64,000 nt of DNA from Alphaproteobacteria bacterium (GTDB lineage Bacteria > Pseudomonadota > Alphaproteobacteria > Rs-D84), in assembly GCA_033345195.1 (NCBI GenBank), contig JAWPOE010000001.1, positions 8,192 through 72,191 on the forward strand, written 5' to 3'. The notes below the pieces were generated by a model, which was given only the letters and a program-made list of their open reading frames with translations, was not told where the DNA came from and did not search any database. The position numbers and the translations under genes are program-made. Below are positions 1-64,000 of this stretch, piece by piece (within the stretch, counting starts at the first letter, position 1; each line of letters starts with the position of its first letter).

Positions 1-2
1 CA

Positions 3-2384
3 ATCGTATTACCATCGACCCCATCAAACACATTTGGCACAGAATACAATTCATGTCGTGATGCCTATTTCACATGTATGGATCAATTTTGCGCAACTGC
101 AAATGACAGCTATCGCAGATGCATATGTTCTTCAAAACTGGCTGAAATACAATCACGGGAACGCGCACTGTCGCAAACATCTGACCAACTGCAAGACTTT
201 AAAGAACTGAACATCAGTGTTATTAATAAAACAGCCCAGGAAGTCGATGCAATGCTATCCGCGACCAACGGCGAATTGGCACAAGAAAATACCACAGACA
301 CATCTGACAGCGCAAAACATCTATCCGGGATAAGTGCCGTTTTATCCAAGGCCAAGAAAAATTCATTATCAACCCAAGGCACACTGGATATCGCGGGCGA
401 TATAAATACGATATGGTCAACAACTACGCTAACCGGTGGCAACACCATTGCCAATCTGACCGGCGAATCGCTGTATAATGCTGTACACGCCCAATGTTCT
501 GAAATGGTTTCTGAACGTTGTGGTGGTAAATCAACAGTTGATATGGTCGTATCCGCATATGGTATGTACATCGAAAATGACTGTTCTGCGATAATAAATT
601 CACTGGACAAAAAACTAATCGCCGCCAACAGTACAATTCGCGAAACAGAACGCCAAATGAATGAAGCACGCCTGGAAAACTATAACACACATAATTCGAA
701 ATCCATTAACGACTGCATCGCCCAGGTACGAATTGACATAACCAACGACAATGCATGTGGCACAAATTACGTACACTGTCTGGATGTAACTGGTCGATAT
801 TTAAACTATAATACCGGCGAACCAATCTATACGCCTGATTTTTATAAACTTTCTTCTCAGATATCTTTATCTGGGGACGTATTAACGAATGAAACCAACC
901 GTTTAATTGTCGCCAACCTAAATAATAAACGCAATTACGCAAAACGCGGTCTTGACACATGCCGCGATTTAGCAAATGAAGTATGGGACGAATTTATGCG
1001 CCAGGCAATTACAGAAATATACCAGGGACAACAAGAACGTATTAGGAAAGTTAAAAACGAGTGTTTAGAAGTTGTAAACGCATGTTACGACGAACAAAAT
1101 CAATCCTTAAAAGATTTCAGCAATGTTGATGAACAACTGTTACTGGGCACACGCTTGGAATTATCCGAACAAATGTGCAAAGAAAAATTAGACACATGCA
1201 GCAACCTATACGGCAATGGTTCGAATGGAATGCAAGAATTATTAATCGCAATGCACAATATTACAGACGCAAAAATCGCAAAACAGTGCGTTGCAACATT
1301 GCAACAGTACGCACGCGATTTATGTGCAGTACCCAGCAAAGATACTATACACGCATACCCATACGGATGCCGAACATATGCCCCCAGCGAACACCGATTT
1401 GCCGCACTTGAAATGTGTAATATAAATGCGTATTCACCCACCCCCACTGTTTCACAACAACAAACACTGACAGGAACAAACTATACAAAAACAGCCACTA
1501 ATGGTTATGATGAAGATATAGATTCTAAAACCAAACTGGATGGTGGCTGGTCAACAAACAACACATTCTATCAATGCGTAATAACATATGTCTATTGCAA
1601 GCAAGGCTATTACCTAGAGAACGGCCAATGTCTGACATGTCCAACCGGCTGTACATGCCCAGGTGGCACAGAAAAAACTTGCACAACTACGCAAGACAAA
1701 GAAGATTCTTGTGGCGATTATGAAGGCAGTTTATATCAAAAAATGGTACGCTATGCATCCCAGGCATGCGTCCGCCCCAGCGCGCCAACAAACCCACTGC
1801 CCGACACAATCTTACAAGACATCAACACAGTGATGACACAATTACACACCGACATGGCAACACAATTGGTCGCCGAATGTGAACGTTGGGACGGTGAATG
1901 GGTCAGCACAGTCTGGAAAGATGATGAGACTGACGGCAAACACGACACAACCGGCCATACACTTAATCCACGTTTCTATCGCGAAACAAACGCCAGTACC
2001 AAATGGGGATTCTGCGCAGAAAAAACAGCGTCCCAACAGACACCGTCAGACGATACAGAAGATACAGACGATACAGAAGATACAAACGATACAGAAGATA
2101 CAACAAAATATACAATAACATTCGAAAATAAAACTGACGTTTGCAAAACCCCCTTTCCAGAACGCATTACTCAAAAGGTGGCATTTGGCGCAGACATGCC
2201 AACAATAGGTCTACCACAATGTGCTGATGTAACCGCAACATACAAATTTAACGGGTATTATTATGAAGGGGAAAAATACTATGATGAAAAAGGTTCGCCA
2301 ACAAACAAGCATGCGATTTGGAACAAAGAATCAGATGCAACATTGACAGCCAATTGGACTAAAGCCACACCAGTAAACTACTAA
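3..2384 (+). CDS. Secreted Cys-rich repeat protein, 5' partial (large Cys-rich family)
   Basis: The frame is open from the window edge, with no stop upstream of the M at 78. The motif FTCMDQFC..RRCICS is shared with the 11499 and 8107 proteins. It has a CxxC-rich module (GYYLENGQCLTCPTGCTCPGG) and an acidic DTEDT repeat. The C-terminus YTITF..GYYYEG..ATLTANW resembles a Listeria-Bacteroides (Flg_new) repeat. Confidence 0.6.
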   Translation: MVLPSTPSNTFGTEYNSCRDAYFTCMDQFCATANDSYRRCICSSKLAEIQSRERALSQTSDQLQDFKELNISVINKTAQEVDAMLSATNGELAQENTTDTSDSAKHLSGISAVLSKAKKNSLSTQGTLDIAGDINTIWSTTTLTGGNTIANLTGESLYNAVHAQCSEMVSERCGGKSTVDMVVSAYGMYIENDCSAIINSLDKKLIAANSTIRETERQMNEARLENYNTHNSKSINDCIAQVRIDITNDNACGTNYVHCLDVTGRYLNYNTGEPIYTPDFYKLSSQISLSGDVLTNETNRLIVANLNNKRNYAKRGLDTCRDLANEVWDEFMRQAITEIYQGQQERIRKVKNECLEVVNACYDEQNQSLKDFSNVDEQLLLGTRLELSEQMCKEKLDTCSNLYGNGSNGMQELLIAMHNITDAKIAKQCVATLQQYARDLCAVPSKDTIHAYPYGCRTYAPSEHRFAALEMCNINAYSPTPTVSQQQTLTGTNYTKTATNGYDEDIDSKTKLDGGWSTNNTFYQCVITYVYCKQGYYLENGQCLTCPTGCTCPGGTEKTCTTTQDKEDSCGDYEGSLYQKMVRYASQACVRPSAPTNPLPDTILQDINTVMTQLHTDMATQLVAECERWDGEWVSTVWKDDETDGKHDTTGHTLNPRFYRETNASTKWGFCAEKTASQQTPSDDTEDTDDTEDTNDTEDTTKYTITFENKTDVCKTPFPERITQKVAFGADMPTIGLPQCADVTATYKFNGYYYEGEKYYDEKGSPTNKHAIWNKESDATLTANWTKATPVNY
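2049..2105 (+). repeat. In-frame tandem repeat gatacagaagatacaRac x3 (DDTEDTDDTEDTNDTEDTT)
   Basis: Read directly in the sequence; 18-nt unit inside the CDS. Confidence 0.85.
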
Positions 2385-2438
2385 CACTTGCGCAAAAGAT
2401 AAAAAATTGATAAAGTTTATAATAAAAGAGAGAAACAT

Positions 2439-3137
2439 ATGAACAAAATATTAATCGCATCATTCCTATCTGTTATTGGAATCAATTTTGCATTTGGTGC
2501 AACACCATGGTGGGAACAACCAACAGTATGCAAGTTAAATCCATCAGATTGTTATTCGGGTATGGGTGCCGGGTTTGATTCTGAAATGTGGGATGCAACC
2601 GCCGGATGTTGGGGCATGAAGTATATTTGCCCGGACGCAACAACAACGAACACACGCGAACCAATCTTGATGGGACGTGAAGAAATCAAACGTGGCACCG
2701 GTATAAATGTTGATTTTGATACAGATTTATTATCAGCCGACGACGAATGTTTTGGTCGCCGCAAAACAGCCGATGGTGGCACAATGGCATCTGTTAACGG
2801 AAAATTTGTTAATGTATGGTGTAACGGCATATTAGATAACGCAGACGAAACGTTGGGAAATGGTGAAATAACATACGGGACACAACCAACCTGCTCTACC
2901 CTGGCAAAAGATGGCTATGTTGGTGTTGAAAATGGTCGTTGTTATGGAAAATATTTTGACACAAACAAATATATCATCGAATGCGGTTCTGCATTACTGC
3001 CAACGCGCTTGATTGTATTAAATGGCGCAGACTATAACACACCAACAAATATAAAATCAGAATCTGATGCCGAACGCATGTTTAACACCATGTATTCAAA
3101 TTCAAAAACACAAAAAGCAAAATACTTTAAGAAATAA
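2439..3137 (+). CDS. Secreted Cys-rich hypothetical protein
   Basis: ATG preceded by aaagagagaaaca. Signal peptide MNKILIASFLSVIGINFAFG. Many Cys residues. Followed by a terminator. Confidence 0.6.
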   Translation: MNKILIASFLSVIGINFAFGATPWWEQPTVCKLNPSDCYSGMGAGFDSEMWDATAGCWGMKYICPDATTTNTREPILMGREEIKRGTGINVDFDTDLLSADDECFGRRKTADGGTMASVNGKFVNVWCNGILDNADETLGNGEITYGTQPTCSTLAKDGYVGVENGRCYGKYFDTNKYIIECGSALLPTRLIVLNGADYNTPTNIKSESDAERMFNTMYSNSKTQKAKYFKK

Positions 3138-3161
3138 AAAATCCCGTTTTGGGATTTTTTA
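3136..3161. terminator. Bidirectional intrinsic terminator
   Basis: aaaaa-atccc-gtttt-gggat-tttttt lies between convergent genes. Confidence 0.6.
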
Positions 3162-3590
3162 TTTCGTCTTTTGCTTCATACCTGCACAAATTTCTGCAAT
3201 ACGCTTTTCAGCAACACCGTCATCCAGCTTAATTGGGTTATGTTGCATAACATTTTCTATGAAACGCAATGCATTTGGATTCTTGCGCAGATACGAACTG
3301 CGTACACGTAAAACAATCGAACCATCACGATAATAATTACTTCTATGCTCTGAAAACTTTATACCATTGCTGCGCAAAATCTGTTTTGCAATATTGCGTT
3401 CTTGTGCATTATAAATAAAACAATACCAGTACGAAATCCTGTTACTGGCAGTTGTAAAAAACATCCCCCCTTGCGCCAAATGCGATAATGCCATTGCATC
3501 CGCACACGGATTATCACTAACCGCCACAGGCGCACGCCCCGGAAATAAATTTTTTACATATTCAACAACTGTATTAAAATTCATGTTCAT
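3159..3590 (-). CDS. Hypothetical cytoplasmic protein
   Basis: 143-aa ORF with an ATG start. No recognisable family and no signal peptide. Confidence 0.45.
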   Translation of the reverse strand: MNMNFNTVVEYVKNLFPGRAPVAVSDNPCADAMALSHLAQGGMFFTTASNRISYWYCFIYNAQERNIAKQILRSNGIKFSEHRSNYYRDGSIVLRVRSSYLRKNPNALRFIENVMQHNPIKLDDGVAEKRIAEICAGMKQKTK

Positions 3591-3655
3591 AATATTTATA
3601 CCTTTATATTTTTATTGAATAACTATAATATTATACAAAAACTAAAATTCAAGTA

Positions 3656-3680
3656 TATAAAAACCGGGCAAATTGCCCGG
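3656..3680 (-). terminator. Intrinsic terminator of the 3684..7328 gene
   Basis: On the minus strand, ccgggcaatttgcccgg is followed by ttttta. Confidence 0.5.
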
Positions 3681-3683
3681 TAC

Positions 3684-6600
3684 CTATATCCCCAAACGAT
3701 GTGACATCTTTAACATAAATATAGATTCGTTCCCAAAGTCATCTGTATGATTTGGATTTACGCGATAAATAAACCCAAATGCCCCGTCTGTAAACTCACC
3801 AAACTTATGACGATAGGCGCCACTAAAACGCAATTCGCGCTGTTCTGGTTCCAGGTATAAATCTTCGATATGCGTATTAACAACGTTTAATTCATATCTG
3901 TTATCTGCCATTTCAACAACATCATAATCTGCATATGCATACCGCAATGCGCCATCTGTTATCGCCAATGGCTGCGATACCGCAAATTCAAAATTCCCAA
4001 TATTTGCACCAATTGCAAATGCATTTGAATCGACATCTGTCATTCCTAAGATAAACTGCCCAGATGCATCCGACATCGTTCGTGCAAACGTTGCACGGGC
4101 GGTAAAATCGACCAAATCAGACACACGATATTTTGCAACCGCATCAACATAGGTCGTATTCCCTGCCCCCAAATTCAATAAACCACCTGTCTGTGCCCCC
4201 AAGATTGTGTCAGATTCGTGCGCAAAACCAATCGACGTTGTAAAGGCAAATTTATCATTTGACCATGTCACATCAGACTGCGCCCCCTGAATCAGCCCCA
4301 ACGTCGCCGGCATATATTGTGCCGAAATTGTTGGATCATTTTCCAATAACCCCTCATCCGTAATTGCCCCAGAAAACGCACGCGCACCAAATGTCCAATT
4401 ACCGTTTTCATATGCAACATCAGATACAATCGCATTTGATGCCAATCCCAATATAGGATTAGCCAAACCATCAAAGCGCGACACTCCATCTGTCAAGTAA
4501 TGCTGATATGATGCACCGAATGTCCAATTCCCAGATTTATAATCCAACGACAAATTATCCAACCCATTCATATTATCATTATATGCACGTTCGGAAAAAG
4601 CCATCGATAAACCAATATTGCCGATTTGACTGCGTTGAACATTATCGCGACGCGTCTTGAAATCGCCCAAAACATCCCCCATATACAAACCACGTTCACC
4701 AGATGTCCCCAGCGCAAATTCATTTTCCCAAACGCGTGGCAAACTCATTTTCCCATCAACACTTTCCAACACATCATAGAACGGCGCACGAATTGTTGCC
4801 CCACGCAAACTTAATACAGACGACGGCCTAAACATCGTATTAGACGCCACGCGCCAATATGCATTTCCATTTGCCGACACTATATTATTTCCGTCATAAA
4901 AATAAACAGACGTGCCCGGCTTTGTTGCACGTTCCAAATTTATTAATCCATAGCCAAAGACCTGGGCAAATGTATCAAGATAATCTGCACCATTATCAAC
5001 ACCGTCTTGAAATTCGCCCGGTAAATCATACATATTCTTTAAATACGCCGTCAGTGTATCTTCTGTAAACGCGGTCCCGGTAACCGTCGTTCCCAACAGG
5101 GGACCATCCGCCGTCAAGGCCAACAACGCAAACACCTGTTTATTATTCAAATAATCAAATGCAGATTTTACTGCACCAACCGCACCAGCCACACTGGACA
5201 CCGCATGTTCATCCGATTGACCTGCACCGGCAAAGCACCATGGATCAACAGAACCACGTCCCGTCCCTGCAATACCACATGCGCGCGCCTTGTAATACGT
5301 ATCATCAGAATCATCATCTGGCGTACCATTATCATTTGTCCATTTGGCCAATTGTATCTTTCCCGTCGGCGAATAACCAGACACACTGGTTGTTCCTGCT
5401 GTTCCAGAACCGCCCAACTCAACCGCCACCGCAGACATAAAATACCCCTCTGCATTTTCATATATCAGCGGCACAACATTCTCAAACGTCGCAAACAATG
5501 TTTTCCCCGTGGCCAAACTATCTGTTTCAAAACCACCGGTTGAAAAAACCATTATCGGCTGAAAACTGGCGCCCAATTGCCCAAACAAACTTGTTGCATA
5601 CGTTCCCTGAAAATCCGTATCAGCCCCCAAATCATAATACCCATTTACCAATGCCGCCAACCCAGTCTGACGCATATCTGCCGGCAAAGACAAAATATCA
5701 TCAATTGTTTCAACCGTCACCGCACGCAAAGGTGAAATCACGGACGAATTCGCAATAACATCGACACGCGAACGCCCACCACTTAAATCACCATTAACCC
5801 ACAATTGTGCGGCCTTGGCCATCGCCTTGTAATTTAAATAATCCAGCGTCCCCAATTCCTTGACCAATTCTAAATCACCGTCCGTCATTGAATACGCCTG
5901 ATTAATTTTTCCATCCGCGCCACTATCAATATACAAATACCCATTTGCACCAATATAGCCATTATACTTTTTTGATGGATCTGCACTATTCGTTGCAACA
6001 AATGTATTACCAGTCTGCACAACAGTCATTGTTTCACCGAACAGAACAATTTGTGTTAATTTTGAATCTGTTAATTCATACGTCCCCGTACTTTCCGTTG
6101 TGGCATCAACCATACCAATTCCACCACCGGTACGAAAGATTGTCATCTGACCATTTGGCATAAATCCGATATAATCCGCATCTGGGTACCCAGCATCACG
6201 CCCCCCAACAATCTTTGCCAGCAGATTATCATCATTTGTTGCGCTTGTATTATTTACAACAGTCCCCCATCCTGCCAAATCAAAATTTGCCAACCACGCA
6301 GAATCTTCCACAGTCACAGCATTTGCCAATGTTCCTTCGCCCGTTCCAAGAACAACCTTGTTATTATAATATTTGCTGGACACAGTTGTATCATCACCTG
6401 GATTTACAGCTGTACCATTAACACTGGTCCACGGCAACAAAGTATCACCCAACGAAGACACGGCATCAACACCATACGCATAATTATTTGCATTCACACC
6501 ATTTGCCGTCACCAGCGCAACATTTACCGGACGTCCACCCAACACAGGTTCCCCACGCCAATTAACATCATCCAGTTTAAACGGTTCACGCGTTGACATG

Positions 6601-7328
6601 CTGCGCAACGTACGCATTCCCATATACCCACGCGCCAGTGGCGAATACCCATGCATCATCAACAAATAGTTTTGCCCATCAAGATTGGTCATCAAATCAA
6701 AATTTTTTGCGTAAATTAATTCTGCATCGCTGGGACTATAAAGATCCAAATTTTCAACATAATATTGGCTTTCATCCTTGGCTGTTGGCATTGCTGGGCC
6801 ATAAGGCAATGTAAATGCCGCCGTTGCATTACCGCCAGAACCACCACCAGAACCACCACCACTGGGCCTATCCCCACCAGACGAAGACGAATCATTATCA
6901 TTACCCGGGTCAAAGACATCTGTTAACAACAATAATCCGCCAACTACAACGGCGGCACCCGCCGCCGTCAATGCAATGCTTTGGGCAGACGACAGTCCGC
7001 TGAACAATCCGCCCCCACCCCTTGGTTTATTCCGATTATTATATTGCTTTATCTGTCGGTCGCACTTTGACGCATCTGCGCCATACATCTGCAAAATCTG
7101 TGCTGCACGCACATCATTATTCATCAGTGCCGTACAAACAATCGACAACCCCGTTGAATCAACAAAGTTCACATTTGCACCATTATTCACCAATGCCTGC
7201 ACCTGTTGAATATCTGCATTTTTTGCCGCCGCCAACAACTGTGCCGCCATCATAAAATCACTGGTTGCACCGAATGATGCCACAGGCGCCATGAACAACG
7301 AAAACATTAAAACTCTGATAAATTTCAT
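3684..7328 (-). CDS. Ankyrin-repeat plus C-terminal beta-barrel outer-membrane protein (autotransporter-like)
   Basis: 1214 aa. Signal peptide, then ANK-like LVNNGANVNFVDSTGLSIVCTALMNNDVRAAQILQMYGADA, a hydrophobic segment, a G/S linker and a large passenger domain. The last ~300 aa have alternating beta-strand patterns (GNWTFGASYQHY, FAFTTSIGFAHE). Confidence 0.55.
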   Translation of the reverse strand: MKFIRVLMFSLFMAPVASFGATSDFMMAAQLLAAAKNADIQQVQALVNNGANVNFVDSTGLSIVCTALMNNDVRAAQILQMYGADASKCDRQIKQYNNRNKPRGGGGLFSGLSSAQSIALTAAGAAVVVGGLLLLTDVFDPGNDNDSSSSGGDRPSGGGSGGGSGGNATAAFTLPYGPAMPTAKDESQYYVENLDLYSPSDAELIYAKNFDLMTNLDGQNYLLMMHGYSPLARGYMGMRTLRSMSTREPFKLDDVNWRGEPVLGGRPVNVALVTANGVNANNYAYGVDAVSSLGDTLLPWTSVNGTAVNPGDDTTVSSKYYNNKVVLGTGEGTLANAVTVEDSAWLANFDLAGWGTVVNNTSATNDDNLLAKIVGGRDAGYPDADYIGFMPNGQMTIFRTGGGIGMVDATTESTGTYELTDSKLTQIVLFGETMTVVQTGNTFVATNSADPSKKYNGYIGANGYLYIDSGADGKINQAYSMTDGDLELVKELGTLDYLNYKAMAKAAQLWVNGDLSGGRSRVDVIANSSVISPLRAVTVETIDDILSLPADMRQTGLAALVNGYYDLGADTDFQGTYATSLFGQLGASFQPIMVFSTGGFETDSLATGKTLFATFENVVPLIYENAEGYFMSAVAVELGGSGTAGTTSVSGYSPTGKIQLAKWTNDNGTPDDDSDDTYYKARACGIAGTGRGSVDPWCFAGAGQSDEHAVSSVAGAVGAVKSAFDYLNNKQVFALLALTADGPLLGTTVTGTAFTEDTLTAYLKNMYDLPGEFQDGVDNGADYLDTFAQVFGYGLINLERATKPGTSVYFYDGNNIVSANGNAYWRVASNTMFRPSSVLSLRGATIRAPFYDVLESVDGKMSLPRVWENEFALGTSGERGLYMGDVLGDFKTRRDNVQRSQIGNIGLSMAFSERAYNDNMNGLDNLSLDYKSGNWTFGASYQHYLTDGVSRFDGLANPILGLASNAIVSDVAYENGNWTFGARAFSGAITDEGLLENDPTISAQYMPATLGLIQGAQSDVTWSNDKFAFTTSIGFAHESDTILGAQTGGLLNLGAGNTTYVDAVAKYRVSDLVDFTARATFARTMSDASGQFILGMTDVDSNAFAIGANIGNFEFAVSQPLAITDGALRYAYADYDVVEMADNRYELNVVNTHIEDLYLEPEQRELRFSGAYRHKFGEFTDGAFGFIYRVNPNHTDDFGNESIFMLKMSHRLGI

Positions 7329-7390
7329 TTATATTCTCTCTTTATAAATAAATCTTATCACAAGATATTTTTTCCGTCTACATAAAAATG

Positions 7391-7418
7391 CAAAAAAAAG
7401 AACCCGTCTTTCGACGGG
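7391..7418 (-). terminator. Intrinsic terminator
   Basis: On the minus strand, cccgtc-gaaa-gacggg followed by ttctttttttt, just after the stop at 7427. Confidence 0.6.
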
Positions 7419-7426
7419 CAATCATT

Positions 7427-7963
7427 TTAATAACAAACACGCTGTCTCGTTTTTGTTTTAACAGTCACTGTCACCGTGGTTGTTCGCTTAAATTGATTCA
7501 AAGAATCCGCGACCGCCGCTGGTGTTGGGCTTTGCACAACGATATTATTGTTATGCCCAACAACAATTGTCGCACCATCGCCACAGTTATTAATATTTAC
7601 ATTCTGTTCTGGTGCAGATACAGTCACAGGTTTTTCAACAACAACGACAACCGTATCTTTTTGTGGTTGCGGTTTACGTGGCTGTGGTTTACGTGGTTGC
7701 TGACGTGTTTTTTTGCTTTCACGACAATCGTCCAACATTTCCTGGGCATCACGCAAATCTTGCTTTAATTCATTGATTGAATCTGCCAATTCACGAACCC
7801 TGTCATCACTACTAATAACCGCCACAGAATCTTTTTGTTCTGAATCCGTCTGATGTTCTTTTACCATTCTGTTGCATGTTGGCAATCCAATAATCATCAG
7901 TCCTGCGACAACAATACCAACCGCCCCAGTTGCCAACCACCATTTTTTTGAAGACGATGCCAT
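7427..7963 (-). CDS. Membrane-anchored hypothetical protein with RKPQP repeat
   Basis: The track start at 7987 is GTG. The ATG at 7963 has AAAGGA 8 nt upstream. The N-terminal TM segment is WWLATGAVGIVVAGLMIIGL. Confidence 0.5.
   Translation of the reverse strand: MASSSKKWWLATGAVGIVVAGLMIIGLPTCNRMVKEHQTDSEQKDSVAVISSDDRVRELADSINELKQDLRDAQEMLDDCRESKKTRQQPRKPQPRKPQPQKDTVVVVVEKPVTVSAPEQNVNINNCGDGATIVVGHNNNIVVQSPTPAAVADSLNQFKRTTTVTVTVKTKTRQRVCY
7664..7705 (-). repeat. 15-nt in-frame tandem repeat (PRKPQ x2-3)
   Basis: tggttgcggtttacg / tggctgtggtttacg / tggttgctgacg. Confidence 0.6.
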
Positions 7964-8080
7964 ATCAAAATCCTTTTGTTTAATCACGCGTCATATTTTA
8001 GACAAATATTTATACTTTGTCAAACACAAATAAAAAATATACAAACCTTGACATTTCCCTTTGCGCGCGAATCAGTTTTT

Positions 8081-8089
8081 TGATATAAT
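8081..8089 (+). promoter_or_regulatory. Extended -10 promoter element TGATATAAT
   Basis: Matches TGnTATAAT 18 nt upstream of the ATG at 8107. RBS agagagaaa. Confidence 0.4.
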
Positions 8090-8106
8090 GGAACGCAAGA
8101 GAGAAA

Positions 8107-8970
8107 ATGAAAATACACATATTATTTTTAACGACCACGGTTTTATTGACGTCTAACGCCTATGCGGTGGCAAAGTGTTCCAAGGCAAATCTGACCCGAT
8201 GCCTTGATTCTGCATGCGCGATAAATTTATCAACAAATCCTGCAGCACGTTGTCAGTATTGTGGCACGTCCAGTGCCGGCGAACCACCCAAAAGCAAAAT
8301 GCGCAGCGTATCTGCCGGCGCATCCGCAAAATACAACATTTCTGAAAAAGATTTAAAAAAAGCACCAACCGATCCTGGGCAACGCTATGCCTGGGCAACG
8401 GCCCAGTGCATTAAAAAGGTTGCCGGATGTACCGCCGACGATGTGTCTGACACATACGACAGCCTGATTGAACAATCGTGTACGGCCGCCGGCGTATCAT
8501 CAAAAATGGCTGCATCCCAGGAAAAGGCCAACAAAAAGAAAACCCAGTCATCTTGTAAATCAGACATTCGTGCATGCATCGTCGCGCAAAATCGTTGCAC
8601 ATCTGATTTCCGTGCCTGCGAAGATGATGCCGACTTTGATAAATTCTTTTCTGCATGTGGGGTCGAATCTGCTGGCTGTGACGATTATATATCTGCTATT
8701 CGTTCTGAATTGATTGCCGACCGAAATAACGCGATAAAGAACGCTGATGTCGTTCTGGCACAAATCGCAGAATCATATGCCAAGGCACGTGAACAGAAAT
8801 TAACAAATGCAAAAAATTCATGTAAAGATAATTCTGCACGCGACGCGTGTGTTGAAACGGTCTGCGCCAACAACATGCCTAACAAATGTGGTGACGGTTT
8901 CCAGGGTGAAAAAGCAATGGCGATTCAGTTATGCAAATTCCATGAAATTGCCTGTGCAACAATTGATTAA
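8107..8970 (+). CDS. Secreted Cys-rich protein (large Cys-rich family)
   Basis: Signal peptide ending SNAYA. Contains CLDSAC..ARCQYC and repeated C-x6-8-C modules shared with neighbouring paralogs. Confidence 0.6.
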   Translation: MKIHILFLTTTVLLTSNAYAVAKCSKANLTRCLDSACAINLSTNPAARCQYCGTSSAGEPPKSKMRSVSAGASAKYNISEKDLKKAPTDPGQRYAWATAQCIKKVAGCTADDVSDTYDSLIEQSCTAAGVSSKMAASQEKANKKKTQSSCKSDIRACIVAQNRCTSDFRACEDDADFDKFFSACGVESAGCDDYISAIRSELIADRNNAIKNADVVLAQIAESYAKAREQKLTNAKNSCKDNSARDACVETVCANNMPNKCGDGFQGEKAMAIQLCKFHEIACATID

Positions 8971-8976
8971 AGAAAG

Positions 8977-10521
8977 ATGAAGACGACAAAACAAAATCTT
9001 GTTCAGAAAATATTTAATATGCGACGCGTATGCCATGTTGTATTTTGTTCCATACTGATGGCTGCCTTTATAATCGCAGACGCAAATTCTGCGGTCGTTT
9101 CACGCAACAAACGTCCAACAAATGCCGGTGTACGCATGGCAACCGCCACAGCAACCCAAAACACCGAACCAGAAATAATCGAAGAAAAGATTATTGACGA
9201 AGAAATAATCGAAGAAGAACCTGTCGAAGAAGAAGAAATTATCGAAAACAAATCATCACAGTTTGACGACATTCTGGGCGAAGCGTCCGCGTCTGGCACA
9301 GACAGTTCAAAAACCGCCCTGGCAGAAAAAATTCGCGCCCAGCGTGCCGCACTGGACGCACGTGACGCGGTCGATACTGCAAATGCAAAAATACAAAATT
9401 CAATGGCGAACGGTCAAAACGCCTGTGATTTTGGTTTGCGCGAATGCATGAAGAAAAAATGTGGCAACAATTATTCCAAATGTGCCAAAGATACAGATAC
9501 CCTGTGGGGCGACAAGATGGACGCATGTCGTCGCGACCTGCCCTGCACCGGCGAAGAATATCGTATTTTCACGACCGAAATAAAGGCCGACCGTGACATG
9601 AACACGAAAATCGGTTCGTACACATCAATCATCGACTGTGGCAACAAATACAACGATTGTGTGATTACAGAATGCGGAAAAACATTTTCAAAATGCCTGG
9701 GGAAAAGCGCCGGCGATAAAGCAATTGAAAAATGCAAAAAAATCGCAAACGAATGTAAAGAGCAAGACAGCGGTCTGCCATCCCGCATGATAGAGGTTTT
9801 TGGAACCCTGCGTCAAGATGCCGAAAAACAAATCAAAAAAGATGAAGAAAAACTATACAGCCTGCGCGATAGCATGGCAGACACCTGCAAAATGTTGGGC
9901 GCAATGTTTGACGAACGCACATTGGATTGCGTATACACTGTAAACTTTTTTGCCGGCGATAAAAACACATTATTTGCGTCGAAAAAGGCATATGCCGGCA
10001 GCACGTTTAACTGTGATCAGAATTGGTTTGGTATTGATGTGACAACGTTTAAAGAAAACGCATATCGTCTGACCCGATCTCAGACGGCGGCATCCTCTGC
10101 TATGTTGGGCAGTGGTGTTGGTACAGCGGTTGGTTCTATAACCAGTGGAGCGTTAAATCGAGCCTTAGACCGTCAGAAAGCAGAGAAAGCGTTAAAGAAA
10201 GCGAAAGAAGAAGGGAAAGAACAAAAGACAGAAGACGAAGAAAGCAACGCTTCTAAAGAAAACGAAGAAGGGAAAGAACAAAAGACAGAAGACGAAGAAA
10301 GCAATGCTTCTGAAGAAAACAACTCCCAAGAGGGGGGGGACAATAACGGTTCTGAAGACGCCACAGTTGACCAAGACGATTCTTCTAACAAACAAGAAAA
10401 TAATACCATAAAAACCGAGACAAACAGCCAAGACCATACAAATATGGATACACCAAGTACACAAATAGATACTACAACAGGTGCACCATCGACTGAACAG
10501 GTTCCCAAAATAAGAACATAA
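8977..10521 (+). CDS. Secreted Cys-rich protein with acidic low-complexity tails
   Basis: Starts 6 nt after the preceding stop, so operonic. Hydrophobic leader, ECMKKKCGNNYSKC and CGKTFSKC modules, and E/K-rich repeats. Confidence 0.6.
   Translation: MKTTKQNLVQKIFNMRRVCHVVFCSILMAAFIIADANSAVVSRNKRPTNAGVRMATATATQNTEPEIIEEKIIDEEIIEEEPVEEEEIIENKSSQFDDILGEASASGTDSSKTALAEKIRAQRAALDARDAVDTANAKIQNSMANGQNACDFGLRECMKKKCGNNYSKCAKDTDTLWGDKMDACRRDLPCTGEEYRIFTTEIKADRDMNTKIGSYTSIIDCGNKYNDCVITECGKTFSKCLGKSAGDKAIEKCKKIANECKEQDSGLPSRMIEVFGTLRQDAEKQIKKDEEKLYSLRDSMADTCKMLGAMFDERTLDCVYTVNFFAGDKNTLFASKKAYAGSTFNCDQNWFGIDVTTFKENAYRLTRSQTAASSAMLGSGVGTAVGSITSGALNRALDRQKAEKALKKAKEEGKEQKTEDEESNASKENEEGKEQKTEDEESNASEENNSQEGGDNNGSEDATVDQDDSSNKQENNTIKTETNSQDHTNMDTPSTQIDTTTGAPSTEQVPKIRT
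10207..10320 (+). repeat. 57-nt in-frame tandem duplication (EEGKEQKTEDEESNAS[K/E]EN x2)
   Basis: Two near-identical 57-nt units read directly in the sequence. Confidence 0.85.
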
Positions 10522-10539
10522 CTTATAAATGTATAAAAA

Positions 10540-10562
10540 AACGGGTAAACGCCCGTTTTTTT
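10540..10562 (+). terminator. Intrinsic terminator
   Basis: aacggg-taaacg-cccgtt followed by ttttt. Confidence 0.6.
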
Positions 10563-10593
10563 ATCTCTATCCCCAAACAAAATATGCAATAAT

Positions 10594-10756
10594 TTTTGTC
10601 ATTCCTGCTTCGGGTCCCGCAAAAATTGAAAAATTTTTGTGGGTGATACCAGGCAGGAACAGGGTCTATAAAATTTACATTCACCGCTATTTTATAATTT
10701 TTATGGTTCGCGTTGCTCACACTACTTAGTCCCACTCCTGCCGTCGCAGGAGTGAC
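10594..10756. repeat. Dispersed palindromic MITE/REP-like element (copy of 44954..45114)
   Basis: The first ~90 nt are nearly identical to 44954-45040. Nested hairpins are gtcattcctgc..gcaggaa and cccgcaaaaatt-gaa-aaatttttgtggg. The 3' part ggttcgcgttgc..actcctgcc.gcaggagtgac is also shared. Confidence 0.8.
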
Positions 10757-10763
10757 AGGAGGC

Positions 10764-11385
10764 TTAATTTTTGCAAACCAAAAAAGCCCAATTGCGACTA
10801 TAATCAATACATTCAAAACTTAGTAGTTGTACATTTTGTTTCTGGATCACCCCAGCGACAACTGCACTGGTCGCTATTGATCCCGCATAAGCCATCCCCC
10901 CTTGCAGAACCACCATCCCTAATCCTGCCCCCGCCTCTACCGCGGCACTCATCGCACCAGCAGCCGCACCGGTGGCAATACCCGCGGCACCAAATGTAAA
11001 TATCGACGCAACCACAATTGCCGCAGCAATAATACCACCAATAATAATCTTTCCTATTACACCGCCAGGTGGCGTTGGCGAACGTGGCAATGCCGAAATT
11101 TGTGCCATGCTGACACATGCCTGACGCGCTGCCTCGCGATAGGCGTCTTTCTTGTTTTCGCCACGAATTTCCGCCTGGCGTGCAGCAATCTTTTAAATCA
11201 GTTGTACATGCATTAACACGCATTGACGCCAATGCCGCCAAAACATAATCCCAAATATTAGACTGTTCTGCACTTTCCCTGGATGACGCGTCAATACCAC
11301 ACACATTCAACGGCACCTTACAAACATTTAACATGGTTTTTTGTGTGGGAAACACATAAAAAATCCAGTCAAAAAAAACACGCAA
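10764..11385 (-). pseudogene. Truncated, frameshifted paralog of the 11499..14330 gene
   Basis: MLNVCKVPLNVCGIDASSRESAEQSNIWDYVLAALASMRVNACT aligns with MLNLCKIPLNACGIDASSKQSAEQSDVWDFVVARLASMRVDACT (aa ~465 of the full-length protein). The sensible continuation (IAARQAEIRGENKKDAYREAARQACVSMAQISALP.. then a Gly/Ala-rich TM tail) is in another frame, behind a TAA near 11190. Confidence 0.5.
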
Positions 11386-11498
11386 ACGATAGGTTGCGTG
11401 GCATTAAAAAGACTGGATTTTTTATGAGCAAACATAGATAAAAACACTTTATTTATTTGCAGAAATATGGTATCATTAAATAAATTGGAAGGGAAGTT

Positions 11499-14330
11499 AT
11501 GAGAAGGCTTATTGTTTTTGCGTTGGTTATTAGTGGTGTTCTTTGCGATGCATATGGTGCGGCTGCACGTCGTGCAACGGCTGCAACGCGCGGTGGTGCT
11601 GGGGTACAGTCTGTTGGGGCACGCAGTAATGGCGCAGCAAAGTCAAACGTAGCAAGTCGTGATCGTTCTGCAACGCCTGCCAATGGAACTGTTTCCGCGC
11701 GTGCGGCGGTGCAAAACAAAAGTGTGGGGAGTAAGCCGGTGGTTGCAGCGCGCGCTGGGGTCACACAAAAGGTTATTGGTACGGGTACCAAGGTTGCAGG
11801 CGCAACAAAAAATATAGTCGTAAGCGAAGAATGCCAAAACAAATACGAAGGATGTATGGATTCATTTTGTATGATAGATAATGCCAGTGGTGGTCGCTGT
11901 ATTTGTAGTAACAAGAATTCTGAATTAAACGAAGTTCTGGCAGAAATTGAAAAATTGGACGAACAGTCTTATCAAATGGCAACATTTGGTGTTGAAAAAC
12001 TGGAAATGGGTGCAGATGCAGAAGCTGCAATTGCAAGCGCAAATGCGGTTGCACAATCGGTTGTAAAAAACAGTGATGGGAATGACAAGAAAATCACGCG
12101 ACGCACGCTGGATATGTCTTTGTGGGCGCAAGACACTGATTTATATGAAGAAGAAAATGTCTTTTCAGACGGAATGTCTGTTAGTGTCGAAGGAAAAGAA
12201 GGCGACGCGTTATACCGCGCCGCTTCGGAAATTTGCGTTGCGCAAATTCCCGAATGTGCATCTGATATGCAGATGCTGCAACTGATGTACGGCCAACGGA
12301 TTAAATCTGACTGTGTCGCGTTTGAAAATAGTTTGAAACAAAAGAAAAGTGCAAGTGTGCAAAAACTGGCTGTCGCAGAACAAGCTTTGCGCGAAGCTGC
12401 CTTGGAGCAGCTGCGTACCGCAAATAAATATGACCTTGGTCAATGTACAATCGAATTTAAAAAATGTATGCAAACCACAGGTGGTTGTGGCGATGACTTT
12501 TCGTCTTGTGCAGTAATGAGCGCGCTGGACGCAACAAATACCAGAAAATCAACTTCAAAACAGGCAAAGAATTTTAAGATACAAGGCAGTATAACAAGTA
12601 TAGAGGTTAGTGCTTCTACTTATGATAACTTAATCGCTAAAAAAACGCTGTGCGAAGGCATTACCAAATCTTGCGTCGCCGTCGCTGATAAAGTTTGGGA
12701 TACCTTCTTGAAAGATGTCGCGCCGCAACTTAAAAACGCAGAATTAATCGCAGAAGATAAAGCAAGACAAGATTGCGTCGGTAATATATCAAACTGTTTC
12801 CAAAAGGCGTGTAAAGATAATATGGATCCAAATGACCCAGATGGTTCGTATGATTTGTGCCTAACTCGACCAGAAACTATGTTAAATTTATGTAAGATTC
12901 CTCTTAATGCATGTGGTATTGATGCTTCATCTAAACAATCCGCAGAACAATCAGATGTCTGGGATTTCGTCGTCGCTAGACTCGCTTCTATGAGAGTCGA
13001 TGCTTGTACCGCTGAGGTCAAATCATGCCTGCAAGCCGATGATAGATGCGGTAAAGACTATACTCAATGTATCGGATTGGATATTGATGCATTAAAGGAA
13101 ATGTGCCCACTTGAAAAATTGCTTGCATGTCAAACATCCGATGACAATGGCAATTATAGCGCCAGATGGACGCAATTTGAAAACATTGTTCAAGGTGTAT
13201 GGTTGGGGATTGACAATTCTTTATTGGAACAGTGTAAACAAATTGTCAATGAACGTATGTTAGAATTGTGTGGCGATACAGCAACATGCATGGCCTTTGA
13301 TGACGACAAGGCTATTGGCACCGAATCATTAGTAAGCTATCAAGAAAACAATGGCAATTACGTTATCGAGGGCTTGATTTCATTTGGTAATATCAAGATT
13401 GAAAGGGCAACATCATCCGATGATGATATAAAATTTGGTAAATATGAAATTAATATCAACGACTACAAAAGACATCTGGACAGCACAAACCCAACAACAG
13501 CACGTGTTGTATCTGCTCTGCAATCAACGGCAAGCAAAATCAATCAAAAAATATCTGTTTTGTCCCAAGACCCACAAGTAGACATGTGTATCAATGGTCG
13601 TAACATGCGCAACATAAACGGTCGCGAATCGACAGCCGTTGCCCGTTTTCCATACTTGTTAGACTCATATATCTTGGCTATAATTTCATCAGGATTGGAT
13701 CACGCGCATAAAAACTATACCGAAAAATATAATAAATTGTTGGGAGAGGCACTTGAAGCCAAAGACGATGCAATCAAGGCAACGCTATGCGCCGCAATGG
13801 CATCAAATGAAAAACCACAATGCACCGAATGGATAAGTGTTGATGGCAATGCTTTTTGCACGCAATATACGGCGAATACCTTTGATAATGTTTTCAGTGA
13901 TGAAGGCACCAAGGGCCTAAGTGGCAATGACATTTATTCAACAAAATATACTATAACAGGCGCGAAGCTATCTGACCTGGCCACCCTTCAACAAAAAGGT
14001 CATGCTGAATTTACCCAAACAGATTCCAAAGGGAATATGATTGGTAAAATTGCAACTGCAGCAGTCTATTCCCCTGGCAATAACACGTGTACATTGACCA
14101 CAACAACCACAATGTGTTCAGACATGGAGGCAATAATCACCACAGACACAACCAAAACATGTAAATCTGGTGGCTTCTCATTTCTGGGTGGCAGTGGCTG
14201 CAAAGGCGGCGGTGGCTTTTTGAATATCGGGGGCAGTACCAATACTACAACCGTTGACCAAACATACGAAGGTCTTAATTGTAATGGATTTATGGACCCG
14301 ATTACCACAACCTCAAGTATAAAAATGTAA
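11499..14330 (+). CDS. Large secreted Cys-rich protein (943 aa)
   Basis: RBS ggaagggaag and a signal peptide ending CDAYG. Contains CMDSFCMIDNASGGRCICS and many paired-Cys modules. Confidence 0.7.
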   Translation: MRRLIVFALVISGVLCDAYGAAARRATAATRGGAGVQSVGARSNGAAKSNVASRDRSATPANGTVSARAAVQNKSVGSKPVVAARAGVTQKVIGTGTKVAGATKNIVVSEECQNKYEGCMDSFCMIDNASGGRCICSNKNSELNEVLAEIEKLDEQSYQMATFGVEKLEMGADAEAAIASANAVAQSVVKNSDGNDKKITRRTLDMSLWAQDTDLYEEENVFSDGMSVSVEGKEGDALYRAASEICVAQIPECASDMQMLQLMYGQRIKSDCVAFENSLKQKKSASVQKLAVAEQALREAALEQLRTANKYDLGQCTIEFKKCMQTTGGCGDDFSSCAVMSALDATNTRKSTSKQAKNFKIQGSITSIEVSASTYDNLIAKKTLCEGITKSCVAVADKVWDTFLKDVAPQLKNAELIAEDKARQDCVGNISNCFQKACKDNMDPNDPDGSYDLCLTRPETMLNLCKIPLNACGIDASSKQSAEQSDVWDFVVARLASMRVDACTAEVKSCLQADDRCGKDYTQCIGLDIDALKEMCPLEKLLACQTSDDNGNYSARWTQFENIVQGVWLGIDNSLLEQCKQIVNERMLELCGDTATCMAFDDDKAIGTESLVSYQENNGNYVIEGLISFGNIKIERATSSDDDIKFGKYEININDYKRHLDSTNPTTARVVSALQSTASKINQKISVLSQDPQVDMCINGRNMRNINGRESTAVARFPYLLDSYILAIISSGLDHAHKNYTEKYNKLLGEALEAKDDAIKATLCAAMASNEKPQCTEWISVDGNAFCTQYTANTFDNVFSDEGTKGLSGNDIYSTKYTITGAKLSDLATLQQKGHAEFTQTDSKGNMIGKIATAAVYSPGNNTCTLTTTTTMCSDMEAIITTDTTKTCKSGGFSFLGGSGCKGGGGFLNIGGSTNTTTVDQTYEGLNCNGFMDPITTTSSIKM

Positions 14331-14390
14331 AAAAATGGACAACAAAGGCAACGCACAATGACTATCAATTGAAATCTTGCGTATAAACCT

Positions 14391-14416
14391 AAAAAAAAAA
14401 TCCCCCAAACGGGGGA
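14391..14416 (-). terminator. Intrinsic terminator of rplQ (also serves the convergent + gene)
   Basis: On the minus strand, tccccc-gttt-ggggga followed by T10. Confidence 0.65.
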
Positions 14417-14420
14417 TTAA

Positions 14421-14900
14421 TTATTCTGCATCTTTCTTTGCTTTTTTCGTTGCAGGTTTCTTGGCTGTTTTTTCTTCTGCCACAACTTCTTCTGCAACCT
14501 CTTCAACAACTGGTGCAACCGGTTTCTTTGCATTTACATCACGGTCAACCAATTCAATAATTGCCATAGGCGCCGCGTCACCATAACGGAAACCAGCCTT
14601 CATAACGCGTGTGTAACCACCTGGACGATTTGCATAACGTTTACCCAAAACGTCGAATAACTTTTTAACAGTTGCCGCAGATGAATTACCCAATTCAGAT
14701 GCTGTCAAACGACGATTTGCAACAGTATCAACCTTTGCACGAGTAATCAGTTTTTCAACAACACTGCGCAAATCTTTTGCCTTTGGCAAAGTAGTTTTAA
14801 TCTGTTCTTTTTCAATTAAGTTTTTCGCCAAGCCAATAAACAAAGCCTTGCGTGCATTTGTATCGCGATTAAAGGTGCGACCTGCTTTCATATGTCTCAT
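14421..14900 (-). CDS. rplQ: 50S ribosomal protein L17 (Lys/Ala/Glu-rich C-terminal extension)
   Basis: [13 protein letters not shown].. is an L17 N-terminus. It is the last gene of the alpha operon. Confidence 0.95.
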
Positions 14901-15134
14901 CGATTACTCCTTTTGGTTTCTGCCCTGCCCGTTTTGGGTGGGATTTTTTTTCGAGACGTCCGCGACCTGACACAACTGTCAGAACCACGGGATTAAAATT
15001 CTGTTTTATTTTATATAAATTCCTGACAAATGCAAGAAATTAAATTATGTGAAATGATTGTTGGTGTTTCACAATTTCTCACACTCCTTGCTTAGTAAGA
15101 AATTGATTTTTATGAGACGATTGGAAGTGTTTGA

Positions 15135-15168
15135 CGGTTTAAAGTGTAGTTGACCTACATGAAAACCG
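15135..15168. repeat. Two-tier hairpin element, copy 1 (core gtgtag-N5-ctacatga)
   Basis: Outer stem cggttt/aaaccg, inner stem tgtag/ctaca. Lies in the rpoA-rplQ spacer. Confidence 0.6.
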
Positions 15169-15199
15169 ACAAACACAACAAGCGTCCACAAAAATCAAT

Positions 15200-16228
15200 T
15201 TATTTGTATGGGTCTTCGTACTTCTTGGCCAATTCCGCAATATTTTCTGGTGGCCAACCTGGCACTTCCATACCCAGACCTAAGCCCATTGCTTCTAATT
15301 GAACCTTGATTTCGTTCAAAGACTTGCGACCAAAGTTTGGTGTTTTCAACATATCTGCTTCGGTCTTTTGAACCAATTCGCCCAACCAATTGATTTTGTC
15401 GTTCTTCAAACAGTTGTTTGCACGGACAGACAATTCCAATTCGTCAACATGCTTTAACAATTTTGGATCAAACGGCAATGCATCTTTTGCCTTTTCTTCT
15501 TCGCTTGGTGCATTCAATTGTGCTGGATCTTCAAAGTTAATAAAGACAACCAACTGATCTGTCAGAATACGCGCAGCAAATGCAATTGCATCTTCTGGGG
15601 AAACAGAACCGTTTGTCTTTACTGTCAATTCCAATTTGTCATAGTCTGTTGACTGACCAACACGTGTTGGCAAAACATCACTGGCAACATTCAAAATTGG
15701 TGAAAAGATAGAATCTACTGGAATCACGCCCAATGGCAAGCCATCAGAATGCGCAGATGCAGGAACATAACCACGACCTGTACCCAATGTGATTTCCATG
15801 TCTAAATTCGCACCCTTGTCCAACGTGCAAATTTCTACATCTTTGTTCATAACTTCGACGCCACCTGCTGTTTCAATCATACCGGCCGTAACAACAGCTG
15901 GGCCCTTAACTTTCAAATAAGCCTTGTGCTGACCTTCACTCAACGCCTTAAAATAAACACCTTTTAAGTTCAAGATGATATCAGTCACATCTTCACGCAC
16001 ACCAGAAATGCTAGAGAATTCATGTTGCACACCATCAATCTTGATATAAATTGGTGCACAGCCCTGCAACGAAGACAACAATACACGACGCAATGCGGTA
16101 CCCAGTGTCAAACCAAAGCCCTTTTCCAATGGTTCTGCGATTAACGTTGCAATATTTGGATTATGTTCATCTGTCTTGATTGTCAGCTTTTTTGGCTTAA
16201 TCAAGCTCATCCAGTTTTTTTCAATCAT
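15200..16228 (-). CDS. rpoA: DNA-directed RNA polymerase subunit alpha
   Basis: 342 aa, a conserved RpoA sequence in the expected operon position. Confidence 0.95.
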
Positions 16229-16362
16229 TTAAGTTTCCTTTTAGCTTAGTTTATCATTTTCGCCAAACGGCCGCATACATGTGTGTACGCAGGCGTGATT
16301 TTATATCAGCAATAAAAAAAAGTCAATAAAAAACCGCCCATTTCAGGCGATTTTTTTGATTC

Positions 16363-16746
16363 TTAAACTCTACGTACCTTCTTTGGACGGCATCCATTAT
16401 GTGGGATACGTGTAGTATCAGTAATGGACTGCACAATCAGACCGGCATTTGCCAATCCACGTACAGCAGATTCACGACCTTGACCAATACCACGCATTAA
16501 AACATCAACTGTTTTCATACCCATTTCGGCGACTTTTTTACCAACAGCGTCTGCAACGATTGTTGCCGCATATGGTGTGGACTTTTTTGCGCCCTTAAAA
16601 TTATTTGCCCCAGCGGTTGCCCATGTCAACACGGCACCAGACTGGTCTGTGATTGTAATACGTGTATTGTTATTTGTCGCAACAACATGTGCAATGCCAT
16701 GCGATACTTTTTTTACAACTTTCTTTTTAGCTTTTGATACTGCCAT
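16363..16746 (-). CDS. rpsK: 30S ribosomal protein S11
   Basis: Conserved S11 sequence (..IPHNGCRPKKVRRV). Confidence 0.95.
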   Translation of the reverse strand: MAVSKAKKKVVKKVSHGIAHVVATNNNTRITITDQSGAVLTWATAGANNFKGAKKSTPYAATIVADAVGKKVAEMGMKTVDVLMRGIGQGRESAVRGLANAGLIVQSITDTTRIPHNGCRPKKVRRV

Positions 16747-16838
16747 TTTATTTTAACCTTTTTTTCGATGTCTTCAATTAACTATAGTGTTAATCTCTAC
16801 CTTATTCCTAAATTTAAGATAGCGTTGCAGATATGTGT

Positions 16839-16883
16839 GTTGGGCGACGGGAGTGTACAAACGCTACATGACCAGAGCCCAAC
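16839..16883. repeat. Two-tier hairpin element, copy 2
   Basis: Outer stem gttgggc/gcccaac, core gtgtacaaacgctacatga. Lies between rpsM and rpsK. Confidence 0.6.
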
Positions 16884-16910
16884 GCGCATAGATGCTGCGC
16901 TAGATTAAAT

Positions 16911-17288
16911 TTATTTACCCTTGGTTGAAGAACCTGCAACCACCACGCGCTTACCTTTACGTGTACGGGCATTTGTTTGTGTACGTTGACCACGAACCGG
17001 CAAACGGTTGCGGTGACGAATACCACGATATGCCTTTAAATCTTGCAGACGTTTAATGTTCATTGCAACTTCACGACGAACATCACCTTCTACTTTAAAG
17101 TTTTCTTCGATATAATTAGAAATTTTGATAACATCCGCGTCTGTCAAATCTTTTGCGCGCAAACCGTCTTTTAATTTCAACGCTTCACAAATCTGCGCAG
17201 CCTTGGCTGGGCCGATACCGTGAATATATTGCAACGCAATTTCAATGCGTTTTTCTGTCGGAATGTTAACACCTGCTATACGTGCCAT
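16911..17288 (-). CDS. rpsM: 30S ribosomal protein S13
   Basis: [10 protein letters not shown].. is a conserved S13 start. Confidence 0.95.
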
Positions 17289-17401
17289 TTTTTATTTTCC
17301 TTTTTATTTTACTTTACACGAAACATAGTCCACCCACATTTCGCAACCCAAACCCAAAACACTTTTTCCCATGTCATGGGCTATTCTTATTTTGCCGAAT
17401 A

Positions 17402-17429
17402 ATTTTATACAAAATCCAGCAAAAGTCAA
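17402..17429 (-). promoter_or_regulatory. Candidate sigma70 promoter for rpsM-rpsK-rpoA-rplQ
   Basis: On the minus strand, TTGACT-16 nt-TAAAAT in the secY-rpsM spacer. Confidence 0.35.
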
Positions 17430-17453
17430 ATCTTGTTTATTTCCAAACGGATA

Positions 17454-18770
17454 TTATCCGCGGAAACGACCTTTCTTTTGTGCTTTTTTAATAACGCCAC
17501 TATATTGTTTTGCAACCAAGTATGACTGAACCTGATTCACAGTATCCAAAACCACACCCGCCACAATCAATACACTGGTTCCACCAATCATCAACGGCAT
17601 ACCCAAATGAGTATTCAAGATAATTGGCAATACACAAACAACTATCAAGTACGCAACACCAATCGCCGTGGTACGCGATACAACGTTATCCAGATACTTA
17701 ATTGTCTGTTCACCTGGACGAACACCTGGAACATAGCCCCCTGCATTTTTCAGATTATTACTGGTTTCCTCTGAATTGAATATAACCGCCGTCTGGAAAT
17801 ACGCAAAGAACGCAATCAAAACCGTAAACAGAATGATATACGACCATGTACCATACGTAAAGAATCCCATAATTGTTTGAACGGTTAAATTCTCACTCTG
17901 AACAAAACGCTGAACAAATGCAGGCAACATCATAATAGACGATGCAAACACCGGCCCCATAACCCCAGACATATTAATCTTGATTGGCAAATAAGATGCA
18001 TTTGTATTCATAACACCATTCGCCATCGCCTGACGTGGATATAAAATCTGAATACGACGCTGTGCCTGTTCAAAGAATGCAATCAATGCAATAATTCCAA
18101 CCACAAACGCAACAATCAACGCAATCATCGCTGGTGAAATCTGACCCACAGATCCCAATGACAACAACTGTGCAATGCCACCTGGAACCTCTGCAATGAT
18201 ACCTGCAAAGATTAACAATGATGCGCCCTGCCCGATACCACGTGCGGTAATCTGTTCTGCCAACCACATGACAAACACAGTACCACCAACCAACGCGATA
18301 ATCGCAGACAATTCAAACGCAAAACCTGGATTCACAACCGCTGCAACGCCATTAACCGGCGCCATCATTTCCAGACCACGCACAACAGCCCAGCCCTGAA
18401 CAACAGCCAACAATACCGCCAAATAACGTGTATATTGGTTAATTTTAACGCGCCCAGATTCGCCCTCTTTACGCAATTCACCCAAAGACTTGCTGGTTGC
18501 ACTTAACAACTGCAATACGATCGATGCCGAAATGTACGGGAAAATGTTCAATGCCAAAACAGACATACGTGACAAAGAACCACCACTGAACATATCAAAC
18601 ATGCCCATCATACCATTATCGCCTTGGAACAAATGCAACACAGCCGATGCATTCACACCCGGCAATGGAATAAATGAACCAATACGATAAACAATCAACG
18701 CACCCAATGTAAACAAGATACGTTTTTGCAAATCACTAAGATTACCAAAAAAGTCTTTCAAGAATTTCAT
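17454..18770 (-). CDS. secY: Preprotein translocase subunit SecY
   Basis: 438-aa polytopic membrane protein with a conserved SecY sequence, at the end of the spc operon. Confidence 0.95.
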   Translation of the reverse strand: MKFLKDFFGNLSDLQKRILFTLGALIVYRIGSFIPLPGVNASAVLHLFQGDNGMMGMFDMFSGGSLSRMSVLALNIFPYISASIVLQLLSATSKSLGELRKEGESGRVKINQYTRYLAVLLAVVQGWAVVRGLEMMAPVNGVAAVVNPGFAFELSAIIALVGGTVFVMWLAEQITARGIGQGASLLIFAGIIAEVPGGIAQLLSLGSVGQISPAMIALIVAFVVGIIALIAFFEQAQRRIQILYPRQAMANGVMNTNASYLPIKINMSGVMGPVFASSIMMLPAFVQRFVQSENLTVQTIMGFFTYGTWSYIILFTVLIAFFAYFQTAVIFNSEETSNNLKNAGGYVPGVRPGEQTIKYLDNVVSRTTAIGVAYLIVVCVLPIILNTHLGMPLMIGGTSVLIVAGVVLDTVNQVQSYLVAKQYSGVIKKAQKKGRFRG

Positions 18771-18830
18771 GATACGAACTTTTAACCATTGACAGACATC
18801 TGGTCGCCCAGATGCCTGCTATCAGTTTTT

Positions 18831-19289
18831 TTAGTTGTTTTTAATAGAACCACCGGCTTTAACAATTGCTGCTTCTGCTGCCTTGGACCACTTGTCCGCA
18901 ACAACATTAACTGCCGTCTTAATTTCGCCTTTGGCCAAAACTTTCAAACCGCTCATCTTGCGATTGATAATTTTTGCAGCCAACAAAGAATCAATTGTGA
19001 TAACTTCTTTTGCATCAATTTTACCTGATGCGATGAATTTTTCAATATCACCCAAGTTAATTGTCACATATTCTTTGGCAAATGGATTATTGAAACCAAA
19101 TTTTGGGAAACGACGCAAAATTGGCATCTGTCCACCTTGGAATGTTGCCTGCTTGCGTGAACCGCTGCGCGCCTTTTGACCTTTGTGACCACGACCTGCG
19201 GTTTTACCAGAACCAGAACCAATACCACGACCAACGCGCGTTGCACTTTGACGTGCACCCAAATTATCCATCAATGCATTTAATTTCAT
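18831..19289 (-). CDS. rplO: 50S ribosomal protein L15
   Basis: Conserved L15 sequence (GRGIGSGSGKTAGRGHKGQKARSG). Confidence 0.95.
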   Translation of the reverse strand: MKLNALMDNLGARQSATRVGRGIGSGSGKTAGRGHKGQKARSGSRKQATFQGGQMPILRRFPKFGFNNPFAKEYVTINLGDIEKFIASGKIDAKEVITIDSLLAAKIINRKMSGLKVLAKGEIKTAVNVVADKWSKAAEAAIVKAGGSIKNN

Positions 19290-19376
19290 TTCTTTTTCCT
19301 TTTGTCCTATAACTACAATCTATGTAGTTCTTTGTCGCACGAAAACAAGATGTATTTTCGTACTCGGTTAATATAT

Positions 19377-19553
19377 TTATTTTACAACTTCGACCAAGTG
19401 TGCAACTTTGGCAATCATACCACGAACAGATGGTGTATCTGTCAGTTCTTTTGTCTTACCAATGCGCCCCAAGCCCAACGCCTTCACAATTTTAACTTGT
19501 GATTCTGGACGGCCGATAGTGCTTTTAACTTGTTTTACAATTACTTTTGCCAT
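19377..19553 (-). CDS. rpmD: 50S ribosomal protein L30
   Basis: Hand-translated: MAKVIVKQVKSTIGRPESQVKIVKALGLGRIGKTKELTDTPSVRGMIAKVAHLVEVVK (58 aa). It is below the track cutoff and lies between rpsE and rplO. Confidence 0.9.
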   Translation of the reverse strand: MAKVIVKQVKSTIGRPESQVKIVKALGLGRIGKTKELTDTPSVRGMIAKVAHLVEVVK

Positions 19554-19587
19554 AATTCAAACTCCGTTTATTTTATCTTTGCCCAGA

Positions 19588-20148
19588 TTATTTTGCGTCT
19601 GTTGCAACAGGTGCTTCCAATTTTTTACCATCACGACCTGCGATGATTTCTGCAACTGTTTTGCCACGACGTGCCGCCACTGTTTTTGGAGAGTTCATTT
19701 TATTGAACGCCAAGAACGCTGCACGAATCATGTTGTTTGGATTATTAGAACCCTGTGATTTAACAACAACGTCCTGAACACCCAAGCATTCAAACACTGC
19801 ACGCAACGCACCACCTGCGATGATACCAGTACCTGGAACCGCACTACGCACAACCAGTTTACTTGCACCATACTTCGCAGCACTATCATGATGCAATGTA
19901 CGACCTTCTTTCAAAGGAACGCGCATCATTTTTGCCTTTGCTGCCTTTGTCGCTTTCTGTACAGCAGACTGTACTTCCAACGCTTTACCTTTACCGAAAC
20001 CTACGCGACCTGCTTTGTCACCGACCACAACCAAGGCCGAGAAAGACATATTACGACCGCCCTTTACAGTTTTGGATACACGGTTGATAGAAACCAATTT
20101 ATCTACCAAGTTATCCGTCTGCAATTTTTTATCATCAAAACGTGCCAT
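19588..20148 (-). CDS. rpsE: 30S ribosomal protein S5
   Basis: Conserved S5 sequence in the expected operon position. Confidence 0.95.
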
Positions 20149-20172
20149 TATTATACTCCGTCTTATTTAAAT

Positions 20173-20529
20173 TTAGATTCTAACGCCACCTGCGCGGATT
20201 GCTTCGCACAGTGCCTTTACACGACCGTGATAACGATAACCACCACGATCAAAATAACAATTATCAGCAATTTTTGCTGCAACTACGCGTTCAGCAAATG
20301 CTTTGCCAACCAGTTCGGCACCGGCAACATTCCAACCCTTACCTGCAAACGCTTTTTCTTTCGATGATGCAGCACAGATTGTGTGACCCTTGGTGTCATC
20401 AATCGCCTGAATTTCAATATGGCGACCAGAACGGAACACTGACAAACGAATTTTGCCAGGATTTTTTCTTTTCAACGCACCACGATTTGCCAGTGTGCGT
20501 CTTTCTTCTGTAGATAAATGTTTCAACAT
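20173..20529 (-). CDS. rplR: 50S ribosomal protein L18
   Basis: The track start at 20550 is TTG. The ATG at 20529 (MLKHLSTEERR..) has a GGGAAAAG RBS. Confidence 0.9.
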   Translation of the reverse strand: MLKHLSTEERRTLANRGALKRKNPGKIRLSVFRSGRHIEIQAIDDTKGHTICAASSKEKAFAGKGWNVAGAELVGKAFAERVVAAKIADNCYFDRGGYRYHGRVKALCEAIRAGGVRI

Positions 20530-20581
20530 TTTCTTTTCCCTTTTTTCCAATTCCCGTAACAGCGGGAATCAAAGTTAACTA

Positions 20582-21133
20582 TTATTTCTTCTTACCTTCC
20601 TTGCGGCGGATTTGTTCGCCCTTATAGAAGATACCCTTACCCTTGTATGGATCTGCTTTACGAACCTTGTGAATCTTGTCAGCAAACAAACCAACCAGGC
20701 ATTTATCCATACCTTTTACAGTAAATTCTGTTGGTGCGGCACCCATTTCAACAGTCAAACCTGCTGGGATATCCATGATAACATCATGAGAATAACCTGC
20801 AACCAAAACCAACTGACTGCCTTTTACAGATGCTTTGTAACCAACACCTTTCATATACATTGGTTTTTCAAAGCCTTTTGATACACCTTCGATTGCATTA
20901 CGAACATTGCGTGCCATTGTGCCCCACATTGTTCTTGATGCTTTTTCTTCTGCATCTTTTGGATTGATAACAACCTGACCTTCTTCGATAACGATATCAA
21001 CCAAGCCAGCATTTTTTGTATCCAATGGTAATTTCAATTCACCCTTTGGCCCTTTGACGACTAATGCGTTGTCAGCAATTGCTACACTAACGCCTTCAGC
21101 TAATTTAACTGGATATTTTCCTGCACGAGACAT
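20582..21133 (-). CDS. rplF: 50S ribosomal protein L6
   Basis: MSRAGKYPVKL.. is a conserved L6 start. Confidence 0.95.
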   Translation of the reverse strand: MSRAGKYPVKLAEGVSVAIADNALVVKGPKGELKLPLDTKNAGLVDIVIEEGQVVINPKDAEEKASRTMWGTMARNVRNAIEGVSKGFEKPMYMKGVGYKASVKGSQLVLVAGYSHDVIMDIPAGLTVEMGAAPTEFTVKGMDKCLVGLFADKIHKVRKADPYKGKGIFYKGEQIRRKEGKKK

Positions 21134-21151
21134 AACTTAATCCTCACTTTA

Positions 21152-21550
21152 TTAAATAACCTTGCACAATACTTCGCCACCGACATTCATCAAGCGTGCC
21201 TTGTGATCAGTCATAACGCCATTTGGTGTAGAAACAATTGCGATACCCAAACCATTCAAAACCTTTGGCATTTTTGCACTGCCGGAATAAACACGGCGAC
21301 CTGGCTTAGATACAACTGAAATTTCTTGGATTGCACCGTTTCCGCCTACATACTTTAATTCAATGACCAGATTTGAACGATGTTCATCAATCTGTTCTTT
21401 ACGGAAATCAGTAATAAAACCTTCTTCTTTTAATACAGACAAAACGGCTTGACGCAATTTGCTGTTTGGAACGACGACTGTTTCCTTACCTGCATTTTGA
21501 CCATTGCGAATGCGGGTAATCATATCGCCGATTGGGTGTGATAGTGACAT
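21152..21550 (-). CDS. rpsH: 30S ribosomal protein S8
   Basis: The start was set at MSLSHPIGDMITRIRNG, the canonical S8 N-terminus. Confidence 0.92.
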   Translation of the reverse strand: MSLSHPIGDMITRIRNGQNAGKETVVVPNSKLRQAVLSVLKEEGFITDFRKEQIDEHRSNLVIELKYVGGNGAIQEISVVSKPGRRVYSGSAKMPKVLNGLGIAIVSTPNGVMTDHKARLMNVGGEVLCKVI

Positions 21551-21632
21551 CTTTTTACTCCTTGACATCGCAGGGCAAATGCCCTGCACTGTTTTCTACA
21601 ACTGCATTGTCCACAGTTGGGTTCTTTTTATT

Positions 21633-21935
21633 TTACCAGCTAGATTTACGTACGCCTGGCAATTTACCTTCACTTGCCAATGTACGAACCTGCTGACGAC
21701 ACAGACCGAACAAACGTGAGAAACCACGTGAACGACCTGTTACACTGCAACGATTGCGCAAACGTGTTGGGTTTGCATTACGTGGCAATTTTGCCAACTT
21801 TTTCATTGCATCAATTCTTTCTTCTGGTGTCGCATCAACAGACATTTTTGCCTTGATTGTTTCACGCTTTTTTGCATACTGCGCAACCAGCTTTTCACGT
21901 TTATGTTGTTTATTGATTAACGCTAATTTAGCCAT
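21633..21935 (-). CDS. rpsN: 30S ribosomal protein S14
   Basis: The sequence runs MAKLALINKQHKR.. to ..GVRKSSW, matching S14. Confidence 0.95.
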   Translation of the reverse strand: MAKLALINKQHKREKLVAQYAKKRETIKAKMSVDATPEERIDAMKKLAKLPRNANPTRLRNRCSVTGRSRGFSRLFGLCRQQVRTLASEGKLPGVRKSSW

Positions 21936-21955
21936 TTTCTTTCAACCTTTTTTAA

Positions 21956-22501
21956 TTATTTCAAAACCAATGGCAAGCCGATTTTAGTCAGCAATGCACG
22001 TGCTTCGTCATCTGTTTTTGCTGTTGTTGCAATGACAATATCCATACCACGGATAGCATCAATTTTATCAACAGAAATTTCTGGGAATATCAAATGTTCT
22101 TTGATACCGAACGCATAGTTACCACGACCATCGAACTTTGATTTTGACAGACCACGAAAGTCCTTTACACGTGGCAATGCAACTGTAATCAGTTTATCCA
22201 AGAAATCATACATTCTTTTACCACGCAAGGTCACTTTTGTACCAATTGGCTGACCTTCGCGCAAACGATATGTTGCAATTGATTTTTTTGCACGTGTGAC
22301 GACAGACTTTTGTGCTGCAATCGCTGTCAAATCAGTAACCGCCGCATCCAATTTCTTTTTATCAGAAACAGCTGCACCAACGCCCATATTCAAAACAATC
22401 TTGGTCAGTTTTGGAACTGCCAATGCATTTTTGTAACCGAATTCTTTTACCAATTCTGGCACAATTTCTTTTTCATAAATTTCACGCAATCTGCTTTGCA
22501 T
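21956..22501 (-). CDS. rplE: 50S ribosomal protein L5
   Basis: The start was set at [15 protein letters not shown]. The upstream track extension is implausible. Confidence 0.92.
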
Positions 22502-22556
22502 TTCTTTTTTCCTTTTGTTGTGTCCCCGTAACAGCGGGCAACAATTCACCTAAATC

Positions 22557-22859
22557 TTATATTTCCGCACCAGATTTTTTTGCAACGCGAACTTTTTTAC
22601 CATCTTTCATTTCGTAACCAACGCGTGTTGCTTTTTTGGTTTTTGGATCAACCAATGCAACGTTGGATACATGAACAGGTGCTTCGCGATCAATAATATG
22701 ACCTGGCTGTTCTTGTGTTGGTTTGATGTGCCATTTACGGCGATTAACACCTTCAACCACTACACGGGATTCTGCTGGGCGTGCTTCCAGCACTTTGCCT
22801 TTGACGCCTTTGTATTTTCCCGAAATAACTACGACTTCGTCGCCTTTTTTGATTTTCAT
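22557..22859 (-). CDS. rplX: 50S ribosomal protein L24
   Basis: [18 protein letters not shown].. is a conserved L24 start. Confidence 0.95.
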
Positions 22860-22881
22860 GATATAACCTTCTATGTTATTT

Positions 22882-23256
22882 TTAGATTACTTCCGGTGCC
22901 AAAGACACGATTTTCTGAACATCGTATTTACGACGAACTTCACGGGCAATCGGCCCAAAGATACGTGTTCCAATTGGTTCAAAGTTGTTCTTGTTAATCA
23001 AAACAACCGCATTATCGTCAAAACGGATAATAGAGCCGTCTGGACGTTTTACTGGGAACTTTGTACGAACGATAATTGCACGTTGCACTGTACCTTTTTG
23101 AACTTTACCACGTGGAATGGCTTCTTTAATGGCAACAACAATTTTGTCACCAACTGTTGCATAACGACGATGAGAACCGCCCAAAACCTTGATGCACATC
23201 GCTTTACGCGCACCAGAGTTATCTGCAACTGTCATAACTGTTTCATTTTGAATCAT
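22882..23256 (-). CDS. rplN: 50S ribosomal protein L14
   Basis: [18 protein letters not shown].. is a conserved L14 start. Confidence 0.95.
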
Positions 23257-23362
23257 AACTTTAATCCTTTTCCTGCAAATCGGGCAATCCCCAACTGCTT
23301 TGTTATAGGTTCCGACTGTCGCCTTATTATTCCCGAACCGACCTCAAAGAACCTGTTGATTA

Positions 23363-23632
23363 TTAGTCAACTACTTCTACTGCACCGTCTTTGGAAACAC
23401 CAACGCGCCCCTTTACAACCCAAGACTTTGTCTTAGAGATTGGACGATGTTCTTCAATTGCAACGATTTCACCAACTTTATATTCGTTGTTTTCATCGTG
23501 CGCTTTGTACTTTTTATTCTGCTTCACGAACTTACCATACAGCGGATGACGGAAACGACGTTCCACTTCTACAACGACGGTTTTGTCGTTTGCTGTACTT
23601 GTAACTGTTCCTTGCAGTATACGTCTTGGCAT
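23363..23632 (-). CDS. rpsQ: 30S ribosomal protein S17
   Basis: The start was set at [12 protein letters not shown].., an S17 N-terminus. Confidence 0.9.
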
Positions 23633-23781
23633 AACTTTGTCCCTTATACTGTTGCTTAACCCACGGATTTTACGTATTTTTTCGCGCAAAACCCACGGAT
23701 TAAATCCTTGTTTTTATTTTTCTGACCCTGCCTATGATACCTAAATTTTTAGAAATCTCAACAAAAATCAGCAATTCACCA

Positions 23782-23973
23782 TTATTTTTTTGCCGCGTTC
23801 AGTTTTGTCTTTACACGTGCAATTTCACGACGGGTCTGACGCATAACATGTGTTTTTGGCATCTGACCTGCTGCATGTTGAAAGCGTTGGTTCATTTGTT
23901 CTTTTTTCAAATCAGCCAATTTGCTTTCCAATGCTTCTGTCGTCAATTCGTTTTCAACTTTCTTTTCTGCCAT
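23782..23973 (-). CDS. rpmC: 50S ribosomal protein L29
   Basis: The track start is TTG. The ATG at 23973 gives MAEKKVENELTTEALESKLADLKKEQMNQRFQ, which is L29-like. Confidence 0.85.
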   Translation of the reverse strand: MAEKKVENELTTEALESKLADLKKEQMNQRFQHAAGQMPKTHVMRQTRREIARVKTKLNAAKK

Positions 23974-24026
23974 TTTAGCTACCTTTTTTTGCTTATTCTG
24001 GGCTTTCGCCCAGGATTGCAATTTAA

Positions 24027-24440
24027 TTAGTTAACTTTACGTTCAACAACTTTTGTTTTGACTGGCAGTTTTGCCGCCGCCAATGCGAACGCTTCGTATG
24101 CAACTTCTGGTTTTACACCGTCCAATTCGAACATAATACGTCCTGGTTTAACACGGCAAATCCAGTATTCAACAGCGCCCTTACCTTTACCCATACGAAC
24201 TTCGGCTGGTTTCTTGGTTACAGGAACGTCTGGGAATATACGAATCCACAATTTACCCATACGACGCATATGACGTGTGATTGCACGACGCGCTGCTTCG
24301 ATTTGACGCGCTGTGACACGTTCTGGTGACATAGCCTTCAATCCAAAAGAACCGAATGCTAATTCACTGCCACCTTTCGCAACACCGTGAATACGGCCTT
24401 TGTGCTGTTTGCGAAATTTTGTTTTCTTTGGCATTAACAT
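24027..24440 (-). CDS. rplP: 50S ribosomal protein L16
   Basis: [16 protein letters not shown].. is a conserved L16 start. Confidence 0.95.
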
Positions 24441-24475
24441 AATACAAATCCTTCAATTTAATAATTGTTAAATTA

Positions 24476-25177
24476 TTATTTGTGCTTTCTTTCGCTGCTG
24501 CCGGCATATTCTGTCGGACGCGCCATTTCAGAAGCCAATTTATCTTTATTAACAACATCACCAGTATAAATCCAAACTTTTACACCGATAACACCATATG
24601 TTGTCTTTGCCTGAATTGACGCATAGTCAATATCTGCACGCAATGTATGCAGTGGGATACGACCTTCGCGGATTTGTTCGCTACGTGCGATTTCAGCACC
24701 ATTCAAACGACCAGAGCACATAACTTTGATACCCTGTGCGCCTGCTTTCTGAGCATTCTGCACAGCTTTTTTCATCGCGCGTTTGAAAGAAACACGGCCT
24801 TCGATTTGCTGTGCGATATTCTGCGCAACCAACTGCGCATTCAGGTCAGGACGGCGAACTTCGTAAATATTTACAACAACCTGGTCATTCTTAACCAGTT
24901 TTTTGATATCATTACGCAATGCTTCGATATCTGCACCGTTCTTACCAATAATCATACCAGGTCTGCTAGTATGAATAGTCACGACAACCTTTTTGGCAAA
25001 GCGTTCAATAACAACCTTGGCCAAACCGGCTTTCTTTAATTTCTTTTCAATAAATTTGCGAATTTTAATATCTTCGGCCAATTTTGCACCGTATTCTTTT
25101 TTATTCGCAATCCAACGTGAATCTGTAATCTTGTTGATAAATTCACGCAATGAAATTGGTGATACTTTCTGTCCCAT
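24476..25177 (-). CDS. rpsC: 30S ribosomal protein S3
   Basis: [11 protein letters not shown].. is a conserved S3 start. Confidence 0.95.
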
Positions 25178-25268
25178 TTCTTTTTTCCTTTAACTTAGCA
25201 ATGGGGCGTTCTTGAAGCCTGCGCTTTATTCAGGAATTTTCATTCCATACCGCCCCATCACGACTTTA

Positions 25269-25673
25269 TTATTTTGCTGCTTCTTTCTTTGACTTTTTCT
25301 TAGAAGGTGCAACGCCAGATTCCAAAACGATTGTCAAGTTTGAGAAAGGTTTCAAAATTGGACGTGCACTGCCACGTGGGCCGGCCATAATGCGCTTCAT
25401 AGTCAATGCTTTACCACACCAAATTTCTTTGACGTATAAAGTATCAACTGGCAACTTTTTGTTGTGTTCTGCATTTGCAACCGCAGACAACAAAGTTTTC
25501 AGCACTTCGCCAGCAACACGTTTCTTTGAAAATTTCAAGACATCAACAGCGCGTTCTACTGGTAAACCACGAACCAAGTCGCATACCAGATTCAGCTTCT
25601 GATGGCTAACGCGGATCATTTTGTTAAATGCGCGTGCCTGATTTTCTTTAATTCCATATCTTGTCGTTGTCAT
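25269..25673 (-). CDS. rplV: 50S ribosomal protein L22
   Basis: Conserved L22 sequence in the expected operon position. Confidence 0.93.
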   Translation of the reverse strand: MTTTRYGIKENQARAFNKMIRVSHQKLNLVCDLVRGLPVERAVDVLKFSKKRVAGEVLKTLLSAVANAEHNKKLPVDTLYVKEIWCGKALTMKRIMAGPRGSARPILKPFSNLTIVLESGVAPSKKKSKKEAAK

Positions 25674-25689
25674 AACTACTTACCCTATA

Positions 25690-25977
25690 TTATTTTTTGC
25701 CTGCTGCGGCTTTCTTGTTAGCGGCATGACCCTTAAATGTACGTGTTGGTGCAAATTCACCCAATTTGTGCCCAATCATATCTTCTACGATAGACACAGG
25801 AATGAACTTATTACCATTGTGTACTTCAAATGTCAATCCAACCATCTGTGGTATAATTGTACTACCACGAGACCAAGTTTTAATTGGTTTACGGTCATCT
25901 GTTTCAATTGCCTTGGCTGTTTTCTTCAAAACAGAAGGATGAACATAAGGACCTTTCCATACTGAACGAGACATCAT
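25690..25977 (-). CDS. rpsS: 30S ribosomal protein S19
   Basis: (M)[11 protein letters not shown].. matches S19. The start could be 25974. Confidence 0.93.
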
Positions 25978-25996
25978 TTACTCCGTTTTTTACTTA

Positions 25997-26830
25997 TTAT
26001 TTCTTTTTCGCCAAATGTCTGCTGCGAATAATCATCTTAGCAGTACGTTTATTGCTACGGGTACGATATCCCTTGGCTGGAATACCTGTACGTGATACCG
26101 GTTCGTGGCCCTTAGAGTGACCATTACCACCACCCATTGGGTGATCTACTGGGTTCATAGCCATACCACGTACTGATGGGCGTATACCCAACCAACGTGC
26201 ACGACCTGCCTTACCCAAGTTGACATTGCGCTGATCTGGATTAGATACGCTGCCAACTGTTGCCAAACAATCGGAATGAACTTTACGCAACTCACCGCTG
26301 TTCATTTTAATCTGTGCATAAACGCCGTCTTTACCCATCAATTGAGCATAGCAGCCTGCACTACGTGCCAACTGACCACCTGCACCTGGTTTCAATTCAA
26401 CGTTATGTACTATTGTACCGATTGGCATATTCTTTAATGGCATTGTGTTACCTGGTTTAATATCTGCATGTGCAGCCGAGATAACAACATCACCAGCCTT
26501 TAAATCGCGTGGTGCCAAAATATAAGAACGCATACCGTCTGTATATTCAATCAATGCAATAAATGCAGTACGGTTTGGATCGTATTCCAAACGAACAACT
26601 GTCGCTGGGATATCTGTCTTTTTACGTTTAAAGTCAATCAAACGATATTTACGTTTATGACCACCACCCTGATGTGGTACAGTCACATGACCAAAATTAT
26701 TGCGTCCACCCTTGGACTTCAAACCAACAGTCAGTGCCTTTTCTGGCGCACCACGGTGCAATTCACTGCGGTCAACCTGGGTCAAACCACGTGTACCTGG
26801 TGTTGTTGGCTTATAATGTTTTAATGCCAT
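25997..26830 (-). CDS. rplB: 50S ribosomal protein L2
   Basis: [15 protein letters not shown].. is a conserved L2 start. Confidence 0.95.
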
Positions 26831-26904
26831 TTTTTCTTACCTTTGTTTATGCCTTGACACTAGCATCCATGAATCTGGGTTCTCTGCCAAGGCCGTTCAT
26901 TATA

Positions 26905-27237
26905 CTATATATTTGCGGACAAATCCAGTTTTGCATCTGCCGGCAAAGATACATATGCTTTTTTAACAGTGCGCTGTGTACCTGTGCTGCGACCACGGAA
27001 AGTTTTAACCTTACCTTTTACAACTACGATGTTAACCTTAGATGGTTTTACACCATAGATTGCTTCGACTGCACGTGCAACATCTTCTTTGGTCGCATTT
27101 ACTGCGACTTCGAATGCAACACCATTGCTTTCAGACAGTTTTGCTGCCTTTTCCGAGATAATCGGACGACGCAGTATATCATAAATACCGGCGGTCGCAA
27201 CGACTTTTTTCTCTGTGCTTACTTTTTTTTCTGCCAT
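26905..27237 (-). CDS. rplW: 50S ribosomal protein L23
   Basis: The track start is TTG. The ATG at 27237 gives MAEKKVSTEKK..YDILRRPIISEKA. Confidence 0.88.
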   Translation of the reverse strand: MAEKKVSTEKKVVATAGIYDILRRPIISEKAAKLSESNGVAFEVAVNATKEDVARAVEAIYGVKPSKVNIVVVKGKVKTFRGRSTGTQRTVKKAYVSLPADAKLDLSANI

Positions 27238-27261
27238 TTTGCTTACCTTCAATTCTTATGA

Positions 27262-27882
27262 TTACGCCAATCTTGCTTCAACCGCTTTGACTGCGTCTGC
27301 TGTCAAAACCAATTTTTCATGTTTCAGAATATCCAAAACATTCAAACCCATTGTTGGCAAAACATCAATATTTGCGATATTTGCCGCAGATTTCTTGAAG
27401 TTTTCATCCAATTCTGTTGCACCAACGAACAATGCAGATGCAATTTCCAGTTTCTTTAACTGTTTCGCAAATGCGCCTGTTTTTGCAGATGCCAATTTTT
27501 CAGAATCAATAATAACCAAGCTGCCATCTTTTGCCTTTGAAGACAACGCCATTTTCAAGCCCAAGCTGCGGATTTTCTTTGGCAAGTCAATAGAATGGTC
27601 GCGAACGACTGGTCCATGAACAACGCCACCGCCACGCATGTGAACATTATATCTTTCACCCTGACGTGCATTACCTGTCTTTTTCTGTTTGAATGCTTTC
27701 TTGCCACTGCCTGCAACATCAGATACAGATTTTACTGCATGTGTACCTGCACGTTGCTTTGCACGCTGCCATGTGACAACGCGATGCAAGATGTCTGCAC
27801 GTGGTTCCAAGCCAAAGACGCTATCAGTCAGTTCAACAGAACCAACTTTTTTTCCATCGAAATTAATAATATCTAATTGCAT
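27262..27882 (-). CDS. rplD: 50S ribosomal protein L4
   Basis: Conserved L4 sequence in the expected operon position. Confidence 0.95.
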   Translation of the reverse strand: MQLDIINFDGKKVGSVELTDSVFGLEPRADILHRVVTWQRAKQRAGTHAVKSVSDVAGSGKKAFKQKKTGNARQGERYNVHMRGGGVVHGPVVRDHSIDLPKKIRSLGLKMALSSKAKDGSLVIIDSEKLASAKTGAFAKQLKKLEIASALFVGATELDENFKKSAANIANIDVLPTMGLNVLDILKHEKLVLTADAVKAVEARLA

Positions 27883-27912
27883 TTTATTTACCTCACTCTT
27901 GCTGTTAACTTA

Positions 27913-28638
27913 TTATTCCGCAACAGCTTCTGTTTCGGTTGCTGTTTCAGCTACAACTTCTTCTGCTTTTGCAGCGACTGTTGGAACTGGCAAATCTTTG
28001 TGTTCTTTTTTAATCGCGTCTGTAACCAGAACAAATGTGCCATTTGCACCTGGAACTGCGCCTTCAACGAAGATCAAGTTTTCTGCTTCGTCTGTACCGA
28101 ACACTTTCAAATTCTGAACAGTGACAATTTCATTACCCATCTGTCCAGCCATCTTTTTACCTTTCAAAACACGGCCTGGCCATTCACGCATACCAGTACC
28201 ACCGATGGAACGATGTGCTTTCAGAACACCGTGGGTTGCTTCCTTACCGCCAAAGTTATGACGTTTCATCGCACCCTGGAATCCTTTACCTTTACTTGTT
28301 GCTTGGACATCAACGAATTGACCGGCAACAAAATGAGATGCCAACAACTGTGTCCCTGCTGGGATAACACAATCATCTGACACACGGAATTCTACAACCT
28401 TACGAAAGGGCTTTACGCCTGCTTTTTCGGCTGCAACCAATTGTGGTTTTGCAACATGTTTTGCCTTGGCTTCGCGCAAACCCAAAATGTTTGCAACATA
28501 ACCGTTCTTTTCTTGCGTGCGATTTCCAATAACAGTGCAATCACCAACAGCCAAAACTGTGACTGGATGTGCAACACCGCCATCATCATACAGACGCGTC
28601 ATTCCAATTTTTGTTGTAATTAATCCGCTACGTTTCAT
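27913..28638 (-). CDS. rplC: 50S ribosomal protein L3 (acidic C-terminal extension)
   Basis: MKRSGLITTKIGMTRLYD.. is a conserved L3 start. Confidence 0.95.
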   Translation of the reverse strand: MKRSGLITTKIGMTRLYDDGGVAHPVTVLAVGDCTVIGNRTQEKNGYVANILGLREAKAKHVAKPQLVAAEKAGVKPFRKVVEFRVSDDCVIPAGTQLLASHFVAGQFVDVQATSKGKGFQGAMKRHNFGGKEATHGVLKAHRSIGGTGMREWPGRVLKGKKMAGQMGNEIVTVQNLKVFGTDEAENLIFVEGAVPGANGTFVLVTDAIKKEHKDLPVPTVAAKAEEVVAETATETEAVAE

Positions 28639-28718
28639 TTTTTTATGCCTTTTTTTATGTCAGTTGGTTGGAATGGTTCAGAATAATCCCACGCCAACAC
28701 TAACAGTTAATTTATTTT

Positions 28719-29030
28719 TTACAATTTAATCTTTACATCTACACCTGACGCCAAATCCAACTTCATCAAGGCATCTACTGTCTGAGGGGTTGGATTAACA
28801 ATATCGACAACCGCCTTGTGATTGCGGATTTCGAACTGTTCACGTGACTTTTTATCAACGTGTGGAGAACGGTTAACTGTAAACTTCTGAATCAATGTCG
28901 GCAGGCGAACTGGACCAACGACATCCGCGCCAGTACGCTTTGCTGTTTTAACAATTTCCTCGACAGATTCCATCAAGACGCGATGATCAAACGCTGTCAA
29001 CTTGATGCGAATTTTTGATGCAGGTACCAT
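28719..29030 (-). CDS. rpsJ: 30S ribosomal protein S10
   Basis: Conserved S10 sequence; first gene of the S10 operon. Confidence 0.95.
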
Positions 29031-29107
29031 TATTCATTTTCCTTATATTTGTCTGGGCGGTAATCACTGACGCTTTTAATTCAGTTACACCGCCCACGAC
29101 CGTTTAA

Positions 29108-30295
29108 TTATTTAATGATTTTTGATACAACACCCGCGCCAACTGTGCGACCGCCTTCACGGATAGCAAAGCGACGACCTTCGTCCATAGCAATTGGTGC
29201 AATCAACTGCACTGTGATACGGACATTGTCACCTGGCAGAACCATTTCTTTGTCTGCTGGCAATGTGATTGTACCTGTTACGTCTGTTGTGCTGAAGTAG
29301 AACTGTGGACGATAGTTAGAGAAGAATGCTGTATGACGGCCACCTTCTTCTTTCGTCAAGATATAAACTTCTGCTTCAAATTCTGTGTGTGGTGTGATAG
29401 AACCAGGTTTGCAGATAATCTGACCGCGTTCTACGTCTTCTTTCTTTGTACCACGCAACAACAGACCTACGTTATCACCGGCTTCACCCTGATCCAACAA
29501 TTTGCGGAACATTTCAACGCCTGTAACTGTTGTTTTCTGTGTTGGACGCAAACCAACGATTTCACATTCGTCACCAACTTTGATAACACCTGATTCAACA
29601 CGACCTGTTACCACTGTACCACGACCTGTGATAGAGAACACGTCTTCGATTGGCATCAAGAATGGTTTATCAACTGGACGTTCTGGCATTGGGATGTATT
29701 CGTCACATGCTTTCAACAATGCATCGATTGCTTCCTTGCCCAAACCGTCGTTTTTGTTTTCAACAGCAGAAACTGCGGAACCACGGATGATTGGAGCATT
29801 GTCACCGTCAAAGTCATTTGCAGACAACAATTCACGGATTTCCATTTCAACCAATTCCAACAATTCTGGATCGTTTGCCAAGTCACATTTGTTCAAGAAC
29901 ACAACGATACGTGGAATACCAACCTGACGTGCCAACAAGATGTGTTCGCGTGTCTGTGGCATTGGACCGTCTGTTGCAGCCACTACCAAGATAGCACCGT
30001 CCATCTGTGCAGCACCAGTAATCATGTTTTTAACATAGTCGGCGTGCCCTGGGCAGTCAACGTGTGCATAGTGACGATCTGCTGTTTCATATTCAACGTG
30101 TGCAGTGTTAATTGTAATACCACGCTGTTTTTCTTCTGGTGCGTTGTCGATTTGATCAACACCCTTCTGTGCGTCTGCACCAACACCATAGTAGTGTACA
30201 ATAGCCGCTGTCAATGTTGTTTTACCATGGTCAACGTGGCCAATTGTACCAATGTTAACGTGTGGTTTGGTTCTTACATACTTTTCTTTTGCCAT
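29108..30295 (-). CDS. tuf: Elongation factor Tu
   Basis: [28 protein letters not shown]..; 395 aa. Confidence 0.97.
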
Positions 30296-30342
30296 TAGTT
30301 TTCTCCTTAGGCTTGCTTGTTAGTTTGTAAACTTCTTGTTAA

Positions 30343-32424
30343 TTATTTCGTCAGCTTCTTGATTACTTCGTCAGCGACGTTTGTTGGGACTTCGTCATAG
30401 TGTGACAATTCCATATATGGATTCGCGCGACCCTGTGACAAAGAACGCAATGTTTTCACGTACCCAAACAGATTTGCCAATGGAACATATGCAGAAATCA
30501 ACTGATTACCGAACTGTGTTTCGATACCATTAATCTGCCCACGACGACTGTTCAAGTCCCCAATGATGTCACCGACGTATTCTTCCGGCGTATTAACCGA
30601 AAGTTTCATAATCGGTTCCAGCAATTTTGGCGACGCTTTTTTCATGGCTTCACGGAAGCATGCGCGTGCCGCAATTTCAAAGCACAATACATTAGAGTCA
30701 ACTTCGTGATACTTACCATCTACTAATGTAGCCTTGAAATCTACTGTTGGATAGCCAATCAGAACACCTGTCTGTTGTGCTATCTTCAAACCCTTTTCAA
30801 CACCTGGGATGTATTCTTTTGGAATCGCACCACCAACAATCTTGTTTTCAAATTCGTAACCCTGACCTGGTTCCAAAGGTTCGAATTCAATCTTGACCTG
30901 AGCGTACTGACCAGAACCACCAGACTGTTTCTTGTGTGTGTATTCTTCGGTGATTGGTTTACGGAATGTTTCGCGATATGCAATACGTGGTTCACCAACG
31001 TTTACATCAACCTTAAATTCACGAAGCAGTCGATCAACCAAAATTTCCAAGTGCAATTCACCAACACCAGACAGAATTGTTTGACCAGATTCTTCGTCAA
31101 CAGATACGCGGAAAGAAGGATCTTCTTTTGCCAACGCCTGCAGACCCAAAGACATCTTTTCAATGTCAGCCTTGGTTTTTGGTTCAACTGCGATGCTCAT
31201 AACTGGCTCTGGCACATGAATAGATTCCAACAAGATTGGATTAGATTCATCACACAATGTATCACCAGTAATTGTTTCTTTCATACCAACCAATGTGATA
31301 ATGTCACCAGCCGACGCTTCTTTGATTTCTTCACGGTTATTTGAATGCATCAACAACATACGACCAACACGTTCACGTTTATCACGGTTAGAATTATAGA
31401 TATAAGAACCGGAGACCAATTTACCTGAATAAATACGGATAAACATCAAGTTTCCAACGAATGGGTCATTTGCAACCTTAAATGCCAATGCGCTGAATGG
31501 TTCCTTGGCATCTGGTTTACGTTCATCGGCTGTTTCACCGTCCATCTTGGTACCCTGAATCGCAGGAATATCCAATGGACTTGGCAAATAATCAACAATC
31601 GCATCCAACAACGGCTGAACACCCTTGTTCTTAAATGCAGTACCACACAAAACTGGGTTAAAATTCTGACCGATTGTGCCCTTGCGGATTAATTTTTTAA
31701 TAGTCGCAGTATCTGGAACATTTCCTTCCATATACGCTTCCATAATTTCGTCATCCAAGGTCACTACTTCTTCAATCAATTTTTCATGCAATTCTTGGGC
31801 TTTTGCTTTCAGTTCTTCTGGGATTTCGATAACATGCGGTTCTTTACCCATATCATCTTCCCAGACAATGCCCTTCATTTCAATAACGTCAACAACGCCA
31901 CGGAAATCAGATTCTGCACCAATTGGGAAATTCAAGACCAATGGATTTGCCCCCAAGCGTTCACGAATCATATCAACACAACGGAAGAAATTACCACCAA
32001 TACGGTCCATTTTATTAACAAAACAAATACGTGGAACCGCATAACGGTCTGCCTGACGCCATACTGTTTCTGTCTGTGGTTGCACACCAGATACAGATTC
32101 AAAAACCGCAACTGCACCGTCCAACACGCGCAATGAACGTTCTACTTCCATTGTAAAGTCCACGTGCCCCGGCGTATCAATCAAGTTGATACGATGGTCA
32201 CGCCAGAAGCATGTTGTTGCCGCAGATGTAATTGTAATACCACGTTCTTGTTCCTGTGCCATCCAGTCCATGGTTGCGCCACCATCGTGCACTTCACCAA
32301 TCTTGTATGTCTTACCTGTATAGAACAAGATACGTTCTGATGTTGTTGTCTTACCCGCGTCAATATGGGCCATAATGCCAATATTGCGGTACATATGTAA
32401 AGGTGCGGTTTTTCCGACTGACAT
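30343..32424 (-). CDS. fusA: Elongation factor G
   Basis: [20 protein letters not shown]..; 693 aa. Confidence 0.97.
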
Positions 32425-32454
32425 AGTGTCTTTCCTTTGCTTTTTATATTTATC

Positions 32455-32928
32455 TTACCAACGGAAGTGAGCAAACGCCTTATTTGCTTCTGCCATTCTG
32501 TGTGTATCCAACTTTTTCTTAAATGCGCCACCTTGACCATTCAATGCATCACGCATTTCGCCAAACAATCTATCCATCATTGTACGTTCGCCACGTTTGC
32601 GCGCAAACATAACCAACCAACGAATTGCCATTGTCTGCTGACGCGCAGGACGAACATCACATGGAACCTGATATGTTGCACCACCAACACGACGACCTTT
32701 TACTTCGACAGATGGTTTTAACGCTTCAATCGCTTCTAATGTAGCAGTTAATTCATCACCATCTTTGGCAACCGCTTTCAGCTTGTCCATTGCGCCATAT
32801 ACGATGTTTTCAGCAACTTCCTTTTTGCCGTCCCACATAACATTATTAATCAATTTTGCAACAACCAGATTGTTATACTTTGAATCTGGCAAGATTTCAC
32901 GTTTTGTTGCAGCCTTACGTCTTGACAT
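32455..32928 (-). CDS. rpsG: 30S ribosomal protein S7
   Basis: [18 protein letters not shown].. is a conserved S7 start. Confidence 0.95.
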
Positions 32929-33007
32929 TTATTTTTTCCTTTATTTTCTTCACCTGTTTATAAACAGATTACTCACGCACATTACATGCGTGTATTTACT
33001 TAGTTAA

Positions 33008-33379
33008 TTATTTCTTTGTTTTGGCACCATACAAAGAACGCCCCTGTTTACGTGCATCAACACCCTTGGTATCCAAGACACCACGAATGATATGATATTT
33101 AACACCAGGCAAGTCCTTTACACGACCACCACGAATCATAACAACACTATGTTCCTGCAAGTTGTGACCTTCGCCTGGAATATATGCTGTAACTTCGCGG
33201 CCGTTTGCCAGTTTTACACGGGCAACCTTACGCTGCGCCGAGTTAGGTTTTTTCGGTGTTGTCGTATAAACACGTGTGCAAACACCACGTTTCTGTGGGT
33301 TTTCCATCATGTCAGGCGCAGTACTTTTTACCGCGACTTTCTTACGAGGTTTCCGAATCAGTTGGTTTACTGTTGGCAT
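33008..33379 (-). CDS. rpsL: 30S ribosomal protein S12
   Basis: [25 protein letters not shown].. matches S12. Confidence 0.97.
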
Positions 33380-33531
33380 TCAAAATCTCTTTGTTTTTTT
33401 CTACCTGTTTTACCCTGCACAAAACCCGCCTATCAGACTTATTTCAACGACTTATGCCGGATTATAAATCTGTAAAACGTAAGCGGCTTTTGTATATTTA
33501 TGCTCTCCTTGTTTACACAGAAAGCGAACAT

Positions 33532-33560
33532 ACTATAACCACCGCCCCCGTCATTGTCAA
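33532..33560 (-). promoter_or_regulatory. Candidate sigma70 promoter of the str operon
   Basis: On the minus strand, TTGACA-17 nt-TATAGT about 150 nt upstream of rpsL. Confidence 0.5.
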
Positions 33561-33651
33561 GAAAAATATGGGAAAAAATCATAAGATTTTCGCTTGAAAC
33601 ACGCGAAAAATTAGGAATTTAGAACAATTAAAAAAAATGACAAAAACATAA

Positions 33652-34380
33652 TCAGTCCACCGTATGATAAACCACCCCATCATAATTTACATTAATCGCA
33701 TTGGTCGCCTGCCCCGCCTCTAAATTCGCATAACAAATATTATCATTATATTTCACACACAGCGACGGCTGAGTACTTTTTTCTGCCCACAGCGGTATCG
33801 ACACCCCCGTTCCCGTCCGAAGGGTCGTTATTCCCGCCGCACACGGTGCAATCAACACACCACCAATCAAACAAAAATCACCTGATGTATCTTCATCACA
33901 ATGCGCAACATCCGCAACATCAACAAACCCCTCACCACAGTCTATTTCATACGGCACCGTATAAAACCCATCGGGACATACATCAACAGCCGCAACAGTT
34001 ACATTGGACAAAGAACGAGTAATAGCCCAAGGCAGATATCTACTACAAGCCTCATATAGATTCGATGTCGGCAGCAAGCTATATCCTGCTATAATTGTCA
34101 TCTGAAAAGGACTTGTCATATAACAATAAAGAAACTGTTCATCCCCATTAGTAATTATCTCAGCGGATGTGCCAGAATAATAATGCTTAAATTCACCATC
34201 ATAGGTCGTTTTATATATAAAACTCCACGAATCTTTGGTATAGTCACCAGGAACAGAATCAATATTGCGACCCAAAAACTCTGGCAATCGGGCGCATTTT
34301 GTAACCTGGTCTGCCGACACACATTTGGCAAAACACGAAAATGGAAACAAAACCAATAAAAATACAAAGACTCTCCGCAT
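33652..34380 (-). CDS. Small secreted Cys-rich protein, fused two-module form (242 aa)
   Basis: Has a signal peptide. The N-terminal module (YCYMTSPFQM) resembles the 58588 protein (TCFMLHPFVM). The C-terminal module CPDGF..CAAGITTLRTGTGVSIPLW..NVNYDGVVYHTVD resembles the 58197 protein. Confidence 0.7.
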   Translation of the reverse strand: MRRVFVFLLVLFPFSCFAKCVSADQVTKCARLPEFLGRNIDSVPGDYTKDSWSFIYKTTYDGEFKHYYSGTSAEIITNGDEQFLYCYMTSPFQMTIIAGYSLLPTSNLYEACSRYLPWAITRSLSNVTVAAVDVCPDGFYTVPYEIDCGEGFVDVADVAHCDEDTSGDFCLIGGVLIAPCAAGITTLRTGTGVSIPLWAEKSTQPSLCVKYNDNICYANLEAGQATNAINVNYDGVVYHTVD

Positions 34381-34604
34381 TTCCCGAATTCCAAAACAAA
34401 AACCATCATTGGGAAATGATGGTCGGGGGTTCGAAAAGTCAAGTGTTTAAGACCCCGTTGCCTTCAATATATAACAACGGCACCCCGACACAATGTGGGG
34501 TAAAAATAACGGCGCAAAAGACACCGAATTTATCGGATTACGATGCAATTGCACCGAAACACATGGGCTTTTCGAAGGCCCGAACTCATATCCCTATGAA
34601 TTCA
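34381..34604 (-). promoter_or_regulatory. Candidate cis-regulatory structured 5' leader RNA, copy A
   Basis: 34421-34615 is about 85% identical by eye to 59035-59232. It runs from the predicted TSS to the RBS and contains conserved helices plus a terminal attenuator hairpin. Confidence 0.6.
34391..34422 (-). terminator. Leader (attenuator) intrinsic terminator, copy A
   Basis: On the minus strand, CCAUCAUU-UCCC-AAUGAUGG followed by UUUUUGUUUUGG, ending 10 nt before the ATG. Confidence 0.6.
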
Positions 34605-34610
34605 AAATGA

Positions 34611-34639
34611 ACTATACACCACCACACAAATAAATTCAA
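34611..34639 (-). promoter_or_regulatory. Candidate sigma70 promoter of leader A
   Basis: On the minus strand, TTGAAT-17 nt-TATAGT. Conservation with copy B begins just downstream. Confidence 0.5.
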
Positions 34640-34667
34640 TCACTTTTATTTATCTAAACAACACATC

Positions 34668-35417
34668 TTAAAAATCAACCCCGAACACAACCCCCATCTC
34701 GGCCGGCGAGCGCTCGAACCCGTGCACCAAATCTTTTTGCACATACCAACCTATATATTTGGTCGCATCCAAATTATAATTCGCCCCAATTTTTAACCGC
34801 AACTGTTCCCCATCATAGTATTCGTCAAAAAGATCAAAATCAAACATCAATTCACCAACCCAGTTCCAGTTATCGTTCACAATATACTGCCCCTGAATTC
34901 CAACTGTCATCGCCCAGGCGTCCGCATTTTTATAATCAACATCATCATTCAGATAATCCACCTCTACCACGCCAGCGACCGTCCAATCATCTGTCACGCG
35001 CCCAAACTGTGTTCCGACAGTCCAATTATATGCAATTGTTTCCAAATGCTGACGCGTATCATAAACCTGCATCGCGCGTCCATAGATATCCGCCTGATAT
35101 TCGCCATCATTTACAACAGACCAATCCAGCCCCACCTGCAAATGATTCCACGACCACTTTCCAAATTCTGGATTATCTGACGAATCATACGAACCAGCCG
35201 TCTGCAACATAACTGTAAAGTTATCCGTTATACCGTACCCAAATTCATCCGCCATAACAAATCGGTCAAATTCAGAATTCGCCTCTAACGGCGTAAACAC
35301 ATTATAAAAACGCCCCTGGGCTGGACTATATAATGGATTACCATTAATTACATTTGCTGCATTTGCCCCAGTTGCCACAAAAATTAAAGCCCCAGGAATA
35401 ATAAAAATACGTTTCAT
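34668..35417 (-). CDS. Outer-membrane beta-barrel protein
   Basis: Signal peptide ending GANA, alternating aromatic beta-strands, and a C-terminal ..VVFGVDF (terminal Phe). Confidence 0.7.
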   Translation of the reverse strand: MKRIFIIPGALIFVATGANAANVINGNPLYSPAQGRFYNVFTPLEANSEFDRFVMADEFGYGITDNFTVMLQTAGSYDSSDNPEFGKWSWNHLQVGLDWSVVNDGEYQADIYGRAMQVYDTRQHLETIAYNWTVGTQFGRVTDDWTVAGVVEVDYLNDDVDYKNADAWAMTVGIQGQYIVNDNWNWVGELMFDFDLFDEYYDGEQLRLKIGANYNLDATKYIGWYVQKDLVHGFERSPAEMGVVFGVDF

Positions 35418-35526
35418 AAATGCTCTCCTTTCATATCAAGAATTATAAAAAAGAAAAAACGAACTATAAACAGGAACGAATTCAAAAAAATGACACAACT
35501 TGACATTATTTTGTTTTTGTCTTATC

Positions 35527-35856
35527 ATGCCCAGAAATGGAACTATATCACGGAACAACCGTTCAAAATCTGAAACAAATTGCAAAACATTGTGCACAAA
35601 GGATAAAAACATATCGCCAAAGATAGAAACATTGTACGAATATAACCGCACTTGCAATTATTGCGGAAAATTTTGCACCATTGGTGTTACCAACCCCAAA
35701 AACACGGTTATATATTTACCTGTTATAAATAACAAAATCATTTATGACTATGCCACACCAGGTAATTTTATTGATACAATTTGCTTTTCTCCCAGCGTGG
35801 CACTATTTGAAGCATTCAAAATAACTATACTATGCCACAACAATAAAACCCGATAA
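35527..35856 (+). CDS. Doubtful hypothetical ORF (contains CNYCGKFC)
   Basis: The track start is a TTG that coincides with a TTGACA box. The only in-frame ATG overlaps the predicted -10. See the finding for this region. Confidence 0.2.
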   Translation: MPRNGTISRNNRSKSETNCKTLCTKDKNISPKIETLYEYNRTCNYCGKFCTIGVTNPKNTVIYLPVINNKIIYDYATPGNFIDTICFSPSVALFEAFKITILCHNNKTR

Positions 35857-35881
35857 AAAACACCCCCGATTTTCGGGGGTG
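35854..35881 (-). terminator. Intrinsic terminator of the OMP gene 35905..36495
   Basis: On the minus strand, cacccccg-aaaat-cgggggtg followed by tttttt. Confidence 0.65.
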
Positions 35882-35904
35882 AATATTAACAGTTATACAT
35901 TTGA

Positions 35905-36495
35905 TTAAAAGTTATACAGGAATCCGATTTGGAAATCACCTGTATTTGCAACATCGCCAGAATCAGCAACGGCACCAAAAGACCACCCTTCATCTACGCC
36001 CAACGCATCATTCTTAAAGTTATACCCAGCCGATACACCCAAGAAGTTCAAATTCGCATACAGCGTAAACGATTCTGAAATATCATATGTAATCATTGGA
36101 ATCACAGATGCACTAAGTGTTGTTAATGTTTCACCATCAATATCATCGTTAACATCAGATGTCAATGTTGCAAAATCAACACCCGCAGAACCCTTTAACA
36201 ACAGTTTAACACCACCAAATTCTGCCACTTTGTATCGTGCGAATGCACCAATTCCATATTCATAAGCCTTGTCATCACCGCCCAAGAATTTGTGGTCATA
36301 ACCAAAATTAGCCATAACACCCAAATCCCAATCAGAATTATATTTCCAACCAAATTCTGGCGACACAGCAAACAGCGTCGTATGCTCATTATCTGTTGAC
36401 AACGCTGCTGCACCACCAACAAAATATTTGGTTTCTGCATTCGCAGCCGACATTGCAAACACCGCCAATAAAGAAGTTAATGCTAATTTTTTCAT
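35905..36495 (-). CDS. Small outer-membrane beta-barrel protein (8-strand OmpA/OmpW-like)
   Basis: Signal peptide ending SAANA; C-terminal ..IGFLYNF. Confidence 0.7.
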   Translation of the reverse strand: MKKLALTSLLAVFAMSAANAETKYFVGGAAALSTDNEHTTLFAVSPEFGWKYNSDWDLGVMANFGYDHKFLGGDDKAYEYGIGAFARYKVAEFGGVKLLLKGSAGVDFATLTSDVNDDIDGETLTTLSASVIPMITYDISESFTLYANLNFLGVSAGYNFKNDALGVDEGWSFGAVADSGDVANTGDFQIGFLYNF

Positions 36496-36663
36496 AACGT
36501 CTCCTTTCTTTTTTCGTTATTCATGACTAGATTTATGTCTAGTTAATATAATTTTATCAGGTATAAAATCCCAGTCGCAAGACCAAAGATTTTTGCAGAC
36601 AAAGCCGAATTATGATATAATCATGCGCATGTCGAATCGGATTTTTATCCCAGTATAAATTTG

Positions 36664-36687
36664 AAACGCCCACAGGATTGGGCGTTT
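36664..36687 (-). terminator. Possible terminator downstream of mltG
   Basis: 9-bp stem aaacgccca/tgggcgttt. The U-tract on the minus strand is weak. Confidence 0.35.
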
Positions 36688-36866
36688 ATCTATTTTGTTA
36701 TAATTTGTTATGTTTTTTAATAATTACCAAAAACAACCAAGTGACGATTTTTCATAAAAAAAATAAAAATATTTTTTTACAAACCACGCACCAGACATTT
36801 TTTGATAAAAAAAACAATCCTGGCAACAAAAAAATAAATCAGAATGATCTACACACAGATGAATTA

Positions 36867-37880
36867 TTATAATTTATTTTTTTTAATCTCTCTCCACTGG
36901 GCATGATTTTTTTGATGCGTTTCATAGTCACGCGAAAACCGATGTCCACCCTGACCGTCTGCAACAAAAAACAAGAAACTGGTATCTGCTGGTTTCAAGA
37001 CTGCTGCAATCGCCCCCTGCCCCACATTTGCGATTGGCGCCGGCGGCAATCCCTTGTTTCTATATGTGTTATACGGACTATCTATTTTCAAATGACCGCG
37101 CAATAATGGCTGTCCCTGCATATCGCCCAATTTATCTGTCAGCACATAAACAACCGTCGGATCTGCCTGCAATCGCATTCCCTTGTTCAGTCGATTTAAA
37201 TATACGCTTGCCACGATTGGCATTTCTTTCATCTTGGGTGTTTCCTTTTGAACAATTGATGCCAATGTAATCACATCATTCCAATCTTTTAGCGGTTTTG
37301 GCAAACGACGCACACTACGTTTCAAAGAATCCTCTACTGCGACCATTTTTTTACGCGCCAGTTCCAACACCGCCAATCGTTTCGTCCCCTTTGCCACACG
37401 ATATGTATCAGGGAAAATTTGTCCATCTTTTAAATCACACACAGGCGCGATATTTCCCAATTCACATTCTACTGCGCCCGCCAATTCAGATGACTGTAGC
37501 AACAAATTTTTTATCTGCTTTATCGTCAATCCTTCGGGAATCACAATATTCACAGACGCGACATCACCCGACGACAACATTTTCGCCACACGCCACACAC
37601 TGACCGATTCTGGGATATCATATTGTCCACTTTGAATTTTTCCACCATGCATTCGTACTGCAAATTTAAATAAATATGCCGAATCGATAATATTATCTTT
37701 TTCCAGGCGTGCCGCAACACCGGTCACCGTATCACCACGCGACACGTTAAACACCATAGATTTATGCACAGGTGAATAAACCCCCAACAGATACACCAGC
37801 GCACACATCACAACAATCACCGGCATAGCACATATTTGAAACAATCTATGATTTGAAAAAAATCTTTTACGTCTGACCAT
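36867..37880 (-). CDS. mltG: Endolytic murein transglycosylase MltG (YceG family)
   Basis: N-terminal TM segment and YceG-like motifs (..ASIVQKE..LQADPTV.Y..SPYNTY...GLPPAPIANVG). Located downstream of fabF. Confidence 0.85.
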   Translation of the reverse strand: MVRRKRFFSNHRLFQICAMPVIVVMCALVYLLGVYSPVHKSMVFNVSRGDTVTGVAARLEKDNIIDSAYLFKFAVRMHGGKIQSGQYDIPESVSVWRVAKMLSSGDVASVNIVIPEGLTIKQIKNLLLQSSELAGAVECELGNIAPVCDLKDGQIFPDTYRVAKGTKRLAVLELARKKMVAVEDSLKRSVRRLPKPLKDWNDVITLASIVQKETPKMKEMPIVASVYLNRLNKGMRLQADPTVVYVLTDKLGDMQGQPLLRGHLKIDSPYNTYRNKGLPPAPIANVGQGAIAAVLKPADTSFLFFVADGQGGHRFSRDYETHQKNHAQWREIKKNKL

Positions 37881-37932
37881 AAAATGAATTATTGCAGATA
37901 AAAATCCATTTGCAAATATATCACATAAAAAA

Positions 37933-37974
37933 ATCGGGCATCGTCGTGTAGAAACGCTACATAAATTGCCCGAT
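37933..37974 (-). terminator. Two-tier hairpin element, copy 3; terminator after fabF
   Basis: Outer stem atcgggca/tgcccgat, core gtgtagaaacgctacataa. On the minus strand it is followed by tttttttat. Confidence 0.6.
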
Positions 37975-37994
37975 TTATTTTTAGATGAATTGTT

Positions 37995-39245
37995 TTATTT
38001 AATTTTTTTCAGAACAACCGATGCGTTTGTCCCCCCAAAACCAAACGAATTACTTAATGCAACATTAACATCGCGCTTTTGTGCAACATTTGGTACCAGG
38101 TTGAAATCACCAACCGCATCTTCTGGTTCTTCCAAATTAATTGTTGGTGGAACGATACCATCACGAATTGCACAAATACAGAATATCGCCTCTACCGCGC
38201 CGGCGGCACCCAACAAGTGTCCAGTGACTGATTTTGTTGATGACATACATGCATTGCCGTCTGCAAATAATTCTTTGACCGCCGCCAATTCACCAACGTC
38301 ACCCAAACCAGTTGATGTACCATGCGCATTGATATAATCAACATCTGATGGCGACAGACCTGCATCATTTAACGCAGAAATCATCGCACGTTTTCCACCT
38401 TCACCATTTGGTGCCGGCGCAGTAATGTGATACGCATCACCCGACATACCAAAACCTGCAACCTCTGCATAAATTTTTGCACCACGTGCAACGGCATGTT
38501 CATATTCTTCTAATACCAAGATACCTGCACCTTCGGCCATAATAAATCCATCACGATTTTTATCCCATGGGCGCGATGCGCATTCCGGTTCATCATTACG
38601 CGTACTTAATGCACGCATTGCCGAGAATCCTGCCAAACCAATACGACCAACCGCACCTTCGGCACCACCACAAATCATAATATCTGCATCACCATATTTA
38701 ATCATACGTGCAGCCTCGCCAATCGAATGGGCGCCGGTGGCACATGCCGTCACAGTTGAAATATTTGGTCCTTTTAATCCGTATTTAATTGATACATTAC
38801 CTGCAACCATATTAATAATACCCTTTGGAATAAAGAAAGGGCTAACACGGCGCGGACCACCATCATGCAATTCAATACAATTATCATATATTGTATTTAA
38901 TCCACCAATACCACTGCCAATCGAAACACCAACACGCGTCATATCACCCGCATAATTTTCCAGACCTGCATCTTTCATTGCTTCATCTGTTGCGACCAAG
39001 CCATACAACGTAAATCTGTCCAGTTTACGCTGTTCACGTGGTTCAACAACAGTATCTGGATTATATTGACCAGGTTCTGTACCCTGTTGTGGCAATCCGG
39101 CGATTTGCGACGCCAAATCAGACACATCAAATTCTGTAATTTTACGAACACCAGATTTACCGGCGACAACATTTTTCCATGCATATTCCACACCAGTTCC
39201 CACAGGCGAAACAATACCCATACCGGTAACAACAACTCTTCTCAT
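37995..39245 (-). CDS. fabF: 3-oxoacyl-ACP synthase II
   Basis: 416 aa; MRRVVVTGMGIVSPVG.. and an active-site-like ..TACATG.. motif. Confidence 0.95.
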   Translation of the reverse strand: MRRVVVTGMGIVSPVGTGVEYAWKNVVAGKSGVRKITEFDVSDLASQIAGLPQQGTEPGQYNPDTVVEPREQRKLDRFTLYGLVATDEAMKDAGLENYAGDMTRVGVSIGSGIGGLNTIYDNCIELHDGGPRRVSPFFIPKGIINMVAGNVSIKYGLKGPNISTVTACATGAHSIGEAARMIKYGDADIMICGGAEGAVGRIGLAGFSAMRALSTRNDEPECASRPWDKNRDGFIMAEGAGILVLEEYEHAVARGAKIYAEVAGFGMSGDAYHITAPAPNGEGGKRAMISALNDAGLSPSDVDYINAHGTSTGLGDVGELAAVKELFADGNACMSSTKSVTGHLLGAAGAVEAIFCICAIRDGIVPPTINLEEPEDAVGDFNLVPNVAQKRDVNVALSNSFGFGGTNASVVLKKIK

Positions 39246-39369
39246 ATTTTGTATTCCTTTTTAAGTCCAACTAACATACGTGCATATAATACCTGTTTTA
39301 TTTATTAAAATACAGTAAAAAAATCCGCCGGGAAAAATCCCAGCGGAAAAAATTCATACAAACACCAAA

Positions 39370-39606
39370 TTATTTTTTCTTGTGTTCATCAATATATTTA
39401 ACTGCATCACCAACTTTTTCTAATTTTGCAGCTGCATCATCTGGAATTGTGATGTCGAATTCTTTTTCAACTTCCATAACGAATTCTACAACGTCCAAGC
39501 TGTCTGCGCCCAGGTCGTTAACGAATGCTGCTGATTCTGTGACTTTTTCTTCTGGCACACCCAATTTTTCAGCTACGATTTTTTTTACTTTTTCAAAAGT
39601 TGTCAT
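39370..39606 (-). CDS. acpP: Acyl carrier protein
   Basis: The start was set at [16 protein letters not shown] with RBS AAAGGAAAAG. Contains the DLGADSLD phosphopantetheine site. Confidence 0.95.
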
Positions 39607-39733
39607 TTCTTTTCCTTTGTTTTTGTTAAATTGTTTGGTCCATACCATGACCGTCATTATTCAATAAACTATCATTTTATAACCCCAGTGTCAAGAAATT
39701 ATAACAAACAATAACAAAGTTGACAAAACCGCT

Positions 39734-40741
39734 CTATAAGTCTTCTGCAAAAATTTCATCCAACAAATCGTTTAAATTGTTACGAAAATCTTCTTTATCT
39801 GACGCCCAAACAACCCGACGCATCAAGAATTTATACACATCATCCATTGTTAAATTAGGAATCCCCGCATTCTTTGCAACACGTTTCCATGCAGTTCTTG
39901 GATCAATTAAATGCACACCACCACGCCCTGGGAAAACCCATTGACCATCTTGTGGTAAATCCTGTAATAAAACAATTGCACGATCTGACAATGGACGCGA
40001 CAACCACATATCATGATTAAAATCTAAATCTTCCCACGCCATTGAAAATATTTTTGATCGCGGTGCAAATCCATAAATCAACATAAAGAACGCCGAACGC
40101 AAGACAATATCTTCTTCTGCCTCTATCGCGCGCACCAACCGCAACAAACCCGAACGATTCAGCGGACGCACACGACGCACCTGCTCTATCTTTTTCATAC
40201 CTGCAATTGGATTTGATTTTACATACCCTGTTTCCAGCGCATAGTTAAATATACTCTGCAACAATTCTTGCATACGTGCGGCAATTGCATTCCCAGAAAT
40301 TTTTTCAATCACCGCCAGAACATCATCGAACGATATTTCCGAAATATTTTTATCAAAAATTTCTGACAAATGTCTATTAATCGCGCGCACCAATTTTACA
40401 TGCGAATCTTCACCACGACGAACCTTGTTTTCAAGATATAAATCCAAGAACTTTTTAAACGTAATTTTCTTACGTCTGACCGGCGGTTTACGCATCGCAT
40501 CTTCCAAGATTTCAGGAACCCTGGTACGCGCAAGTTCAATATCCACATCCGGATAGTTTCCAATTAAAATTCTTTTATCTTTGCCATGCACACGCTTGCG
40601 AACAAAAAAAGTTTTCACACCACGACTGGTCACATACATACGCAAACGCGGTTCCGAAATATCCTGCACGACATCAAAACCACGCGCCGGTGCCGGCAAA
40701 TTGTCCAAGATATACGGATTAAAATAAAATTGATGTGCCAT
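39734..40741 (-). CDS. Tyrosine-recombinase-like protein, probably catalytically inactive
   Basis: The N-terminus looks like an integrase arm-binding domain (DUF4102-like: RLRMYVTSRGVKTFFVRKRV), and box I-like APRSKIFSMAWEDLDF is present. Where HxLR is expected the sequence is TMDDVYKFL, and the protein ends before any GH..Y region. Confidence 0.55.
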   Translation of the reverse strand: MAHQFYFNPYILDNLPAPARGFDVVQDISEPRLRMYVTSRGVKTFFVRKRVHGKDKRILIGNYPDVDIELARTRVPEILEDAMRKPPVRRKKITFKKFLDLYLENKVRRGEDSHVKLVRAINRHLSEIFDKNISEISFDDVLAVIEKISGNAIAARMQELLQSIFNYALETGYVKSNPIAGMKKIEQVRRVRPLNRSGLLRLVRAIEAEEDIVLRSAFFMLIYGFAPRSKIFSMAWEDLDFNHDMWLSRPLSDRAIVLLQDLPQDGQWVFPGRGGVHLIDPRTAWKRVAKNAGIPNLTMDDVYKFLMRRVVWASDKEDFRNNLNDLLDEIFAEDL

Positions 40742-40762
40742 GGCAACACCACCTTTGGTTTA

Positions 40763-41128
40763 TTATTTTACATTTTGAAATTTATTGCGCCAGAAATCAG
40801 CCACCGCCTGACTTTTCTTCTTATATTGGGTATAGAAATGCCAATAACTATCATGCTCTTCTTTCAACGGACAAATCGGCGAACATTTTTTTTCAAAAAA
40901 CTTTTTACAATAATGCGTTCTACTATTTTTCTTAAACAGCCACACAATATTATAATCTGTACGTTTACAAAAATCACCCTGACGTGTAACCGTATTGACA
41001 GTTCTATTTTCCCAGTACATCAGCCCGCTTTTATACATATTACGTTGTTTACGCAACATATTATATTCACACCAATCTGTATACATTTGCATCAACGATG
41101 TTTTTTTCACATATTCAACCCAATTCAT
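40763..41128 (-). CDS. Hypothetical W/Y/K-rich protein
   Basis: The track start is TTG; the ATG at 41128 has an AAAGGA RBS. No family recognised. Confidence 0.4.
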   Translation of the reverse strand: MNWVEYVKKTSLMQMYTDWCEYNMLRKQRNMYKSGLMYWENRTVNTVTRQGDFCKRTDYNIVWLFKKNSRTHYCKKFFEKKCSPICPLKEEHDSYWHFYTQYKKKSQAVADFWRNKFQNVK

Positions 41129-41139
41129 TTCCAATCCTT

Positions 41140-42933
41140 TTATGATACTTTTAAGGCATTAATAAACGCAGACTGTGGTATTTCTACATTTCCAAAAGAC
41201 CGCATGCGTTTTTTACCTTCTTTTTGTTTTTCCAACAACTTGCGCTTACGCGTAATATCCCCGCCATAGCATTTTGCCGTCACATCCTTGCGATATGCAG
41301 CGATTGTTTCACGTGCAATAATTTTTCCACCGATTGCCGCCTGCAATGGTATTTTAAATTGATGACGTGGAATCAAGTCTTTTAACTTTTCCACAATCTG
41401 ACGCCCACGCTTTTCTGCAAAAGACCGATGACACATAAATGATAACGGTTCGACATTTTCTTCATTAACCAGAATATTAACCTTTACCAAATCAGACGCT
41501 TGATATCCATAGACCACATAATCAAACGACGCATAACCTGATGATATAGATTTCACCCGATCATAGAAATCGAACACAATTTCTGCCAACGGCAATTGAT
41601 AAACCAAGACCGCACGATTTCCAACATACGAAATATTTTCCTGAACCCCGCGCCGTTCTGCGCACAGCGACATAATTCCACCCATATATTTATCAGGCAT
41701 CATAATTGTTGCACGCACCCACGGTTCTTCGATTGATGCGATTCGCGTTGGCTCTGGCATATCAGCTGGATTTTCCAAATCAATCACCGACCCATCACGC
41801 ATATGAATTTTATACAGCACACTTGGCACCGTATTAATCAGATTCAAATTAAATTCGCGTGCCAAACGTTCACTGATGATTTCCATATGCAGCAAACCCA
41901 AAAATCCACAACGCAAACCAAAACCCAACGCCGAAGATTTTTCCACCGTAAACATAAAAGACGCATCATTTAACGCCAACTTTTCCGCACTTTCACGGAA
42001 CGTCGGATAATCATCTGCCTCTACCGGAAAGAAAGACGAAAACACCACCGGCACAGACGGCTTAAAGCCCGGCAACATTTTTGCATTTTCTGCCCGCGCA
42101 TCAATAATTGTATCACCAACCTTACAGTCATGAATTGTCTTCATACCTGTAATAATAAATCCAATTTCCCCAGTATGCAGTTTATCGACATTAACCATCT
42201 TTGGCGTAAAGTACCCAATTTTATCGACGACATATTCTGCCCCGGTTGCCATAAATTTAATTTTCTGCCCGCGATTCAACGTGCCATCAACAACACGCAC
42301 CAAAATCACAACCCCCAGATACGAATCATACCAAGAATCCACCAACAACGCGCGCGTCGACGCATTTTCATCACCATGTGGCGCGGGCAGCTTATTTACA
42401 ATTTCTTCCAATAATTCCGGCACCCCATCGCCAGTTTTGCCAGATACAGCCAACGCATCATTTGCGTCCAATCCGATAACATCTGCAATTTGTTCACGCG
42501 TCCCATCAACATCACTGGACGGCAGGTCAATTTTATTCAGCACCGGCAGCATTTCCAAATCATTATCCAATGCCAGATATGCATTTGCCAGTGTTTGCGC
42601 TTGAACCCCCTGGGTTGCATCCACCAAGACCAACGCCCCTTCGCACGCGGCCAACGACCGCGACACTTCGTATGAAAAGTCCACATGCCCCGGCGTATCC
42701 ATCAGGTTTAATTGATATACTTCGCCATTTTTTGCCTTGTAATTCAGACGCACAGTCTGCGCCTTAATCGTGATACCGCGTTCACGTTCAATATCCATTG
42801 AATCCAGGACCTGGGCCTTCATCTCACGCGATTGCAGGCCGCCTGTAAATTCAATCAGACGGTCAGACAACGTTGATTTCCCATGATCAATATGTGCAAC
42901 GATTGAAAAATTCCGGATATTAGATTGCTTCAT
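41140..42933 (-). CDS. lepA: Elongation factor 4 (LepA)
   Basis: The start was set at [22 protein letters not shown]. Confidence 0.95.
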
Positions 42934-43003
42934 AAAAATACACCTATACTTATGCGACAAAACATATACTAGTATACTATTGCCGCAATCGCAAGGTGAA
43001 ATT

Positions 43004-43411
43004 TTACAAACTTTTTGTCATTTTATTGCTCATCCCTAAACGGACATAGCCTTGTTTTTCATAGAACCTTATTGCACGGGCCGTATTTCGCGACATCAGT
43101 GAAAAATTCTTTACATCCTGCGCCTTGGCATAATTCTCGTACGTACGCAACAGTGCGGTCCCCACACCCGTTCCCTGTGCCTTGGCATCTATATAAAGAT
43201 TATCGACATGTGCGATATGTCCATCAATATGCCCTGTGACAAATCCATCTATACATCCCGCATTTTCATGAACGAACATGACACTGCGCCCTGAATTTAC
43301 TTTATCTTTAATTGAATAATAAAAGTTATACGCATTACCCATAAAATAGCTGACGATATAATAACAGTCCAACAACATTTTATCTGACAAATTATACACC
43401 TGACGTATCAT
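43004..43411 (-). CDS. GNAT family N-acetyltransferase
   Basis: Acetyl-CoA motif [10 protein letters not shown] and ..RFYEKQGY. Confidence 0.75.
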
Positions 43412-43771
43412 TTATTCACCCAATTCCAGATTATTTAACAATTCATCGATACGTTCTGCCTTGTCCAGCGTATCATCATACGCGAACTTAATATCAGGCA
43501 CATATTTTTGATTCATACGCGCGGCCAACTCAAATCGCACAGAACGCGTAATTTTATCTAACTTTGCCTGAACGGCCGCCACATCTGGATTTCGCGTATA
43601 GTAAAACAAGCGCACAAATTGCAGCCCCCCGTGTGCGATACTGCCGACCAGCGACACCCCCGAAACAATCGGGTCATCACCATAAACATCGCGCAGAATT
43701 TCTGCAACCAAAGTCTGCACCTTGGCGGCGATACGTTCACCACGATTTGAATTAAATTGTCTTTTTGCCAT
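43412..43771 (-). CDS. rbfA: Ribosome-binding factor A
   Basis: RGERIAAKVQTLVAEILR.. is RbfA-like; 119 aa. Confidence 0.85.
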   Translation of the reverse strand: MAKRQFNSNRGERIAAKVQTLVAEILRDVYGDDPIVSGVSLVGSIAHGGLQFVRLFYYTRNPDVAAVQAKLDKITRSVRFELAARMNQKYVPDIKFAYDDTLDKAERIDELLNNLELGE

Positions 43772-43860
43772 TTTTTGCGCCCATATTTGCGATTATACAA
43801 TTGTAAATTAGTAAAAATTTCGCTATAATCAAGAAAAATTTGACAAAAAAGGGCGTGGGA

Positions 43861-44436
43861 ATGAAATTTTCTGAATTTATCTTAAAAAAATCTGAATCAC
43901 CTGCATATTCATGGCTGGTATTTTTCCTGACCATTTGCGAATCGATATTTTTATTCATTCCACCCGAAGTATTCATGACCCCACCAATTATTGCGAACAA
44001 AAAACGCGCCCTGCCGATAACGATTGCTGCGGCACTTGGTTCATTGGTTGGCGGTGCAATTGCATATTTGATTGGCATGTGGTTGTATGATTCTGTTGGT
44101 GTCTGGCTGATAGAGACATTTTCGAACCCTGAATTAATTGAATCGACAATAAAACCGATGTTCGGCAAATACGGCATATTGATTATTGTTCTGACGGCGG
44201 TGACACCGATACCGTATAAGTTACTGGCGATATGGTTGGGCTTTATTGGCTATCCAATGATATTATTTTTGGCTGTATCTGCGATATTCCGCACGGGTCG
44301 CTTTGCGATAATCGCGACACTGCTGTATTTTTTCCAAGAACGCGCGAATGCGATTGTACAGAAATACTTTTGGCCCCTGACGATTGGGGCAATCATCGCC
44401 GCTGTTTTGGGAATTGGATTAATCAGTTTGTTCTAA
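43861..44436 (+). CDS. YqaA/DedA-related inner-membrane protein
   Basis: The track start is TTG. The ATG at 43861 lies downstream of TATAAT (43824-43829). Multi-TM protein with a FIPPEV..LGSLVGGAIAYLIG motif. Confidence 0.65.
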   Translation: MKFSEFILKKSESPAYSWLVFFLTICESIFLFIPPEVFMTPPIIANKKRALPITIAAALGSLVGGAIAYLIGMWLYDSVGVWLIETFSNPELIESTIKPMFGKYGILIIVLTAVTPIPYKLLAIWLGFIGYPMILFLAVSAIFRTGRFAIIATLLYFFQERANAIVQKYFWPLTIGAIIAAVLGIGLISLF

Positions 44437-44700
44437 ACAACTTTTTTGATAAAAAAAGTTGTCACCCCAACGCTTGACCACGGAACCCAGGTCATGCATT
44501 CCTTTCTTTAAACAAAAACCTGAAAGGTTTTGTCATTCCTGCGTAGGCAGGAATAGGGTCTTTTAACCGCGCATAACATGCGCCAAATTAAAACTTAAAA
44601 AATTGTCACCCCAAAGCTTGACCACGGAACCCAGGTGTATATTCCCCTTCGTCTGGCGAAGGGGTGGCATGCGAATGCGTGACGGGGTAGTGGTTTATTT

Positions 44701-44777
44701 GGTTCGCGTTGCTTGCACTGTATGGCCCCACTCCTGCCGCCGCAGGAGTGACTACGCAGTGCCGCAAAGCGACAAGG
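44701..44777. repeat. 77-nt repeat unit, copy 1
   Basis: Essentially identical to 45063-45139; contains the hairpin actcctgcc-gc-cgcaggagt. Confidence 0.9.
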
Positions 44778-44953
44778 TTTTTAAGTTCCCAGGGGTTAAA
44801 AGTTCCCCTCCTGTGGAGGGGTGGTGCATAGCACCGGGGAGGGTTAAAGTCCCTCACCCTTTTTTTTACACACTTGTCATTGCGAGCCAAGCGACCGCGC
44901 AGGCGTGGCAATCCAGTCTGATGTATTCCTTTCTTTAAACAAAACCCAAGAGG

Positions 44954-45139
44954 TTTTGTCATTCCTGCTTCGGGTCCCGCAAAAATTGAAAAATTTTTGT
45001 GGGTGATACCAGGCAGGAATAGGGTCTATAAAATTTACATTTATCGCTACCCTGTATTTTCTGGTTCGCGTTGCTTGCACTGTATGGCCCCACTCCTGCC
45101 GCCGCAGGAGTGACTACGCAGTGCCGCAAAGCGACAAGG
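44954..45139. repeat. Composite repeat (matches 10594..10756 and 44701..44777)
   Basis: Direct comparison of the sequences. Confidence 0.9.
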
Positions 45140-45213
45140 GGATTTTTTAAGTTCCCAGAAAATAATAATTCCCCTCCATTGGAGGGGTGGTGCAAAGCAC
45201 CGGGGGGGGTAAT

Positions 45214-45238
45214 TAAAAATCCCCCAAACGGGGGGGGG
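45214..45238 (-). terminator. Intrinsic terminator closing the fibre-gene array
   Basis: On the minus strand, ccccc(cccc)-gttt-ggggg followed by attttta, immediately after the stop at 45240. Confidence 0.6.
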
Positions 45239-45239
45239 A

Positions 45240-46577
45240 TTATTCAACCCAAATCGTGGCAGTTCCACTCTTATTAGCACCCGATGGAATAACACCTAAC
45301 ACTGAAACCCCCGGAACAGATGCAGTCGCAGGTATCACATCCAAGGTACCATTATTTACAACCATCGTATCACCAACTGAACGCGCACTCACAACACCAT
45401 TGTCATCAGTTGTCACAACCCCATTAGTAACCACGTCTTGAGTCCATCGAACTTTATCTGCAACACCAGCAACCTCTGATTGCAATGACCTAAGCTGAGA
45501 AGTTGTCGGAACATAGTCTCCATCACTGTTGTTATCAACATCATCATGGACATTAAGCATGTCCACATAAGATTCCGTTGATTTCCTAACCCCACCAATG
45601 GCACCATCAGCCGATTCCAAAAGATTCAACTGAATATCAGTACGTCCAGAAGCCTCTAAACCCGGACCGAGCGTCGCCGGCACAACTTTACCATCTACAT
45701 TCACTGCCATAACTTTTTTTATATTATCCGATCCTTGATTTACATTAACCCTGGTATTCAATGCGGCAATCGTCATATCTGCACGCGGCACCATATTTGC
45801 ATAGTCCCCTAAAGCAGGTCCTGTTGGTATATTAGACATATCCCCACCATAAGTATTTACTTTCAATGCACCATCGTCGTCAAAAACCAACGCACCCGCC
45901 GCAGCCGCTGGGGCTACCTTTACATTCAGCTCAGCATTGATACCATCTTCAGCGGGAACAAGCTCTAAACCCTTATTAACATAGTCTTGACGAACCCACG
46001 GCATAGAACTAGTAGTAGTAAGTTCTTGTATCTGTCCAATCGACGCAACCTCTTTATAACGCTGCTGAATACCACCACCATTTGTAAATGCAGTACCTAA
46101 ACTGTCACCCATATGACTTGTATCCGGCAGCATTGATTGCACCTTACCAACAGACGGATATAACTTATCTTTATTTTCATTTGTAATCGTCGTTGTATCA
46201 GTGGTCTTTAACTTGTTTGCAACGTCTTCCTTATCACTCAATGCGTCTTTGGCTTCGTCTGCACTTTTGGCGGCGGCAATTGCATAGGCACCTGCGGCGG
46301 CGGCATGGTTTTCGGCCTGTTGCGCGGCACCACCGGCAACACCAACCATACGGTTCACATATGTCACCCCAGCAATCCCAGAATCCTTGAATTGCGAAAC
46401 AGCAACCGCAATACCATCTGCTGCAGTTATTGGCCCTAAATTACTTGGATAAATATCAGCACTATGCGACGTCGCGACTGTATCATCCTCAGTTCCGGCT
46501 GGCGTGGTCGCCCATGCAGAACCAACCGCAAACATCGCAATTACAGACACCGATAAAAATAACTTTGCCCTTGACAT
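45240..46577 (-). CDS. Secreted fibre protein paralog G (445 aa)
   Basis: Signal peptide ending GSAWA, an Ala-rich coiled-coil segment, and a C-terminal ..GTATIWVE. Confidence 0.7.
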   Translation of the reverse strand: MSRAKLFLSVSVIAMFAVGSAWATTPAGTEDDTVATSHSADIYPSNLGPITAADGIAVAVSQFKDSGIAGVTYVNRMVGVAGGAAQQAENHAAAAGAYAIAAAKSADEAKDALSDKEDVANKLKTTDTTTITNENKDKLYPSVGKVQSMLPDTSHMGDSLGTAFTNGGGIQQRYKEVASIGQIQELTTTSSMPWVRQDYVNKGLELVPAEDGINAELNVKVAPAAAAGALVFDDDGALKVNTYGGDMSNIPTGPALGDYANMVPRADMTIAALNTRVNVNQGSDNIKKVMAVNVDGKVVPATLGPGLEASGRTDIQLNLLESADGAIGGVRKSTESYVDMLNVHDDVDNNSDGDYVPTTSQLRSLQSEVAGVADKVRWTQDVVTNGVVTTDDNGVVSARSVGDTMVVNNGTLDVIPATASVPGVSVLGVIPSGANKSGTATIWVE

Positions 46578-46732
46578 TTGTTCCCCTTCAATATTTTACT
46601 CTCTCTCGCCCCGAACCCTGGCAAGGCATTACCTAAACCACGTCCCCCCCCTGGTTTAGATAATGCATCTCTATTTCCGCTGGGGCGTGGGGCGACATAC
46701 GCCACCCCACCCCAACAATCATACATTGGTGA

Positions 46733-47656
46733 TTATTCTGCGACCTTTTCCCAAGATATTGCACCACCTTTAGAAACCAATGAACATACAGCATTTGCCA
46801 CATTACAGCCAGCCGCTGTATAAGAATTATCTTTCAAAGCATCCCAATTCATTGCATTATCTGCAGTTGTTTTTACAGCACCCAACTGACTAGCAACAGT
46901 GCTATCCTTTGAAAAACCTGAACCAATTGTTTCTGTAATCGCCGTAGCAGCGTTAGTAATTGCCTCCTGTTCTGCTTGTTCTACTGTGTTTATTGGCGCA
47001 TATGTCGTTGGCAGCGCTGCAACTGTTTGTTTTATACTTGTCAAACCGCTATCAAAATCAGAAATCTTGTCATCAATCTGTTTTCCTGTTTCTTCCTTGG
47101 TATATGCATCTGTGATGCCATAGCCAGCCAATGTTGTCGCATCGTCTGCCTTACCTTCCAATGCAGTCACCAAACCATTAATCTTTGCCTGACTGATAGT
47201 GCCATCTTCAATAAAAGCATCTGTGATTTTTGATTCTGCAATCCTTGTAACAACACCACCCGTTGTCGTCACGCCAGTAACCACTTGACCAGCGGCAGCA
47301 GTTTTTGTAGCTGTCAATTCAGCCAACTCAGTATTCGTCACAACATCTGCTGTTTTCGCATAGTCTTTACCGTCTGACAAATCCGAAACTTTGGCAGCTT
47401 CAATCGCGCCACTAATCTGCTCACCTACATTCGTTGTACCAACCTTGTCTGCAACACCTTTAATCACGGCATCCAAACTTTCCGTAGCAGCTTTCAAATT
47501 CTCAGCACCATTAATATAATTCTTTCCGGTATAAGTAATAGCACCATTTGCGTCTGCACCAGTCTGTTTATCAACATAACCTGTTGATGCGATATCTGCG
47601 TTTGCGGCGGACACTGCCATAATTGCTAAAACTGAAACTGTTAATAATTTTTTCAT
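46733..47656 (-). CDS. Secreted coiled-coil fibre protein paralog F (307 aa)
   Basis: Signal peptide ending SAANA followed by DIASTGYVDKQ. Contains the tail-fibre-like TLAGYGITDAYTKEET and the C-terminal C..C..GGAISWEKV. Confidence 0.7.
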   Translation of the reverse strand: MKKLLTVSVLAIMAVSAANADIASTGYVDKQTGADANGAITYTGKNYINGAENLKAATESLDAVIKGVADKVGTTNVGEQISGAIEAAKVSDLSDGKDYAKTADVVTNTELAELTATKTAAAGQVVTGVTTTGGVVTRIAESKITDAFIEDGTISQAKINGLVTALEGKADDATTLAGYGITDAYTKEETGKQIDDKISDFDSGLTSIKQTVAALPTTYAPINTVEQAEQEAITNAATAITETIGSGFSKDSTVASQLGAVKTTADNAMNWDALKDNSYTAAGCNVANAVCSLVSKGGAISWEKVAE

Positions 47657-47733
47657 CTCTCTTTCCTTTCTTTCTTGGTTTTTATTTTACATTGTGGAAT
47701 GGGCCACCCCACCCCACAATACATTATTTGGTA

Positions 47734-48825
47734 TTAATTGCCCGCTGTTGGTTTAATACCTGTTACTGTACGTTCATCCGTCGCCAACTCTTCGCCTGTT
47801 GCGCGTTCGATAACCTCCCATACATAGCCATCTGTACCATATGTCAATGCACAGTATTTATCCATTGCAGAACATTCTGCTGGAACCTTTGAAATCGCCT
47901 TTAATGCCAATTCTGTAATTTGTCTTTCTGTTTCTGTCTTTGCTGCATCAACTGCATCCGATTCCGCTTGATCTGCATAATTTTGCGCCTGTTTCAAGAT
48001 ACCAGTTTGCTCATTATTAATCGCATCAATCGCGGTTTTATTTGACTTTGACAATGTATCAGCCGCTTTTGCAGTGTCCGCAACATCCGACACTTCGGTC
48101 AGAACGTCATTAGTAATCGTATTACCAACATAGTCAACGATGGCCTTACCAGTCACTGGTAAAGTTTCATTAGCACTTGCAATATCACCAAATACAACAC
48201 CCATCGTTCCATCCGCTGCAACACTAACGCTGGTTCCAGACTTTACGACACCAGTCTTGTCCGCTGTTGCAACATCATCAAACTGAACCGCAGAATCTGC
48301 CAAGGCACCCTGGGCCGCCGTTGCATACGCAGCATTAGAACGTTCTATTTCACCTGCAATTGCCGCTGCAATTTGCTTCTTAACAGATCCGTCTGTATTC
48401 GCATCGCCATCCAATCTATTAACAGTATTTTGCAAAGTTGATACAGAACTATCCGTCGCGATACCGGTCAATCCCAATGTGCTGGTTGCTGCATCCCATG
48501 TCAGCACACCACCTGTAACTGTCAGATTATTTTGTTTCTTTGACAATTCTGTTGTCATCGAATCTTTTGTTGCGAATGTCGCATCTGCCGCTTCCAATGC
48601 TGCAACTTTTGCATCATAGTCAGTCTGAGCAACCTTGAGATCAATTTTACCTTCTAATTCTTCTTTTGCGCCTGCCAATGCACTAGCGGCCGCATTTTTT
48701 GCAGCATTTGCTTCGGCAGCAGCCTTGGCATCAACATAACCCTTTGACGCAACAGCGGCATCTGCACTGTTTGCGGATACGATTCCCAACAAAACTGTTA
48801 AGATTCCTGCGGTTAATTTTTTCAT
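47734..48825 (-). CDS. Secreted coiled-coil fibre protein paralog E (363 aa)
   Basis: Signal peptide followed by AVASKGYVD. C-terminal PAECSAMDKYCALTYGTDGYVWEVI. Confidence 0.7.
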   Translation of the reverse strand: MKKLTAGILTVLLGIVSANSADAAVASKGYVDAKAAAEANAAKNAAASALAGAKEELEGKIDLKVAQTDYDAKVAALEAADATFATKDSMTTELSKKQNNLTVTGGVLTWDAATSTLGLTGIATDSSVSTLQNTVNRLDGDANTDGSVKKQIAAAIAGEIERSNAAYATAAQGALADSAVQFDDVATADKTGVVKSGTSVSVAADGTMGVVFGDIASANETLPVTGKAIVDYVGNTITNDVLTEVSDVADTAKAADTLSKSNKTAIDAINNEQTGILKQAQNYADQAESDAVDAAKTETERQITELALKAISKVPAECSAMDKYCALTYGTDGYVWEVIERATGEELATDERTVTGIKPTAGN

Positions 48826-48886
48826 TTTGCTTTCCTTTCTTTCGTTTATTTATTTGTTTTTTGTTATCTTTTTCTTGGCTTGTTTT

Positions 48887-48895
48887 ATTATACCA
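48887..48895 (-). promoter_or_regulatory. Extended -10 element TGGTATAAT upstream of paralog E
   Basis: Read on the minus strand, about 60 nt upstream of the ATG at 48825. Confidence 0.35.
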
Positions 48896-48905
48896 AAAAT
48901 CATGC

Positions 48906-48940
48906 ATTCGGGTAAAGTGAATAATTCACAAAACCCGAAT
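48906..48940 (-). terminator. Hairpin downstream of paralog D
   Basis: Outer stem attcgggt/acccgaat with inner stem gtgaa/ttcac. The T-run is stronger on the plus side. Confidence 0.4.
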
Positions 48941-48951
48941 TTTTTTATTAA

Positions 48952-50004
48952 TTATTGATTTTCTGTAATTGGTGTCCAGCTGTATACAAATCCACCTTCG
49001 GCTTCTGCACTTGGTGTCACAGCCAACACACACATTGTGCCACTTTCATTTGTACATTCGGCTGGGACATTTGCCGTTGCCAATTTACCCAATGCAACCT
49101 GTTGTACTTCTGTGATTTTACCATCAACCATTGTCACACCAGACAATACACTGCCTGCCGCGGCTGTTCCATTGCTGTCCAATGTTGCGATTTGTTGTGT
49201 TGTAAAGTCTTTCGCATTTTGTTCTGCGGTATTAATTGCCGTCTGTTCTGCTTCTTCTACTGTGTTTTTTAGCGCATATTTTGTTGGCAGTTCTGCGATT
49301 GTTGCCTTGGCATCCGTCAAGTCTGTACTCAGACCAGAAATCGAATTAGAAATCTGAGTTTGTGTTTCTTCCTTGGTAAATGCATTTGTGATGCCATAGC
49401 CAGCCAATGTTGTTGCCTTGTCTGCCTTGGTTTCGATATCTTGTGCGTTCTTTGCGATATCTTGTGCGTTCTTTACAATATCTTCTGCGTTCTTTGCAAT
49501 ATTGCTTGTATTTGTTGCAACTGCACCTTCGGCCAATTCTTTTACTTCTGCATCAGTATAATTGTTGGCTTCAGCCAATGCCGCTGCGATATCATATGCA
49601 ACAGAACCTTCCTTAGACGCATCGCCTTCCAAGGTATCCAAACGTGTGACGATTCCTGTAATATTACCGCCAGACGCTTCATCCAACGCTTCAATCTTAC
49701 CTAAATTAGATGCAATATCTTCTGTCTGTTTTTTATCAATCAAGGCTTGCGCTTGTAAATGCGCTTCATACGTTTCTGTTGTAACCCTGGCATCAATTGC
49801 GCTTTGCATTGTTGCGGCATCTTGCTTGGTCTGGTATGTGTTGGCAACGGTGTTAGACAAATCTGTTACGGATTGTGATGTTGCCAATGGCGCAACCTTG
49901 TTATCAACATAGCCTGTTGATGCAACGCTGATTGCAGCATTTGCACTGGTGGCACCCAAAATCGCCGCCATAAAACCAGTAAACATAATATTTTTTACTT
50001 TCAT
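48952..50004 (-). CDS. Secreted coiled-coil fibre protein paralog D (350 aa)
   Basis: Signal peptide MKVKNIMFTGFMAAILGATSANA, identical to paralog C. Contains ASTGYVDNKV, TLAGYGITNAFTKEET and C-terminal PAECTNESGTMCVL..GGFVYSWTPI. Confidence 0.7.
   Translation of the reverse strand: MKVKNIMFTGFMAAILGATSANAAISVASTGYVDNKVAPLATSQSVTDLSNTVANTYQTKQDAATMQSAIDARVTTETYEAHLQAQALIDKKQTEDIASNLGKIEALDEASGGNITGIVTRLDTLEGDASKEGSVAYDIAAALAEANNYTDAEVKELAEGAVATNTSNIAKNAEDIVKNAQDIAKNAQDIETKADKATTLAGYGITNAFTKEETQTQISNSISGLSTDLTDAKATIAELPTKYALKNTVEEAEQTAINTAEQNAKDFTTQQIATLDSNGTAAAGSVLSGVTMVDGKITEVQQVALGKLATANVPAECTNESGTMCVLAVTPSAEAEGGFVYSWTPITENQ
49432..49515 (-). repeat. 21-nt (7-aa) in-frame tandem repeats x4 (NAxDIxK)
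   Basis: The unit gatatcttgtgcgttctttgc repeats, encoding NIAKNAEDIVKNAQDIAKNAQDIETK. Confidence 0.8.
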
Positions 50005-50075
50005 TTTGCTTTCCTTTCTTTTCGTTTTTTATTTTATGTCATGTTCCATGGCGGAAATTTGACATTGGTTAATCT
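49940..50075. repeat. 136-bp near-identical 5' cassette (signal peptide, RBS and upstream region), copy D
   Basis: Matches 51153-51288 with only a few mismatches, while the gene bodies are diverged. Confidence 0.9.
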
Positions 50076-50116
50076 TGCCCCGGGGGCGCTTTTGCCCCCA
50101 CGGACTATTTTTTATA

Positions 50117-51217
50117 TTATTCCAGAACAATTTGAATTTGTGTGTACTCTGGATTACCTTGTTCATCAAATGTGACGATATAGTCGCCCTTGTTATTGCT
50201 CTGCAAAAGTGCATTTGCCTCTATCGTATCAACATCAGATTGTAATGTATCGATTTCACCTTCGGCTGTTTGCAAACGTGTGTTAATGCCGTTAACGGTT
50301 TCTTTTGTTGCGGCGGCATTTGCCACAGTTTCTACAGCAGTCAATGCTTCTGTTGTTGCATATTTTGAATGGTCAATCGCTTCTAAAGTATCCAAACGCC
50401 CATCCAAAGAGGTTTCCAAATCTGTCACAGAAGACTTTGTCGCCAAATTTGCTGTGGCGGCTCCAACCTTGGTATCAATTGTACCACCATCTTCGGTGAT
50501 ATCTGTGATACTTGCTTTGATTGCATTATCAATTACGTCTTGGTCACCAGATGTTCTGTATGCATCTAATGCAGTTTTGTCTGCCTTGTCTGCGACGGTT
50601 GCTGCCAAGTCTGTCACAGACGCCTTTGTTGCCAAATCTTTGGTGGCATTTGTAACTGCTGCGCTAACATCTGCTGCTGTCTGGGCGGCATTTGCCTTGG
50701 CAATTGTATCATTTGTTGCCAATGTTTGATTCAATGTATTAATATCTGTCTGGGCATCTTCACCGGCCTTTAATGCGGCTGCGATTGCGTTTGCGGTTGC
50801 ACCACCCTCTTTTAACGACGTTTCATTCGCTGCGACACGTTCCGTTAATTCTGCCAAATTTTCATTTGTTGCAATACCTGCTGTTTTTTCCTGAACATAG
50901 CCAACGATATCTGTTGCCGTTGCCCCTTGCGGAATTGTACCAACCTTTGTTTCCAACGCATCAACTTCGCCTTGAACGCCAGATACAGCACTGTTTACAT
51001 CTGTTGTTTTTGCATATTCAGACAAATTAACACCGATTCTGCCGTTTGTAATTGTGACATTGTCGCCTGCGTTAGCGTCTTGTGTCAATTTTGCCTGCAA
51101 TTTATTATCTGCATACTGTTTTGAAATCAATTGATGGGCTGCATCAACCGCGTTTGCACTGGTGGCGCCCAAAATTGCCGCCATGAAACCAGTAAACATA
51201 ATATTTTTTACTTTCAT
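50117..51217 (-). CDS. Secreted coiled-coil fibre protein paralog C (366 aa)
   Basis: Same signal peptide as D. C-terminal ..NNKGDYIVTFDEQGNPEYTQIQIVLE. Confidence 0.7.
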   Translation of the reverse strand: MKVKNIMFTGFMAAILGATSANAVDAAHQLISKQYADNKLQAKLTQDANAGDNVTITNGRIGVNLSEYAKTTDVNSAVSGVQGEVDALETKVGTIPQGATATDIVGYVQEKTAGIATNENLAELTERVAANETSLKEGGATANAIAAALKAGEDAQTDINTLNQTLATNDTIAKANAAQTAADVSAAVTNATKDLATKASVTDLAATVADKADKTALDAYRTSGDQDVIDNAIKASITDITEDGGTIDTKVGAATANLATKSSVTDLETSLDGRLDTLEAIDHSKYATTEALTAVETVANAAATKETVNGINTRLQTAEGEIDTLQSDVDTIEANALLQSNNKGDYIVTFDEQGNPEYTQIQIVLE

Positions 51218-51288
51218 TTTGCTTTCCTTTCTTTTCGTTTTTTATTTTATGTCATGTTCCATGGCGGAAATTTGACATTGGTTAATCT
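51153..51288. repeat. 136-bp near-identical 5' cassette, copy C
   Basis: See 49940..50075. It abuts the stop codon of paralog B (51290). Confidence 0.9.
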
Positions 51289-51289
51289 G

Positions 51290-52318
51290 TTATGGTTGTG
51301 ACAAGATTTCAACCGCTTCCCAGCTGACGTTTTCACCCTGAACATTTGCCAACCACATACCATTGCCATCCGGTGCAGGGATATAGCCCGCAGTCTTTAT
51401 TGTGGCAATATCCTGAGTATTTGTTGCGATATTCTGGGTATTAGTTGCGATATTCTGGGCGTTTGCAGAAATTGAACCGCGAACCTCTGTATCATCATAG
51501 TTTTCTAAGTCCGCGACCGTGGTTTCCAGTGTCTGTACACGACCTTCATACTCTTTCGCTGCATAAACATTGGACAATTTACCAATTTCTGTATCGGTAT
51601 AACCCTTTGCCTCTGTCAACGCATCACTGATACGGGTTGCAACGCTACCTTCACCAACCTGGGTTTTCAAGTCATCTACTTCCCCTTCTAATTCTGTAAA
51701 TGTCGCATCTGTTGCAATACCCTTTGTATTCAGAACACCATCTACCAATTCCAAATTCGTACCCAAGGTAAATGCATCTTGTTTCCCTCTCAGAAAACCA
51801 TCTGTTTCGCCTTTGGTGTAAACATCACTTGCATTTGCCTTACTTGCAACTGCTGCGACTGCATTACCTGCTGCTGTCTTTGCTTCATCTGCTGTTGTTT
51901 TTGCGGTATTTGCAGTTTCTGTTGCAGTTTGCGCTGCTGCGGCTGCACCTTCTGCTGTTGCTTTTGCGGTACTTGCAGTGGCTGTTGCAGTTTGTGCTGC
52001 TGCGGCTGCACCTTCTGCTGCTGCTACTGCCTCTGCTGCGTCTGATTTTGCATCTGCTGCGTCTGATGCCGCGCCTGCCAATGCAGTCGATACAGAAACA
52101 TCCACACCATCAATATTGACAGTGGCATTTTCCATATCAGCACTAACAACGTTACCTGTAATATCGATACCAGTACCCGCAGTCAACGTATCTTGTTTAT
52201 TTGCTATGGCCTTGGTTACGTAATCTGGCGATACAATCTGAACCGCCGCATTCGCCGCACCAACGCCCGACAGAATTGCAGCTGCAAATCCTGAAAACGC
52301 TATATTTTTTACTTTCAT
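51290..52318 (-). CDS. Secreted coiled-coil fibre protein paralog B (342 aa) with foldon-like C-terminus
   Basis: The start was set at MKVKNIAFSGFAAAILSGVGAANA. Contains the TAA-stalk-like SANAQNIATNTQNIATNTQDIAT and the C-terminal GYIPAPDGNGMWLANVQGENVSWEAV. Confidence 0.7.
   Translation of the reverse strand: MKVKNIAFSGFAAAILSGVGAANAAVQIVSPDYVTKAIANKQDTLTAGTGIDITGNVVSADMENATVNIDGVDVSVSTALAGAASDAADAKSDAAEAVAAAEGAAAAAQTATATASTAKATAEGAAAAAQTATETANTAKTTADEAKTAAGNAVAAVASKANASDVYTKGETDGFLRGKQDAFTLGTNLELVDGVLNTKGIATDATFTELEGEVDDLKTQVGEGSVATRISDALTEAKGYTDTEIGKLSNVYAAKEYEGRVQTLETTVADLENYDDTEVRGSISANAQNIATNTQNIATNTQDIATIKTAGYIPAPDGNGMWLANVQGENVSWEAVEILSQP
51405..51467 (-). repeat. 21-nt in-frame tandem repeats x3 (NxQNIAT)
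   Basis: tgcgatattctgggtattagt and two variants. Confidence 0.8.
51893..52018 (-). repeat. 63-nt in-frame tandem duplication (AEGAAAAAQTAT.TA.TAK.T x2)
   Basis: Two 63-nt units read directly in the sequence. Confidence 0.85.
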
Positions 52319-52384
52319 TTTTTTCCTTCCTTTTTTTGTTTTGGTGCGGTATAAACGCAACCGTTTTTGTTAAAATTCGTTACC

Positions 52385-53983
52385 TTATTCTGTCACCTGG
52401 GACGGATCATCAACAACCATCACCGTCACCCATTCACCCGTGCCATCGCCATTAGATACCAACATCGCCATTTCACCATCCGTCATGTTGCCCGTATTTA
52501 ATTTCGCCACCGTCACGGATTTATCTGCCAACTTTGCTGTCGTTACAGATCCATCTGGAATCGTATAACTATTCAACGCCGTTTCGACAACGTTAGAAAC
52601 CTGGGTATGTGTCGCATATGTTGCCATATCAGGTGTATCAGACAAATCATCATACGAACCCGTAAATGCAACATCCGCCAAACCTGTTGGGATTTTTAAT
52701 TCAACCTGATCAACACGCGCATTCGTTGCATAATCCGCCACATCCAATGAATTCGCAATCTGGGTCGCAACAGACTCATCACCAACCAAGCCCTGCAACG
52801 CAATAATATCTGTTGCATTTTCATTCGCCATATTACTTGCAGAATCCGCCGTTGTTTTTACCGCCGCAATATCAGACGCATTTTGCGCAACCGACGCAGA
52901 CAAACCAGACAAATCAACACCACCCGTGACCGCCGCAATCTTTTGTTCCAATTCTGCCTTTAATGCCGCCATTTCAGTTTCTGAAACCGTATCCGCAATT
53001 GCATCGTTTAACGCCGCCTCTAAATTTCCCAGCGCCGTCTTTGTCGCATAATCATTTGCCGTCGACTGCAACACAGCCACATCTGCCTGCAAATCAGTTA
53101 TCTGACCTGCGGTCACAATATCAGACGCCAAAACATCCGCCAACTGTGTTTGCAAGTCTTCTAAATCAGACCGCTTCGCATAATCACCAATCGCCTGCTT
53201 GGTTTCAATCAAGGCCTTTAACTCTGCCTTGGCCGCTTCCAAATTCGCCGTTGACACAAAACCCGTTACATCCGGAATATCTGCCGCCGTAATAAAACCA
53301 GTATCATTTTCCAACTCTGACAATTTTGTTGGAATATTTGCAACAACATCATCAATCGCAGACTGCAACGCATCAATTGCAGACTTTGCCGCAAAATCAT
53401 TTGCCAAATCATATTCTGCGGACACACCATCTTGAACAACTGTCAATTTCCCATCCGCATAATCAACCGTTGTATGCACACCTGAAATTGCAGACAAATC
53501 AGCCGCTAACTCTTCAACCTTTAATTCAACACCCTTAAACTGCTCTGGAATCGTCGGACCATTTGGCGTATAGTCCGTAAATTGTTCCAAAACCTCAATC
53601 CTGGTCTGCAAATCACCAGTATCACCAGAACCACTGCCCGGCTTATTATTACCACCAGATTGCGTTATAGATGAACTGCCCAACGCACTTGACCCCGCCA
53701 AATACTTACCAATAGATAAACGAGGCGTTGTCGCAGAACGGGTCGACGAAACACGCGTCCCCGCCGTTTTACCTGTTGAATTCACACGCATCGCACCACC
53801 ACGTACAGCGTTAATCGCACTGCTGCCTGCCGACGATTTTGCAGACGCAGCACTGGACGTGCCATTATACGTCCCAACACCGCCCAACGAGCGCACAGAC
53901 GCCGCACCAAACGCAGGCGCAGCCATAGCCGTACACAACACACAAGCAATGGAAAGCGTTGAAATTTTCAGTTCTTTTTTCAT
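52385..53983 (-). CDS. Secreted fibre protein paralog A (532 aa)
   Basis: Signal peptide ending APAFG. Contains the phage tail-fibre-like motifs LSELENDTGFITAADIP and LADVAFTGSYDDLSDTP, and the C-terminal GEMAMLVSNGDGTGEWVTV. Confidence 0.7.
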   Translation of the reverse strand: MKKELKISTLSIACVLCTAMAAPAFGAASVRSLGGVGTYNGTSSAASAKSSAGSSAINAVRGGAMRVNSTGKTAGTRVSSTRSATTPRLSIGKYLAGSSALGSSSITQSGGNNKPGSGSGDTGDLQTRIEVLEQFTDYTPNGPTIPEQFKGVELKVEELAADLSAISGVHTTVDYADGKLTVVQDGVSAEYDLANDFAAKSAIDALQSAIDDVVANIPTKLSELENDTGFITAADIPDVTGFVSTANLEAAKAELKALIETKQAIGDYAKRSDLEDLQTQLADVLASDIVTAGQITDLQADVAVLQSTANDYATKTALGNLEAALNDAIADTVSETEMAALKAELEQKIAAVTGGVDLSGLSASVAQNASDIAAVKTTADSASNMANENATDIIALQGLVGDESVATQIANSLDVADYATNARVDQVELKIPTGLADVAFTGSYDDLSDTPDMATYATHTQVSNVVETALNSYTIPDGSVTTAKLADKSVTVAKLNTGNMTDGEMAMLVSNGDGTGEWVTVMVVDDPSQVTE

Positions 53984-54064
53984 GTTTTCTCTCTACTGAT
54001 ACTAAGTTTATCACAATCCGCGAATCGGGGTCAATACCTTTTTCTGACTTTTCCTAAAAAAAAA

Positions 54065-54778
54065 TTAAAATTCGTATCTTAATCCGATTGAAATTGAATT
54101 ATCCCAAATCATACCAATGTCGTTTGAAATATCATACGTATTGCCATCTAAATGCTCAAACGCACGTTCATGCTTTGGCCCCCACAGCATCGCCAAACGA
54201 TAACGCAAATCCAACAACAAATTATAATCCAGATGATACGACCAACCACCCATCAACCCGAACATTGGCGAAATATTGCGTTCAGTATTATCACCACCGG
54301 AAAAGAACACTCCTTGTAAACGCGTCTTTGGCATCGCAATACCAAGCCCCGCACCAACATAAAACCCATTTGCAAAATCATAATACCCATTCGCCATTAA
54401 ATAAGGTATTGTTAACTTGAATGTTGTACCGCGTTCCTCCTCTTCAAATTCAGAAATAATGCCTGCTTCGACTTCGGCACGCCAAAAATCTTCAAACGTA
54501 TGCCCAACAAAAATATTTCCGCCAAACAACAATTCTGTAAAAGATTCATCAGGCAACAAACCTGCATCCGGTGCATTCGTGGAATAATCGTTTTCCCAAC
54601 TTAATAAATTCAAATCCAGGCGACCACCCATATACCACCAGCCTGCCTCTGCCCGATCGGTATAATCATATGCAACCTTATAACTGCCGTCCTTGTTCTG
54701 TTGCAAATTACTTGGCGCCGCATCCGCCACCGTTGCAACCAATGTGGCCAAGACCGCAAAAGATACCATTTTTTTCAT
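54065..54778 (-). CDS. Outer-membrane beta-barrel protein heading the fibre array
   Basis: Strong RBS TAGGAGGG, a signal peptide ending VADA, and C-terminal ..SIGLRYEF. Confidence 0.7.
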   Translation of the reverse strand: MKKMVSFAVLATLVATVADAAPSNLQQNKDGSYKVAYDYTDRAEAGWWYMGGRLDLNLLSWENDYSTNAPDAGLLPDESFTELLFGGNIFVGHTFEDFWRAEVEAGIISEFEEEERGTTFKLTIPYLMANGYYDFANGFYVGAGLGIAMPKTRLQGVFFSGGDNTERNISPMFGLMGGWSYHLDYNLLLDLRYRLAMLWGPKHERAFEHLDGNTYDISNDIGMIWDNSISIGLRYEF

Positions 54779-54804
54779 GATAAAACCCTCCTAACTTTTC
54801 CTAT

Positions 54805-54813
54805 ACTATATCA
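54805..54813 (-). promoter_or_regulatory. Extended -10 element TGATATAGT upstream of the OMP gene
   Basis: Read on the minus strand, about 27 nt upstream of the ATG at 54778. Confidence 0.4.
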
Positions 54814-54911
54814 CAAAAAAGCCCATTTCCAAAATACAAAAAAAACAAAGATTGACTTTTTTTTGATTTTTTTGCCATCTTGGATGCACACAAAAAGAAA
54901 GGATTCACATC

Positions 54912-55231
54912 ATGAAAAAACTTTCTTTATTTTTATGGTATTAACTGATGACGCACGCGACGAATTAGAATCCCAGGCACTGTATGTAAAGAAAAACCCA
55001 GACGCAAATATCATTATCGAAGGTCGCTGTGACGAACGCGGTTCAACAGACTATAATTTGGCATTGGGCGCACTGCGCGCCGGGAACGCCGCACATATAA
55101 TAATCCAAGACGGTATTAAATCAGAACGTATCAAGACCGTATCTTATGGCAAAGAAAACCTAATTTATTCAGAAACAGGCGAAAAAGTTTGGGCAAAAAA
55201 TTGCAATGCAACAACACGCATCAGCAAATAA
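54912..55231 (+). pseudogene. pal: pal-like OmpA-domain remnant (frameshifted or truncated, no lipobox)
   Basis: ATG at 54912 with an AAAGGA RBS gives MKKLSLFLWY then a stop. The OmpA/Pal domain (IIIEGRCDERGSTDYNLALGALRAG..VSYGKE) is in the +1 frame from 54935. There is no Cys lipobox in any frame, and the first strand of the domain is missing. Confidence 0.55.
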
Positions 55232-55237
55232 AAAAAG

Positions 55238-55258
55238 TCCCCCAGTTGGGGGATTTTT
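55238..55258 (+). terminator. Intrinsic terminator
   Basis: tccccc-agtt-ggggga followed by ttttt. Confidence 0.6.
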
Positions 55259-55295
55259 ATTTGACGATAAAAAAAATTTTTACTATATTCCATGC

Positions 55296-56087
55296 ATGGA
55301 AGAAAAGACAGCTATATCATTTACAAACGTGTCTGCCAGATATGACGACACGCCCGACATTTTAACCGATGTTTCTTTTAACATCAGCAATGGCGCATTT
55401 TACTTTTTATCTGGTGCATCTGGTGCAGGAAAAACAACCTTGCTTCGCCTGATATACCAATTGCACAAACCGTCAACTGGTCAGATAAAATTATTTGGCC
55501 ACGTAACAAATAATATGACACGTGACGAAATAACCGCACTGCGCCACAAAATGGCAATTGTATTCCAGGAATATTCATTGCTGTCACACTTGTCTGTTTT
55601 TGACAATGTCGCCCTGCCCCTGCGTGTACGCGGCGTACCAGAACATAAAATCAAAAAACTGGTGGCCAAGGTATTGGACTGGGTTGGCCTGGGCAAATAC
55701 GCAGACGCAAATCCAAAATCATTATCTGGCGGACAACAGCAACGCGTATCTGTTGCGCGCGCAATTATTGTTCAGCCAACAATTCTGCTGGCCGACGAAC
55801 CAACAGGAAATCTGGACGACGAAAACGCATCACGCTTAATGGAACTGTTTATTCAGATGAACAAAATGTTTGGCACAACAATTATATTGGCCACACACAG
55901 CAAGAAACTAATGGATACTTACAAGTTTCCTGTAATCCATGTTGAAAATCACCGCGTTGGGTTTACTGGAAAATCTGCCGCCACACCACAACCAGAACCA
56001 GAATCAAAAAAAGTCTGGCGCGGTCCCAAACCACAAAGCTATTTTGCAGAACTATCGAAACAATTTGACGAAATCGGGAACGCATAA
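55296..56087 (+). CDS. ftsE: Cell-division ABC transporter ATP-binding protein FtsE
   Basis: The start was set at MEEKTAISF. Contains Walker A GASGAGKTT, signature LSGGQQQR and Walker B ILLADEP. Confidence 0.9.
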   Translation: MEEKTAISFTNVSARYDDTPDILTDVSFNISNGAFYFLSGASGAGKTTLLRLIYQLHKPSTGQIKLFGHVTNNMTRDEITALRHKMAIVFQEYSLLSHLSVFDNVALPLRVRGVPEHKIKKLVAKVLDWVGLGKYADANPKSLSGGQQQRVSVARAIIVQPTILLADEPTGNLDDENASRLMELFIQMNKMFGTTIILATHSKKLMDTYKFPVIHVENHRVGFTGKSAATPQPEPESKKVWRGPKPQSYFAELSKQFDEIGNA

Positions 56088-56926
56088 TGATTAAAAGACC
56101 TATTGTATTTTCACTGGTTCGTGAACAATCTATATTCATGACCGCAATCATGTCACTGTTGACATTCTTGTCCGTATTGGCACTGGGGGTTGCACTATCA
56201 ATTGGTACCGGGGTCATGCGTTGGAATAATCAGTGGGAATTATTCGCCACGGTTCAGGTTATGGACACGTCCAAAGCAGACATAACACAGAAAATAATAA
56301 AAGACAACACCGATAAAATCGCATCTGTGACGGAAATCACAACCGCCCAAATGCAAGAATTGATGTCCCCATGGATTTCGGGTGGCGGCGTTTTAAAAGA
56401 TTACCTGCCCAAAATGTGGGAATTAAAATTCAAAACAAAGTCGGACATGACATCGGTCGGCGAACAACTATCTAAGAACGCACGCTTTTTAACACATGCC
56501 AGCGCACTTAAAACCGCAACATCCGCAGGTTGGAAAATGATTGTTATGGCCGGATTAATTTTAGCATTAACCCTGGGTGCGATTGCAGTTTGCATTTCAT
56601 ACATCGCCCGCAACACCGCAATGTTGCACAGACGCGAACTGGAAATATTAAATCAAATTGGTGCGTCTGACAACTTTGTCGCGCGCCAAATGCAATCAAT
56701 CGTTGCACGCATATGCCTGACTGCGACAGGCGCCGGTTTTTTGGCCGCCACACCAGTATTATTGTTAATCATATCTTCTGCACACAGTGCGCGTGTCGGC
56801 CTGATGGCAATGATGGGCCTGTCTGGCATGGGTTGGATAATACTGCTATTGATGCCGATTGCGATTTTGGCATTTGCAATTTGGATAACCCGTCGAACCA
56901 CTTTAAAAATATTAAAAGACAGTTAA
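56087..56926 (+). CDS. ftsX: Cell-division permease-like protein FtsX
   Basis: TAATG overlap with ftsE; topology of 4 TM segments. Confidence 0.85.
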   Translation: MIKRPIVFSLVREQSIFMTAIMSLLTFLSVLALGVALSIGTGVMRWNNQWELFATVQVMDTSKADITQKIIKDNTDKIASVTEITTAQMQELMSPWISGGGVLKDYLPKMWELKFKTKSDMTSVGEQLSKNARFLTHASALKTATSAGWKMIVMAGLILALTLGAIAVCISYIARNTAMLHRRELEILNQIGASDNFVARQMQSIVARICLTATGAGFLAATPVLLLIISSAHSARVGLMAMMGLSGMGWIILLLMPIAILAFAIWITRRTTLKILKDS

Positions 56927-56932
56927 TAAATA

Positions 56933-57451
56933 ATGTTGCGACGTATATTAACCCCATCTTTTGTAATATTTGCGCTATTCATACTGGGTGGTATAATATT
57001 TAAATCCAGTGCACCCACACGCTGTGACGCCATTATGCCAAATGACAGTATTTTCGTACTGACCGGTGATGAACGTCGTATACCATTTGCCATGCGCCAA
57101 ATGCGAAAACACCCCAACGCAGACCTGTATATCATCGGTGCCGGTGCCCAAGGAAAAATAGAGGTTGCACGCCCCGCAGTTATAGAGGCAGAATCAAAAT
57201 CCACCTATCAAAACGCCCTGGCAATACGCGACATTGTCGTACGCCGCGACTTAAAACGAATTGTCATCATAACAACCGAAGACCACATTAACCGCGCAAA
57301 ATATTTAATCAAGCACGAATTACCAGAAACAGAAATTGTTACATGTCCCGTAACCTTGGTTGGTATGCCACCTGGAAAAAGACTTGAAAGATGGGTCACA
57401 GAATATGTAAAATACATCGTCACAATGATTGGAATCAAAGAAAGCAAATAA
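56933..57451 (+). CDS. DUF218 (YdcF/ElyC-like) protein
   Basis: N-terminal TM segment, then IFVLTGDERRI.. and ..STYQNA..IITTEDHINRA motifs. Confidence 0.65.
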   Translation: MLRRILTPSFVIFALFILGGIIFKSSAPTRCDAIMPNDSIFVLTGDERRIPFAMRQMRKHPNADLYIIGAGAQGKIEVARPAVIEAESKSTYQNALAIRDIVVRRDLKRIVIITTEDHINRAKYLIKHELPETEIVTCPVTLVGMPPGKRLERWVTEYVKYIVTMIGIKESK

Positions 57452-57465
57452 CAAAGGAAAAAAAT

Positions 57466-58173
57466 ATGTTCAGAACAATTGTTTTCAAAACCGCCTTGGC
57501 AACACACTTTATCTTATGGTCACCAATATTATTAGTTGGCTTAATCAATAAAAAACTGTGTGGCTATTTGGTGTTTAAGTGTGCCGCCGGCGTTCTGGTC
57601 GTTGCCCGCATTTTTGGTGGCATAAAATATCAGGTCAATTATCCCAAAACCGAAGAAAACGGTATTCCCGTTATGCCAAACGGCAACGTACGCCTGGATG
57701 GCAAGGTTATAATCGCCGCCAAACATATGTCTATTTTGGAAATTGCCGTCATTTCAAAGGTCGTAAAAAACACGTTCTTTATTCTGAAACGCGAATTATT
57801 ATGGATTCCGATTTACGGTTGGTCATTTTGGCGCATGGGCATGATTGGCGTTAATCGCGCCAAGGGTCGCACAAACCTGTCAAAACTGTCCAACCAGGTC
57901 GAAGACGAAATTCGCAACGGTCGCATTTTGGTCATATTCCCCGAAGGCACACGCGCAAAACCAGGCCAACACGTGCCATTAAAAGGCGGCCTGTTGTTTC
58001 TGGCACGTCACTTAAAACTGCCTATTTTACCAGTTGGCACAGACGCAGGTTTATATTGGCCAAAGCGCGGTCGCATAACGCCGGGTACCGCAACCGTCAC
58101 ATTCGAACCAATCTTGCCCAGCAAGGCATCACTGGACGAAATTAGCGAGGCAATTAACCGCCACAGCGCATAA
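57466..58173 (+). CDS. plsC: 1-acyl-sn-glycerol-3-phosphate acyltransferase
   Basis: The start was set at MFRTIVF with RBS AAAGGA. Contains KHMSILE (HX4E instead of HX4D) and FPEGTR. Confidence 0.8.
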   Translation: MFRTIVFKTALATHFILWSPILLVGLINKKLCGYLVFKCAAGVLVVARIFGGIKYQVNYPKTEENGIPVMPNGNVRLDGKVIIAAKHMSILEIAVISKVVKNTFFILKRELLWIPIYGWSFWRMGMIGVNRAKGRTNLSKLSNQVEDEIRNGRILVIFPEGTRAKPGQHVPLKGGLLFLARHLKLPILPVGTDAGLYWPKRGRITPGTATVTFEPILPSKASLDEISEAINRHSA

Positions 58174-58198
58174 AAATCCCCCGATTGGGGGATTTTTT
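58172..58198. terminator. Bidirectional intrinsic terminator
   Basis: aaaaa-tccccc-gatt-ggggga-tttttt lies between convergent genes. Confidence 0.65.
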
Positions 58199-58595
58199 AT
58201 TGCACAGCATGATATACGACACCATTATATTTGACATTGATTGCGCCAGTGGCACTGCCAGATTCTAAATCCACGTAACATACCATATTATTATATTTAA
58301 TATGAATTGATGGACTGGTAGATTTATCAGAATACAGCGGGAACGACAATCCACCAGATGTGTTTAATTTTGTAATACCTGCACCACACAACGCGCGAAC
58401 CAACCAACATGCACCAGTCGCGCCCACCGAACACACTTCTGATACATCATGCGCAACATAACCCGACGAACACGCACCACCCACCGCAGGCACAAATGTA
58501 TCATATTCAACCGCAACAAAACCAGCCGGACATGATTGCGCAAATGCACAAAACGGGTACAACAAAAATAAAATTAATCTATTTCTACTACGCAT
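58197..58595 (-). CDS. Small secreted Cys-rich protein, C-module form
   Basis: The ATG at 58595 overlaps the upstream TAG by 8 nt (ATGCGTAG). Has a signal peptide. CPAGF..CGAGITKLNTSGGLSFPLY..NVKYNGVVYHAVQ is homologous to the C-terminal half of 33652..34380. Confidence 0.7.
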   Translation of the reverse strand: MRSRNRLILFLLYPFCAFAQSCPAGFVAVEYDTFVPAVGGACSSGYVAHDVSEVCSVGATGACWLVRALCGAGITKLNTSGGLSFPLYSDKSTSPSIHIKYNNMVCYVDLESGSATGAINVKYNGVVYHAVQ

Positions 58596-58998
58596 AAGGA
58601 TTATCACAAACTACTTTTTCGGGACACTTTTCAACCATACACTTTGGAACGATTGCGCCACAAAGGCTAGCATCCGTATACAATCCTGAATCACACCCAA
58701 CCACATATCCATACGGCATAACAAACGGATGTAACATAAAACAAGTATGACGATAACTATAATAACCATACGGATTTGGCAAACTCACTTCATTAAACGC
58801 AATAGAAACACTATTAGACTCAATATCATCCAATGCAATCCCTGACACATCAACCCCACAACAATTTGCACTCCACGCCATTCCCGAATAGCTAAAATTT
58901 GTACATGATGTACATGTACTTAAATCCGGCACACACATTGTGGCGGCATTTGCGCCCCCACACATCAATAGAAATAACAAACAAATACTTCGTCTCAT
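58588..58998 (-). CDS. Small secreted Cys-rich protein, N-module form
   Basis: Strong RBS AAGGGGG and a signal peptide ending GANA. TCFMLHPFVMPYGY is homologous to the N-terminal half of 33652..34380. Confidence 0.7.
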   Translation of the reverse strand: MRRSICLLFLLMCGGANAATMCVPDLSTCTSCTNFSYSGMAWSANCCGVDVSGIALDDIESNSVSIAFNEVSLPNPYGYYSYRHTCFMLHPFVMPYGYVVGCDSGLYTDASLCGAIVPKCMVEKCPEKVVCDNPYA

Positions 58999-59219
58999 TT
59001 TTCCCCCTTACAAAAAAACCGCCACAAGGATTGACGGTCGGGGTGTTAGAAAAGTCAACTATTTAAGACCCCGTTGCTTTCAACATATAACAACGGCACC
59101 CCGACATGATGTGGGGCAAAAATAACGGCGCAAAAACACCGAATTTATCGGATTACGATGCGTTTGCACCGAAATAGTTAGGCTTTTCTAAGGCCCGAAC
59201 CCAAATCCCTCTGGATTCA
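58999..59219 (-). promoter_or_regulatory. Candidate cis-regulatory structured 5' leader RNA, copy B
   Basis: 59035-59232 aligns with 34421-34615. It has the same architecture: promoter, conserved core, terminator, RBS. Confidence 0.6.
59011..59038 (-). terminator. Leader (attenuator) intrinsic terminator, copy B
   Basis: On the minus strand, ACCGUCA-AUCCUUG-UGGCGGU followed by UUUUUUUG, then AAGGGGG and the ATG. The stem sequence is unrelated to copy A but forms the same structure. Confidence 0.6.
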
Positions 59220-59225
59220 GAACGT

Positions 59226-59254
59226 ATTATACATCAAAACAACAAAAAAGACAA
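59226..59254 (-). promoter_or_regulatory. Candidate sigma70 promoter of leader B
   Basis: On the minus strand, TTGTCT-17 nt-TATAAT. Confidence 0.5.
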
Positions 59255-59281
59255 ATACAATAATAAATAAAAATTTAAAGG

Positions 59282-59692
59282 CTATTTACACCACGACTTT
59301 CTTTTTCCACCACTGTACCGTCGTGCCAATTTTTCACGAACCAACACATCACCAACATCACGTCCATCTGGCAAAATAACATTGGCATCAATGCGCCCCA
59401 AATACTTATCATCTTTGATATTCTGTAAATCGACAATCGTTTCAATTGGCAATAAATCCTCTAAGCGTTCTTTGGCACGATGCGCGGCGGCAATTTCCGC
59501 ATCACAATCACCATTTAATTCGGGCGTATCAACATTAATCAAACGAACACGCACAGTGATTTTTGTATCATCGGCCAACGCCACACGCGCCGCAAATGTA
59601 TCACCGTCTAAAACATAGTCCACAATTGCCGGCACCGCATGGGCCGATCCAGATACAAATATACACACAATAAAAAACAATAAGTTTTTCAT
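59282..59692 (-). CDS. Secreted thermonuclease (SNase-like)
   Basis: Starts at MKNLLFFIVCIFVSGSAHA. Contains the motifs DGDTF..VRLINVDTPE and ..DKYLGRIDANV. Confidence 0.8.
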   Translation of the reverse strand: MKNLLFFIVCIFVSGSAHAVPAIVDYVLDGDTFAARVALADDTKITVRVRLINVDTPELNGDCDAEIAAAHRAKERLEDLLPIETIVDLQNIKDDKYLGRIDANVILPDGRDVGDVLVREKLARRYSGGKRKSWCK

Positions 59693-59722
59693 GTTTTTTA
59701 TCCCACGTCTCATATTCCACCA

Positions 59723-59747
59723 TAAAAACCGCCAATTGGGCGGTTTT
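59723..59747 (-). terminator. Intrinsic terminator after tolB
   Basis: accgcc-caatt-ggcggt followed by ttttta on the minus strand. Confidence 0.5.
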
Positions 59748-59753
59748 CATTTA

Positions 59754-61073
59754 TTAGGGCAACTTTGGCGACCATGTTGGTTCCAATCCATTTACCCCAT
59801 CTGGCAATTCAATATCATATACGTTTTGTCCTGTGATATCGACACTGCGAATATGGCTGATACGTTCAATGCCATCAACATGCTTTTCCGTTTCATAGTA
59901 CACAATACGACGGGAACCTGGGGCCCATGACGGCGCCTCCATAAACCAGCCACCTGCCAAGATTTTCTCGTTACGGCCACGCGGATCCATTATACCGACA
60001 TAGAATGTATCATCTGCAATTTTGGTAAATGCAATAAACTGACCATCTGGTGACCATGCCGGCGTCGCATAACGTCCAGAACCATATGTAATACGTTCAA
60101 CCTCGCCCGATTCCAGATCTAAAACATGAATTTGCTGACGTCCAGAACGATCCGAATTAAACGCAATCTTTTTTCCGTCCGGCGAATAAGACGGACTGGT
60201 ATTAATCGAATTACCAAACGTCAATTGACGCAATTCTTTGGTTTCTGTATTAAATTCATACAAATGCGTAATCCCATTTTTTACCAGCGACAATGCAACA
60301 CGCGTACCATCTGGCGAAAAACGTGGCGCAAAATTCATACCCCCAAAATGCCCCAAACGACGCTGTTCGCCTGTATCTAAATCCAAACTCCATACCATTG
60401 GATCATCATTATAATAAGACAAGAAAACAATCGACTGCATATTTGGTGAAAAATGTGGCGACATAACAAACGTGTCTTCATCCGACAAATAACGCATACC
60501 AAAACCATCCTGGTCCATAATTGCCAAACGTTTTATTCTTTTATGCACAGGCCCCGTTTCCGCAATAAACACAATTTGGGTATCAAAGTAACCAATTTCA
60601 CCGGTTAATCTTTCATAAATCGCATCCGCCATGATATGCGCCAAACGACGCGCAGACCTGCGCGATGCGACCAACGACTGCGCCTCTATCTGTTCCTGAC
60701 CTGCGACATCCCAAACAAAAAATTCTAACTTATATCGATTATCTGATTCTGCGGTTAATTTTGCCTGAACCAAAACCTGGGTCTTTATCGCCTGCCAAGA
60801 TTTAAAGTTCGGCATCGCATGCATTTTAACATACTCTGGAAACGCATCATGATTAACGATACGAAATAGACCCGTACGTTTTAAATCAGCCTCAACCACT
60901 TCACGCATCATTTTGGCATCTTTTTCACGCACACCATCACCCGTTTCAAATTTTTGCACAGCGATTGAAATCGGATCCGCACCACCTGCAACGATATCAA
61001 CCTTTAATTCTGCACGCGCTGGCAAAATCAACAACGCACACAAAACAAAAAACGACAATATTTTTTTAATCAT
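59754..61073 (-). CDS. tolB: Tol-Pal system periplasmic protein TolB
   Basis: The start was set at MIKKILSFFVLCALLILPARA. Beta-propeller repeats such as ..SPSYSPDGKKIAF.. and ..PAWSPDGQFIAF... Confidence 0.9.
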   Translation of the reverse strand: MIKKILSFFVLCALLILPARAELKVDIVAGGADPISIAVQKFETGDGVREKDAKMMREVVEADLKRTGLFRIVNHDAFPEYVKMHAMPNFKSWQAIKTQVLVQAKLTAESDNRYKLEFFVWDVAGQEQIEAQSLVASRRSARRLAHIMADAIYERLTGEIGYFDTQIVFIAETGPVHKRIKRLAIMDQDGFGMRYLSDEDTFVMSPHFSPNMQSIVFLSYYNDDPMVWSLDLDTGEQRRLGHFGGMNFAPRFSPDGTRVALSLVKNGITHLYEFNTETKELRQLTFGNSINTSPSYSPDGKKIAFNSDRSGRQQIHVLDLESGEVERITYGSGRYATPAWSPDGQFIAFTKIADDTFYVGIMDPRGRNEKILAGGWFMEAPSWAPGSRRIVYYETEKHVDGIERISHIRSVDITGQNVYDIELPDGVNGLEPTWSPKLP

Positions 61074-61214
61074 AATATTTCCCTTTCCAATTAATACAAA
61101 TACATACGTCAATTTTATACATACAAAACACAAAAATCAAACCCAAATACACACAATACAAACAACAACACAAACCACAATACACACGCCATTACACCTG
61201 TAAATATATTTGTA

Positions 61215-61243
61215 TTGACAATTGTATTTACATTGGTATAGTT
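61215..61243 (+). promoter_or_regulatory. Candidate sigma70 promoter embedded in TTGTAT/TACAAT-type repeats
   Basis: TTGACA-17 nt-ATAGTT (or 16 nt-TATAGT) about 45 nt upstream of the ATG at 61288. Confidence 0.4.
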
Positions 61244-61287
61244 CATTGTAATTACCAACGTATTGCACACTGTATAGGAGATTGCAT

Positions 61288-61512
61288 ATGCCAAACGTGA
61301 TGCAGCAATTGTTCATAATGAACATCGAAACATTGCTAAAAGAATACGCCGCATACAAGGCGTTTAACAAATCAGACTGCGTCATCAACATGCGCATTCC
61401 ACGCCCTATTTTGGACAAGATAAAAGAACTGGCCGACCAACAACACGTCCCATATCAATCACTAATATCATCTGTATTATTTTCACTGGCCAATATCGAA
61501 GATAAAAAATAA
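61288..61512 (+). CDS. BrnA/CopG-like ribbon-helix-helix antitoxin-domain protein (orphan)
   Basis: AGGAG lies 7 nt upstream of the ATG. INMRIPRPILDKIKELADQQHVPYQSLISSVL fits the BrnA (COG3514) pattern. No toxin ORF is adjacent. Confidence 0.55.
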   Translation: MPNVMQQLFIMNIETLLKEYAAYKAFNKSDCVINMRIPRPILDKIKELADQQHVPYQSLISSVLFSLANIEDKK

Positions 61513-61513
61513 A

Positions 61514-61545
61514 CCCCACAAAAATGTGGGGATTTTATTTTTACC
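61514..61545. terminator. Bidirectional intrinsic terminator
   Basis: ccccaca-aaaa-tgtgggg flanked by A and T runs, between convergent genes. Confidence 0.6.
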
Positions 61546-61554
61546 GATTGCAAA

Positions 61555-61884
61555 TTATTTTACAAAAACATATTTTTTACAACCGTTTGCGCAACCACAT
61601 GATTTTGTCGCCGCAGGCGCCAAAACCTGACGCGCAGTACGTGATGTCGCACCAGCATTGTCACGAACATACAAATCACGGCACATTGTATTGCGATACA
61701 CAATCTTTTTATCCATATCCAATGAACGAATATCATCAGAATAACGACGGCCACGTTCTGCAGAATAGAATACACAATCATCGCCATCTTGGGTGTAACG
61801 AACACCACCCTTGTAATAATCATAGTATGAAGAGCAACCAGCCAACACAACCAAGCCCATCAATGCAAACAAAGCTTTTTTCAT
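61555..61884 (-). CDS. Lipoprotein, hypothetical
   Basis: Lipobox in MKKALFALMGLVVLAGC. Confidence 0.65.
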   Translation of the reverse strand: MKKALFALMGLVVLAGCSSYYDYYKGGVRYTQDGDDCVFYSAERGRRYSDDIRSLDMDKKIVYRNTMCRDLYVRDNAGATSRTARQVLAPAATKSCGCANGCKKYVFVK

Positions 61885-62045
61885 TTTTTATCCTTTGTAT
61901 AACTGCTTTCTCTATCACACCCCCGATTCGTATTTAATTGTTGCACAAACACATTCGTTGTCAAGCACCAGACTAATTTTTTCTGCTGTCATCCATACAA
62001 AATATGTTATAATTTCACACATAAATAATCACAAAGGAAGACATT

Positions 62046-62993
62046 ATGACAACATATTCAGACATAGGCTTAGTTAACACAAAACAAATGTTTGCCGACG
62101 CAATTACCAGAAACTATGCAATACCTGCATTTAATTTCTATAACATGGAAACACTAACTGCAATTTTGGACGCTGCCCGCATGGCAAACAGCCCCGTAAT
62201 TTTGGCAGTATCAGAATCCGCCCTAAAATACATGGGCGACGACATGTTAATCGGCATGATACGTGGCGCAAATCTAAACACAAAGAATCAAGTCGCACTG
62301 CATCTGGATCATGGTGGCAGTTTTGATGCATGTAAACACGCAATCGAGCTAGGCTTTTCATCTGTCATGATTGACGCCAGCAAACTGCCCTTTGACGAAA
62401 ATATCAAACTTAGCCAACAAGTCGCTGAATTTGCCCACAAACACAATGTATCTGTTGAGGCAGAACTTGGCACCCTGGCCGGCATCGAAGACGAAAACAC
62501 ATTTGGCGAAACATCATCTTACACCAACCCAGGTGACGTAGAAAAATTTGTAAACGCAACCGGCATCGATTCCTTGGCCATCGCCATCGGCACCAGCCAC
62601 GGCGCCTATAAACGCAAATCCGATAACGAAGAATTACGATTTGACATCTTGGCCGACGTTGCGCAACGCCTGCCCGGATTTCCATTGGTATTACACGGCG
62701 CATCGAACATACCACAAAAACTGGTCACAACGATAAACGAATTTGGCGGCAAAATGTCCGGCACACGTGGCATCGACACAATACAACTGCGCCGCGCAAC
62801 AAAAATGAACGTTTGCAAGATTAATGTAGACAGCGACCTGCGCCTGGGCTTTACCGCTGCAGTACGCAAATCACTATCAGAAAATCCATCAAACTTTAAC
62901 CCACGCGAATTTTTATCATCTGCACGCCAGACAATGACACAAATCTGCCTGGACGAAATCAAAGAGATAATGGGCAGCGAAAATAAATTATAA
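62046..62993 (+). CDS. fba: Class II fructose/ketose-bisphosphate aldolase
   Basis: AIPAFNFYNMET.., HLDHG and LVLHGAS motifs; 315 aa. Confidence 0.88.
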   Translation: MTTYSDIGLVNTKQMFADAITRNYAIPAFNFYNMETLTAILDAARMANSPVILAVSESALKYMGDDMLIGMIRGANLNTKNQVALHLDHGGSFDACKHAIELGFSSVMIDASKLPFDENIKLSQQVAEFAHKHNVSVEAELGTLAGIEDENTFGETSSYTNPGDVEKFVNATGIDSLAIAIGTSHGAYKRKSDNEELRFDILADVAQRLPGFPLVLHGASNIPQKLVTTINEFGGKMSGTRGIDTIQLRRATKMNVCKINVDSDLRLGFTAAVRKSLSENPSNFNPREFLSSARQTMTQICLDEIKEIMGSENKL

Positions 62994-63026
62994 AAATAAA
63001 TTAGAATGATTTAGATAAAAACAAAG

Positions 63027-63064
63027 CGGGAATCGTAGTGTACAGACGCTACATGAGATTCCCG
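63027..63064. terminator. Two-tier hairpin element, copy 4; terminator between fba and efp
   Basis: Outer stem cgggaatc/gattcccg, compensatory relative to copy 3. Core gtgtacagacgctacatga. T-runs on both sides. Confidence 0.6.
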
Positions 63065-63098
63065 ATTTGTTTTTAGATGAATTATTATATTTAATTTT

Positions 63099-63668
63099 TT
63101 ATTTTGCGCGTTCGACGTATTCCAAGGTCTCAGTATTCACAACAATCTTTTCACCTTGTTCGATAAATACAGGAACCTGAACACGAACACCATTGTCCAA
63201 GATTGCAGGTTTACCACCACTGCCCGAAACAGTCTGACCTTTTAACGCAGGCTCTGTTTCTTCGACAACGGCAACAACTGTCTTTGGCAATGAAATAGAT
63301 ACAGGCTGACCTTCGACAAAGTTTGCCTTTACCGTCATTTCCGGTGCCAAGAATTTCATTGCTTCGCCCAATGAATCTACTGGCATTGTAAACTGTTCAT
63401 AATCAGATAAATTCATAAAGAATGCATCTGTACCATCTGCATACAGATATTGACAATCAAAATCTTCGACCATCAACTTTTCAACTTTATCTTCTGCGCG
63501 CCAACGGTCACCACCCTTGTTCCCAGAATCAATATCACGCAGGTCCGCCTGAACAAACGCGCCGCCCTTGCCCGGTTTAACCTTGGTAATAGATGTAACA
63601 GAATAACGTTTACCATTATGCGAAATAACCCAACCCACACGCATATCATTTGCAATATAAGATGCCAT
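63099..63668 (-). CDS. efp: Elongation factor P
   Basis: 189 aa with the KPGKGGAF loop. Confidence 0.93.
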   Translation of the reverse strand: MASYIANDMRVGWVISHNGKRYSVTSITKVKPGKGGAFVQADLRDIDSGNKGGDRWRAEDKVEKLMVEDFDCQYLYADGTDAFFMNLSDYEQFTMPVDSLGEAMKFLAPEMTVKANFVEGQPVSISLPKTVVAVVEETEPALKGQTVSGSGGKPAILDNGVRVQVPVFIEQGEKIVVNTETLEYVERAK

Positions 63669-63733
63669 TTATTTACCTCTTTTTTTAAAAAACCGATAAT
63701 GATTATACGGATAAGACCGCACAACGCAAGGAC

Positions 63734-64000
63734 TTATTGCCCTTCTTCACGCTTGTGCGCCCAATATCTATCGATACTGTCCATAATTAATTTATCTGCC
63801 GTCTCTCTATCTGCCCATCCCTTTACACGCGACCAGGCATTTGACTGCAAATCTTTATAGTGCAAGAAAAAGTATTCTATTTTTGAACGCAGAATTTCTG
63901 GCAATTGTTCGACAAATTCTATTTTTTCATAATAGGGGTCAATTTTATCACGCGGAACACAGATAATTTTTTCATCGCCACCTGCCTGATCTTCCATTAA
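63734..64000 (-). CDS. ppa: Inorganic pyrophosphatase, 5' end outside the window
   Basis: The C-terminal part ..GGDEKIICVP..FFLHYKDL.. is PPase-like. The frame is open to the window edge. Confidence 0.8.
   Translation of the reverse strand, partial: LMEDQAGGDEKIICVPRDKIDPYYEKIEFVEQLPEILRSKIEYFFLHYKDLQSNAWSRVKGWADRETADKLIMDSIDRYWAHKREEGQ

Follow-up and report, generated by a model that had tools for sequence, protein, structure and literature searches.

The 64,000-nucleotide stretch of DNA analysed here, which we call the window, is chromosomal (it carries rpsL, rpsG, tolB and ftsEX) and contains two related leader regions on its minus strand, copy A and copy B (Table 1). A phage or mobile origin was considered and rejected, blastn returning no match in 50,697 phage records. 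Copy B stands before two genes whose open reading frames overlap by 8 nt (ATGCGTAG) and are closed by a terminator (58192-58178); this two-gene operon and its RBS AAGGGGG are as the preliminary description of the locus had them. The C-terminal domain of the second gene product recurs in the copy A cargo with 45% identity, and it is the sole part common to the two.

Table 1. Features of the copy B locus and of its relative, copy A (window positions).
Feature	Position	Strand	Remark
Copy B leader (promoter, RNA and terminator)	59012-59254	minus	
Copy B promoter, -35 box TTGTCT	59249..59254	minus	site kept in 52/53 family members
Copy B promoter, -10 box TATAAT	59226..59231	minus	spacer 17 nt
P1, 5'-terminal hairpin GAAUCCAGA-GGGA-UUUGGGUUC	59197..59218	minus	MFE fold
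GGG	59194..59196	minus	two possible partners: CC(U) 3' of the P2 5' strand, giving hairpin Sa, or CCC in seg3
P2 5' strand UUAGAAAAG	59183..59191	minus	pairs with 59046-59054
P3 5' strand UAACUAUUU	59172..59180	minus	pairs with 59056-59064
P4, variable domain	59126..59171	minus	internal terminator-like hairpin (59141-59126), then UUAUUUUU
seg1 GCCCCACA	59110..59117	minus	5' arm of hairpin P5; putative anti-antiterminator
seg2 GUCGGGGUG	59097..59105	minus	shared switching strand; partner seg1 or seg3
P6 hairpin	59071..59096	minus	conserved loop UUAUAUGUUGAAAG at 59077-59090
P3 3' strand AAAUAGUUG	59056..59064	minus	inside alternative hairpin Sb (GUC..GAC, 59067-59054)
P2 3' strand CUUUUCUAA	59046..59054	minus	
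seg3 CACCCCGAC	59037..59045	minus	complementary to seg2; last 3 nt are the terminator stem base
Copy B intrinsic terminator GACCGUCA-AUCCUUG-UGGCGGUU + U7	59012..59039	minus	compensatory changes in window class
RBS AAGGGGG (59009-59003) and ATG (58998) of cargo gene 1	58996..59009	minus	too short for a separate promoter
Cargo gene 1, 136 aa	58588..58998	minus	signal peptide, Cys-rich, without family match
Cargo gene 2, 132 aa	58197..58595	minus	signal peptide
Operon-end terminator	58178..58192	minus	
Copy A leader	34397..34639	minus	promoter 34639-34611, RNA ~34606-34397
Copy A seg1	34500-34494	minus	
Copy A seg2	34489-34482	minus	
Copy A seg3	34430-34422	minus	
Copy A terminator	34424-34401	minus	
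Copy A cargo, 242-aa secreted Cys-rich protein	33652..34380	minus	

Copies A and B share one build: a promoter, a structured RNA and a terminator before a gene. The promoter predicted for copy B, TTGTCT-17-TATAAT, is present at 59254..59226 (minus); it is sigma-70-like, with 10 of 12 matches, and its boxes align one-to-one with those of copy A (TTGAAT-17-TATAGT, 34639..34611, minus). The match alone is not significant, as the copy B region holds three promoter-like sites where 5.0 are expected. The weight of the promoter comes instead from its conserved position, the promoter lying at a fixed distance in 52 of 53 family members. The structured RNA that follows in copy B, between promoter and intrinsic terminator, is about 205 nt long. 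In both copies the whole leader folds far more stably than its shuffles do (z = -4.6 and -5.8).

Each RNA ends in a hairpin plus U-run, at the equivalent site in both copies as had been noted before: 59039..59017 in copy B and 34424..34401 in copy A. The copy B U-run stops just short of the RBS, with about 13 nt left to the ATG of cargo gene 1. Hairpin stability was one of the points on which the preliminary description was to be judged, and with computed energies of -9.1 kcal/mol for copy B and -10.5 kcal/mol for copy A, both hairpins are stable and refutation by instability fails. The same description held that the two stems share no sequence and are non-homologous. Here it was wrong. All nine window-class leaders read GACC-N-UCA in the 5' arm and UG-NN-GGUU in the 3' arm, and the stems differ only by compensatory changes; pair 209:225 is AU in five leaders, GC in two and GU in two, and pair 210:224 is UA in four, UG in three and CG in two. 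The terminators of copies A and B are homologous, and they co-vary; they did not arise independently. What stands of the earlier account is the promoter, the core, the terminators, the RBS and the operon; the unrelated terminator stems do not.

The two copies belong, as divergent members, to an RNA family without earlier description in Rfam 15 or in the literature searched. A scan at Rfam 15 gathering thresholds gave zero matches in the window and none at the leaders of eight loci; when three representative copies were scanned by E-value, every match stayed below threshold (a mainstream member gives noise only). No prior description was found in the Enterousia and Rs-D84 papers or the riboswitch-candidate literature searched, nor was there a match in the text or in 200 of the 408 supplementary files of the Fremin & Bhatt survey of gut structured RNAs.

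Members of the family were gathered by way of protein homologues and by scans of genome and metagenome sequence. Searches by nhmmer or blastn with the window copies fail past about 50% cargo identity, and the wider family was recognised through the architecture common to the upstream regions. A covariance model, R1, was built from 41 members with no window-class sequence included, and gives 64 matches and 55 distinct full-length members. These lie in Candidatus Enterousia and the order Rs-D84, gut Alphaproteobacteria with reduced genomes, and the RNA is multicopy per genome. Run on the 64-kb window, R1 finds only copy A (33.7 bits, E 2e-9) and copy B (26.5 bits, E 5e-7), each spanning model positions 1-189, its full length.

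Selection acts on the structure of this RNA. In a plain MAFFT alignment 91.8% of cells pair, compared with 37-52% when partners are slid, and 29 of 45 pairs have two-sided changes; none of 500 shuffles reaches the observed values. In the model-based alignment of 59 rows the corresponding figures are 93.0% versus 34-48%, with two-sided changes at 40 of 45 pairs. G-U pairs are frequent in the latter alignment (16 GU at pair 39:136, 12 UG at pair 313:331), which fixes the transcribed strand. The preliminary description called the upstream core nearly invariant. This is true of the close copies, A and B being 86% identical over 219 nt (59032-59249 versus 34417-34633), but not of the family, in which the core drifts strongly in sequence and covariation holds the structure.

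The individual helices bear this out. P1 of copy B differs from that of copy A by two compensatory changes (pairs 10:23 and 13:20), and P2, which in copy A is UUCGAAAAG/CUUUUCGAA, also shows a compensatory change between the copies. Across the family P2 is 97.5% paired and all five of its pairs co-vary, P3 is 90-98% paired with up to six pair types per position, and the basal stem of P4 is 99.5% paired. The P6 loop of copy B is homologous to the family loop GAAUAUAUUGAAUAAG. RNAalifold applied to nine window-class leaders recovers P1-P6 and the terminator, with two-sided changes at 15 of 60 pairs. The small helices Sa and Sb each show covariation; they may be simultaneous pseudoknots with P2 and P3 or alternative hairpins.

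One segment of the RNA has two partners. Seg2, an element absent from the preliminary description, is complementary both to seg1 just upstream of it and to seg3 at the foot of the terminator. In copy B the seg2:seg3 duplex is worth -18.2 kcal/mol and seg1:seg2 -10.7 kcal/mol. Pairing of seg2 with seg3 reaches 95.6% in the seed alignment and 100% in the window class, where two pairs are compensatory. In 53 of 55 members no upstream segment pairs better with the pre-terminator segment than seg2; the median duplex is -17.4 kcal/mol (z -3.2) versus -13.6 kcal/mol for seg1:seg2. Moreover, the three segments change jointly between classes: seg1/seg2/seg3 is CUCCUGA/GGUCAGGAGG/CCUCCUGACC in one, CCUCCAAC/GUUGGAGG/CCUCCAAC in another, and CCCCAC/GUCGGGG/CCCCGAC and UCCCGA/GUCGGGAAG/CUUCCCGAC in two more. 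The alternative fold costs only 3-11.5 kcal/mol more and contains hairpins Sa and Sb. Computed complementarity, energies and covariation all describe an expression platform with mutually exclusive terminator and antiterminator, and the dual pairing of seg2 with three-way covariation is most likely a terminator/antiterminator switch. Two observations weigh against it. At loci L016 and L050 a change in seg2 is compensated in seg1 and uncompensated in seg3, which indicates weaker constraint on the antiterminator than on P5. Seg3 overlaps the terminator by only 2-3 nt. The base of a terminator stem, where it adjoins the U-tract, is critical for termination, and on this ground so short an overlap is expected to allow its disruption.

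We propose, with a probability of about 0.6, that copies A and B, as members of a new RNA family, attenuate transcription in cis. Transcription would start about 7 nt past TATAAT, at the base of P1, and the next ~180 nt would form a multi-helix domain in which the long-range helices P2 and P3 enclose P4, P5 (seg1:seg2) and P6. As the cargo genes lack a separate promoter, their expression would depend entirely on read-through of the leader terminator. While seg1 pairs with seg2, seg3 would be free or held by the 5' GGG, and the terminator would form. Pairing of seg2 with seg3, in a longer and stronger helix, would cost the terminator stem the bottom 2-3 bp beside the U-tract. The same helix is predicted to be topologically incompatible with P2 and P3, and in this second conformer the freed P2 and P3 strands would be held in the small hairpins Sa and Sb. 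Since the terminator state is favoured thermodynamically by default, some activating signal is to be expected; candidate triggers are small molecules, an RNA-binding protein specific to the lineage, or a second RNA. How the switch operates, in which direction and on what trigger, we infer from these predicted pairings and their energies. The family, the structure, the promoter and terminator, the covarying alternative complementarities and the fixed position 5' of co-oriented genes come directly from the computation.

That position is kept almost throughout the family. A co-oriented ORF lies downstream in 56 of 59 contexts, at a median of 24 nt from the RNA; at L004, L006 and L010 its ATG directly adjoins the U-run. 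In 48 of the 56 contexts the cargo is a signal-peptide protein, and mostly a Cys-rich one. The leader is far better conserved than what follows it (89% at the nucleotide level versus 53% at the amino acid level for cargo), it is 93% identical in nucleotides at a locus where the cargo has been replaced, and comparison of L002 with the window reveals cargo swapped behind a conserved leader. The earlier proposal is upheld in that the leader RNA is structured, is driven by its own promoter and carries an expression platform of the terminator type immediately 5' of the operon.

The cargo itself offers few clues to the signal. The window cargo has no Pfam match, and Pfam searches with ten other cargos gave only a YadA anchor (L029) and a weak Ephrin_rec_like match. 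An AlphaFold2 model of the copy A cargo (pLDDT 77.8) has no PDB neighbour, the best E being 0.31. Cargo lacking Pfam matches and PDB neighbours indicates neither a ligand nor a binding protein. There is also one array in which cargo is missing between the units: at L021 (8460-9400), five tandem promoter-RNA-terminator units follow one another with no ORFs between them. For these a purely cis model is insufficient, and they hint at an added trans role.

If the trigger were a small molecule or ion, the attenuator would be a strict metabolite riboswitch, in which an aptamer made of P2, P3 and P6 shifts the equilibrium between seg1, seg2 and seg3. This special case of the attenuator explanation, with the trigger specified, is how the preliminary description read the leader; we consider it possible but doubtful. 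Transcriptional riboswitches likewise lie in the 5' UTR, have a covariation-supported domain followed by exclusive terminator and antiterminator pairings, and often occur in several copies per genome that form a regulon. The leader resembles them in its cis location, in its predicted platform and in a complex, possibly double-pseudoknotted domain with conserved unpaired GGGGUGU, GCGUC, P6 loop GAAUAUAUUGAAUAAG and AAC. There is also a precedent for the cargo: second-messenger riboswitches, such as c-di-GMP-I, often stand 5' of genes for secreted or surface proteins. However, no known aptamer model in Rfam matches, there is no metabolic logic in the cargo genes, and ORF-less tandem copies, each with its own promoter, set the family apart from riboswitches. 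Binding pockets for universal metabolites are normally invariant, whereas here the unpaired core nucleotides drift among sister lineages of one order (UGU versus CC, ACAAUUC versus GGUCUU) and the P6 loop is rewritten, or split by an inserted hairpin, in some of them. Loop drift of this kind and the ORF-less tandem copies leave equal room for a trigger that is a protein or an RNA, and for a function in trans. Of the aptamer plus expression-platform device first envisaged, the terminator-type platform stands; as for the aptamer, nothing here points to a small-molecule ligand.

Some Rfam families recall the leader in shape. The PyrR binding site (RF00515) and the trp leader (RF00513) follow the same logic of anti-antiterminator, antiterminator and terminator, and in cmscan the 3' half of one family member aligns to PyrR (23.8 versus a threshold of 54) and Trp_leader (17.9 versus 41). 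The likeness is only in shape, the new family having no PyrR box, Trp codons or leader peptide. Copy B (59029-59105) aligns to the full sRNA-Xcc1 model (RF02221) with 26 bits versus a gathering threshold of 53, the seg2:seg3 helix closing two hairpins as in the antiterminator conformer. That model describes an 87-nt free-standing sRNA, and it matches only the window class and not mainstream members. We treat the match as a structural resemblance due to chance.

It is unlikely that the leader is a free-standing trans-acting sRNA, a functional terminated transcript of about 200 nt whose C-rich pre-terminator segment (CCUCC.. or CCCC..) is an anti-Shine-Dalgarno seed. Under this explanation, which includes a dual cis and trans role, the downstream genes would be served by leaky read-through. 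Every unit does have its own promoter and terminator, often with the terminator of the preceding gene just upstream; the RNA is multicopy, the L021 array has five tandem units with no ORFs between them, and seg3 is anti-SD-like and could pair with downstream SDs. Multicopy anti-SD sRNAs, sometimes in tandem, have been connected with the regulation of surface proteins in Listeria (LhrC1-5) and Rhizobiales (alpha-r14 'cuckoo' RNAs). Those are short hairpin sRNAs with a C-rich, SD-complementary motif in their loops, whereas the C-rich segments of the new family are engaged in intramolecular alternative pairing within an RNA fixed 5' of a gene, and Rfam returned no match to them from the family. 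Against a free-standing sRNA, the best partner of seg3 is intramolecular, and seg3 co-varies with seg2 even where it is no longer anti-SD-like (CCCCGAC, UUCCCGAC). Furthermore, the 56 of 59 copies that lie directly 5' of a co-oriented gene leave too little space for a promoter, a simple seed plus terminator would not need most of the covariation-supported 5' domain, and the conserved loop has no complementary target in the window (matches to the P6 loop there are at chance level, the two copies aside).

The closest analogue of the leaders, compared by published description, appears to be the Brt RNAs of Bartonella henselae, which are also the precedent for a trans or dual role. There are nine of these (Brt1-9), 194-203 nt long, upstream of trp genes that encode Xre-type HTH proteins; each is transcribed from a promoter of its own, is predicted to be extensively structured and ends at its 3' side in a terminator immediately before a gene that is poorly transcribed (PMC5387305). 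Their authors hypothesized a cis-acting, riboswitch-like attenuator, with no known ligand, that also acts in trans, and reported the RNAs to be Bartonella-specific, with no similar sequence elsewhere (PMC5387305). The leaders described here are likewise alphaproteobacterial, multicopy RNAs of about 200 nt, equipped with their own promoter and terminated immediately 5' of a gene. The two systems differ in cargo, which is always an HTH regulator in Brt and almost always a secreted Cys-rich protein in the new family, and in that Brt has no described covariation-based structure or antiterminator.

Could the region have no regulatory function at all? It might mark duplication, gene conversion or a DNA recombination site for cargo swapping, with the terminator as an insulator, or it might be a constitutive mRNA-stabilizing element; we regard this as improbable. 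Cargo is exchanged behind a conserved leader at L002 relative to the window, and the cargos of A and B are partly paralogous. Yet pairing persists as the sequence diverges freely, a single position showing up to 4-6 pair types, so the constraint is on RNA structure and not on DNA identity. The G-U pairs are strand-specific, a terminator between a promoter and its only gene is no insulator, and the three co-varying segments would be left without a role.

Ribosome-mediated attenuation by a leader peptide can hardly apply: seg2 is SD-like (AGGAGG) in most members and an AUG lies within AUGGGGUGU in many, but that AUG is ACG, GCG, CUG or UUC in others, the window class has no such start codon, the ORFs run from 11 to 43 codons with no common frame, and P4 and P6 indels are not multiples of three. 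We rejected it for want of a conserved short ORF, neither start codon nor frame being conserved.

The attenuator reading, if the switch works as proposed, would add a new class of cis-regulatory RNA of about 200 nt, for which the comparative evidence is unusually clean (55 distinct members, and covariation at 40 of 45 pairs). The understudied order Rs-D84, with Candidatus Enterousia, is represented by MAGs only, and these reduced genomes lack respiration and most transporters (PMC12306168). In these bacteria the RNA marks, and probably co-regulates, a repertoire of secreted Cys-rich proteins of unassigned fold, through which the bacteria most likely interact with the host or other microbes. 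The RNA delimits this secreted gene set and is also a way to reach its controlling signal.

A more far-reaching extension, which we put forward as rather doubtful, is a regulon-wide RNA switch before perhaps dozens of fast-evolving genes for secreted or surface proteins, so that one signal would turn the secretome on together. The setting would be a genome of ~0.9 Mb with few regulators. The signal might be a small molecule derived from the host or a partner, or an RNA-binding factor confined to the lineage and co-evolving with the RNA, and the ORF-less tandem copies might be trans decoys or sRNAs for the same factor; fold and effector would then both be new.

The leaders also represent a second, independent arrangement of the Brt type, multicopy terminated leader RNAs in Alphaproteobacteria. 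They supply the structural model that is missing for Brt, and make the long-standing idea of a dual riboswitch and sRNA directly testable through three short segments. Two further details of the new family echo the Bartonella system. Small HTH-like genes lie downstream of the RNA at L024 and at the last unit of the L021 array, and only there. The cargo at L029 has a YadA-type anchor, and a trimeric autotransporter adhesin, BadA, is under the control of the Brt system (PMC5387305).

Copy B, the leader under study, is a real feature, far from anything expected by chance, and its interest goes beyond that of a repeat that happens to occur twice in the window. On comparative sequence evidence, it and its sister leader, copy A, belong to a new multicopy leader RNA family with strong covariation support and a built-in predicted conformational switch. 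What is new is the RNA family; its mechanism is of an already known kind. The leaders precede genes for secreted proteins in a gut lineage that is uncultured and has reduced genomes.

Every element that the preliminary description had named for copy B (promoter, hairpin with U-run, RBS AAGGGGG and two-gene operon) was located, at 59254-58197 on the minus strand. Both copy B cargo ORFs (cargo being the protein-coding genes directly downstream of a leader) have signal-peptide-like N-termini. The hairpins that it had described are indeed stable, with predicted energies of -9.1 (copy B) and -10.5 (copy A) kcal/mol on their own, and, compared with dinucleotide shuffles, the folds of the two leaders are much more stable (-78.7 and -79.0 kcal/mol, z = -4.6 and -5.8). 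Its equivalently placed promoters are borne out by alignment of the two leaders: the copy A promoter (TTGAAT-17-TATAGT) and terminator align with those of copy B, and both spacers are 17 nt. Its statement that the terminator stems share no sequence was wrong. Alignment of the nine leaders of the copies' own sequence class (the window class) reveals homologous arms with compensatory differences. A GACC-N-UCA 5' arm and a UG-NN-GGUU 3' arm are present in 9/9 terminators, and stem pairs change in concert (209:225, AU5/GC2/GU2; 210:224, UA4/UG3/CG2). By this alignment, the terminators of copies A and B are homologous and co-varying. The leaders are 86% identical over 219 nt, whereas the cargo proteins share 45% identity, confined to a C-terminal domain of ~110 residues; the non-coding leader is thus conserved far better than its cargo.

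Window coordinates of the two leaders, their elements and adjacent genes
Feature	Position	Strand	Remark
Copy B leader	59012-59254	minus	
Copy B promoter (-35/-10)	59254-59226	minus	TTGTCT-17-TATAAT
Copy B seg1	59110-59117		
Copy B seg2	59097-59105		GUCGGGGUG
Copy B seg3	59037-59045		CACCCCGAC
Copy B terminator hairpin	59039-59017	minus	GACCGUCA-AUCCUUG-UGGCGGUU, then U7
Copy B RBS	59009-59003	minus	AAGGGGG
ATG of first copy B cargo gene	58998	minus	
Copy B cargo ORFs	58588-58998 and 58197-58595	minus	8-nt overlap
Terminator after copy B cargo operon	58192-58178	minus	
Copy A leader	34397-34639	minus	same orientation as copy B
Copy A cargo	33652-34380		
Terminator-like element in P4	59118-59141 (B), 34502-34526 (A)		
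Nuclease-like gene between tolB and copy B	59282-59713		

Sequence searches with the window leaders gave no matches once cargo identity fell below about 50%. Homologues of the copy A cargo (48 clusters, all unnamed) were traced to contigs and representative genomes, which belong to Candidatus Enterousia and related gut Alphaproteobacteria. Leaders of close relatives are near-identical to the window copies; reading the upstream regions of distant relatives revealed one common architecture in different sequence. Searching with a pattern that combined the conserved hairpin loop and the pre-terminator segment gave 52 metagenome loci, ~44 of them genuine and 8 obvious chance matches (coding sequence or simple repeats). 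We built a covariance model, R1, from a 41-sequence seed (A4) that left out every window-class sequence. In the 64-kb window only copies A (33.7 bits, E 2e-9) and B (26.5 bits, E 5e-7) match it at full length; the next match, at 9.4 bits, is merely a terminator. Applied to all loci, R1 gives 64 matches, including 55 distinct full-length members. TolB on a human-gut contig carrying the family's main (mainstream) sequence class is 79% identical to window TolB, so the sequence classes stem from one broad lineage. Enterousia is placed in the uncultured order Rs-D84, with genomes of 0.75-1.0 Mb that lack the TCA cycle, the respiratory chain and most transporters (PMC12306168). Two genomes have a leader with its cargo a short distance downstream of the end of a 23S-5S rRNA operon (L006:1-315 and L011:15-129).

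From 5' to 3', the leader consists of P1 (from the transcription start), a G-rich element (GGGGUGU; GGG in the window class), the P2 5' strand, a C-rich element, the P3 5' strand, a variable P4, seg1-loop-seg2 (forming P5), P6 with its conserved loop (GAAUAUAUUGAAUAAG; UUAUAUGUUGAAAG in the window), the P3 and P2 3' strands, AAC, seg3 and the terminator. In a plain MAFFT alignment, not fitted to structure, 91.8% of cells are paired compared with 37-52% in slid controls, 29/45 pairs show two-sided change, and the covariation score (0.361 versus 0.157 shuffled) was reached by none of 500 shuffles. The model-based alignment (59 distinct rows, window class included) gives 93.0% versus 34-48%, with two-sided change in 40/45 pairs. 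Pairing there is 97.5% in P2, 90-98% in P3, 99.5% in P4, 96.7% in P5 and 93.5% in the terminator, with up to six pair types at some positions, and frequent G-U pairs fix the transcribed strand. Copies A and B alone differ by two compensatory changes in P1 and one in P2 (UUAGAAAAG/CUUUUCUAA versus UUCGAAAAG/CUUUUCGAA). A second terminator-like element, possibly a programmed pause site, lies within P4: the GC-rich hairpin CGGUGUUUUUGCGCCG with UUAUUUUU after it. An equivalent, GGCGC..GCGCC plus U5-7, is present in most mainstream members and absent from members of the type found at locus L004.

We consider the feature to be a structured cis-regulatory leader, with a probability of about 0.85. 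A promoter-like TTGnnn-(16-18)-TATAAT is present in 52/53 members; the distance from the end of the -10 box to the R1 start is 25-27 nt in most of them, which puts the box just 5' of P1, and the terminator of the preceding gene often lies just upstream. A co-oriented ORF follows in 56/59 distinct contexts, its start at a median distance of 24 nt (range 0-90) from the end of the RNA, and 48 of these 56 ORFs have signal-peptide-like N-termini. The ATG comes directly after the U-run in three loci. In the window, the last terminator U precedes the start codon by 13 nt in copy B and by 16 nt in copy A. A second promoter would not fit into this space, so the cargo genes must be transcribed through the terminator.

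The leader probably works by a three-segment terminator/antiterminator switch. Seg2 is complementary to seg1 and, more extensively, to seg3, which overlaps the start of the terminator stem by its last three nucleotides. Of all upstream sequence, seg2 offers the pre-terminator segment its best partner in 53/55 members, and the position of seg2 is constant. The median seg2:seg3 duplex is -17.4 kcal/mol (z -3.2 versus shuffles), against -13.6 for seg1:seg2 (55 members; copy B -18.2 versus -10.7, copy A -13.8 versus -9.8). The seg2:seg3 helix is paired at 95.6% in the seed and 100% in the window class, where two positions are compensatory (GC7/AU2 and UA2/AU2), and all three segments change together across sequence classes. 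Seg2:seg3 cannot nest with P2/P3, which implies two global conformers. Fold I would comprise P2, P3, P5 and the terminator; Fold II would combine seg2:seg3 with two short stems, Sa and Sb. Because intrinsic termination requires base pairs adjoining the U-tract, seg2 would abolish it by taking 2-3 pairs from the stem base. Fold I is the predicted ground state, with Fold II costing 4.7 (copy B), 11.5 (copy A) and 8.4 kcal/mol (L034, another family locus), or about 3 kcal/mol in the nascent L034 transcript.

Sa encloses the P2 5' strand (GGGG/CCCN, GAGG/CCUC, GUGG/CCAC) and Sb the P3 3' strand (CAAU/AUUG, CUAU/AUAG; GUC/GAC in the window). Each shows some covariation in both alignments. Since both form spontaneously in predicted folding when the alternative fold is enforced, they would either accompany P2/P3 as H-type pseudoknot partners or, on the simpler reading, belong to the second conformer.

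Such a mechanism resembles a terminator/antiterminator riboswitch or a protein-dependent attenuator; the strict term riboswitch requires a ligand. We think it rather unlikely that a small molecule is the trigger. Unpaired core sequences are markedly different from one sister class to the next, a drift as compatible with a co-evolving partner, whether protein or RNA, as with a conserved metabolite pocket, if not more so. The terminated transcript may have a function of its own, as a decoy or trans-acting sRNA. This is suggested by locus L021 (8460-9400), where five tandem promoter-RNA-terminator units, one 5'-truncated and another without the conserved P6 loop, have no ORFs between them; small HTH-like ORFs follow solely the last unit (about 9460-9590 and 9608-9850), and the L024 cargo is a small HTH protein as well. 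It is unlikely that the RNA has a significant role in trans, whether by itself or on top of its cis action. Attenuation by a leader peptide is excluded, as the leaders have no conserved start codon or frame.

No Rfam 15 family reaches threshold in the window or the other leader loci scanned. The best alignments (score/threshold: sRNA-Xcc1 26/53, PyrR 23.8/54, trp leader 17.9/41) reflect generic attenuator shape only. In the sRNA-Xcc1 cmscan alignment (window 59029-59105; 26 bits for a gathering score of 53), GUCGGGGUG and CACCCCGAC pair and enclose two hairpins, so that an unrelated model independently picks out the antiterminator conformer. Among the searchable papers on Enterousia or Rs-D84, and in the accessible part of a large human-microbiome survey of structured RNAs, we found no prior description of the family. 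The closest analogue, compared by description only, is the Bartonella regulatory transcripts (Brt), which share size, copy number, promoter-plus-terminator layout, an alphaproteobacterial host and the lack of a known trigger. Their cargo differs, however, and they are reported to be genus-specific; a dual cis/trans role has been proposed, not proven, for them (PMC5387305). One family locus, L029, has a cargo starting about 25 nt after its leader (1835-2027, minus) with a YadA-like membrane anchor (PF03895, E 9e-9), which identifies it as a trimeric-autotransporter-type adhesin and parallels the Brt/BadA system of Bartonella.

The copy A cargo has a mostly beta-strand AlphaFold2 model of moderate confidence (pLDDT 77.8, pTM 0.62), with no PDB structural neighbour (best E 0.31) and no Pfam match. 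The first copy B cargo gene has no homologue in any other locus retrieved. Locus L002 (3749-4765) is syntenic with the copy B locus (58197-59254): the leader is 93% identical in nucleotides, and the flanking proteins are 88% (TolB), 88% (PlsC), 83% (FtsE), 76% (FtsX) and 66% (SNase) identical. Its only cargo gene (254 aa) is 80% identical to the copy A cargo. At this locus the leader was kept and the cargo behind it was swapped. The gene between tolB and copy B encodes a signal-peptide-bearing, staphylococcal-nuclease-like protein (PF00565, 27.4 bits), and the order tolB-nuclease gene-leader is kept in L002.
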